A stretch of DNA of 64,000 nucleotides from Eledone cirrhosa (lineage: Eukaryota), in assembly GCA_964016885.1 (NCBI GenBank), contig OZ024742.1, forward strand, positions 193,688,001 to 193,752,000, written 5' to 3'. The notes beneath the pieces were generated by a model. That model searched no databases. It was not told where the DNA came from and was given only the letters and a program-made list of their open reading frames with translations. Made by a program: the position numbers and the translations under genes. How positions within the stretch are numbered: the stretch's first letter is position 1; each line of letters opens with the position of its first letter. Below, piece by piece: positions 1 to 64,000 of this stretch.

Positions 1-216
1 CTTTTACATTGAGGCTCGCGTGTTTCTTGAATATAATCATATAGCATATGCTTCGATATAAACCACAATTATGATTAACGCTATCTCAGGGCTACAGCCA
101 ATCTCTCTCTTTCTCTCCCTCCCTCCCTCTCTATGTATATATATATACATATATATATATACATTATACATATATATATATAAATATAGTGAGAGTGGGA
201 AAGAGAGTTAGATATT

Positions 217-280
<64 letters not shown>

Positions 281-310
281 TAGTGCGAGTGGGAAAGAGA
301 GATAGATATT

Positions 311-357
<47 letters not shown>

Positions 358-525
358 GGAGGGAGAGAGACGGAGGACCTGTCTTTCTTATTTTAATGCC
401 ATTAATGCAGTTATTATATTTTTCATAGTTCCGTTGAATGATGTAAAGAACATTATCAATTTTAGGGTCACATGAATGATCCACTAATTAAGAAGTGAGT
501 ACGTCATGGGTATAAACACGCTACA

Positions 526-585
<60 letters not shown>

Positions 586-991
586 ATCTACATATATATA
601 TATATATATATAAAGACACAGATATATATGTTTTGCAACGGGTCACTTTGTGGTTCAATGAAGAATTAATAAATTAAATAAAATAATCTGAGCTATATAT
701 CATAAAGCACATGAGGTAACTAAATATATAGACTTTTCTTCTAGTTTATTGTACACCAAATTCTGTTTAGTTGATTGTATATCTGGTCGATTTATACATG
801 CTGTCGAAATATTCGATAAATACTTCGTCGCAACCGCCGCGAAAGGCTGCTTTCGGTTATTTGTCAGAGATTTCTTCATAGGAGCCTTTATTATTATAGC
901 TTGGTCTAATTGATTTTTTACATGGTTAATTATGCTAATAGGGAGAGGAAACGGTATATATTTTATCTGGTGATTCTATAGACATGTTTTA

Positions 992-1044
<53 letters not shown>

Positions 1045-1124
1045 AAGTTATTCCAGGTGGAATCGGAGGTAACCACAGTAAGTAAGGTACTCAATACATA
1101 GCAGAGTACATCTATATATATATG

Positions 1125-1682
1125 TGCATGTATATATATACATACTACTGTACGTATGTATACATATATGTATGTACGTATACATACTTATATTTATGTA
1201 TCAGCCGGACTAAAAGTGAGAAATGAAATTTCATTTCAATCTTTACCATGTATCGTTTCCTGTACGCCCGGCCGATTACCTCACTCGATATGCAAATTAG
1301 GCTGCTCCGCCGTTAATATGCATAAGGAAAGTATATACTTTCAAACGTTCAATCATCTGACAGGAAGGTATACGATTCTGACGATAGCTAATAAGCTTGA
1401 AAATAGTTCATCGTTCCTTTGTAAGTGTTGAACAAATAGGGCAGCGATGGTTGCCGAACACTGTACGGCTTAATTCGGGCTGTTTGTTTACAAACAAACA
1501 GAACGTTATAATAAATGTTTGGTGAATCCATACGTATATATATATATATATGTATGCATGTATGTATATATATACATACTACTGTACATCTGTATACATA
1601 TATGTATGTATGTATACATACTTATATTTAAGTATCAGCCGTACTAAGAGTGTGAATGAAATTTCATTTCATTCTTTTCCAT
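1125..1682 (+). mobile_element. Non-coding HHR-bearing unit with ~125-bp direct terminal repeats (period ~434 bp) in (TA)n
   Basis: catactactgtac...gtatcagccg.actaa.agtg.gaa(a)tgaaatttcatttca occurs at ~1140-1250 and ~1575-1682. A homologous copy lies on the minus strand at ~57190-57560. Confidence 0.7.
1372..1414 (+). ncRNA. Minimal type I hammerhead ribozyme (slightly decayed)
   Basis: acgatt CTGACGA t-agct-aata-agct-t GAAA atag TT catcgt. Confidence 0.7.
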
Positions 1683-2716
1683 TTATATATATATATATAT
1701 ATATATATCATAGTGAGTTTTATATAATGTAATGATATATTGAGTTTACACTAAAACATTTTCCATCACTTGCATTGTCATGTCGGATCAAGAATTTTGA
1801 AATTAATTCCAATATTTAGTATTATTACAGCTAGCTAATTGCAGTGAATGCACGGGATTAGTGGAGCAAAGTATGATATTGCTTCTGGTGTTAACGTATT
1901 AAATGATATCACTTCAAGTTTGACTAACCTTCAGATGGCTTGAAAAATCCTTAGGTTCAAATCACGCCGATGTCAATCTAGCTGATAATAATGCTGGGGT
2001 TGAATAAAGTACAAATCGAGTACTGAATTCGAAAGTAATGTACATTACGAAAACTCATTTTCTTTCTTCTAAAATATATTTATTCAAAGAAAAATGTTAA
2101 CTGAAGAGGCACCAATTGTCAGATTAGATCCAGGAAATTAGGTTTCTATTGCTGATACTGTTGCCGGAAAGAAGTGGTATTTGGATTCAGTGCCGGATTA
2201 GATACAGCAAAGCATCGAGTTTGACTAACAATTCCACCAATTTATTTCTTCGGGAGATTTGAACTCATAGAGCAATGGGCTGGAACAAATATACTGAAGT
2301 ATCTAATCTAATGATCCTACTATTCTTCTAATTCACTGCATTTAGTCAAACGAAACTATAAAACTGTCTTTTATGAACTGCGCCATTATTAATAAAATTG
2401 AATATATCTATATATATATATATATATATGTCTAAAATTATCTTCATATATAATATTACAGTAATGCGATGACATGTCAAGTCTGGTATCATCAGAAAGA
2501 TTATTATAACAAATGAGTGACATATCTGATCTTTCTCTCATAGAAAATATTTAGCGAGATCAAATACAATAGAAAGGCTGAATCGGCAGCTGTAATATAT
2601 TATTTAATGTACATAGGTATAAAAATATTACTCTACTCTGCAGTTTCTATTTGAATATTTAATAAAGGAAATGTACTAATTCAATAATCGACATTCTATT
2701 TTACACACACACACAT

Positions 2717-2747
<31 letters not shown>

Positions 2748-2820
2748 TATATATATTGTGTGTGTTTATGTGTGTGTGAGTGTGTGCGCGTGCGTGTGTC
2801 TTTTTGTGTGTATAAATTTC

Positions 2821-3030
2821 GTATGTTTAATAAATAAACGTTTATGAAAGCCCAGCTATTAATAAAGGCTGACGGCCAGCGCCGCCAAGGAGATTCCAGC
2901 AAAAGCAGCGACGGATAACTGTCTATACGTATTTCGAGCTGATGTCTCACTTCGGGACACCGCTAGATGGCGCTGGTCGTCATCCTTTATTCATAGCTGG
3001 GCTTTCGTAATGGTTATTTATGAAGCATAC
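2821..3030. repeat. Imperfect ~62-bp inverted repeat (MITE-like fold-back)
   Basis: 2821-2883 versus the reverse complement of 2969-3030 (gaaagcccagctat.aataaagg.tgacg.ccagcgcc). Confidence 0.75.
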
Positions 3031-3055
3031 CGTATATTTTTATATATTCGAAATT

Positions 3056-3109
<54 letters not shown>

Positions 3110-3255
3110 TTTTGAGTTTATGTTGGTTGTATACCAACACCTCAGTATGCAGGCTGGAGCAGTCGACGAAGTGCGCAGGTTGGTTTGGTTACTCCGGAGT
3201 AGTGTAAAATAAAGTTAAATAAAAGTCAAATGATTAAAATCTAGCTTCGTTTATT

Positions 3256-3310
3256 ACTGCTATATATATTTCAGTGACAGCCATCTTTGGCTGTGACCTC
3301 TTCAGGCAGT
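3256..3310 (-). ncRNA. Minimal type I hammerhead ribozyme (mirror copy)
   Basis: Reverse complement of 4024-4078. Confidence 0.85.
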
Positions 3311-4023
3311 TTGAATTAGTATGGTATAGACAAGTACATATGTTGTTTAGGTGTATGATATTGTCAATACTCTGATATGCCCAGTTCCTTGTTGGATTGT
3401 TAATTCACTGGGGAACAGGAGTCATATGAATTCAAACAAACGAATTTTAGTGTCACAGGTCCCCTTCTCCTCTCATTGGTCAGTTATTAGTGTTGTCATT
3501 GTTGGAGTTAGCTTAAAAATTGATAAAATGGTAGAAGGGACAAGGTGTTGAAGGAACAAAATATCAAAAAATGTGTCAAACTTCCCATTGTTCAGTTCTG
3601 AGAGCATTCCTCAGTCAGAAGTCTATAGAATTCTTTCTGGGGTGAGGCTCCCTGTAGTGTTTATAGAAGTCTATAGAAAGAATTCAGAAGTCTATAGAAA
3701 GAATTCTATAGACTTCTGACTGAGGAATGCTCTCAGAACTGAACAATGGGAAGTTTGACACATTTTTTGATATTTTGTTCCTTCAACACCTTGTCCCTTC
3801 TACCATTTTATCAATTTTTAAGCTAACTCCAACAATGACAACACTAATAACTGACCAATGAGAGGAGAAGGGGACCTGTGACACTAAAATTCGTTTGTTT
3901 GAATTCATATGACTCCAGTTCCCCAGTGAATTAACAACCCAACAAGGAACTGGGCATATCAGAGTATTGACAATATCATACACCTAAACAACATATGTAC
4001 TTGTCTATACCATACTAATTCAA

Positions 4024-4078
4024 ACTGCCTGAAGAGGTCACAGCCAAAGATGGCTGTCACTGAAATATATATAGCAGT
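4024..4078 (+). ncRNA. Minimal type I hammerhead ribozyme
   Basis: actgc CTGAAGA ggtcacagcc-aaagat-ggctgtcact GAAA tatata TA gcagt; perfect stem I, palindromic stem III. Confidence 0.85.
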
Positions 4079-4122
4079 AATAAACGAAGCTAAATTTTAA
4101 TCATTTGACTTTTATTTAACTT

Positions 4123-4186
<64 letters not shown>

Positions 4187-5796
4187 CAAATATACATACA
4201 TGTTATATCGATGATTGCATCTGGGTCACCTACGTTATCCGCACTTAGCTCACCAGCTTTTGACTTCACTTTGCCTATATCCTCTATAAAAAACGATCAA
4301 CCAAAACATTCTCTACACTTCCGTGTTTTTACAAAACCACTCTTATTTCCATTCGCCATTTACAATCCCAATTATTCACAATCTTTCATCCTTTATTCAC
4401 AATTCTTAGGTTTCCGCCGCTTTTAGAGCCTGTTCCACCTAATTAGTCCTTCTTCCAGTGCCTAAAGTTGTTCATATGTCAGCCCTTACTCTCCGCATTG
4501 CACGTGACCGCTTGCTTTTTCCTTGCACATTCAATCCTAACAACATACCATTCAATGATCTATGCTACGTAATTTCTGCGCCCATTGTTTAGAATCACTC
4601 TTTCTTCCATATCCATAAACGTCCTCGACTTGCCCAATTACCTTATATTCAACTTTTCTATTCCTAATTAAAAAAAACTAGTTTATTCTCACGTATACTT
4701 ACATTCAAGTCTGTACCACAATCTCTGAACACTAAATCCGCTCCCGCTTCAATCATTTATCTCTTTACCTGTATTACTAGAAATGACATTTTTTCTCTTA
4801 AATGCACCGCATACATTAGAGCGAGTGATCACAGGATATCAGATCGTCTCAGCAAACCTGTACGAGATATTCGTTTCAATAACTCACATCAGTTGTTGCT
4901 CACCATTCCACCTCATTTGGTCATACACTTCCACATCTCCCAGTCTGTTGTACTCCTATAGTTCATTGTTTCACTGCTCCGGGCTATTACAATGGGAAAC
5001 GTTTCCTTTTTGCCTTGATTGCTGTTCCCATTGGTTTAAACAGAACAGTGACGTTTAACTAACCTCACCTTAACACTATTTTCTTTCACACTCAACCATT
5101 ATACACCCCTTTTATTTCGTACACCAATACATTCTTTGATTTCTAAACAAGCTCAATATACCACACACAGCGCTATACGTAAACGCACCTAATTGATTGC
5201 ATACGTCAGACCTTCACACCCATATAGATTGCGTACATCACACACACAAATACATTAACTCCACACATATTCATATCAGTAAATACATACACATCTACAC
5301 ATACAACCATACTACCAATTATGTGGACGCCTATGTACCTTTCTGCATAAAGATCACCTCCCCCTACTATTATTCGTCACTATCATCGATCCTTCACCCT
5401 CCCAATTTCTCCTAACCAGTTCTTACTAGTATCTAGGTCACCACACCCACTCCCTCTCTGTATCTGCCCTAGACTCTACATTGTTTTTCTACTTCCTATC
5501 CTAATGCTCCTGTTGTCGCCTTTTAAACCATATCTGCTCTCCATCATCGTATCGTTATAACACTTATTATTCTTTTCTTTTCCGCGGAGATTTGAAAAGG
5601 GGTTTAATCTGAAACCTCAGGGCCTTTTTCTTCATATTTGGCGCAAATAACTCCACTTTATAGACATTGCTCATGTTTTTATTTCTTGCATATTTGTTGT
5701 CGATCAGTTGTCTTCATTTACACATCTGATTACGTTGTCTTAAATTCCCACCTTTTTGTGTTCATTTGTTTTGTTATATTGTCTTAAATTATATAT

Positions 5797-6413
5797 AAAG
5801 AACATAAGGGTAAATTAGAGAACATAGAAATAAAAATTGAATGTACACACAGAAAAGACGCAATGTTTAGACAAATCACAGAGGCAATAAACATAAATGA
5901 ACTCCAACCAAAATTAAATAGAAAACATGAGTGGAACAGCAGCATCACAACTTATAATTAAGGACAAAATGAAACCACACACGTACATAGAACAAACAAC
6001 CAACCAGTAACATGTAAATAAACAAATAAATAAACGAATATAAACGCACACAGACACCCGGATGTAACACATGCGCAAATTCAGCACACAACACACACAC
6101 ACAAATAAGATGGCGTAGGACAGAACAAAGGAGAGGCACAAAAACAAAGAAAAAAATACCCAGTCACTGAAGAGGTCACCGACTGTATGACGAAAGAACT
6201 TTGACAATATATAAACAATCATCTGGTTGTGGAACCAACCAACCAACCGAAAATTTATAAATTACTAAATTTATAAATTTATTATAATAAATTGAAGTGA
6301 AAGCAACTGGAGTGTGTGTTTCTTATTGTCAAATCGACCCTCCCAGAGTATAACAATATCGGTTTCAACACACGTTTTCAGATAAAGAATCTTGCTAAAC
6401 AAATTCAGAAACG

Positions 6414-6415
<2 letters not shown>
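5797..6415 (+). mobile_element. PLE 3' fragment (end of GIY-YIG domain + pLTR + tail)
   Basis: Encodes KEHKGKLENIEIKIECTHRKDAMFRQITEAININELQPKLNRKHEW. Homologous to 41341-42228 (minus) and 55600-56267. Confidence 0.82.
6163..6205 (+). ncRNA. Minimal type I hammerhead ribozyme
   Basis: gtca CTGAAGA g-gtca-ccgactgta-tgac GAAA gaac TT tgac. Confidence 0.72.
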
Positions 6416-6470
<55 letters not shown>

Positions 6471-6939
6471 CATACATACATGGTCACATCCACACATACA
6501 CGCACGCTCAACATGCATGCATACATACATGATGGCTGCAAACTCTGCTAAGATTACTGCAATCGCTTGTCAGATTATCGAGTTTGGTACACTTTTATGC
6601 TACGGCCACACCACACAAACCTGTAACATAACCTGAACAAGCAATGCCTGTATTTCGGAGGGTTTTTTAAGTGTGGAAAGGCCTGGCACTCGACCAATCC
6701 CACTCTGAGCAACGAAATCACTACCCGAAAAGGAGAAGTTGTCATCATCATTGGATGCTTCCGAAGCCGCACGTTTTTTTTTCAGAGTTTCCCTCTCTTA
6801 GAAAGGTGTTGTGACAAGAACTGGGCGGCCTTTCACGCCGAGGTAAGAAAAAAAGTACTATTCGGATGGCCGTTGACTCTACTGTGTTCCTTCACCCTTT
6901 GCCAGGTCTTGTATTTAATCTAGTAGGTTGTCCAAATAT

Positions 6940-7246
6940 CACCCTCTTCAACAAGCTATTATGAACGATTACTGAATGAAGAGAATGCATGGGAGAAAGA
7001 GACCCTACCATAAGTGGAACCAATAGAGGGCTCAGCAGTACAAGTCAACAGCAGCGTAGTTAGTAAAGGAATTGAGGATATGAAGACTGGGAAAGCAGCG
7101 GGTCCATCGGAAATAGTTGCCGAGATGCTGCAAATCTCTGGGTCAGTACGGCACACCATAACCACAGGTATTGTTAACCAAATGATACTGGAGGGCGTCA
7201 TACCAATGGATTGGCGCAGCAGCATCATTGTCAACTGCTACAAGGT
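6940..7246 (+). pseudogene. RTE-like LINE ORF fragment (pre-RT region)
   Basis: YERLLNEENAW...MKTGKAAGPSEIVAEML...IPMDWRSSIIVNCYK; truncated by (TACA)n. Confidence 0.75.
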
Positions 7247-7335
7247 AATACATACATACATGCATGCATGCATGCATGCATGCATACATACATACATACA
7301 TACATACATACATACATACATACATACATACATAC

Positions 7336-10300
7336 AAGATGAATACTATATCCGACAGTAATGTCACACCTACAGTCAGGTTGAATAACTGGTTATTCTT
7401 CTAACTATCCCTTCTGAAGACACCTTTTATTCGAATTCGTAGAGATATCCGACTAAATACATAATTCATTTTACAAGGATTTGCTACAAATAGCATGGCT
7501 GAACACAACATCAACAACAAAATTAAGGAAGTACCGAAGACAAATAACAAGTAAGGCAATCAAACTTTATTCAGTTGTAGCTACAGAAGAAACCGAAATT
7601 ATAAATCGCATTTCTCTTGGAGTTGCGAACTTAATAATGATTTATTTAATTGTTATAAAATGGCAAAAAACAATCCCTCCATTGGCTATATGAATAGAAT
7701 GAAGCTACACTGGGACGAAATGCACCCAGAGCTAAATTATTTCACAGCGAAGCAATTACGCCAACAAGCGACGTTTGTTGAACGTAAAAATAAGATAAAT
7801 ATTATTAATTGTAAGTCCCCAACAACAAACATGTTATCAACAACATGTACTACAGGTCGCCATGCTACTAGACTTCCTAGCAGCCAGGTCGAACAGCGCC
7901 TTGAAACAACTATACCTGTAAGAAATTTGACACCACTTGTACCATCTAAGTCTACCTCGAATGCTGGGGAAAACACTATCGATAATAATAATAATCGAAG
8001 AAATAATAATAATTGTTTATACGTTAGGCACAAGGCCAGCAATTACCCAGTGTATTACTGGTACTTTATTTTATCGACTCCGTAAGGATGAAAGGCAAAG
8101 TTAACCTCGGCGGGATTTGAACTCAGAATGGTAAGGGCCGTAACTCTATGCGCCAAAGCATGGCATCCAACACTCTACCAATACTGCCAATCCACCGCCG
8201 TAGAAATAATAATAATAATCGAAGAAAATTGACACCACGTGTACCATCAGAGTATATCTCGACTATTGTGGAAAATACTATCGATAATGATAATAATTGT
8301 TTCTACTTTAGGCACAAGGCCAGCAAATTACCCACTGCATTGCTGGTACTTTATTTTATCGACCCCGTAAGGATGAAAGGCAAAGTCAACCTCGGCGGGA
8401 TTTGAACTCAGATCGTAAAGGGACGTAACTATGCTGGAAAGCATGGCGTCCGACCCTCTACCGATACTGCCAATCAACAGTATAAACAATTGAAATTTTC
8501 CCTCAACGAAATCTTCCAGAGAGAAATTCATTCATATATATAAATATCTCTCTTGCTGAACGTATTAAAACAACAATATTTTATAAAAATAAAAAAAAAT
8601 AATGAAATATTACGTGTTATTGAAGAAATAGGGGAGGAATATTTACGACAGATAAAAACCCCAACATTTTGGCAAATCAACGCCTGTTTATATGCCTTAG
8701 CAATGACAGTGACGCATTATCTTGGTGGTAGCAGAGATATTAACAAAAACAGAAAACCAACTAAAATACCATCATATATAACTAAAATAGAAAACACTAT
8801 TGCTGACCTACGAAAAACCAAACAAACACCAAAAAGCCTCTCTCCTCACCAACACAGAGTGAAAAATAAAATAGAGACGATGTTTGGTAACAGTAGAACC
8901 AGAACTCTCCAATATAAGCTGATCACCCTCAAACCAGAATTGAGAGCTGTTAGCGAAAAACGCCGATACCTGAAAGAGGTAGATGAGAGAAAAGTGCTTA
9001 ATAAAAGATTCAGACGAAACCAAACATCAGTCTATAGAGATATGAAGGACAAAATAATAAGTGTCACTGAGGTCCCATCCCAGAAAGACATAGATTCCTT
9101 TTGGGGCAAAATATAGGGTGAAAAGATTAATTTCAACCAAGATGCAGTGTGGCTGAGAGAAATCCGAAAGAACTATTGCTCCTACACTACAATAAAAACT
9201 TAGGAAATAAGTGAGGGTACTCTTGAGGCTGTGTTAGGAAAACTCCAAGATAAGAAAACACCAGGAAGAGACATGATTGTCGGCTACTGGTACAAAAAAC
9301 TGATATTCTATCGGAGGCATCTTACTGACCTCTACCAACAAGTTCTTAAGGGAGATACACTTATACCAGAATGGTTGACATTAGCACAAACATTACTGGT
9401 ACCCAAGAACAAAGACACCCACTTGGCCAAAAATTACCGACCCATTGCATTCCAGAAACTGATGTATAAGATGTATACAGCCTGCCTGAACCTATTCCTC
9501 CAAGATCACTGTGAAAATAATAACATCATCACAGATGAACAAGCAGCTGGTAAGAAAGGGGTTTGGGGATGTGCTGAACAACTCCTAATCAACAAAACTG
9601 CGATGTCGGAGGTGCGACAACTTAGGAGGAATATGGCTACAGTCTGGTTGGACTACAGGAAAGCTTTCGATTCTGTTCCCCACTCTTGTATGATAGAGAC
9701 CCACCAACTTGCTAAAGTCCCAGACATTATTGTCAGAGCCATAGAGAGGCTGTCTTCTTCTTGGGCTACTATCCTAATGTTAAAGACAGGGAGGGAGGAA
9801 TCTATTTTCACTGATAAAATAAAATATTGCAGAGTTATATTTCAGGAGGACAGTCTCTCTGTGATATTATTCATCTTGTCATTAAGCCCCTTGTCCTTTC
9901 TGATCAAGAAATGTGAGGGATACATTATTGGCTCAGAGGAGGACAGAAATACGAACACAACCCATACTTTCTTTGTGGACGATCTGAAACTCTATGCCAA
10001 GAACATGGTTGGGATGAAGAAAAATCTTGACCTGGTTACAACGTTCTCAAAGGATATAGGAATGGAATTTGGCCAAGATAAATGCTCATATGTGACTGTG
10101 AAGTGGGGAAAAACAACAACCCAATCTAGCAACATTGTCATCAATGGCCTAACTATTTCACCGATATCTGATGAGGGCTGCTACAGATACCTGGAGATAG
10201 ATGAGAACATAGATGTACATAATATGAAAGAGTACTGGTGGAATGTTCTAGTAAAAACCCCAATAAAATGCAGGCATAACAGACCAGATACTATGATATG

Positions 10301-10852
10301 GGACAGGTAGAAGAAAGCATGCACAGTAGTGGAAATCAGCTGCCCAGCAGATGCCATTATAATATCAAGGATTAGTGAAAAGGAGAATATTTATGCAGAA
10401 CTAATGAGAAATATGCAGATACTCCACCCTGATTAAACCTTCAGAATTATGCCTGTAATTATTCGGGCACTGGGGTATGTTAGTGACTGCCTCAATAAAA
10501 ATTTTGAGAAGCTAGGCTTCACAGGAACAGAAAGAACACAGCTAGTTAGGAATTACAAGTACAATCCATTAATGGAACAGTAAAAGTATGTAAAACATTC
10601 CAGAAATTTTGCATCTAATAACTGCATATACACATGTACAGATACAAAGCATATACACATGCACACATACAACTCAAAACATATACATTCAAACATACAA
10701 TAACATCCATATCTACACATGCATGCATACATATCTACCTAGTTGATGTTGTGCAATTCCAATCAGAGAGTCTTGTGTATATGCTAGAAACCGACTCTCT
10801 CTCTATTTTGTGAAATTTTGTGAAATTATGTGAAATTATAAAACCAGAAGAA
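7336..10852 (+). mobile_element. Decayed R4/Dong-like non-LTR retrotransposon (RT + REL endonuclease), family A, internally deleted
   Basis: N-terminus GYMNRMKLHWDEMHP...KQLRQQ; RT NYRPI, LDYRKAFDSVPH, FQEDSLS, FFVDDLKL (ORF 9231-10310); REL HNRPD...VEISCP. Contains stops. (TACA)n lies on both sides. Confidence 0.87.
8010..8476 (-). mobile_element. Two tRNA-derived SINE copies within a ~300-bp tandem duplication inside the R4-like element
   Basis: ggcacaaggccagcaa...atcgac.ccgtaaggatgaaaggcaaag...ggcgggatttgaactcag occurs twice; the preceding flank (ttgacaccac.tgtaccatc...actatcgataat) is also duplicated. Confidence 0.8.
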
Positions 10853-10877
10853 CATACATACATATATACATACATAC

Positions 10878-11345
10878 ATGGTGGAACCTGAAAATAAAAA
10901 CTGCCACCAAATTAAAGCACAACCGACCTTATCTTGTTGCTTGGGACCACACATTGAAAATGTTTTTCTGTTATGGAAATCAGCTGCTCACTTGATGTAA
11001 ACGTTGTCAGAAAAATACAAGAGAAGGAGGACATCTATGGACCATTGATGAGGTGTTTACAAATCCAGTATCCATGATACACCTTTAGCTTCATACCCAT
11101 CATTATTGGAGCTACGGGTTATATACCAACCCGCTTGGACCAATGTATAACTGAACTTGGATTTGCGGACGAAGAGCGCAACTCCCTAATTCATAGTCTA
11201 CAAATGGCTGCGATAGCTGGCACCTTCAAAATTTGCAAAACATTCTTGCGATTCAAGGGATGACAAATTCTTTTCTTTTACAACCTTGCCACCAGGAAGG
11301 TGGCCGGTCAAAAATATACTCGAGATTAAGAGAAAGAGAGAACAT
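10878..11345 (+). mobile_element. R4/Dong-like 3' fragment, family B (REL domain + 3' UTR)
   Basis: WWNLKIKTATKLKHNRP...EISCSLDVNV...FIPIIIGATG...ICKTFL; ends in (TACA)n. Confidence 0.8.
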
Positions 11346-13164
11346 ACATACATATTGAATGGAGAATAACTGCAAAACCTTCATTTTCCGTGACATATAT
11401 TCATGCGAAGCTCCGAGTCCACCGGAAAAGACAATTTAGTATGTATGTATATATTCTATCATGTATAGTATAATAAAATATGTGGGTGTGTTTGAGTGGG
11501 TGTAAACGACAGTTTGAGTTACATACCTATTTGACAGAACGTAAATAGTGCCTTTGATAAATAGAGATTGATAATAATATATATACAACAGACAAAACAA
11601 CTACTGCTCAGATCTATATAATCTATAACCATCTCTTCAAAACCTTTGCTTCAGCATTGCGGCTGACCAATGATAATTCAGACTACTAAAATATAAAATG
11701 ATGATACCTTCTCTCTGAATCGTTGCCGCTGCAGTAGTTTAAGTACGCAGTGGATATTTAAATGATTTATTCATGTCAATGTATATTTGTATTATTATTA
11801 GCGAGATGTTTCATTGTCTATGTTATGTTCTGAACAGAAATGTCACCTGTCATTTTCTTCCTCTCGAAGGAAATGCCCTTAATATATACACATTATTAAG
11901 CAATAGCAGTAACGACAGAAGTACAAAAATAAAGCATGCTTATTTCTCATGTGAGAATGTGTATACATTTGTAGTAGGCGTTTTATCTGGATTAAAATGA
12001 CTTGATAATTTGTTAATAGATTAATCTTGACGATTTATTTTACATCAACGTTGTCGGGTAACGAATCCTTCCCCAAGCAAGTATTAAATAAATTAACTAT
12101 GAATTCATAGACATACAGCAATTGTACATAATTATATCCATTTATCTTTACGGAGCGTGGCTGAAGTTTAAGATTCCGGGTTCGATCCCATTATATAGCT
12201 TTTAACATATCCTCGGTTAAAATGAAGTCCAACGAGTGACATTGATAGATCGAAATTCAATGGAAACCACTCCGAAGGATAGCAGCTCTAATTCAAAGGG
12301 TCAGCCTTATCACAAATTTTGTCATGTTAAATCACCCCCAAAATCACATCAAGAATGTTACTGCTGCCTCTAATACTTAGCCACTTGCTGTTAGCTCACC
12401 TGGCATATTCATTTCCAACACAAAAGAGCGTCCACTAGTAGGTCAACTTAAAATCTAGCACATGAATTAAAATGTGTATGGTTGAGTATTCCACAGACGC
12501 CTGTAACCCTTATATAATTCCTACAGTGAATTAGCGTGACACAAGGCTTAATTTGATTCAAGGCTATGGTGAAGACACTAACCGAAGAGGCCTTTCAGTA
12601 GCATTGAAGTCTGAATATAGACTTTGACTGGACTGTTTGCTGCTCTAGTACTGGGATGATAATTTTGTTCTTCGACCTCGAAATATGAAAGACGAAAGAG
12701 GAAGTTGATATCGGTGTAAGTGGGACTGTAAATCAAGAATAACAACATCAAGCTTAGCTGAGATGCACAGTTTTACCACTTAATATTTGGCTGCTGTAAA
12801 GGAGAGTTTTACTTATGTATCCATAGTTTTGTCACATTTCCCCAGTTCAACATGTCATTCTCTCTCTATGTCAGGGTTACTCAAACTTTTTGAAACGTGG
12901 ACTCCCTTTTGCTACAGAAACTTTTTGGGGAGCCCCGAAATCTAATACTGGTTATGGTCGTAGTATAAATATAATTCTCTACTTTTTTCACGGAGCGCCA
13001 GGCACTCCTTTGAGGAACCGAAATTGGAAACTACTGCTCTACGTTAAAAACTAATGATGTAGTAGGGGCGCCGACCTAAAGCACAGACACTTAGCTTGTC
13101 TTTGGCATTTTAAACCAAGCGGAACAACCACAATCTCTGCCAGATGGAGAGAAAAGAAGAACGG

Positions 13165-13312
13165 ACCACTAATATACTGGTATTTTATCCACCAACAGAG
13201 AAAGAGAGGAAATTGAAGCCCGGCGGAATTTGAACTCAGAGAGTGCTGAGGCGGAAATCTAGCGAAGCAATTATAATTTGACACCCTAATGACGCTACCA
13301 ATACACTGCCAT
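13165..13312 (-). mobile_element. Diverged SINE copy
   Basis: tactggtattttatc...cggcggaatttgaactcaga...ctgcc. Confidence 0.55.
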
Positions 13313-14289
13313 CTAAACGTCAGATTGTTATTTCCTATAAATCTGAAAGTATAGAATCTAAAGGATGGTCACGTGAACATTTTCGCTTTGCTATATTTTT
13401 CTAAACACTATTTTAATTTACTGTGAGCGGTTAAAACGAACGCAACTTTGGTTCCTTTATTTTTTATCAATCCTTTCATCTTATTTCATCGTCTATATAT
13501 TTTTTCTTTACAAGTTCATCTGCCACAACGAAAGTACATTTACTCAATTAAAAACATTTAGTATTCGACGAATTATTATTTTATGACAAAGGGAAGATTA
13601 TTGGAATTCAAAAGCAACGTATTTTATTTATCTGATTGATTGAATTATATAATCACTGATCAATATGATTTGAAAAGTGAGAGGTTATGATACAGAAAAA
13701 TATATACAATAACTCTCTTGTAACATTCTATTGATGATAGTATAATATGGGAATATTATATCGTAATGTTTCGTATTTTATATAATCACTATGTTATTCA
13801 CAAATATGAAAGAAAATGAATCAGATGGATAATGAATAGCTATTTAGCAAAGAAAATATTCCTAAAAGATTGAGACTGCTAAAGAGAAAGAGAGGGTGAT
13901 GTAAATAATATACTCACACACATATATAGACACACACACACACACAGAACAACACATATAGATACAAAGAAACACACACGCAGATATGGTCATACAGACA
14001 AACAGACCGATAGATGAACAGACCGATAGACGGAAGGGCGGAGAGACAGACACACAGACACACATATAGTCATACAGGCACACAGACCGACATACACAGA
14101 CCGACAAATATATAGATAGATAGATAGTCTGCGGTATAGGGGTAAGGAATACCACAAATTAGAGAACTAATTGATACATTGTATAATGCAGTGTGTGTAT
14201 ATTAGTGAAAGTAGGGGATCAACCGCAAGCACGTGCGGTTTCTGCTTGTTATCTCTTCCCTTCTTTGTCAGAGAAACCTCACGAATTTA

Positions 14290-15995
14290 AGGGAGGAGGC
14301 CGGTTTAATTTATGGTACAATTGTTTCATAAAACCTACAGTTTGAGAAATGTGTCCGAACACGGAAGAAACGAACCCCCACTGTCATCGGTAGAGGGAAG
14401 AGATGAAGATGAGGAATAAATAAAACAAAATAAAGGCAGCGTAAAGAAAGTGGAGAAGAAAAATCGACATGACAAAAGGCAGTGTCGTAATGGTGTGTAA
14501 AATAGGGTCCCATTGTCAGGTCCTATTGGCAAGTTACTTGAATATTGTTACCCTGGGTAGAAGTTCAATTAGAAGCAAAATTAAAAATAATTAGTATGTA
14601 AGATTATAGATAATGAACACAACCACAGGGATAAAGTCCGAACGTGGAATAGCCGAACTCCCACTATCATCACCTCCATCTCTCTCGCCCTCCCCATCTC
14701 TCTGTATGGTGAGCAAAGGGGGTCCTACATGCTGGTCTCTCCACAGCCCCAGCGGACAGAGTGGAGAAGGCGTTTCCCCGGAGGGTGATATGGGAAGCTA
14801 TAACTTCACAGCACAGGAAGAGTGGAACGAGTTGATGGTGGTTAGATGAGGAGAGAATCAAGTTATTCATCACACATAGACATACATGTATCACGTGCTC
14901 AGGCACACACTCACACATGTACGCAAGGAAAGAACCACATGGAGGACAAAGAGGGAAAACAAAGCATGTAATAAGGAAGAGAGGATGAAAGAAGGAAAAA
15001 AGGGAAAGAGAAAAACTGGAAGAATAAAAAAGATAAACGGTAGAAAGAGAAAAGATGACAAGACTAAAGGCAATATGGGGTGGACGGGTAGAAAAAGGTC
15101 CTTAACATCTGGTATTGGAAGAAAGGGTCAGATAGAGGCTAAGAGTTGACAGTAAATGGGAAAGGGAGGAGGGTAAGATAGGTGGAGGTAGAGGGTACAC
15201 GTACAGACGTCAAATATATAACCTTCCACGTCCACAGGCTAATATATAATTATATTATTAAATTTTAAACAAAATGATCTAAAATATAATTTAGACTAAA
15301 TTAACATTTAAGCGAAATCAAAAAAGAAATCCCTATTTCTAAGATAGAACGAAGACGTAGAATATCAATGACAGATATGAGAGAGCAAGTGAGTAGTCAT
15401 GTATGAATATAATTTGGGAGACGGTTAAGGGATTTGGGATTGGAAAGAACCTTGTAGGGTGGAATACTCGGGTCGGAAATGTAGACAAGTTTTTTTTTTT
15501 ATCTATTTCCTCTCGGGCCGACTCTTGTGCCTGGACGTCGGATGTCGAGGTTGAAGTGGGATTATCCGTTATCCGCCAGGGGCGTATGTAGGTTTGAAGT
15601 AGAGGTACGATTTCTGGATAAGGTGTCTGCATTTAGCAACTAGTTTTGTTGCCTTTTCAAATAGAATGCAAAACGTTTTACCGAGCACAAGTTATAGGGG
15701 CCACCTCTCCCTTGTTTGGCTGGGCCTCGGTGTTGATGCTCGAGTTAAGTTTGTAAGGTATTCCTTTTCTCGTAAACTCTACACAAAACTGGAGAGGATT
15801 GTGGTATGCTTCTTGTCCTGGTGTCAGAAAGAGTGAATAGATCACGTAAAGCGGGATTTGAAGCTATTCATCGTCATACCGATGTACGGCTTCTGTTGTC
15901 CATTTGAAGTGACGTGCCATCTGTATACTCATCGGTAGTTTGGCATTGGCTGTCCAGTGGGTACACACTTTGTAAGCGCGTTTACCGAAACCTAA
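14290..15995 (-). mobile_element. Decayed Hydra-like PLE 3' fragment (GIY-YIG remnant + putative 3' UTR)
   Basis: The minus strand near 15580-15990 gives PLDSQC, YIGMTMNSFKSRF, TILSSFV and NLCSVKRF, paralleling the endonuclease of the intact element. The extent of the UTR is uncertain. Confidence 0.68.
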
Positions 15996-16189
15996 CGGGT
16001 CACTTGATATATATCTCCGAAGAAGAGATTTCATCTCAAAATATCAAGACAGATAAATAAAAAAAGGTAACACATAGCATCTTGCTTCCTCTTATTTTCT
16101 TGTTCATCCATTTCGAATTGTCGTGGCCTTCAAACTTCACACTTTTCTATACCATATACAATGCTTCAAGCAAACTTCCTCTTATATAT

Positions 16190-16235
<46 letters not shown>

Positions 16236-16377
16236 AAGAATAATTTCGAAACAGCGAGTGGGTTTGAAATTATTAGAAATGTAAGCTATCGCCGTATTTG
16301 GACTAAAGAAATTAAAGAAATTATTGAGCCTGATAGCGGGGTTAAGAACCCTCGGAGAAATGGAAAAAGATGAATAT

Positions 16378-16444
16378 TGACGTACATGGGAGTCGAACCC
16401 ACATCTTTGGTTATCCGGACCACTGTGCTACCATTTACACCAAC

Positions 16445-16446
<2 letters not shown>
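16378..16446 (-). other. tRNA-like sequence (SINE head or tRNA pseudogene)
   Basis: A box TGGTGTAAATGG; D arm gtgt/gcac; anticodon-like arm tggt/acca; T arm gtggg-TTCGACT-cccat. The 5' acceptor strand is lost to (TA)n. Confidence 0.7.
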
Positions 16447-16477
<31 letters not shown>

Positions 16478-18177
16478 TGTGCGTGTGCGTGTGTGTGTGT
16501 GTGTTCTAGTCTTGTAGAAGCCATATCTATATTAACATTTTGATGTTTTCATTCTACTAATGAATTGAGTACCTTATTCAATGTGGTTACCCACGATTTA
16601 ACTCTGGACAGACAGAGAGACAGAGAGACAGACAGATGTATTTGCATATGTTAAAAGTTAAGAGCAGTAAAACCATTATTCAGTTTATTACAATGAGAAA
16701 GAAATAAAATCCAACAGATATATTTCTCATACACTACGGAAACAGTAAAACCTGAACCTTATAATAATTAGAATATTGTATGTTAAATAGACTTTAAGCA
16801 TTATTCCGTATATGTAAAACACATTGTCTCTCTGTCTTTGACTATTGCTGCTGCTATGTCAGCCACAAAAATTACGTATAACTTAGTATTAGTTTTATGC
16901 GAGAAATTAACCTTCATCGGTACGAGTTCAAATTACCATACTGACCAAAATTTAATGCTCACATTTTTATGTAGTTCATACCCAGACTTTTATAATAAAT
17001 ATATAATTTCCTTATACAAGGCTATTCATTAACAAAATACAATTAGCCGAAACTATCCAAACACACACAACACAAAATACTATTAGACAGTTAGATATAA
17101 TTACAACCACAATAGTAAAACTGTTCTTATCGTCGATTTCACAGAGTCATTAGTATGTAGCGTAGAATGCCATGCGGTGTACGTTCCGGCTCCCTTTGTT
17201 CTGAATTAAAATCCTGCCGTGTTCAACTTTGGCATAAGTTTGGGGGCTACAGCGTGGCCTAAGCCGGATGGCTGGAACAGGTAAAATAGTAAAAGATGAA
17301 ATCTCAACGGGTGTTGTAGGTCACAGTAGAAAAAGCAAAATACAATATGTATTATTTTCATTAGACAAACCTACCTAAATACTAAATACCACAAATGTTC
17401 ACTTGACAAGCAACACCGCATAAAATAAAACCACAAAACTGAAACTAAGATCAACTACTGCATAATAGCAGAAACCTGAACAGAAATGTTTGTATGCTAT
17501 TTAATCATAAATCGGAAACGTGATATTATTTTATGTATATTCATTTAATATGCATATCTTTAGGTTTTGGACCAAGCGTCCACGCGCCCTTCTTGAGAGA
17601 CCGCAAAACGTCTGGGTTTGATAAAGATCAGTTTTCCGACGACTGATGGTGACGGTAATTTGTAAGCTGAGGTAGATTTAATTGTAGTCTCGGATATACT
17701 AATACCCGAGGCTACTGCCAAGCAACTCACCAGGAGGTCGTTCGAATCTCTAACTCATGCCGTCTAATTGTAAGGTTTCAGTTATATCATCTATTCAAGT
17801 AGAGTCAAGCAGATATTTGATGGAAAATATAAATGAAAATAGAAACATGTACATCTAATTACTGTATTTAAAATATTCCCGTCAGACATCTAATATTAAG
17901 TTGGAATATTTAGCAAGAGAAAGGCAGAAAGAAATGTAGAGGATTTGTAATCATATAGATGCTATAAGATTGCTAAAAAAAACGTTAGGGACGATAATTC
18001 ATAACACAGTTAAAGTAACATTTTTTAATTACAGTGTCGATTTCAAAATAATATAGAATATGTTGCAAATATCTGATAAAATTAATTCTGTTTTCTATTC
18101 AATTTCCCACCTACCCATCATTATATAACATTTGCTTTTCCCAGTTTTCCCTCATCGTATCTTTCATCCAATTTTAT

Positions 18178-19672
18178 AAGTATGTTCTTCTGGTTTTATA
18201 ATTTCATAAAGTTTTACCAATAGAGAGAGGGTCGATTTCAAATATAGACACAAGGCTCTCTCATTAGAATTGACACAACATCAACTAGGTAGATATGTAT
18301 GTATGCATGCATGTGTAGATATGGATGTTATTGTATGTGTGGATTTGTATGTTTTGAGTTGTATGTATGCATGTGTATATGCTTTACATCTGTACATGTG
18401 CATATGCAGTTATTAGATGCATCCTTTTGGGAATGTTTTACATATATTTTACTAATCTTTGATATTATATTGGCATCTGCTGGGCAGCTAATTTCCACTA
18501 CTGTCCATGTTTTCTTCTCCCTGTCCCATATCATAATATCTGGTCTGTTATGCCTGCATTTTATTGGGGGTTTTACTGGAACATTCTACCAGTACACTTT
18601 CATATTATGTACATGGATGACTTCCACATTACTGTAGCTTCTAATGTGTTTATTATCGGGTCTATCATTTTTAAGAACTGCATTGTACAGTGTTTTGGCC
18701 ACTACATCATGCCTCATAGGTAGATAGTACCGCGATGACATCTTTGGACAGCTGCTGATGACATGGGTGATACCCTCGATGTTAGTTCTGTAGAGTCTGC
18801 ACTTGTTATCACATCTAGGTGCTTTGCCTGCATCCCTATCTCTTTTGTGAATCAGGTATTTCGTGCTAATCTCCTGTTCCTGAATTGCAAAAGCGTATCC
18901 TTCAAAGTGGGAGCCAATATAGCGGTTGTTGGTCCAAGATAGACTATTTTCCTTATCTATATTACTCTCACTCTGGAGCTTCCTGGCAACATATCCATGC
19001 ATGATTTTTTTGCTGATAAGCATGGAGTTTTTCATCGACGGATTGACTGCGATATTGCTGAACGACATCCCTGTGTGTGAGTTTTTGATTATCACACAGG
19101 GAATATCTCTCGAGGAGTTCCTTCCCAACTCTCATGACCTTATCTGTTTCATGCAGATAGACTTGCTCGAGAAACGCTTCGAGGTTCGTAGATGTTGTCG
19201 GAGAGATATGTTGCGAAATTCAAATGTTGTCTGAACTGACATTAGGCCTCTGCCTCCCTGCTTACGTTTCAGGTAAAGGCGGTCTATGTCACTGTTGATG
19301 TGGAAGTTTCCGGTCTTGTTCAGTATTTTTCGAGTTCCAACATCAACTGCTTGGATTTCGTCTATCGTCCAATTGAGTATTCCAAACATTGGTGTTAGGA
19401 GAGGCACAGCAAACACATTGTGAGCCTCGGTTTTGTTTGGCGCAGAGAGTTCCGATGACCAGATCTTTCTTAATCGGGTGTAGTATTCCCTGGTTACGCG
19501 TTCGTTATTACAAATACCATTATAGGATATGTGTTCATCTATCCTCAGGTATCTGTAGCAGTCCTCATTAGATATCGGTGAAACAGTTAGCCCATTGATG
19601 ACAATGTTTGTAGATTGGGTTGTTATTTTTCCTCGCTTTACAGTCATGTATGAGCCTTTATCTTGGACGAAC
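18178..19672 (-). mobile_element. R4/Dong-like family A 3' fragment (RT end, thumb, CCHC knuckle, part of REL)
   Basis: ORFs 19132-19722 and 18586-19128: DIDRLYLKRKQGGRGL, AIQEQEI, CRLY...ITHVISSC, RHD. The 3' UTR matches 10610-10852. Confidence 0.87.
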
Positions 19673-20441
19673 TCTATTTGGAGATATAATTGGAGTACAC
19701 CATCCCTCATATGGACTATCATACATGTAAGGCTTCATTACTGCTAACCAACAATTCTTTTCACAGTCTCATGCTTCCAAACTCTCTTGATCTGCCTGTA
19801 CACCCTCTTTTTGCACTGCTCGTGCTTTGATGCATCTATGCTTTGCTTTGCCTTATATATATTTTTTGGGGGGAGGGGGGTCCGGGCTTTTTGTTCCTTT
19901 ATTGTTTTGTATTTTTGTATTTATCACTTTTCTTATCCCAGTATTTCTGTACTTTTTTTTTTTTGTTATTTTCTTATATTTTCTGATTGTTTCTGATCAT
20001 GCTGAGTAATACCCTCTCCCAACCTCTTTATAATCTATTGCACCATCTAAGAGATAAAGTTTTGGTGTACTTTTTAATTTTTAATTTTAAGACATTTTAA
20101 GACATTTTATGACATTATGTGCATCATGTATTTTGACTTTTTCCATATAGAGCTAGCCACGGAACCTCCCTGTTGGTCCTTTAACCTTGTTCTGGTGACA
20201 CAGCTCGATGGAGCATGCAACTACTGATATACTCATGTTTATAGTCTCTGAAGGTTCCTGACCTGGTGTATGGATGAAACACTGTTATCTAATAAAACAA
20301 TGTATTTCTAAGCACTCTTTGGTTATTCCTATAACTATAACGGCTCTGTAGTATACTAGTTACCCTACATTGAGCTAAAACCACACTCTCATACCAAGGG
20401 CTATATATCTACATGTCTGGGCATATTGATATATTTGTCAA

Positions 20442-20480
<39 letters not shown>

Positions 20481-20481
<1 letters not shown>

Positions 20482-20628
20482 CGAGTAAATGTGGTACGGA
20501 ACCAGATGGACCATAACGCACCAAAGAACACAATACTTAGATTAGTATAGTGGGTAATAGGAACGAGTAATTAGTCCAGAATTAGCCGTCGAAACGGCTT
20601 GAGCTCAGCCGTCGGGGTCCTACTCGTT

Positions 20629-20669
<41 letters not shown>

Positions 20670-20816
20670 CGAGTAAATGTGGTACGGAACCAGATGGACC
20701 ATAACGCACCAAAGTACTCAATACTTAGGTTAGTATAGTGGGTAATAGGAACGAGTAATTAGTCCAGAATTAGCCGTCGAAACGGCTTGAGCTCAGCCGT
20801 CGGGGTCCTACTCGTT

Positions 20817-20861
<45 letters not shown>

Positions 20862-21008
20862 CGAGTAAATGTGGTACGGAACCAGATGGACCATAACGCA
20901 CCAAAGTACTCAATACTTAGGTTAGTATAGTGGGTAATAGGAACGAGTAATTAGTCCAGAATTAGCCGTCGAAACGGCTTGAGCTCAGCCGTCGGGGTCC
21001 TACTCGTT

Positions 21009-21053
<45 letters not shown>

Positions 21054-21200
21054 CGAGTAAATGTGGTACGGAACCAGATGGACCATAACGCACCAAAGTA
21101 CTCAATACTTAGGTTAGTATAGTGGGTAATAGGAACGAGTAATTAGTCCAGAATTAGCCGTCGAAACGGCTTGAGCTCAGCCGTCGGGGTCCTACTCGTT

Positions 21201-21202
<2 letters not shown>
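20481..21202. repeat. Four tandem 150-bp units separated by (TA)19-21
   Basis: Units 20481-20630, 20669-20818, 20861-21010 and 21053-21202. Units 2-4 appear identical; unit 1 has 3 substitutions. Confidence 0.95.
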
Positions 21203-21281
<79 letters not shown>

Positions 21282-21395
21282 TCATATATGCACACACATA
21301 TATGCATATATATACTCATATATATATTCATATATGCATATATATGCATATATCCACGCGTACATACATACATACACACACATATACATACATAC

Positions 21396-22220
21396 ATATG
21401 GGACAGGGAGAAGAAAGCATGCACAACAGTGGAAGTTAGCTGCCCAGCGGATGCCAATATAATATCAAAGATTAGCGAAAAGTAGAATATTTATGCAGAA
21501 CTGATGAGAAATTTGCAGATATTCCACCCTGATTACACCTTCAGATTTATGTCTGTGATTATTGGGGCACTGGGGTATGTTAGTAACTGCCTCAATACAA
21601 ATCTTGAGAAGCCAGGCTTCACAGGAACAGAGAGAACACAACTAGTTAGGAAATTACAGGTAATCCATTAATGGAACAGTAAAATTATGTAAAACATTTC
21701 CAAAAAATGTGCATCTAATAACTGGATATACACATGTACAGATACAAAGCATATGCACATGCACACATACAACTGAAAACATACACATCCACACATGCAA
21801 TAACATCCATATCTACACATGCAGACATGCATACATAATCTACCTAGTTGATGTTGTGTAAATTCCTATGTTAGAAACCGACTCTCTCTCCATTGGGAAA
21901 AAATTTGTGAAATTTTAAAACCAGAAGAACACACATACATACTTACATAGATACACCTTTAGCTTCATACCCATCATTATTGGAGCTACGGGTTATATAC
22001 CAAACCGCTTGGACCAAAGTATGACTGAACTTGGATATGCGGACAAAGAGCGCAGATCCCTTATCCATAGTCTACAAATGGCTGCGATAACTGACACCTT
22101 CAAAATTTGCAAAACATTCTTGCGATTCAAGGGATGACAATTTCTTTTCTATTACAATCTTGCTACCAGGAAGGTGGCCGGTCAAGAAAATATACTCGAA
22201 GTTAAGAGAAAGAGATAACA
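21396..22220 (+). mobile_element. R4/Dong-like family A 3' end followed by family B 3' end
   Basis: 21396-21930 matches 10296-10852; 21951-22220 matches 11078-11345; (TACA)-like tracts at the junctions. Confidence 0.85.
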
Positions 22221-22385
22221 ACATATATACATACATACATGCACACATACATATAAAATTGGATGAAAGATACGATAAGGGAAAACTTGGAAAAGCACAT
22301 GTTATATAATGATGGGTAGGTGGGAAATTATATATATATATATATATATAGGCCATATATATATATATATATATATATATAGGCC

Positions 22386-22423
<38 letters not shown>

Positions 22424-22538
22424 CGTATGGTAGCTGAGATGCTTCCATACGCGGTATGCCGGTTGAGCACTCTATGCTCTTACAGAGCAGAGTATGATAT
22501 AATATAATATATGATATAATATGAGTATGATATAAAAT

Positions 22539-22717
22539 AATTGTTTCTACTTTTGCCACAAGGCCAGCAATTCACCAGTACATTACTGGTACTTTATTTT
22601 ATCGACCCCGTAAGCAACTAAAGGCAAAGTTAACCTCGGCGGGATTTGAACTGAGATCATAGAGACGTAACTCTATGCTTCAAAGCATGGGGTCCGATTC
22701 TCTACCGATACTGCCAA
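22539..22717 (-). mobile_element. tRNA-derived SINE
   Basis: Same family as 8296-8476. Confidence 0.8.
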
Positions 22718-23222
22718 TATATTCGGTCGGATGCCTTACACCAATAAGACAATATGCCTCAACCACAGTGATATACTCGGGTATGCCCTCCACGCACCCC
22801 ACTGCAGGTGTATCTTTTCAATAGAGAGTGCATACCCTCTACGTATTCCTTTTTGTAACACTTAATGTATTTTCCGTATGCAGACCCACGTGTGTATCTC
22901 ATACTTATCTTGTGTACTATCTCATATGGATACACGTTCCTTCTGCTATTTTTATATATATTCTGCATGCATTTTCTTTGTACGGTCTGCCCATACTATG
23001 TACTGTAATTCCATGAACGCTCATTATGTGGAATTACGTGAAGAATCCATACCTGGTTTGATCCATGTTCGCAACGTAACAACATCTCTGTAGACACATA
23101 CAACTGGGCGCACCCTTTCATGTATAGCACACTGTGTAGTTCTATGAGCGGTTATATGTATATTTGTAATATTTTTTTATATTTTTTATATTTTATTTAT
23201 TTTTTTATATATATGTATATAC

Positions 23223-23287
<65 letters not shown>

Positions 23288-23395
23288 GATGTGTGTGTGT
23301 ATGTATTTTTTATGTGTACATGGTTATAACAAGATGCATCTTTTCATGTACGACCCGTTGTGTATCTTTATATGACTTTGTGTGCATATTCTGTT

Positions 23396-23455
<60 letters not shown>

Positions 23456-23467
23456 TATTATTTTTTT

Positions 23468-23580
23468 ATGGTCTGAGTTCAAATCCTGCCGAGGTTAACT
23501 TTCTTACAGGGTCGATAAAATAAAGTACCAGTATTACACTGGGTAATTGCTGCCCTTGTGCCAAAAGTAGAAACAATTAT
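23468..23580 (+). mobile_element. SINE fragment
   Basis: B box GAGTTCAAATCC, core and tail gcccttgtgccaaaagtagaaacaatt. Confidence 0.75.
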
Positions 23581-23644
23581 GTTTTTATGCGTGCGTGGGT
23601 GTGTATGGGAATATGCGCATATTTGTAAGAGTGTATATGGGCTA

Positions 23645-23704
<60 letters not shown>

Positions 23705-23788
23705 TGTCTGTGTGTGTGTGTATACATGCACCCCTGTAGGGGAAGAGCTTGTTTGTGTGTATATATGTATATATATATATATATATAT

Positions 23789-24640
23789 ATGAAAGACGTA
23801 AAATAAGAAAATTTTAAAAATTAAAACTTAACTTACTAAAATTTTCACTCCAACTAATTACTTTCTGTAAGGGGATAAATATAGTTACGTAAGATAACTA
23901 TAGAGAATACCTTAGGAGTGAATATTTTAGTAAGTAAGTTAATTTTAAAGTTAATTTTTAATTTTTAAAATTTTCTTATCTTACGTCTTTCATATAATTG
24001 TTCTGCATCCCCCTGCATAGACCCAGAAAGGTAATAAGACATAACATATATATTTGCTAGCATGAGTATACATCTGTATACATATGTTGGTAGATATACT
24101 AATTTTCTATATCTATCTCCAAACTATTTGTTGAGTAAAACTTGCCAAAATTTACTGCTGTGATTCATGGTAGTAGTACACTATTGTCATAATACCACCC
24201 CATCTATCACTGATTAACCTCAGTGTCACGTGATTGATCCTTTAGAATCTGCCACAGACCAAAGAGGCAGTGCATTTTTTCAGTGCGTTGGAATTTACTC
24301 CCCGCTAGCTTTGTTCCATCCACTGAATTATTATTTTCATATGGGTTCCTAGTGTCCGCGCATTGCCTGGGAACTTAGCTGAGAATAGACGCCCTGATGA
24401 CGTAGGTATTCTCCAAAGTTATCTTACGTAACTATATTTATCACCTTACAGAACTAATTAGTTGGAGTGAACATTTTAGTAAGTAAGTTAATTTTTAATT
24501 TTTAAAATGTTCTTATTTTACGTCTTTCATATAATTGTTCTGCATCCCCCCGCATAGAACCACAAAGGTACTAAGACATAACATATATATTTGCTAGCAT
24601 GAGTATACATCTGTATACATATGTTGGTAGATATACTAAT
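23789..24640. mobile_element. Non-coding mini element with inverted + tandem pLTR-like architecture
   Basis: 23789-23912 is the reverse complement of 24404-24530; 23915-24105 repeats at 24464-24640 (period ~537 bp); flanked by (TA)n. Confidence 0.75.
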
Positions 24641-25346
24641 TATCTCTCTCTCTATATATATATATATAAATATATGCGTGTTTGCGACCCAGTGTGTATC
24701 TGTGCGTGTATATATGGGTACGCGTGTGTGTGCGCGTGCGTGGAAAAGGTTGTGGTCTACGTACATGTCTGTACGTGTTTGTGTGTACGTGTATACATAC
24801 GCGTATACATGTGTATGAGCATGTGTGTGTGCGTGTTGATGTATATAGACCTGTGGGCATGTGTCTATGTATGTACGTGCCTCTCTGGATGAATGTCTGC
24901 ATATGTTTATATGTTTATATGTTCTCCTTAATGCGTGGCTATAGCGGGAGTCTATGCGTACGACTGTCGTTATCTATATGGTTGTGTGTGTGTGTGTGTG
25001 AGAGTGCGCGCGCGGCTGTGTGGATCACCATAGACAGCAGTAATTCATTGAAGTGTAGCAGACAGGGGACAGCGGAATTGTACCTGTGGTCAGAATTTAT
25101 GACGACGTAGACAACCAGCGGCCATTCACTGGACGCACGAAGAGGATGAAGTTTTTGACAGAACTGGCCCATAGGGTCAGATACTCCAGTGAGAGAATAT
25201 GCTCCGAAATCATTAGACGTGTCCGTCGAACCTGTGGGTACAGTATAAGGTAGATCCACACAATGATCGCGTCGCGAGCTGTCCGCCGGCAAAATAATTG
25301 TAACACACAATAAACTGAGTTCAGATGCATCACCGATTTTTAGTTT

Positions 25347-25397
<51 letters not shown>

Positions 25398-25441
25398 GGG
25401 AAGAAAGAGGAAGACTGCGTGGTTGCACATGGGTTACATAT

Positions 25442-25546
25442 TATAAAATTAGTCCCTCATCAGTGATTTGCCCTCCATCATTGGTATTTAATGCGATGAA
25501 ATACCAATGATGGTTGGCAAATCACTGACGAGGGATTAATTTTATA
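25442..25546. repeat. 48-bp-arm hairpin carrying CTGA(T/C)GA in each arm
   Basis: Arms 25442-25489 and 25499-25546. Confidence 0.85.
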
Positions 25547-25576
25547 TATATATATGTATATATATATATAGATGTA

Positions 25577-25850
25577 GAATTTCTATTTAAGTTGTTGGGA
25601 TACAACAAGCAAATATTTTTATAATTGATATAAAGCACTCAACAAATTATTGGAGTAAAAATACGATATATTAACAAATGGAAACTATATTTATAAAACC
25701 ATATTTATTTCATTATACATATTTCAAGGACACCAAGTTAAATTATGGTGTGCTTTCATGAAATAAAACATAATATAGAGCAGTTTTATGAATAAATATT
25801 GACATACCCTTAAAAAATGCGACCATTTCTGTTGGAAGCTCCCAGATAGT
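25577..25850 (-). mobile_element. Diverged copy of the 38.1-38.6 kb HHR family (core decayed)
   Basis: Colinear with 38117-38380; another copy at 57618-57760. Confidence 0.75.
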
Positions 25851-26479
25851 GGGGTTATAACTTCATATATACTATTATGTAAATTAGTTTCGGATATTTT
25901 TAAATCAGAGTAGATTTAAATAAGCCGTTAGGTTGTGGAGAAAGAGAGAGAGAAAAAAAAGAGAGATAGAAAAAAGAGAAAAAAGAAAAAAAGAGCAAAC
26001 TCTAAGAGAAGAATAAGAAAAATAAAAAAGAGGAGAAAGAGAAGAAAAGAAGAAGAGAAAGAGAAGAAAAGAAAAGAAAAAAGAAAAAAGAAAAGGGAGA
26101 AGAGAAAGCGAAAGCTCGAAGTGATAGGTAGTTGTTTTAATACCTTAACTTTTGAGATGAAGTGAAGGAATAAATATTTAATGGATGAATAGAGACGTGT
26201 AAATAAGCGTGAATGGAAAATACATAAATAATAGGAGAATTTTAACCATTGTTTATGATTAAATGTTTAGTTTATCAATTAAATTATTGAGATCTATACA
26301 TCAAAAATTGAGATCTATATGTTATTAAGAAATCTATATATTATTAAGAATATATATCATAAAAAGATCCATATATTATTAAAAGAATATATTCATATAT
26401 ATACATACGCACATACAGATATATATACATATAAATATATATACATATACCTATATATAGATACATTTACATGGTTAAC

Positions 26480-26585
26480 ATTGTCAAAGTTTTGTCACAC
26501 ATTCTGAGACCTCTTCAGTGACTGGGGATTCTTTTCTTTGTTTTTGTGCCTCTCCTTTGTTCTGTCCTACGCCATCTTGTTTTTG
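26480..26585 (-). mobile_element. PLE pLTR fragment with decayed HHR (family of 5797-6415)
   Basis: gacctcttcagtgactggg...gtgcctctcctttgttctgtcctacgccatctt; the GAAA is lost. Confidence 0.75.
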
Positions 26586-26779
26586 TTAAAAAAAACAAAA
26601 AAAAAACAAATGTAGTTACTGGCCTTCAAAAACAAAAATGGGAAAAAACTAAGTCAGACATTCAAACATTACAATGAAACTTGTTTTTATTTTTTTATGT
26701 TTTTGTTCATTTATTTATTTATTTTCGTCTACAAAGTGATGGTGCCACGCTAAAAACACTGGTGGTGATGTGACCAAAA

Positions 26780-29700
26780 ATTCACCATTCCTCGATATGG
26801 GTGCTTAAATATCGAACCTAAACAGTTCGAATAACGGTGAAAAGGAGATTGAAACGTCATGTGTGAGACGCTCACCCAGCAAGTGCTCCCTGTCCCAGCA
26901 GCAGGGACCTGGCTGTCATCCAAATACATCTAGTGTTGGAGGAAGATGAAGGAATGGGACAAGAACCAAATGGACGAAATAATTGAATAGAACTGTCATG
27001 AAATATTACCAGAAGAGTAGCCCCATGGAAAAAGGCTACAGGAAATGGATGCATAACATCTGGAACGATATTGGTCTATGTAAATTAGGTGAACAAAAAT
27101 TGGCCGGACAGGCTCGTGTAATAAGAACTACTGAATGGATAAGCGAGTTGGAACTGGAGAAACTGAGCAGAGAAAATAAGTTGGAAATGGAGAGTTTTGT
27201 ATATCAGGCAAATGAGCCAGTGAAAAAAAAGGTGAAGAAGTTGAGAGACCTGGGAAAGCATCCGAAGCAGAAAATGATCTGAATGCTGAAATAAATAACA
27301 TCTAGAACAAAGATACGGCCATTGAGAAAATGAATGCTGATGGGCTAAGGCAAGATTTAGTTGATATCCTGAACTTAGTGGTAGATGAAATGAACATTGA
27401 TATTGGAAAACCTATGAACCTAAGATTTGTAGACAGGAACAAGTTAAAAGAAACAACAGCTAAGTTAAATAAAGTCATCCCATACCTTGAGGCGAGGAAC
27501 CTTAACCAATGCAATAAATATCCTCAAAGCAACAGCAAATGTGGTGAGGAAATTACTTGGCACAAAAACGAGAGGAAACAACAAACACGAAAGATCAGAA
27601 CCATGGTGGAAGAAACGACTGAATGGTCAAATCAAGAAAATGAGAAAATACATTGGCAAGCTTGAGTCCTTACTGAATGGGACATTACACAACATAGACA
27701 CTAAAGATAGATTGAAAATAAAATACAAAACGAGTGGAAAGGAGCTAAATGTTATCATAGAGGAACTGAAGCATCGCATTGTAGCAAAAAGTGCAAAGAT
27801 TGGGCGGTATGAGAACAGAGTTAGTCAGTATAGACAGAACCGCATGCTTGACAACAACCAGATGATGTTTTTAACAGCTTGAAGGGAAAGAAAGATGCAA
27901 CGACGTGATCCCTAAAGCGGAACTGTTTAAGACATTCTAGAGAGGAATATAGTAGCAGGGTGTTGAACATAATGGTCAGGCAGTGTGGATTGAGTCAGTA
28001 CAAAGGGAGATTAGTGAACAAGCACACCAATAAACTGATTTAAGTATCACTGTTGAAACTCTTAAAGGGCAGGCCAGAAAACTAACCAACTGGAAATCAC
28101 CAGGCCCAGATTGTGTGCAGGGGTATTGGATTAAAAATATAATATCTCTCCACCCGAAACTGAAAACCATGTTCAATGACTGCTTGATGTCAGGTGAGGT
28201 ACCAGAGTGGTTGACAAAAGGTACCACAGTCCTGGTAATGAAAGACAGCATCAAGCATAATGATGTTACCAACAATAGACATATCACATGTCTATCCGTA
28301 ATGTGGAAACTGTTAACAAGCATTGTGTCTGAGGAAATCTACCATCACCTCCACACAAACAACTTGTTATCGGACGAACAGAAAGGATGCCGAAAGAAGT
28401 CCCGTGGTACAAAAACCAGCTACTTATTGATAAGATGGTAATTGCAAGAAGAGACACACTGGTCTTGCGATGGGATGGATAGACTACAAAATGGCATTCT
28501 ACATGGTACCTCATTCTTGGATATCCAAAAGCCTAGAGATCCTAAAGGTGGCAGATAACATCAGACAGTTGTTGAGTAAAAGTATGAAGTCCTGGAAAAT
28601 AGAGTTAACATCGGGTGGAGAATCCTTGGGAGGCGTGAAGATCAAGAGAGGTATCTTCCAGGGAGATAGCCTGTTCCCTCTGTTGTTTGTCCTTGCCCTG
28701 ATACCCCTGACCATTATACTGCGAAAAGTGAGAGCAGGATACAAGTTGGAAAAGGAGAGCTTACCATCAACCACCCCCCTTCATGGACGAGCTTAAACTC
28801 TTTGGGAAGAGTGAGAAGGAGTTAGATGTACTTGTAGACACTGTCCGAATTTTCAGCACTGATGTATGTATTCAATTTGGTATTAATAAGTGTGGAGTCC
28901 TAGTGATGAAGAGGGGTAAATTGAGCAGAAGCAACGTCATCGAGGTACCAACAGGTGAGATGATAAAGGAAATTGACACTGAAGAAAGATACAAATATTT
29001 AGGTGTTTTGGAGGCAGATGACATCAAGAACAAAAACAATGTAGGAATTGATAATATCTGAATACATTCGGAGAGTAAGGAGCGTATTAAAGTCACATCT
29101 GAACAGTAGGAATGCCATAAATGCAGTAAATTCCCGAGCTGTGTCTATTATTACGTACAGTGCGGGAATTCTGAGATGGAATGTTGCTGAACAAAAAAAA
29201 AATGGATAGGAAGACTACGAAGCTATTAACTATCTACAACATGTTTCACAAGAGGAATGATGTCAATAGACTCTACTTAAAGTGATCTGTAGGTGGAAGA
29301 GGTCTTATCAGCATAGAGGACTGTGTTTAGATGGAGAAAAACAACCTGCACAAATACGTGACCGACAGTAGGGAGGCATTGCTCAGAATTGTACTGAAGA
29401 AGATGACGATATACCAGGGTATGTCCAAGGAGGAAATAACAACAAACCTTCATGAAATATCCCTTCATAGTACCTTCTTTGAGAAAACTGAATTTAGAGA
29501 TCCACAGACATGGAACTGGTTAAAAAGAGGAGACCTTAAAAAGACTACAGAAGGAATGCTAATGGCTGCGCAAGAGCAGTCCCTCAACACGAAGTGGGTG
29601 AAACACCATGTTTACAAGGAGGAGGCTAGCCCAATGTGTAGGATCTGTGAGGAGAGAGGAGACTGTGGCTCACATTGTATCCGAGTGTAAACATCTAGCC

Positions 29701-30275
29701 CAGGCTCACTATAAAGGCTGTAGACATAATTTGATGCCTCTGGCACCTATGCGAAGTAAACAATTTACCACATTCTGAGAAGTGGTATGAGCATAAGCCA
29801 GAGATGGTGATAGAAAACGATCAGGTGAAGGTGCTGTGGGATTTTAGGATACAGACGGATAAGAAACTGGAACACAATAGGCCTCACCTCGTGGTTTTGG
29901 ACAAGGAAAAAGAATCGTGCCTGATTGTAGATGTAGCCTGCCCATTTGACACGAGAGTGCAAGAAAAGGAGAGGGAGAAAATTAAACCGATACAAGGACT
30001 TAAAGTGGGAGGTGAAAAGGATTTGGAACGGCCATGAAGTCAGAGTCGTCCCGATTGTCATAGGCGCACTAGGTACTATCTCAAAGAGTTTCCAAGGATG
30101 GTTAAAGAAATTTAGTCGAGCCCTTCTTTTTGGAACACTTCAAAAGGCATGCTTGCTGGGAACAGCAATATCCCTCCGATACGTCCTGAATGTCTGAGGC
30201 TGCAGGTAACTGCTTGATATTCATTTGAACAAACTTTCCAGTTAAATAACATCAATGATGAATCTCAAATTACAA

Positions 30276-30305
<30 letters not shown>
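26780..30305 (+). mobile_element. Near full-length decayed R4/Dong-like element, family C
   Basis: KWT...GYRKWMHNIW...EQKLAGQAR; PWWKKRL; WKSPGPD; IDYKMAFYMVPH; GIFQGDSL; MDELKL; CRIC; HNRPH...DVACP; PIVIGALG. Many frameshifts; (AAT)n tail. The 5' boundary is approximate. Confidence 0.9.
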
Positions 30306-30308
<3 letters not shown>

Positions 30309-30320
30309 GAAGAAGAAGAA

Positions 30321-30641
30321 TAGCCCATTCGACACGAGAGTGCAAGAGAAGGAGAGGGAGAAAATTAACCGGTACCAGGACTTAAAGTGGGAGGTAAATA
30401 GGATTTGGAACTGCCATGAAGTCAAAGTGGTCCCGATTGTCATAGGCGCACTAGGTACTATCTCAAAAAGTTTCCAGGGATGGTTAAAGAAAATTGACCC
30501 AGCCCCGCTTTTTGGAACAGCAAGAACCCTCCGATACGTCCTGAATATCTGAGGCTGCAGGTAGTGGCTTAATATTTATTTCAACAAACTTTCCAGTTAA
30601 CTAACATCAATGACTGAGACTCAGAGAACAATAATAATAAT
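30321..30641 (+). mobile_element. Second family C 3' end in tandem
   Basis: Matches 29940-30280 with substitutions and a deletion; ends in (AAT)n. Confidence 0.85.
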
Positions 30642-30763
30642 AATTGTTTCTACTTTAGGCACAAGGCCACCAATTATCCAGTGCATTACTGGTACTTTAT
30701 TTTATCGACCCCGTAAGGATGAAAGGCAAAGTCATCCTCGGCGGGATTTGAACTCAGATCGTG
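30642..30763 (-). mobile_element. SINE copy truncated by the Tx1-like LINE
   Basis: SINE tail and core stop at gaactcagatcgtg, where the LINE 3' end begins. Confidence 0.78.
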
Positions 30764-33700
30764 ATTTCTTTATTGGCCACAAGGGCTGACATCAAGAAAA
30801 ACATTACAGATGGAACAGGACGCTATAGGACGGTTAGAGGTGTGTTTTGCGCGTGTAAAAATTGTTATTATTTATATAAAAAAAGAAAAAAAAAGACAGA
30901 GAAACATATATATATATATAAACAATAAAAATGAAAATTTAAACAATGAAAAATTCCCCAATAACCTCTAAGGGTTACTCGTGGCGAAAACCGCACAAAA
31001 GACCACGGCTACCCTGACCACCAGAAAGTGCCCTCTCTCAATTTTTCCATTTCTCAACCTACAGGCGTATATTCAGAGCGGTCCCGTTCACTCGGACCAT
31101 TCTCGCTACATTCACCCTACTTTCAACAAACTTGCTAGAAGGCAAGTCTTGCCCCTCCACCCTGATTTTCCTCTTCAAGTGAAATTTGAAAAAGTTAATT
31201 AGGGATTCGCCGAAGAGGAAAGTATCTGTCTTTAACGCATTCAACCTTGTCCACCACACAATCTCTTTCGCCTTGGCCAGCAGACAAACGAAAACTGCCG
31301 TCCCTTCATCCTCGAAGGAAGACAGCGAGACCATCTGCACAATGGACTCAGTCGATACACGGATCAGTCCTACACGCGACAGCAACTGTTCGACATAGCG
31401 TCTCAAGTCAGCAATTCTCGGGTCTGAACGAGTGCTTGCACGACGGTTTCGTCGCTCTGCGTGCCCCTCGGACACTTCCATGCCAGTAGAGTTATCCTGA
31501 ACCGACAACGTTCCCCAGTAGTACTGCCAGACCAGGGATTTTTGGAAGTTATCCATAGGCCCTTCGCTGAAAGTTCTCCCGAAGAGAGTAAACAGCTGAT
31601 CGTCTTCGACGCCCAGGACCTCCCCTCCATTAGTCCTCTATAGAACGCCGAGGTGGATGTTCCACCAATACTGGTGCCCAGCTGGCAGAGGGCAGTGAGC
31701 GCCTGGAGACATTCCAGTTTCCAAACGCTATCCCTCGGTCTTTACCTGACCCAGTACTGCAGCTCCGTCAAGGAGACGAGCCGTAGGAAAACGTGCCTGG
31801 AGACGACGACCACACCTGTTCACCGTCAAGGAAGCACCAGAAATGTCGCAGCCTCAGCGCATGTTTGTGCATCATCAGCCATGGCATGCCCTGTTCTCCA
31901 CGCATCGTGTGTTTACAGAAGATGGATCGTCTGAACATGGGAGCGAGTCCCTTCCACAAAAAGCGGGAGAGGAGGTGCTCCATTTTGGTGAGAGTTGGGT
32001 CGGGGCAAGGGACGACGGTGAGGCGGTAGCAGATGATGGATGCGATGTACGCATTCGACACCTCCGCCCGGCCTTTGAGGGACATCTTCCTCTAGGCCCA
32101 TTTCTGGGTGAGGCAGGCCACCTTGCTCGTCACATCGTTCCAGTTTTTCTCCATCTGGAGGTCCGATCCGAACCAGACCCGAGCAATGTAACCGGTGCGT
32201 CCGTACAACGCCCCACGACGCTGTCGGGCGGCATGGACTTGCCTCTCCAGGTGCCATGCTGCAAGCCCACCGATTTTCCTGGTTTATCTTTGCTCCTGTC
32301 ACCGCTTCGTATTCCTTGAGAGCGGTGAAGGAGCATCTGGACGTGTCTGGTGCTCGACAACACCATGGTGACGTCGTCGGGGCAAGCCGACTCGGATTTC
32401 CCGCATCCTAGTCGGCGTGGGACGCCCCTCATCGCCCCCAGTTTGTACAGTAACAGCTCGAGAGCCAATACGTACAAGAGGGACGAGAGTGGACAACTCT
32501 GGCAAACCGAGCGCATGATGCTGAACGGCTGCGACAGGTGACCGTTCACCCTCATAACTGAGCAGATGTCGCTGTACATCGCAGCGATCCAAGCCCTGAA
32601 AACGGGCCCGAAACCGGCTGCCTCGAGCCCCGCCTCCAGGTAGTGATGGTCGACCCTATCGAATGCTTTGGATTGATCCAAGTTGATCAGGGCCCCACCC
32701 GTGCCAGGTTCCCTAACCACCTTCTCTATGATGTATCGCATGAGGTGGAGGTTGTCGTGTATGGATCTGTCCGGAATTGCGCATGTCTGCGCCTCTCCCA
32801 CCAGACCCTTGATGACAAGCGCCAACCTCGTTGCAAACACCTTGCCCAAAATCTTCGTTTAGCAGGGTTATGGGCCTGAAGTTATCGATAACATCCCCCT
32901 TGTTCGGGTATTTTCTCAGAAGCGCTACCGCTCCCCGGGTCACAAAACTACAAATGCTCCCGTTCTGCTGCCAGTTGCAGTAGACGTCTGCCAAGAGGTC
33001 ACCGAACAAGTCTGGCATAAATTCATAAAGCTCGTTGGGCAGACCATCCGATCCTGGCAATTTACCCCTCGTGCAGTTAGCCATCGCTTCCCGTATCTCA
33101 CCAGCTGTTATTGGCTTTTCGGAAAATTGTGCTGCGGTCGTCGAGAGCCGAGGCAGTCCATCGAGGTATGCACTGAAGTCCATAGCCCTATCCGGCCGAC
33201 CGCTGCTCCCGAACAAGCAACACTTGTCCGTTTTGCTCAGACAAAGACCGAATTGTGGCTTTGTTGCCACGTCACGCCTCTGCCACCCGGGCCCATTGGA
33301 CGGCGTTTGTCCCCTCGTGCTTTAGAGCACGCGCTCTAGCTCTGACAACGCAGCCTTCGTGTTTTGCGTTGAAGAATTAGTCGAGTGCCAATCTCGCCGC
33401 AAGCTCGTCGGTTGTGATGCCTGTCCTAAACGCCTCTTCTAGCGTTCTGACTCGCTCTCCCTCTCCTCTATTTTCTCTATCACTAGTCCTTTGCTAAACC
33501 TTATCGACTCTACTTTAATTGCCCTTTTCAGGGCGAACCACCACATGTTGTTAGGACCGCTCCCGTCAACGCCCGCTTAGCTAATCCGGTATTTGTAGGC
33601 TTTGCGCACCGGAAAAGACGCGTTTAGCTTCCAGTAACCGGGTCCTTGTCTATGGAGTCAGTCTATGTCGATCTCACAGATCACAAAATTGATGTCTGTG

Positions 33701-35598
33701 TAGTCGACTATTTTAAATTGTGGATAACTTATACTATCCTTATCTAGTTCTCAGCAGAAGACCCTATCGAGATACAATCTGGATGACCCGATGCGGTTTG
33801 TCCATGTCCACATTGGCACATTCGCGTGATCCAGTCGATACCTGTCAGACATTTTAAACGTCTGAGCAGGTTGGTGAGGCTCTTGCACCCTCCTCTCCTA
33901 ACCAAGTAGCCCCACACAATCCCAGCGTGCATCCAAGATACCGTTCCAGTCGCCCACTAACACTAAAGAGAGGGATGTTCCAAGAAAGATCTCTAGACGT
34001 CTAAAGAAATTGGCCGCCCTGTCCCTGTCGGGGCATAGACGGCTACTAGCCTGAAAGCGTTGCCTTCGGTGCCGCTTACATCCAGTACCACCGAATTACC
34101 CTCTTGGTCCAGGAAGATGGTCCGTATGCGAGACGCAAGCCTTTGGGAAACAACACAGCCACTCCGCCCTCCGCTCCCGGACGACTCGGAGATGCGTACA
34201 CCTCGTAACCGTCGAAGATCGGTCCGAAGGCTTGCGTTTCGGAGATTCTCGTCTCGCTTATGACCACCACTTCTATGTTTAGTGACCTGAGGTTGTTAAG
34301 CAAGTGACCCTGCTTCCAAACCGAGCTCAAGCCACGCACATTTACACTTCCGATCCAGAAAACGGCCTTGTTGGGTGAGGAACGGGGCAAGTGAGAAAGG
34401 ATCACTTACCTTGATCGTCTGGTGAAGGGACCGTTGAATCGTCCCTTCGGCTGGTCGTCGGCCCTTCTGTGAGTATATCCGAGTATACTCTCCGGTATAT
34501 ATATCTGAGTATACTCTCCGGAATATCATTTTAATGTTTGTGTATTGTTTCTGTGCTATTCTTACCAGTCTTATGTTCGTTGGTGTTTTGATTGGTCCTG
34601 GCATTATGTAGTCGTGCTGTGAAATGTCTGTGTGTTCAATTATGTAAGTCATTAGTTTCTTGTGTGTATTTATTGCTGTGCATTTCTTTTTCTGTGGGTG
34701 GGGTGTGGTTCTGCTATTTTCTTGTCTTTGTTGTTGGGTGTGTGTGTTTTGTTGTTGTGTTTACGATGTTGGAGCTTGAGGTGGTGGTGTTGAAGGTGTT
34801 GTTGTTGTTGTTGGCGGTGGGGTTGCCGCAGGTGGTGATGGTGTTGATGTTTCTTCGACCCACAGCGAAAGCATTTAGGGCGTTTGCCCTCAACTCTTAT
34901 GGGAAGTTGAGTGCCGTTATCGAGGTCTATCACATCCGAGATAGCTTCGATGCACTCCTGGTTGTTTTGAATTAACATCTCAATGGAGGCGCCGACCCAA
35001 ACTTCTCGTAAAATTTTCCTTTTTTCTGTACTTGCAGTACGGATGTTTTGTCCTCGATTCCGACGAGGACAGACGCGGCCAACCAAGAAGGGGCCATCCC
35101 GGGAGGGACTTGTGTCAGTTTGACCCTCACAATCTTTTGCCCGCAGTAGGAGGGCACCAACACCATTACCTCGCTCCTTACGGTCACTCCTGCGGTGTGG
35201 CAAAAAGCCCGTCCACGGTGGCATATTTCTTGTCTCGGGTGATATGCGTTTTCTGCTTCCACACAGATTCTAAGGCTCTTTGTATTTGAGCCTCTGTGGC
35301 TCTTTCAACCCTACGGGATTTTGTGCTTACTGTACGGTACGTGACCGTATAGTGCTGTTGGTTTGCGAAACATTATTCGGCTGCCTTGCAGATTGCTCGG
35401 TGTCCGATTTTCGTCACCATCTTCTTTGCTTCCTGTAATTCCTCATTTGTTGTAAAGATGGTTTCCAGGTAATTTGCGATACCTGCAAACGAGATTGTTT
35501 TTTTTCTTTCTTGCTGTTGTTGTTGTTGTCGTCAGAGCTGCTGTTACTTTTGTTGTTGCTGCTGGTACTACGACCGCCGCCGCCGCTGTTGCTGTGGT

Positions 35599-35633
<35 letters not shown>

Positions 35634-36250
35634 TTGTTGCTGCTGCTGCTGTTGTTGTTTATGATGCTGCTGATGTTGTTGCGGCTGCTACTAGTATTTA
35701 CCTCGCCACTTTTGCTGCTGCTGCTGTTATTACGGCTGCTGCTGCTATTCTTCATGACGTCAGACGAATGAAATGGCCTTCCGTATTTACCGCACACATC
35801 TTTCGTCGTTGTCGTCGTCGTGGAGAAATGTTCCACGGTACGCGCGTTCTCTTGATTAAGAACGCGACGAGAAACTACATTTTTCTTTTTCTTTAATGGC
35901 GTTGCTTGCGAAAGAAGCAACAGAGGCGACACCACATTTAGAGAAGGGAGGGAGAGAGACAATTTTTTCTCTGAGGTAATGACGATTGAGGAAGAAGACG
36001 GAAGGAGTGGGTGTGACTTGTGAAAATTATTTTTTGTAGCCATGTTTTTTTTTACGGTTATAAATGAATATTGGGCACATATCCCCAATAATTGATTATT
36101 TAACCCCGAGGGGCCAAATGACGGGCAGAAAGACCCCACTCACGAGGAGGAGGGTGTCTTTATCTACAATTTGGTTCAAGTTTTAAACAATTTACAATTG
36201 TTATAACGGTTAAAAATTACTACACCTTACAGAGCCGAGCCTCCGTCAAC
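30764..36250 (-). mobile_element. Decayed, near full-length L1/Tx1-like LINE (ORF1 with knuckle; ORF2 APE + RT)
   Basis: ORF1 LPIRVEGKRPKCFRCGSKKH; APE IGSVNVRGL, ISETR, GGVAVL; RT PGSDGLP, NFRPITLLNED, LDQSKAFDRVDH, VCQSCPLS, ACPDDVT. Frameshifted; GC-rich relative to flanks. The 5' end is approximate. Confidence 0.9.
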
Positions 36251-36331
36251 CATGGCATTCAATAATTATAATAATAATAATAATAATAATAATAATTATG
36301 GGACAATGAATGTGTTGCATGATATACATAC

Positions 36332-36336
<5 letters not shown>

Positions 36337-36409
<73 letters not shown>
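36337..36409. repeat. (GA)n microsatellite
   Basis: Seen directly. Confidence 0.97.
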
Positions 36410-36411
<2 letters not shown>

Positions 36412-37626
36412 GGGGTAATTTCAGTTTAAAAGATTTGCGTTTTTGTCTATGATACCTATATTATAAAGATCCTCTTCAATTCTTGTTAATACGTTGCCGT
36501 GCTTTGTTGTGTCATGGGTACCACAACTGTCGGCTCTGTATGTATATTATAATTTTGGCATACAAGTGCGTATAATTGGATATAAAGCCGTATTTAATTT
36601 GTTCTTGGCCGGGAAAAGATTTTAAAGTTGTTCATATTGTGACCGGAATATTAAAGAAGCTTAACTTAAGGCAATACTGAAGATGGAGAGGTACGTTGTG
36701 TTGTAGATCAGTAAGTCAACACATTAAGTAGGAATTTTCTGAGTTTAGTGGATAGGTTTAGAGAGACTGCCTGGGACTTTCGAACATATAACGCGTGGGT
36801 TGAATGTTGCTTCCAATTCCGTTTTATTTAACCATATCTCTCCGGTATTGTGTTTGCAGCACGTTTCCTAATATCCCTGTTCCGCTTTAAACACTAACTC
36901 ATTTTCCGTCCCCGAACAACGTTCTCCGGGTCATAATACTTAAACTAAAGCTTAATGGCCACTAACACCGAAATATAAACAGTCATTTACTGATATCACG
37001 TACCATACTTGCTTTAGTCTCTACTGTTCTAGGAGTATGGCTGTATATTGTTATTTGCGCACGATGCTCAGATTTGACAATGAAACTACAATCATCAACA
37101 CTTCTCTTGCTTTCAAAATGTGTTGTATCTTTGCGTAATAGCATTTTGTTGTGAAATAATTTACTTAGGCGTGAAGTTCCAGCCAGTATATTTTCATTAT
37201 ACTCGTAAAGCTATCTGAGCGCTGTTGCTGTGTTATAGCAATTGCCATAAAATAAGCCTAATGTAATTATTGAATTCATAGCTTCAAGAAAAACATGTTT
37301 TATAAATACGATATCTGATACAACTATTAAGATTTTCTATATATTTTCGCTGTTGGTGTTGTTCGGTTCTTTCTTGTTTTGTAGAAGATGCAAGTTGTCT
37401 GCGGGGCTTCGCTGCACGGTGAATTCAAATTTGAGGCGAATATCACTAAACTATTTAATATTGGGTACAAAAGGTTTCTTCAATAAATGAAATCGGATGA
37501 ATAGCTAGTTATTTAGAAATGCTGATGTTTGTGACAATTACATTCAAGCGGTTATTCAACGTAAATTTGATTAATATTCTTGCACGACAAGCATGGCCTC
37601 ATCACGCCGAGTACGGTATATATGTT

Positions 37627-38118
<492 letters not shown>

Positions 38119-38245
38119 AAAGTTCTATATAAATTGTTGGGATACAACAAGCAAATATTTTTATAACTGATATAAAGCACTCGACAAGTATTTGGAGTAA
38201 ATATACGATATTAACAAATGGAAACTATATTTATAAAACCATATC

Positions 38246-38310
38246 TATTTTATTATACATATTTCAAGGATACCATGTTAAATTATGGTATGCTTTCATC
38301 AGACAAAATA
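38246..38310 (-). ncRNA. Type I hammerhead ribozyme (mirror copy)
   Basis: Reverse complement of 38474-38538. Confidence 0.82.
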
Positions 38311-38473
38311 CAATATATACCTGTTTTATAAATAACTATTGACATACCCTTTCAAAATGCAACCGTTACTTTTGGAAGACATCCCGATGGAAGATATCCC
38401 GATGTCTTCCAAAAGTAACGGTTGCATTTTGAAAGGGTATGTCAATATTTATTTATAAAACTGGTATATATTG

Positions 38474-38538
38474 TATTTTGTCTGATGAAAGCATACCATA
38501 ATTTAACATGGTATCCTTGAAATATGTATAATAAAATA
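38474..38538 (+). ncRNA. Type I hammerhead ribozyme
   Basis: tattttgt CTGATGA aagcataccat-aatttaac-atggtatcctt GAAA tatgta TA ataaaata. Confidence 0.82.
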
Positions 38539-38577
38539 GATATGGTTTTATAAATATAGTTTCCATTTGTTAATATC

Positions 38578-38684
<107 letters not shown>

Positions 38685-38699
38685 AATATATATGTGAAT

Positions 38700-40438
38700 A
38701 TATTAGACCTTGTTAATTTAATTAGTGATATCAAATTTCGTAAGTACAACAATAAATTTCAAACTAAACTTTCTAACGATATTTCTAATTTTAAAAATTC
38801 TACAAACAGTTTTTTTTATTTCCGATGAAACTAAAAATCTCTTTGAAGTTAATAGTAATTTGTATAACTAACTTTTAACTAATAGTATCACCAACAAATA
38901 TCAATTAGCTAACGATAACACCTACAATACTATTAATAACGAAGCTAAAGAACTAGCTATTTTTTTTTTAAATAGACAACCGGATTGAAAGCCTAGCTAA
39001 ACGTAAAGAATATATATTACCTTTAAAGACCATAAATTAGACGTTACTAATCGACCTAGCTGTAGAATGATTAACCCGGCTAAATCCTAAGTTGGCCTTG
39101 CAAGTAAAAAAATCTTAAGAAAAATAATTCTCCAAATTAGAACTAAGACTGACAAATCACAATGGTTAAATACATCCTCTGTTATTTCTTGGTTTAATAA
39201 TATACAAGGTAAAAATAAGTGTAGATTTACCTAATTTGATATTGTTGATTTTACCCTTCTATTACTGTTTCCTTATTAACTAAAGCCTTAGATTTTGCAA
39301 GACCTTTCATTAATATTTCTAAATTAGAAGAAGATATTATCTTTCATGCTAGGAAAACTCTATTCTTTACTAATGAAAGTATTTGGGTTAAAAAGTCAAG
39401 CCCTGAAAACTCTTTTGATATTGCAATGGATTCATATGACATGGCGGATGTGTGTGACTTAGTAGGATTATTCCTTCTCGACACCTTAAAGAGAAATTTA
39501 TTTCCCATAATATCGGTTTATAACGTTTCGACGGATTGGCAGTTTCTCATACCACCAACGGCCATAAGCTTGATAATTTCCGTAAAGATTTAATCTTTTG
39601 CTAACCTAAACCTTCAAATTACTATAGATACGAACCTTACCAATGCTAACTTTCTTGACATTAATCTTGATCTACTTACTGCGTCTTTTAAGCCTTATCA
39701 TAAACCTAACGATATATACACAAAGAGTCTTGCCATACCCCTATAGTTTAAAAAAATCTTATTCCCAATATTAGCCGTACGATTTCTACCTTATCTTCGT
39801 CTCTAGACATTTTTAACAAAGTCGCCCCTTATTATAATAAAGCCCTCAGTAACAGCGGCTTTACAGAACATATTAAATAGAAATGTAGTTAAAATCAGTT
39901 ACTCTTGCTGTCCATCAATGAGTCTAAAATCACCAACTCTAATCGTACGGGAATAAATCCAGGATTCAGTTGCAGGAAGCCGGATGAATGCCCATTACAG
40001 CGTAAATGTAATACCAAATCCGTTGTATATGAGGCCAAAGTGACACCTTTAATTAACAACCAGGCAGCCAGGAGTGAACAATATGTTGGCATGACTCAGG
40101 ACAGGTTCAAAACCAGGTTTTATGCACATGTCGCCTCTTTTAAACACTCTGATAAAAGAACAGCAACGGTGTGGGAATTCAATAAGGTGTGGGGATTCAC
40201 AGATAAAAACATCCCGTACTCTATCGATTGCTCTATCTTTGACCATTCGAGGGAATACCAAAGGGGCACAAAGAATTGTTCTTTGTTTACTACTGAAAGA
40301 TTTAGAATTCTACAAAATTTGAAAGCCACTTCAACTTGCCTTAACTCCAAGACCGAGATCTTCAGATCATGTGCTCACCTGAAATCACATCTGCTCTGTA
40401 ACTGGATTGACATTCCTACGATGACCCAACCACCTTGA
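38700..40438 (+). pseudogene. Decayed Hydra-like PLE RT + GIY-YIG
   Basis: Fragments FKDHK, CRMINPAKS, SWFNNIQ, FDIVDF, FDIAMDSYD..DVCDLVG, NFLDI; ORF 39905-40438 SCRKPDECPL...VVYEAKV...YVGMT..RFKTRF. Many stops and frameshifts. Confidence 0.87.
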
Positions 40439-40625
40439 ACTTCTTCTTTGCTCTTTAGGCCTTACATCCACTATGGTTTATATTACTGTCTGAACTCACT
40501 TTCTGTACCCTTATATTCTTTTTCTCCCTTATCTTTCCTATGTTATTTATTTTTCTTATTCCCCCCTACTTTCTACCTTACCCTTTACATATCCATGGAT
40601 ATTTATTTCTGTGTGTATGTATATA

Positions 40626-40691
<66 letters not shown>

Positions 40692-40866
40692 TAAACGGAA
40701 GAGAAAATGCTGACAAATTGTTCACAGTGAAAAATAGTTTAATTAGGAATAAGTGAGAATTAGTAATTGTATTGGTTAGTATTCAGTTTTGGTTTTAAGT
40801 TTTCCCGGTTGCGCATTTCTAATGCTTTTCAAAAATAATTTTGAGATAGAGAGTCCGTGATGTTTG

Positions 40867-40915
<49 letters not shown>

Positions 40916-41284
40916 ATATATATGCGTGTGTATATATATGTATATATATATGTGCGTGTGTGTGCATATTTTTGTTTATGTGGTGATGTAACTTTTTGTA
41001 TATGTATGTGTGTGTGTGTATATAAATGTGTATATATATATATATATTTGTACGTATATGGTCGTGTGTGTGTATGTATATATATGTATGTATATGCATT
41101 ATTACATACAGAGGCATTTAATGTTTATTTTCATTGATTGTTTGCTCCAGGAAACTGTTGAGTGCTCTAAATCAGCTATAAACATTATTACCTTTATTTA
41201 TTATTTGTCGTATTCCCAACTATCTTAATACCCCTTCCACCTTTTTTATTTTTATATATATATGTATGTATTTATGTATTTGTA

Positions 41285-41340
<56 letters not shown>

Positions 41341-41345
<5 letters not shown>

Positions 41346-42225
41346 ATACTTTGGGAGGGTCATGTTGCCAATAAGAAACACACGCACCAGTTGCTTTCAC
41401 TTCAATTTATTATAATAAATTTATAATAAATTTATAAATTTATAAATTTCTGGTTGGCTGGTTGGTTCCACAACCAGATAGTTGTTTATATATAGTCATA
41501 GCTCTTTCGTCACACACTCTGTTACCTCTTCAGTGACTGGGGATTCCTTTCTTTGTTTCTGTGCCTCTCCTTTGTTCTGTCCTACGCCATTTTGTTTCCT
41601 TGTGTGTGTTGTGTGCTCAGTCTGCGCATGCGCCACATCCGGGTGTCTGTGTGTGTTTATGTTCATTTATTTATTTGTTTATTTACATGTTACTTGTTTG
41701 TTCTATGTGTGTATGTGTTTTCGTTTTGTCCTTAATTGTAAGTTGTGATGTTGCTGTTTCACTCATATTTTCTATTTAATTTTGGTTGTAATTCTTTTAT
41801 GTTTATTGCCTCTGTAATTTGTCTAAACATTGCGTCTTTTCTGTGTGTAGATTCTATTTTTATTTTTATATTCTCTAATTTACCCTTGTGTTCTATTTTA
41901 GCATGTTGGTAGAGTACAGATGATTCTTTACTATCTTGAAGGTCTCGCCAGTGTTCATTTATCCGTTCCCCTACACTACGAGCTGTCTCACCTATGTACA
42001 CTATATTTTTGTCTCTACATTGTCCTTCAGTACATCTTATGCTATACACTACATTTCTAGTTTTACAGTTAATATGGGGGCTTATTTTACAGGTTATTCA
42101 TTTCTTATATATACGTGAGGGTCATTGGAAAGGGTAACTCTTGCTAATAAGTGTTTTTACGGAGGTACCTGGTCTTTCTACTATCTTAATATTGAGTTTA
42201 TGTTTATTTAGGGCCCTTCTAAATT

Positions 42226-42228
<3 letters not shown>
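41341..42228 (-). mobile_element. PLE 3' fragment (GIY-YIG + pLTR)
   Basis: [17 protein letters not shown]...YIGETARSVGERINEH...RQITEA; both ends in (TA)n. Confidence 0.88.
41494..41538 (-). ncRNA. Minimal type I hammerhead ribozyme
   Basis: agtca CTGAAGA ggtaac-agagtgt-gtgac GAAA gagc TA tgact. Confidence 0.75.
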
Positions 42229-42274
<46 letters not shown>

Positions 42275-42672
42275 GTATGTATTTATGTGTGCGTATATAT
42301 GTATTTGTATGTATACACTTTTCTGTGTATATTTTTTGTATTTTATATATTTATGTGTGTGTATTTGTCTGTGTATGTGTATATATGTTGTATGTGTATG
42401 CATGTATATATGTATATATATATATATATATATAATTATTTATTTTATCTTGTGCATTTACTTACCACGTGTGTTTATTTATGTTTTTATATTTTTATTT
42501 GTGCCTTTCTCTTCCTCTGTATCGCTGGCATATCAATAATAATGTTTATTTCCTTAATTCTGACTTTTTTTTATATTTTTATTTGTATGTGATTGCGTAT
42601 GTAGATATATATATCTTATATGTATGTGCATATGTATGTGTGTATATGCGTGTATGTATGTGTGTGTATGTA

Positions 42673-42705
<33 letters not shown>

Positions 42706-42797
42706 GTATATGTATATATATATGTGTATATGTATATGTATATATATATATGTATATATATATATGTGTTTGTGTAATTTTGTGTATGTGTATGTAT

Positions 42798-42835
<38 letters not shown>

Positions 42836-42849
42836 ATGTATATATATGT

Positions 42850-42887
<38 letters not shown>

Positions 42888-42914
42888 GTATATGTATATA
42901 TGTGTACATATATA

Positions 42915-42989
<75 letters not shown>

Positions 42990-43135
42990 GTGTGTGTGTG
43001 TGTTTGTGCGTGTGTGTTTATATACCTTTATATTTACTATTTTTTCTCCCTTTCTTCTTCTTCCTCCACGCCTCACTTTCATATTTATTATATTTTTGTT
43101 TTGCAAATCCACTTTCAATAGATACACCAGGATTT

Positions 43136-43195
43136 TTTCATTCTGATGAATGAAGGCAAATGTGTTTCCTTTTAAGAAACCACTGGTAAATGAAA
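43136..43195 (+). ncRNA. Type I hammerhead ribozyme
   Basis: tttcatt CTGATGA (tgaagg.aaa/ttt.cctt stem II) GAAA ccactgg TA aatgaaa; perfect 7-bp stem I. Confidence 0.8.
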
Positions 43196-43365
43196 TAATT
43201 ATCTTATGTTGTTTATTACATAACTGTATATATATATGTATATATATGAATAGTTAATAAATGTAACAAACAAAACACAAGAGGCAATTCTACACAGTTA
43301 TATTACATTCACTATTGGTACGTGTGGTTTCAAGTCCATATATATATATATATAAATACATATAA

Positions 43366-43459
<94 letters not shown>

Positions 43460-43504
43460 CAGGAAAGAAGGTTTACATGGTTTGCTATACAAAAAAGTTT
43501 TTAA

Positions 43505-43623
43505 TCACATAGCTTACATTTGTTTCACTAAACTGGTATGTCTAGAGATCGCTATCCGCCTAATTTTGCGTCACTCGATCGCCAATACAGAATTATAACC
43601 AGTCAGATCTTCGGAGCATGCGA
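43505..43623 (-). ncRNA. Variant type I hammerhead ribozyme in inverted pLTR
   Basis: Reverse complement of 46611-46729. Confidence 0.7.
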
Positions 43624-43984
43624 GAATGAAGAAAATACACAGGCAAGAAAATAAAAGAAAATATGGAGTAGTTATGGCATTCAATTAGAACAATAAACAA
43701 CAACAATTATTACAACAATGCTATCAATAAACTATTTAAGGAGACCCTGACATTACTTAGGTGGGGGGTATATAATGTATCTAATGTTACGGCGTGAAAA
43801 CCAGCTGTCATAAGGCAAAAAGTATCGTAGTGTGTATCAATTTTAAATTATAAAGATAAGCTAGTTTTTACAGTCTTTCTCTTCATCTTCAACCGTATAC
43901 ATGAGTGGGACCACTGTCAAAGCTCAATAGTTGTAGAGTTAATACAGAGGTTAACGAATTAATATACGCATATATCTACGCACG

Positions 43985-44024
<40 letters not shown>

Positions 44025-46207
44025 CATATACACATATATGTGTACATAGACACATACATACACACTAATATACACTCGTACAAAAATATACATACATGCA
44101 AAGAGAAAAGCGTGCTAATTGTAATATGGCAAAAAGAAGGTAAAGTAACATTGTAGTAGTGAAATGAGAAAAACTAGGATCTAGGATCAAATGATTGCAG
44201 CAGCTGAGAAGGAGTAAGATTGTTGGTAGATGAGGTATTTACAGACTATTGTGTGGTATAGACTTGTGAAGGAAATAGTATACTTAATGAATATATATTT
44301 TTTTTTTTGTGGGTAGTAGGTATCCTAATTTAAAGCTATGTTATGTTGGTTCGATTCACGGAGGTTTGAATCTTATGAATTTAGTGGCTATTCTATGCCT
44401 GCAGAAGATAGATCTTTCTAACTTATTATTAAGTAGTCTTTTAACATTTCTAAGGATATACAATAGCTCAAGATCACACAGCCCGCAATAGGACATACCT
44501 GTACTATAGGTTTTAGCAGCCGACAACTTCGACCAGTTGATAGTGTAGCTAGCGTTGCTGTCCTTCAATTCCCATATTTTTCTGGCGAGGGTGGTGGAAC
44601 CCATAAGAGCTCGGTTTTTCATCGAGTGCCTGTGCACATACCATCTTTTCTTAAAAGAACCCGCGGTGGATCCTATGTAATTCCAAGTGGAGTTACCCGA
44701 GATGACAGTGCACATGTACACCAGACTCGAATCGAGACATCTATTCGCCAATGGGCACCTATCTGGGAGGTGACAGTTGCAGTTTGAGGCGCTATTATGT
44801 GCAGATTTTACATTCCTATTTAGTACCCTGTTATAAGTGGGTTGTGATATATGCCCAATGGGGTTTTGCTGCTGCGCGTTTGTATGCGCTTGTGGTTGTG
44901 ATGTTGTGATGAGTTTGTGCTTATGTATAGGTGCAATTGATTTACTTGAGATATTTCTGCGGTTGATCTTGCGTATGTGTGATTCTATGTTAGCTGCTGT
45001 TGAAAAAGAGAGTTTTATAGTAGATCTATTGAGTAGTTTGTGATATCTATGCGAGATAGGGAAGTGTTTATCTATTAGTTTAAAGAATATAGAGGGCAGT
45101 CTAGTTTTTATAGAGGAGTTGAATATTGGGTTGAACCATAGGTATTTCCTTTGTCTGTTTCTTCTATTGTTTCTAGGGTTTACGTTATTAGTGTTTTGGC
45201 CGTTTACTCTAGGTGTTACATGTCTAACCCTATGTCTAGTCAAGCTATTCTTATTATTATGTGAGCGGTTGGAGTAGAAATTACTAGGATTGTTTATGTT
45301 GTCCTTATTCACTATATACTGTAGTTTATCTTTATGACCGAGCCTACTTAATGCTGCATTATAATAGTCAGCATGCTCGTTAAAGATTTCTAGGTTTGAG
45401 GATAGGCGGGATATTCGGAGGGATATACTACGTGCTATGGATTTAATTATGGATTTGGGGTGATTTGAGTTGTAACTAATGTAGGCAAGATTTTCATTAT
45501 TTTTGTGGAAAGGTTCTATTAATCCAGTATTTAGATTTAGAGTTACATCTAGAAAATTTACCTTCTTATGGTTTAGTTCGTAGGTAATACTTAGGCACTC
45601 GATGAAAAACCGAGCTCTTATGGGTTCCACCACCCTCGCCAGAAAAATATGGGAATTGAAGGACAGCAACGCTAGCTACACTATCAACTGGTCGAAGTTG
45701 TCGGCTGCTAAAACCTATAGTACAGGTATGTCCTATTGCGGGCTGTGTGATCTTGAGCTATTGTATATCCTTAGAAATGTTAAAAGACTACTTAATAATA
45801 AGTTAGAAAGATCTATCTTCTGCAGGCATAGAATAGCCACTAAATTCATAAGATTCAAACCTCCGTGAATCGAACCAACATAACATAGCTTTAAATTAGG
45901 ATACCTACTACCCACAAAAAAAAAAAAAAAAAAATATATATTCATTAAGTATACTATTTCCTTCACAAGTCTATACCACACAATAGTCTGTAAATACCTC
46001 ATCTACCAACAATCTTACTCCTTCTCAGCTGCTGCAATCATTTGATCCTAGATCCTAGTTTTTCTCATTTCACTACTACAATGTTACTTTACCTTCTTTT
46101 TGCCATATTACAATTAGCACGCTTTTCTCTTTGCATGTATGTATATTTTTGTACGAGTGTATATTAGTGTGTATGTATGTGTCTATGTACACATATATGT
46201 GTATATG

Positions 46208-46251
<44 letters not shown>

Positions 46252-46610
46252 TGCGTAGATATATGCGTATATTAATTCGTTAACCTCTGTATTAACTCTA
46301 CAACTATTGAGCTTTGACAGTGGTCCCACTCATGTATACGGTTGAAGATGAAGAGAAAGACTGTAAAAACTAGCTTATCTTTATAATTTAAAATTGATAC
46401 ACACTACGATACTTTTTGCCTTATGACAGCTGGTTTTCACGCCGTAACATTAGATACATTATATACCCCCCACCTAAGTAATGTCAGGGTCTCCTTAAAT
46501 AGTTTATTGATAGCATTGTTGTAATAATTGTTGTTGTTTATTGTTCTAATTGAATGCCATAACTACTCCATATTTTCTTTTATTTTCTTGCCTGTGTATT
46601 TTCTTCATTC

Positions 46611-46729
46611 TCGCATGCTCCGAAGATCTGACTGGTTATAATTCTGTATTGGCGATCGAGTGACGCAAAATTAGGCGGATAGCGATCTCTAGACATACCA
46701 GTTTAGTGAAACAAATGTAAGCTATGTGA
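46611..46729 (+). ncRNA. Variant type I hammerhead ribozyme in 5' pLTR
   Basis: Stem I tcgcatgct/agc(t)atgtga; core CCGAAGA; 81-nt stem II closed by ctgactggt/accagtttag; GAAA; stem III caaatg; GUA cleavage triplet. Confidence 0.7.
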
Positions 46730-46999
46730 TTAAACACTTTTTTGTATAGCAAACCATGTAAACCTTCTTTCCTGATTTATTATTACTCCAAGTGTTTACA
46801 ACATAGGAATTACAGCATACCCGCAGCATCACTATGAAAACGCCTTGTTGAGTCAAACCAAGCCAAGCGTTAATATCATCCACTACCTGGAATACCATAA
46901 CTGGACTTCACCTAAGTGGACTGCATTTAACTATTATTTGTTAATCCGTATATTTAGCTCCCACCTGGTCGAGCAACACCATTAACGCACGGCAACAAC

Positions 47000-49384
47000 A
47001 TGGAGAAGCACTGTATAGGTATGTCACTAAAAAACATACCTGTACCTACAAAAAAGGACTATACACTGGGCATGATACGACGGACTAATGATTTCATCCG
47101 CAGGGTCCGATGGAAAGCTTACCATTTCGATAAGGGACCGAATACCAACAGAAGGGAATTTTCCAAGGAGAATTACGGGTTTAAATCCTGCAAAAACCCG
47201 CCAAACAACCCCGCACTCGATGCCTTCGAGCTGGACCTTATGAACATGATAAGTGAAACTAAATTTAAAAAAAGAACAAATCACAACAAATTGCAAAATG
47301 ACTTAAACACATTACTTAAAAAACTAAAAGACACTAACGGTATCATAGTAAAAGCAGACAAAACATCAAACGTATACTCTATGGACATTAACACATACAA
47401 TAACTTTATTCAGCGTGAACTACATAAAAAATATAAAAAAACAAATGAATCTACACTCACCAGCATAAACATGGAGGGCCTCAAGATAGTTAACAAACTC
47501 GGAATTTCAGATAGGACCGAACCGCTTACCCCGTGCAACCCTACATTTAACCTGAAAGATCACAAAAATAACTTTGAAACTAATCCTACCATTAGATTAA
47601 TATGCCCATCCAAGTCAGACATAGGTAAAATTAGCAAAAACATTCTAGATAGGGTAATCGCACAAATAAAGGGTAAACTAGAAATCAATCTATGGGGCAA
47701 CACTAACGAGGCAATTAAATGGTTCAATAAAATACAAAATAGGGATACGTGTAACTTCATACAATTTGATATAGACGACTATTATGCATCCATATCCCCA
47801 GCTACCCTAGATAAGGCGCTTATATTTGCCCAAAATAACTCTGATCTTACCCATGATGAAATTGAAATAATAATAGCGGCTAGAAGGACTATCGTAAAAT
47901 TTGAAAATAACTACTGGGTAAGAAAGGATAGAATAAATAGCTTCGATATTACAATGGGTTCAAATGATTCTGCGCAAATTACAGATATCGTGGGGCTATT
48001 CATAGCACACAACCTACATAAGGAATTCAGTAACCTCCAAGGAGGAATTTATAGGGACGACACGTTACTTATAGCTAGGAACCTAAACAACCAGAGCATG
48101 GAAAGACTAAGGAAAAATATTAGAATATTCTTCAAAAAACTAGGCCTAAGTATTACCTACGAACTAAACCATAAGAAGGTAAATTTTCTAGATGTAACTC
48201 TAAATCTAAATACTGGATTAATAGAACCTTTCCACAAAAATAATGAAAATCTTGCCTACATTAGTTACAACTCAAATCACCCCAAATCCATAATTAAATC
48301 CATAGCACGTAGTATATCCCTCCGAATATCCCGCCTATCCTCAAACCTAGAAATCTTTAACGAGCATGCTGACTATTATAATGCAGCATTAAGTAGGGCC
48401 GGTCATAAAGATAAACTACAGTATATAGTGAATAAGGACAACATAAACAATCCTAGTAATTTCTACTCCAACCGCTCACATAATAATAAGAATAGCTTGA
48501 CTAGACATAGGGTTAGACATGTAACACCTAGAGTAAACGGCCAAAACACTAATAACGTAAACCCTAGAAACAATAGAAGAAACAGACAAAGGAAATACCT
48601 ATGGTTCAACCCAATATTCAACTCCTCTATAAAAACTAGACTGCCCTCTATATTCTTTAAACTAATAGATAAACACTTCCCTATCTCGCATAGATATCAC
48701 AAACTACTCAATAGATCTACTATAAAACTCTCTTTTTCAACAGCAGCTAACATAGAATCACACATACGCAAGATCAACCGCAGAAATATCTCAAGTAAAT
48801 CAATTGCACCTATACATAAGCACAAACTCATCACAACATCACAACCACAAGCGCATACAAACGCGCAGCAGCAAAACCCCATTGGGCATATATCACAACC
48901 CACTTATAACAGGGTACTAAATAGGAATGTAAAATCTGCACATAATAGCGCCTCAAACTGCAACTGTCACCTCCCAGATAGGTGCCCATTGGCGAATAGA
49001 TGTCTCGATTCGAGTCTGGTGTACATGTGCACTGTCATCTCGGGTAACTCCACTTGGAATTACATAGGATCCACCGCGGGTTCTTTTAAGAAAAGATGGT
49101 ATGTGCACAGGCACTCGATGAAAAACCGAGCTCTTATGGGTTCCACCACCCTCGCCAGAAAAATATGGGAATTGAAGGACAGCAACGCTAGCTACACTAT
49201 CAACTGGTCGAAGTTGTCGGCTGCTAAAACCTATAGTACCAGTATGTCCTATTGCGGGCTGTGTGATCTTGAGCTATTGTATATCCTTAGAAATGTTAAA
49301 AGACTACTTAATAATAAGTTAGAAAGATCTATCTTCTGCAGGCATAGAATAGCCACTAAATTCATAAGATTCAAACCTCCGTGA
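47000..49384 (+). CDS. Penelope-like element polyprotein: reverse transcriptase + C-terminal GIY-YIG endonuclease (Hydra-clade-like), intact 794 aa
   Basis: Uninterrupted ORF. Motifs: N-terminal SLKNIP and KADKT; RT FDIDDYYASI, ITMGSNDS, IYRDD, NFLDV; thumb SNHP; CNCHLPDRCPL (CxCx5C); LVYMCTV...NYIGST...FKKRW (GIY-YIG); CGLC. The clade call rests on recalled motifs, not a phylogeny. Confidence 0.93.
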   Translation: MEKHCIGMSLKNIPVPTKKDYTLGMIRRTNDFIRRVRWKAYHFDKGPNTNRREFSKENYGFKSCKNPPNNPALDAFELDLMNMISETKFKKRTNHNKLQNDLNTLLKKLKDTNGIIVKADKTSNVYSMDINTYNNFIQRELHKKYKKTNESTLTSINMEGLKIVNKLGISDRTEPLTPCNPTFNLKDHKNNFETNPTIRLICPSKSDIGKISKNILDRVIAQIKGKLEINLWGNTNEAIKWFNKIQNRDTCNFIQFDIDDYYASISPATLDKALIFAQNNSDLTHDEIEIIIAARRTIVKFENNYWVRKDRINSFDITMGSNDSAQITDIVGLFIAHNLHKEFSNLQGGIYRDDTLLIARNLNNQSMERLRKNIRIFFKKLGLSITYELNHKKVNFLDVTLNLNTGLIEPFHKNNENLAYISYNSNHPKSIIKSIARSISLRISRLSSNLEIFNEHADYYNAALSRAGHKDKLQYIVNKDNINNPSNFYSNRSHNNKNSLTRHRVRHVTPRVNGQNTNNVNPRNNRRNRQRKYLWFNPIFNSSIKTRLPSIFFKLIDKHFPISHRYHKLLNRSTIKLSFSTAANIESHIRKINRRNISSKSIAPIHKHKLITTSQPQAHTNAQQQNPIGHISQPTYNRVLNRNVKSAHNSASNCNCHLPDRCPLANRCLDSSLVYMCTVISGNSTWNYIGSTAGSFKKRWYVHRHSMKNRALMGSTTLARKIWELKDSNASYTINWSKLSAAKTYSTSMSYCGLCDLELLYILRNVKRLLNNKLERSIFCRHRIATKFIRFKPP

Positions 49385-49723
49385 ATCGAACCAACATAAC
49401 ATAGCTTTAAATTAGGATACCTACTACCCACAAAAAAAAAAAAAAAAAAATATATATTCATTAAGTATACTATTTCCTTCACAAGTCTATACCACACAAT
49501 AGTGTGTAAATACCTCATCTACCAACAATCTTACTCCTTCTCAGCTGCTGCAATCATTTGATCCTAGATCCTAGTTTTTCTCATTTCACTACTACAATGT
49601 TACTTTACCTTCTTTTTGCCATATTACAATTAGCACGCTTTTCTCTTTGCATGTATGTATATTTTTGTACGAGTGTATATTAGTGTGTATGTATGTGTCT
49701 ATGTACACATATATGTGTATATG

Positions 49724-49767
<44 letters not shown>

Positions 49768-50128
49768 CGTGCGTAGATATATGCGTATATTAATTCGTTA
49801 ACCTCTGTATTAACTCTACAACTATTGAGCTTTGACAGTGGTCCCACTCATGTATACGGTTGAAGATGAAGAGAAAGACTGTAAAAACTAGCTTATCTTT
49901 ATAATTTAAAATTGATACACACTACGATACTTTTTGCCTTATGACAGCTGGTTTTCACGCCGTAACATTAGATACATTATATACCCCCCACCTAAGTAAT
50001 GTCAGGGTCTCCTTAAATAGTTTATTGATAGCATTGTTGTAATAATTGTTGTTGTTTATTGTTCTAATTGAATGCCATAACTACTCCATATTTTCTTTTA
50101 TTTTCTTGCCTGTGTATTTTCTTCATTC

Positions 50129-50247
50129 TCGCATGCTCCGAAGATCTGACTGGTTATAATTCTGTATTGGCGATCGAGTGACGCAAAATTAGGCGGATAG
50201 CGATCTCTAGACATACCAGTTTAGTGAAACAAATGTAAGCTATGTGA
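50129..50247 (+). ncRNA. Variant type I hammerhead ribozyme in 3' pLTR
   Basis: Copy of 46611-46729. Confidence 0.7.
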
Positions 50248-50465
50248 TTAAAAACTTTTTTGTATAGCAAACCATGTAAACCTTCTTTCCTGATTTATTA
50301 TTACTCCAAGTGTTTACAACATAGGAATTACAGCATACCCGCAGCATCACTATGAAAACGCCTTGTTGAGTCAAACCAAGCCAAGCGTTAATATCATCCA
50401 CTACCTGAAATACCATAACTGGACTTCACCTAAGTGGACTGCATTTAACTATTATTTGTTAATCG

Positions 50466-50558
<93 letters not shown>

Positions 50559-50561
50559 ATG

Positions 50562-50603
<42 letters not shown>

Positions 50604-50631
50604 TATGTATATATGTAAATATATATATTTA

Positions 50632-50685
<54 letters not shown>

Positions 50686-50700
50686 TATGTATATATGTAA

Positions 50701-50737
<37 letters not shown>

Positions 50738-50766
50738 TATGTATATATGTAAATATATATATTTAA

Positions 50767-50816
<50 letters not shown>

Positions 50817-50841
50817 GTATATATATAAATATATATATATG

Positions 50842-50895
<54 letters not shown>

Positions 50896-51064
50896 AATAT
50901 ATATATATATATATGTATATATATAAATATATGTATATATATAAATATATATATATATATATGTATATATATAAATATATGTATATATATAAATATATAT
51001 ATACGTATATATATAAATATATATGTATATATATAAATATATATATATATATGTATATATATAA

Positions 51065-51095
<31 letters not shown>

Positions 51096-51103
51096 AATAT
51101 ATA

Positions 51104-51144
<41 letters not shown>

Positions 51145-51162
51145 ATATATATATATACATGT

Positions 51163-51196
<34 letters not shown>

Positions 51197-51217
51197 ATAT
51201 ATATATATACATGTATG

Positions 51218-51248
<31 letters not shown>

Positions 51249-51293
51249 ATATATATATGTATGTATGTATATATATATATATATGTATGTATG

Positions 51294-51325
<32 letters not shown>

Positions 51326-51409
51326 AATATATATGTATATATATATATATATGTGTGTGTATATATATATGTATATATGTATATATATATATGTATGTAT
51401 GTATATATA

Positions 51410-51462
<53 letters not shown>

Positions 51463-51468
51463 TATATA
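50466..51468. repeat. (TA)n-derived tract
   Basis: Seen directly. Confidence 0.97.
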
Positions 51469-51952
51469 TTGATAGTTCCATCGATCAAAACAAAAATGTT
51501 AAAAATGCGGAAAAGACGGTGATGTATATTATTTTCCAATTAGTATAGCCGACAGGATATGTCACATACATACGCTAACCTATAGAATGGGATTGTCATT
51601 TCATGTGTTCTAAACTGGCAGATTAACCGAGATAAAGTCGGCTCCATTCTTATTCTTGCGATACTGAATCAACCAAGAGTAAAGTAACTAATGCGAAATA
51701 AATCTGATTTTATTATTATGATTTCTGTTAAAGGGCGCTGGATTGGCAGTATCGATAGAGTATCAGACACCATGCCTTGCAGCGTAGAATTATGGCCATT
51801 TATGGTCTGAGTATAAGTGTTTGTGCGTGTGTGTTTATATACCTTTATATTTACTATTTGTTCTCCCTTCCTTCTTCTTCCTCCACGCCTCACTTTCATA
51901 TTTATTATATTTTTGTTTTGCAAATCCACTTTCAATAAATACACCAGGATTT

Positions 51953-52012
51953 TTTCATTCTGATGAATGAAGGCAAATTTGTTTCCTTTCAAGAAACCAC
52001 TGGTAAATGAAA
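51953..52012 (+). ncRNA. Type I hammerhead ribozyme (duplicate of 43136-43195)
   Basis: Same core and stems. Confidence 0.8.
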
Positions 52013-52252
52013 TAATTATCTTATGTTGTTTATTACATAACTGTATATATGTATATATATATATGAATAGTTAATAAATGTAACAAATAAAACTCAAGAG
52101 GCAATTCTACACAGTTATATTAGGTTCACTATTGGTACGAGTGGTTTAAAGTCCATATATATATATATATATAAATACATATAAATATATATATGTATAT
52201 ATATAAATATATATATATATACTGTATATATATAAATATATATATATATATG

Positions 52253-52294
<42 letters not shown>

Positions 52295-52325
52295 AATATA
52301 TATATATATATATGTATATATATAA

Positions 52326-52378
<53 letters not shown>

Positions 52379-52395
52379 TATATATATATATATAA

Positions 52396-52479
<84 letters not shown>

Positions 52480-52517
52480 ATATGTATATATATAAATATA
52501 TATATATATGTATATAA

Positions 52518-52550
<33 letters not shown>

Positions 52551-52676
52551 TATGTGTGTATATATATATATATGTGTGTATATATATATATGTGTGTATA
52601 TATATATATGTATGTATATATATATATATATGTATGTATGTATATATATGTATGTATGTATATATATATATATATA

Positions 52677-52725
<49 letters not shown>

Positions 52726-52732
52726 ATATATA

Positions 52733-52767
<35 letters not shown>

Positions 52768-53048
52768 TATATATATATTGATAGTTCCATCGATCAAACA
52801 AGAAATGGTAAAAATGCGGAAAAGACGGTGAAGTATATTATTTTCCAATTAGTATAGCCGACAGGATGTGTCACATACATACGCTAACCTACAGAATGGG
52901 ATTGTCATTTCATGTGTTCTAAACTGGTAGAAATACATTAGCCGGGATAAAGTCGGCTCCATTCTTATTCTTGCGATACTGAATCAACCAAGAGTAAAGT
53001 AACTAATGCGAAATAAATCTGATTTTATTATTATGATTTCTGTTAAAG

Positions 53049-53243
53049 GGCGCTGGATTGGCAGTATCGGTAGAGTATCAGACACCATGCCTTGCCGCAT
53101 AGAATTACGGCCATTTATGGTCTGAGTTCAAATCCCGCCGAGGTTAACTTTGCCTTTCATCCTTACGGGGTCGAAAAAAATAAATTACCTGTAATACACT
53201 GGATAATTGCTGGCCTTGTGCTAAAAGTAGAAACAATTATTAT
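53049..53243 (+). mobile_element. tRNA-derived SINE, near complete
   Basis: A box TGGCAGTATCGG; B box GAGTTCAAATCC; core aactttgcctttcatccttacggggtcga; tail ggccttgtgctaaaagtagaaacaattattat. Confidence 0.82.
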
Positions 53244-54005
53244 GATTTCTGTTGGAGCATCTGAAAACATGCTTAGTGCATAGAGTTATAGCTATTTACG
53301 TTCTGAGTTCAAATACTGCCTTACGCGGTCGATGAAATAAAGTACCAGTAATGCACTGAGGCCGAATTAATCAACTTTCTATTCCCTAACGTTACTCGCC
53401 TTGTCTTTGAATCAGAAACCATTTCAGGCATGCATTTATATATCATGTTGGCCATAAGCCTTACTCTCCGAGATTCTAGTAAACATAGTAATTCTTTAAT
53501 GACTTGAATCAGTGAATGAATAAAAGTATATAAACGCTCCACACAGTCCTTTTTCACGGACATCAGTAAAATCTGTTAACGATGATTTGGACAATATCAC
53601 GACATTTTACAAGGTTCTTGAAAAGAAACTACAAAACATAGGAAATAGCATGTGTATGGATGGAAAGCCTTGAAGTTATAAATATAATACCATGTCAATT
53701 TCAATAAAATGCTTGACATTTGGAAGAATGAATGACAAAAACATTCAAACTGAACAAATATCGTTCCGAAAGATGACATTACAAATTCCATATTCATGTG
53801 ATGCAAGGAAAACAAAGAAAAACAGAACGCAGCAGAAACCAAAATGTTTAATGTCAAAACAAAAACATATTTTGATATAAATTCAACAGTATCCCGCAAA
53901 CATATGGATCTAGACACACACATCATATATATATATATGTGTGTGTGCTTGTGTGTGTGCTTGTGTGTGTGTACGTGTGTGTGTGTATATGTGTATGTAT
54001 GTTTA

Positions 54006-54046
<41 letters not shown>

Positions 54047-54239
54047 TCATATATATGTAAAATATATATAGACACATATATGTGTATAATATATATATAT
54101 ACATACATACGTATAATATATATATATATACATACATACGTATAATATATATATATATACATACATATGTATAATATATATATATATATACATATATATG
54201 TATCATATATATATATTACATATATATATATATATGTAT

Positions 54240-56267
54240 TAGTTTTGCGAGGTTTTTTATATGAAATCGTGTGTCGAAACAAATATTGTTATACTTGGGG
54301 AGGGTCATATTTGTGTAATGTTGCCAGAATTAATAACAGAACACACTCACTGTTTGGTTGGTTTTCGCTTTTCGCTTCTGTGTCTTTTATATCGGTAACC
54401 TATTTTATTCGCTCCTCAATGTTGCCCCCAAAACAATGATCAGGTAAGAAAAATGGTCGCACATGCAATAGGGGCTAGTATCAAAACTACCCTAAAGGGC
54501 CACATATTCAAGTTCAACGAGAAGATCTAAACCAAAATGAGGGAGCAGCCATTGGTATCAGCATAGCTGGTGATGTTGCCAACCTTTTCATGGTATGGTG
54601 GGAAAGGAGACTTGAAGATCTCCTTAATGAGAGCTCCATAGACCTCATCATGTACTCTAGTTACTTAGACGATATCAATATAGTTATAAGAACATCCCCA
54701 CTAGAGAGCACTAACAAGTTTGATTTAGAACGTAGCCCAATGGAAAGCATCCAGCAGATAGCTAATTCCATACACCAGAGTATAACTGTAAGTATCGACT
54801 TCCCTTCCAAACACCCTAACGATAGACTACCCATATTAGAGACGGAACTCTGGATTAACACTATAGACGAGAGAGCCCAAATTCTCCACTCACACTATGC
54901 TAAACCCATGGCCTCCAAATACCTGATACTCAAACACTCAGCAATGTCCAGTAGTGCTAAGTTTAATATTCTGATCGCTGATTTGGTACGAGTGATAAAG
55001 AATGTGTCCCGCATGTGCGACCCAACAGAAATGGAAAGATACATCCAACACTTCATCCACCGCATGCAGTTCTCTGGCTACAACCAAAGAGACAGAGTCA
55101 GAGTATAGGAAGGAGCCATGGAGAAGTATAAGACCCTCATAGAACTGGACATGAAAGGAATTTGCCCATTATACAGGAGCAAATCATGGAATAGCTTAGA
55201 TAGGGCTAGACATAAGATAGGGAAAGCCACCTCATGGTACGACAACCAGAGTGTCATGTTTGTGGACGCTACCCCTGGAGGCAAATTAACTAACCAGTGT
55301 AGAAAGGCCCTGAGAAAGACCCACTTAAAGATTAAGGTGGTAGAAAAGCCAGGAACCACCATTAAATCCCTGATCAGCAAAACCTACCCTTTAAGAAAAC
55401 CCACTCTACTAATAGGAAATGTATCATATGTAAGGTAAACCCCTGGATAAACTGTAAAACTACAAACTTAGTCTATAGCATAAGATGTACAGAGGGTACT
55501 TGCAGAAACATGACAACAACATACATAGGCGAGACAGCTCGTAGCATAGGTGAAAGGATAGAACAAAACTGGGGGAAACTAAAATGACGAAAAAACGGAT
55601 CAGTACTATACGAACATGCCAGACAACAACACGACGGTAACATAGACAACATAGAAATTAGAATAATATCTAAACATAGATATGTCCCAGCAGATAGGCA
55701 AAAAAACAACACTGACCTAAGAGAAGTATAACCAAAAATAAATAAATAAATAAATAGATAAATAAATAAATAAATACATACACAATCACAATAATAACAA
55801 ACACATATAAACACACACTAGTAAAGATAGAATACATTAACCAATACACAGTCACCCAATCACGAACACACATCAAACAAAACACTATACACACACGCAA
55901 ACGCATGCGCAAAGAAGACAAAATAAAATAAACAAACAAACAAATAAATAACTAAATATATAAATAGACTAAATAAAGATGGCGTAGACATACAATGTAA
56001 CGGGAGGAAACAATAGCACCACTGACGATGTTGCAGATGTGCAACGAAAGAACTTTGATAAACTATATATATGTGTTTGTGTCTATATTGTATCTGTATT
56101 ATTTTATACCGTTGGTCAGTCAACGGCAACATTGAGGACCGAATAAATTACATTACCGATATCAAAGACACAGAAGCGAAAAGCGAAAACCAACCAAACA
56201 GTGAGTGTGTTCTGTTATTAATTCTGGCAATATTACCATATATGACCCTCCCCAAGTATAACAATAT
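54240..56267 (+). mobile_element. 5'-truncated EN+ PLE (RT end + GIY-YIG + pLTR) with an inverted pLTR end at its 5' side
   Basis: GAAIGISIAGDVANLFM, YLDD, RLPILET, HYAKPMAS, MFVDATPG, YIGETARS; contains stops. 54283-54426 is the reverse complement of 56125-56267. Confidence 0.88.
56018..56059 (+). ncRNA. Minimal hammerhead ribozyme (weak stem I)
   Basis: CTGACGA t-gttgca-gatg-tgcaac GAAA gaac TT tgat. Confidence 0.6.
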
Positions 56268-56329
56268 ATATGTATCATATATATATATATATACATATGT
56301 ATCATATATATACATATATATATATGACA

Positions 56330-56395
<66 letters not shown>

Positions 56396-56433
56396 TGTCA
56401 TATATATATGTATGTATATATATGACATATATG

Positions 56434-56466
<33 letters not shown>

Positions 56467-56470
56467 GACA

Positions 56471-56517
<47 letters not shown>

Positions 56518-56518
56518 G

Positions 56519-56572
<54 letters not shown>

Positions 56573-56586
56573 CATATATATCTATC

Positions 56587-56850
56587 TAAGGCGGGTAAAA
56601 TTCCCGAGATCCATGGACGAGTTCTCTCCAGCGGTCTCTGTCCCTCATTATCGCTGCCATATCCTGCATCTCCAACAGACCAGTGTCTGTCCTTAGGGCA
56701 TCAACATATGTTAACCTTGGTCTTCCTCTTCTAGTGTGTCCATGTAGGGGCTCCCAAAGGAGCACTGAGTGCAATGTCAACTCTGGATGTCGGTGAGCAT
56801 GTCCAGCCAACCTCAGTCTCCTCTGCGTCACTTTTGAGCTGACTTTTGGG
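56587..56850 (-). pseudogene. RTE-like LINE C-terminal fragment
   Basis: [13 protein letters not shown]...LLWEP...[11 protein letters not shown]...RDRWR. Confidence 0.8.
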
Positions 56851-56885
56851 ATATATATATATATATATGCATATATATATATATG

Positions 56886-56936
<51 letters not shown>

Positions 56937-56956
56937 ACATATATATATATATATGC

Positions 56957-56987
<31 letters not shown>

Positions 56988-57021
56988 CATATATATATGT
57001 ATATATATATATATATATTTT

Positions 57022-57101
<80 letters not shown>

Positions 57102-57116
57102 TACATATGTACATAT

Positions 57117-57137
57117 ATTTCGTTTCATTTTTTTCCA

Positions 57138-57173
<36 letters not shown>

Positions 57174-57560
57174 TGGAAAAAATGAAACGAAATTTCATTT
57201 CACACTCTTAGAACGGCTGTTACTTAAATATAAGTATGTATACGCACATACATATATGTGTACAGATGTACATAGTATGTATATATATATATATACATAC
57301 ATGCACACATATATATATATGTACGTATGGATTCACCGACATTTATTATAATGCTCGGTGTGTTTGTAAACAAACATCCCGAGTTAAGCCGTACAGTGTT
57401 TAGCAGCCATCGTTGCCCCTTTGTTCAACACTGACAAAAGAAAGATGTACTAGTTTCATGCTTATTAGCTATCCTCAGCACCGTATACCTTCCTGCCAGA
57501 TGATTGAACGTCTGAAAGTATATACTTTCCTTATGCATATTAATGACTGAGCAGCCTATA
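57117..57560 (-). mobile_element. Second copy of the 1.1-1.7 kb HHR unit, ending in a short fold-back around (AT)15
   Basis: 57340-57557 is the reverse complement of ~1300-1530; hairpin arms 57117-57140 and 57171-57193. Confidence 0.78.
57444..57482 (-). ncRNA. Minimal type I hammerhead ribozyme
   Basis: ggtg CTGAGGA tagctaataagcat GAAA ctag TA catc; palindromic stem III. Confidence 0.75.
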
Positions 57561-57564
57561 CATA

Positions 57565-57619
<55 letters not shown>

Positions 57620-58417
57620 GATATTAAACAAATGGATACTATATTTATAAAACCATATTTATTTCATTATACATATTTCAGGGATACCATATTAAAAATT
57701 ATGGCCTGCCTTCTTCATATAAAATACAATATATAAGCAGTTTAATAAATAAATTTGACTTACCATAGAATTTTGAACAACTTCCATTTAAAAAAGTTGG
57801 TTTGGTAGTGAGATGTTTGTAAATATTTAGTGTTAAGTACAGTTAGAAAAGAAAGACGGAGAGAAGTAGTAAATGTATGTAAAGAAAAACAGAGAGAGAT
57901 AGAGAGAGATATGGGAGAGAGAAAAATAGTGAGGAGGTGAAAAATGAGAGGCAGCTGAGGCAACAGATGAATAATAATAATTCAACATGCAAAATGAGAG
58001 ATTTAGGGGGGAAGGAGTACTGTAATTATTTATTTATTTATTTATTTAGTTATAGTGTTAAGGAGACGGAGAAAAATAAAAATAAAAATAAAAAATAACT
58101 AAAGAGAAAACAGCGATACATAGATTACATCATGTATAGAGGGAGGAGAAGAAAGCTATATCTAGATAGAAAGATGACAGATTTACAACTTTACGTTATG
58201 TTCTATCAATTTGAATTATCAATTAATATGAGTTGGGTATTATACTGTAGATATCAATATTCATGAATGAGACATAGATATATAATGCGCGAAAAATAAT
58301 GACCATATGTTTAGTCCAAAAACTCCCAGGTCGTTGCAACCGGAGGAAGACAGGAAGACAATACTTTGGTTCGTGGTAACGTTCGCTGGCAGCTGGCAAA
58401 GAACGGGAAAAAACCGG

Positions 58418-59954
<1,537 letters not shown>

Positions 59955-60875
59955 TTATAAATATGTGTTTGCAAATGTGTGATTGTCTGTAAGCATGTGG
60001 CGCAGGTTTGTTTAAACACGTAATCAGTTCGTCACACGCTAAGTATTCATTATGACATTTGTCGACATAATAGCTTAAACTATTCTTTCTCTACATCCAA
60101 GTTTCATAAACAATACATGACAGAATATCAACATTATAATTTCACTCCTCATCCTCTTGTTCATGACAATCATCATTGTCTAACGAGGCGCGCTAAACAA
60201 TGAAATCACTGCCCGTCCCTGTTTTAAATAGCAAGAATACACGATATTTAATGTAGCTATACAGATCCATAGAAATAGAGTTAGTGATTGGCTTGGGCCT
60301 TATGTTTTCTCGATCAACATTGATTAGCAGATTTAGGAACCATAAAAACAACAATTATCATTATCCTTGTAATCGCCATTATCACCAACGAAACCACTTT
60401 CTATCTGTTAGATATAACAGCCATATTTTCTTGAAATCATACCTTACGGTGTTAAATAACGAGAGAACGCATACTATATAACCCGAGAAACTCAAAGTAG
60501 ACGATGTTCACTGCTACAACACCTTTGTATATCCGCTAATCTCTATCAGGGTAGAAATGTAGTTAAAATAGCACAATAACATTACATATAGCCACCAGCA
60601 TCATCGAGGCCAACATCATCGTCGCTGTCTTATAATACGCACACGATACTAAAGCAACAGTGTTTGCGTCGAAATAACTTTAATGCAACACGTTGTCTGA
60701 AGCAGAATTTTCTTTTTATTGACTAAGATATTTCCTTGTTAACAGAGCTGTAGGTTTATATATGCATATATGCGCAATGGGATTTCCTTTTCGTGTTACC
60801 AGAATTTAGAAAATGTTGTTTACTGGTTAGTACATCTTTCATTATATTTCAAACATAATACATAGGTACATTCCA

Positions 60876-60916
<41 letters not shown>

Positions 60917-61314
60917 TATTTGGCAATATACCGCATGTTTAATTAATAACATTTAGAAGACCATACGCTATCAGTTTTAAAGTAGTGACAATGTCACTTA
61001 CTTCATTTCGGGGAAAGAAGGGAGAGAAGCTGACAGTCTGTTTCATGCTGCGTGGTGTTCATCAGAGCCACGTACTCCCTTGTATAATCAGCTCCTGGTT
61101 ATTACTGGAATTCTATAAGAATCTATCTTCTATAATTTTCGGCCGACGCAGGGGAGGACGTGACTTAGAAGAACGCCAGCCAGCGTGAAACAGACTGCCA
61201 GCTTCTCTCCCTTCTTTCACCGCAAAGAAGTAAGTGAAAGAGTCACTACTTTAAAACTGATAACGTATGGTTTTCTAAATGTTTTTATTTAAACATACGG
61301 TATATAGCCAAATA
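60917..61314. mobile_element. Diverged ~165-bp-arm fold-back with HHR motifs
   Basis: Arms ~60917-61082 and ~61148-61314; (TA)n on the left and nearby on the right. Confidence 0.8.
61028..61069 (-). ncRNA. Minimal type I hammerhead ribozyme
   Basis: ggct CTGATGA acaccacgcagcat GAAA cagactg TC agct; stem II is decayed here but intact (acgc/gcgt) in the opposite arm. Confidence 0.68.
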
Positions 61315-61367
61315 CCTATACAAACACTCATATATACATCGCTATTTCAGAGCACAAATCCTAATAC

Positions 61368-61446
<79 letters not shown>

Positions 61447-61521
61447 GTATATATATGTATATATATGTATATATATGTATATATATGTATATATATGTAT
61501 ATATATGTATATATATGAATA

Positions 61522-61714
<193 letters not shown>

Positions 61715-61756
61715 GTATATATATATATATACATATATGTATATATATATATATAT

Positions 61757-61954
61757 CACGAAGAAAATGTGGTAAGGAACCAGGTGGACCATAACGCACC
61801 AAAGACTCAATAAATAGGGTAGTAGAGTGGGTAATAGAAACGAGTAGGACCCCGACGGCTGAGCTCAAGCCGTTTCGACGGCTAATTCTGGACTCCAGAG
61901 TCCAGAATTAGCCGTCGAAACGGCTTGAGCTCAGCCGTCGGGGTCCTACTCGTT

Positions 61955-61958
<4 letters not shown>
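61757..61958. mobile_element. Fold-back copy of the 150-bp array family
   Basis: 61-bp arms 61835-61895 and 61898-61958, 2-nt loop, one mismatch; flanked by (TA)n. Confidence 0.88.
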
Positions 61959-62048
<90 letters not shown>

Positions 62049-63150
62049 CATATATATATGTGTGTCCATAGAGAGAGGACAGAAAAGAATTTCTCCCAGC
62101 TATAGTGGCCTTATTGATGTTGATAATTTATTGATACATCTTATCCATTACAATCTAACATATAATTATAGCAAAATCCAAAATAGACTCTCTTAACAGT
62201 TAAATGTGAGTAAACTGTTATCGAAGATGCAGCTGTTCTGAAATTGTTTTACTGATAATATACAATAACAATAAACATTTGACATAGAATAGGCAAAAGG
62301 TAAAAGTTTGCTTTGCTATCTTTAGATCTCGAGTTCGGACTTACAGTATGCCTTCCAGGGCAAATATCATTTATCTTAGCCTCCGGTAGATACCCGCGTA
62401 ATTGCTGGATGGGAATTGTTTATAACCCCGTCAGATTGACGGTAATTGTAATTCAAGAGAGCGGACTAATTTCAAACTTTGATATACCTAATCTCCCTGA
62501 GAATATACTTGCGGTTACACGTGTTTGTTGAATACCGGGTTACTGATAGATTCTTAGAGAAACAGAAGAATGAATTCCTATTGTCATTGCCTGCTTCTCT
62601 ATCGCACTCCCCATCTCTCACTATCATATCCAAATGATGGGGGAGGAGGACATGTGTGGAGGCCCCGGCGGACAGAGTGGATCCAATTGCAGGCTATTTC
62701 TCCGATCAAAAATCTGGAACACAATTCGTCGCATTCGACGTATTTCCATCAATCTATAACAACTGTCAAAATAAGTGGTATTTTATCAGAACATATTTAT
62801 ATCAAGCAACATTAGAGAACCTAAGTATAGAATAAAGGAAATGTCACAATTAATACATAATATCCAGGAGGACTGACAAACAAAAAGCGGGGGAAGAACA
62901 TTGGTTAAAAATGGATTTAGCACACCACGGTCGATATGCCTTCCCATATAGAACTACGTGCGACACTCGTTACATCAGTCATTCCTAATTTAGGTGAGAT
63001 GCTGTCTTCGCTATTTTGGGGCGGAAAATAGCAGTCCGCGAATTGACGAGAACAAATGTCTTGATCGAAAAAGGCATAAAAAGGCATAAAAAGGACCCGC
63101 TCAAACACAGCTCACTGTCTGTCGTATCTCTGCTTTACGGTTTATACCCG

Positions 63151-63310
63151 AGGAGTATGGCCGAGTGGTTACAGTGTTTTTCTTATGATCATACTATCCT
63201 GAGTTAGATTCTTGAACAGGGTCCTGCATTGTGTTTTTGTTCTTGAGTGAAACTATTAATTTCATGTTTCTCCAGTACACATATCTGAAAATGAGTACCA
63301 ACAGTAAGTG
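63151..63310 (+). mobile_element. Diverged tRNA-derived SINE (second family)
   Basis: A box TGGCCGAGTGG; degenerate B box gagttagattc; tgtg...ttcttgag...aaaatgagtacc body. Confidence 0.5.
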
Positions 63311-63905
63311 GGGAGATAACACTGTAATACAATTGCAGCATTTCGTGTGTCATGTGTGTCTATATATACAGCTCGCTGAATAGGCGCGTGTGTTTTTTCC
63401 CATTTATACCTCCTTTTCTTCCCCGTTCCTTTCTCTTCTCCCTCTTGACACTTTAAGACAAACCTTTCCTGCCATTTCAAGTTTTAATATAATATATTTC
63501 TTCAATGTACTATTTTGATTGCTTTGTTATTTCAGATTACTTTTAACATACATACCTACTTACACACAAACATATTATATATATACATACACACACACAT
63601 ATATATAGATATATAAATATGCATGTGTGTGTGTGTAGTTATGAAATTAACAACATAAGACAATTATTCCATTTACCAAATATTTCACGAAGTCAGACGA
63701 GTTCGACACAGACGTCTGAAATCGCACATCAGAATAGACCGGCCAGGTATCCCAGCCTGCTCTGTTCAAGATCTTGTCACCTGCAACGAATGCGGATTGA
63801 TGTGTAAATCAGGAGCTAGATTGAAGTATTATTTAAGGCATAAACATAGAATAATGTATTGAAAGGACTGTTGAAGCCCCATACGTCTAATAGAAGGGAG
63901 AGTCC

Positions 63906-63978
<73 letters not shown>

Positions 63979-64000
63979 CTAGTTTTACAGTTAATATGGG

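Follow-up and report, generated by a model that had tools for sequence, protein, structure and literature searches.

A predicted hammerhead ribozyme with a C at core position 4 and a stem II of 81 nt in the terminal repeats of a young Hydra-clade Penelope-like element

The window analyzed here is a stretch of 64,000 nucleotides from the 3.0-Gb, microsatellite-rich genome of Eledone cirrhosa. Comparison of the window with itself delineated the insertion of a Penelope-like element (PLE) in which a hammerhead motif is present in three copies. The features are as follows.

43454 to 50473, no strand assigned: whole insertion, consisting of an inverted truncated copy, a 5' pLTR, an ORF, a 3' pLTR, and a (TA)n end (window self-comparison)
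43454 to 45596, minus strand: inverted 5'-truncated copy (window self-comparison)
45593 to 46956, plus strand: 5' pLTR (window self-comparison)
47000 to 49384, plus strand: intact RT-GIY-YIG ORF of 794 aa, Hydra-clade PLE (motifs read in the translation)
49109 to 50473, plus strand: 3' pLTR, ending in (TA)n (window self-comparison)
46611 to 46729, plus strand: hammerhead copy 1, in the 5' pLTR (core and local fold)
50129 to 50247, plus strand: hammerhead copy 2, in the 3' pLTR (letter-identical to copy 1)
43505 to 43623, minus strand: hammerhead copy 3, in the inverted 5'-truncated copy (letter-identical to copy 1)
46611 to 46619, plus strand: 5' strand of stem I, pairing with 46720–46729 in a 141-nt fold
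46620 to 46626, plus strand: 5' half of the core, CCGAAGA (C3, C4, G5, A6, A7, G8, A9), with U4C at 46621
46627 to 46707, plus strand: stem II arm, 81 nt (local fold and pairing conserved in relatives)
46659 to 46682, plus strand: internal loop A(G/U)U...YAG (46659–63 and 46678–82), closed by the covarying pairs 46657–46684 and 46665–46676
46708 to 46719, plus strand: 3' half of the core GAAA, stem III ACAAAUGU, and A17, with the predicted cut after 46719
46720 to 46729, plus strand: 3' strand of stem I, with one bulged U (141-nt fold)
46729 to 46734, plus strand: AUUAAA hexamer at +10 from the cut, resembling a poly(A) signal, with a U-rich run after it (putative function)
46780 to 46956, plus strand: tail between two fixed 3' ends, with ACTCC, GTTGAGT, TCCA, and TGGA motifs (putative role, by analogy with PMC11167929)
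4029 to 4073, 38482 to 38530, 43143 to 43188, and 51960 to 52005, plus strand: hammerhead-like motifs with a CUGA core (stem II range for the eight such motifs, 14–30 nt)
3305 to 3261, 38302 to 38254, 57478 to 57448, and 61065 to 61032, minus strand: hammerhead-like motifs with a CUGA core (same stem II range)

Both the translation of the ORF and the layout of the insertion are those of a Hydra-clade PLE. The protein contains RWK, DKT, a CxCX5C linker, and C-terminal CxxC, CxH, and GIY-YIG motifs, the first five of which are given as marks of this clade in section 11 of PMC8557442, and it is homologous to Hydra-1_Obim in an alignment judged by eye. The insertion combines pLTRs, an inverted 5'-truncated copy, and integration at (TA)n. 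No match to the ORF was obtained in Pfam at a threshold of 0.001 or in a PDB search. A genome search returned many copies of the family that are 99–100% identical with the full reading frame open, indicating that the family is young. A (TA)n/(TG)n microsatellite lies inside the 3' UTR of the element (approximately 46170–46260 and 49670–49780), as it does in a more distant family, designated F. The insertion is flanked on either side by a 94% direct repeat carrying a short-arm hammerhead (43001–43459 and 51818–52283); these are perhaps the terminal repeats of another PLE, which served as the target. Two further RT fragments were detected in the window with Pfam RVT_1 (9204–10310, plus strand, and 32130–32858, minus strand).

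A first-pass annotation had proposed that a variant ribozyme is common to the three pLTR copies. The motifs at 46611–46729, 50129–50247, and 43505–43623 are indeed identical to the letter and, since all belong to one insertion, are not independent. Every letter of the type I core CUGANGA...GAAA...UH is matched, except for the C replacing U at position 4, and three helices surround a core that is open at stem I. The local fold reproduced the annotated elements, including stem I (9 bp with a single bulged U), the unpaired CCGAAGA in place of CUGANGA, and the nested pairings named for the 81-nt stem II. Stem III is minimal, as annotated (2–3 bp, ACAAAUGU), and the predicted cleavage site is the GUA at 46717–46719.

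The window copy by itself is not unusually stable (z of 0.11 for 141 nt and of −1.63 for the arm). At 46704, most of the family copies examined have C, but the three window copies have in common a private T, which weakens the base of their arm (pair probability of 0.16 with the T versus 0.76 with the C). In a 231-nt context, the predicted probability of stem I falls to about zero because its 3' strand folds with a competing downstream hairpin, although stem I could still form during transcription. The core has no terminal loop 2 close by; a candidate for the contact with loop 1, by position only, is the asymmetric loop 8–9 bp out.

Stem III of the window family is also weak. Its outer three pairs are palindromic with a mismatched central AA, and its self-duplex was calculated at −0.7 kcal/mol, versus −6.4 kcal/mol for ACAAUUGU, the stem III of sister families. 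The outer three pairs are palindromic in all 22 family representatives, including one family in which an A-U pair is replaced by G-C. ACAAUUGU is present in 17 of the 22 representatives, most of these 17 having been selected by that pattern. The weak stem III of the window family is derived.

Relatives were collected independently of the ribozyme by a protein search, which returned families whose first 300 aa are 67–100% identical to those of the window protein and was the sole basis for retrieving 40 loci. A search with arm sequences alone detected an arm homologue in 38 of the 40, and in none of the 38 was the arm shortened to a small hairpin. The cores CCGAAGA, CCGAUGA, CUGAUGA, CUGAGGA, CUGAAGA, UUGAAAA, and CUGAUGU were observed among the relatives. 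In particular, sister families with 82–87% protein identity have the same arm and the canonical CUGAUGA core. This homology, together with covariation in the arm, argues at the sequence level that the motif is a variant hammerhead, as had been proposed.

The arm is built from a U.U base, a proximal helix of 8–9 bp, an asymmetric loop, a middle helix, a symmetric 5 × 5 loop, and a capped 3-bp helix. To assess its conservation, 106 unique motifs with 74–84-nt arms were reduced to the 83 of the near clade, leaving out 23, and then to 57 rows by removal of near-copies. With the fold of one family copy, 81% of the cells were paired across the 57 rows, versus 28–47% when the fold was slid by 1–3 columns. 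Changes on both sides were found in 17 of the 24 arm pairs, a result equalled in 6 of 500 shuffles, with the reservation that the rows are related and that kinship inflates the counts. The covarying pairs include 46657–46684 (CG in 30 rows, UA in 24), 46654–46687 (GC in 25, AU in 21), and 46665–46676 (AU in 25, GC in 19), and in the proximal helix the register of the four inner pairs shifts from one subgroup to another. Covariation across related families had been suggested as a check in the first-pass annotation; in a tree-aware mutual-information test, the compensatory changes did not reach significance (best E of 0.36 over 6670 pairs in the 57 rows). RNAalifold kept just 6 pairs on the same rows. 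End-to-end pairing of the arm (probability >0.5) was found in 21 of 22 family representatives, with arms of 61–94 nt, and in 145 of 1320 shuffles. As these families can barely be aligned, this is stronger evidence than the pair counts from the 57 rows. Five of 17 folded arms had a z below −3.5. An arm of 94 nt branched into two hairpins (z of −5.6) was observed at L066:334-427 and in loci L102, L122, and L124.

The possibility that the ribozyme is an ordinary working PLE hammerhead, with an arm that is a neutral insertion folded merely to spare the core, appears improbable. Hammerheads tolerate varied stems according to PMC3088659, and the arm does vary both in length (61–94 nt) and in shape, to the point of branching in one family. 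However, neutrality does not account for the unpaired letters of the internal loop, which are kept at A46659 (55 of 57 rows), U46661 (56), A46681 (56), and G46682 (52) and recur at 55–60% protein identity, nor for the retention of a long arm in every one of the 38 protein-selected homologues. Similar loop letters were recognized by eye in the distant families E, F, G, I, and J.

The loop of the window family also places UGAC opposite GGAU, and the first-pass annotation had drawn attention to opposed GA dinucleotides. These dinucleotides are present in the window but not conserved: at 46662–63, G and A are found in 43 and 42 of the 57 rows, respectively, whereas at 46678–79 they are found in only 10 and 7. 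A SECIS-like or kink-turn fold of the arm around this quartet is highly improbable, even though some Naiad PLEs are described in PMC8557442 as carrying a SECIS, because the GA pairs are not conserved in the 57 rows. A SECIS was rejected since the helix above the quartet has 3 bp, the quartet is not conserved, and the ORF has no in-frame UGA. For comparison, approximately 11–12 bp are needed in the SECIS helix above the quartet. A kink-turn was rejected since the loop is symmetric (5 × 5) without a 3-nt bulge and the GA pairs vary.

Variation in the core was assessed genome-wide. Patterns combining a 70–95-nt spacer and stem III ACAAUUGU, which leave the window family (ACAAAUGU) outside the counts, gave 3854 matches with C at position 4, 3571 with U, and 347 with a purine, versus 3, 1, and 10 matches, respectively, for reversed-pattern controls. 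The long-arm motifs with C4 or U4 are thus far above chance. Among the 100 purine matches listed, many were upstream look-alikes in a family whose own core lies further in, and none represented a purine lineage. By these counts, position 4 behaves as a site restricted to pyrimidines. For the window family itself, an exact 34-mer with positions 4 and 7 left free had 587 matches in the genome, and position 4 was C in all 100 of the matches listed. On a tree of the 57 rows built with this column removed, the U/C character required 12 changes, of which 8 were forced by well-supported branches (mean of 18 for shuffled characters); no direction was readable, and part of these changes may be mutations of single copies after insertion. 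Most of the 57 rows had been picked by a core pattern, and the conservation of the core in this alignment is therefore circular.

Other core positions also vary. Family F (approximately 60% protein identity; loci L031-L035, L054, L055, L057, and others) combines stem III ACGGUCGU, a 75-nt arm, and the same internal loop, and 24 of its 27 matches have the core UUGAAAA, in which U3 is compensated by A8. The U3-A8 variant is known from Schistosoma PLEs, as described in PMC4209133. The A9U core CUGAUGU was found in 4 matches in 3 protein-selected loci that are close relatives (L037, L053, and L063); genome-wide, the A9U pattern gave 2001 matches (19 for controls) from several mixed families, including close relatives. 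A6U, with or without U4C, was present in 49 of the 100 matches listed among 1758, and loci of the A6U family encode proteins 29–47% identical to that of the window. A large family (L149, L180, and L183-L192) has the core CCGUCGA, i.e. U4C plus A6U, with an intact 61-nt arm, and relatives with CUGAGGA and CCGAGGA. Very short head-to-head insertions, both arms of which are cut inside the hammerhead or just upstream, were observed in the pairs L103/L104, L112/L113, and L177/L178.

Natural core variants of this kind are reported to be impaired. According to PMC3088659, a U4C viroid variant had reduced activity in vitro and retained infectivity (Ambros and Flores, 1998), and section 8 of the same source describes low activity for an A6C variant. 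The amplification of relatives with the uncompensated substitutions A9U and A6U suggests that catalytic selection is perhaps relaxed. A hammerhead descendant that no longer cuts in the window family, with its fold, mainly the arm, kept for protein binding or RNA stability while the core decays stepwise, is nonetheless a rather unlikely account. The amplified A6U and A9U lineages retain their stems, the weak stem III is derived, and for PAc, the Poseidon element of Anolis, PMC11167929 reports both hammerhead mutants that still insert in vitro and an absence of reads ending at the cut site, all of which would fit such a decay. Against it, no family consensus among the protein-selected loci departs from G5, G12, A13, A14, or A15.1-U16.1, the change at C3-G8 in family F is compensated, and no purine lineage was found at position 4 among the 100 matches listed.

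We therefore consider it probable that the motif is a type I hammerhead with U4C and an 81-nt stem II, located in the repeat of a young Hydra-clade PLE, and that it cuts slowly after 46719, either as a dimer only or with the help of a protein. Preservation of the arm fold while several letters of the core drift points to cleavage that is probably slow or aided by a protein, and to a probable separate function of the arm. We read this pattern as one of weak, assisted catalysis, with partly relaxed selection on the predicted ribozyme. As shown by the conservation of structure, the arm corresponds to the usual 7–9-bp helix II of PLEs with the loop replaced by a further rod of 50–60 nt, which likely acts as a folding or protein-contact module propping up the weak core.

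The sequence downstream of the predicted cut is also conserved. Of the 22 representatives, which are related and not independent, 18 have an A[AT]TAAA hexamer beginning 1–10 nt past the cut, versus 2 of 176 background windows; the AUUAAA of the window copy (46729–46734) overlaps stem I at its end. Cleavage would part the RNA that bears the ORF from this neighboring poly(A)-like signal, a subject on which a literature search listed only a review. The pLTR end had been placed about 60 nt from the GUA, and this position fits the inverted copies of the family, which end at +60 to +64 (6 of 40 rows), but not the forward copies, which end at +234 to +238 (27 of 40 rows, the query having favored the longer end). 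Of the other rows, 4 continue into the ORF, and the remaining 3 are truncated at the edge of the locus. (TA)n was found within 330 nt in 169 of 206 motif matches, at +40 to +69 in 78 and at +180 to +249 in 68.

By analogy with PAc, whose two RT start sites correspond to fixed 3' ends (PMC11167929), the two fixed 3' ends are likely two RT start points. Reverse transcription would then start approximately 60 and 235 nt downstream of the cut, and new copies would likely derive from RNA extending past the hammerhead. The tail between the two ends (46780–46956) possibly forms an RT-binding structure. ACTCC, GTTGAGT, CGTACG, TCCA, and TGGA motifs are kept in tails down to approximately 58% protein identity (L060, L089, L134, L031, and L042); RNAalifold returned no pairs on 29 tails, and a tail structure therefore rests on motifs seen by eye. 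The arm had been suggested as a binding signal for the RT. Its fold is conserved, but a separate conserved tail lies downstream, and in PAc, the one PLE studied in vitro, the protein requires RNA downstream of the hammerhead (PMC11167929). The tail is for these reasons the better candidate, and binding of the RT more likely occurs there than in the arm. An extension of this model, which we hold as tentative, is that the hammerhead is shifting from a free ribozyme to a protein-dependent RNP module: the A(G/U)U/YAG arm would dock a protein of the element that rescues or replaces a core drifting through U4C, A9U, and A6U, and the cut beside the poly(A) signal would switch the RNA between mRNA and transposition template.

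The expectation that standard descriptors would miss the motif holds for the published core descriptor of Craig et al., given in PMC8557442 as cuganga with a 7–17-nt spacer. An Rfam search returned no hammerhead match for the motif. A U4 sister and, in the same window, a short-arm hammerhead had no match either, indicating that the Rfam miss is not specific to the variant. Among the matches listed for the whole window (150 of 325), almost all were matches of microsatellites to miRNA models. The window contains eight more hammerhead-like motifs with CUGA cores and stems II of 14–30 nt. Descriptors that require CUGA and a short stem II overlook thousands of motifs in this one genome.

Hammerheads of Hydra-clade PLEs are already known (Craig et al., 2021), and the present motif shares with those described in PMC8557442 the type I topology, a location close to the 3' terminus of a Hydra element that inserts at (TA)n, an additional U flanking helix II on both sides, and a short, near-palindromic stem III. 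It differs in having CCGA and 81 nt. In File S2, CUGA is present in each of the 26 Hydra rows, in which the two halves of the core are never more than approximately 24 nt apart; the maximum arm length of the whole table is 53 nt, in a plant PLE-X element. With the minimal metazoan PLE hammerheads of Cervera and De la Pena (2014), as presented in PMC4209133, it shares the position in the pLTR, a helix II of 7–8 bp, palindromic outer pairs in stem III, and, in family F, the U3-A8 variant. The hammerheads presented there act by a dimer mechanism with low activity in vitro and, unlike that of the window, are described with neither U4C nor a long arm; stem I is longer in the window (9 bp plus a bulge). 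The core change is identical to that of the natural U4C viroid hammerhead (Ambros and Flores, 1998, as stated in PMC3088659), which is one variant, whereas here the change is fixed in whole retrotransposon families, in thousands of copies and with repeated switching. As described in PMC11167929 (Frangieh et al., 2024), PAc is similar in that its hammerhead precedes a tail delimited by two fixed 3' ends, and in its AT-rich targets. In PAc, the hammerhead overlaps the start of the ORF and cleaves only with the protein; its mutants still insert in vitro, and no reads end at its cut site. In the window element, the distance from the hammerhead to the ATG is 280 nt. The window tail is approximately 175 nt, versus 30–40 bp for PLEs in general in the same source, and is preceded by a long arm. 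A literature search listed no paper on U4C or on a stem II of 60–95 nt in PLE hammerheads; such examples may be present in Lunse et al. (2017), in Ambros and Flores (1998), or in the supplements of PMC4209133 and PMC3088659. The function of PLE hammerheads is presented as an open question in PMC8557442 and PMC11167929. The present analysis adds the alternation of U and C at position 4, a succession of altered cores, and the hexamer resembling a poly(A) signal. Since U4, C4, U3-A8, A9U, and C4 plus U6 occur as a natural series on one conserved long arm, in young and intact elements of a single genome, the need for cleavage and the contribution of the arm are directly testable.
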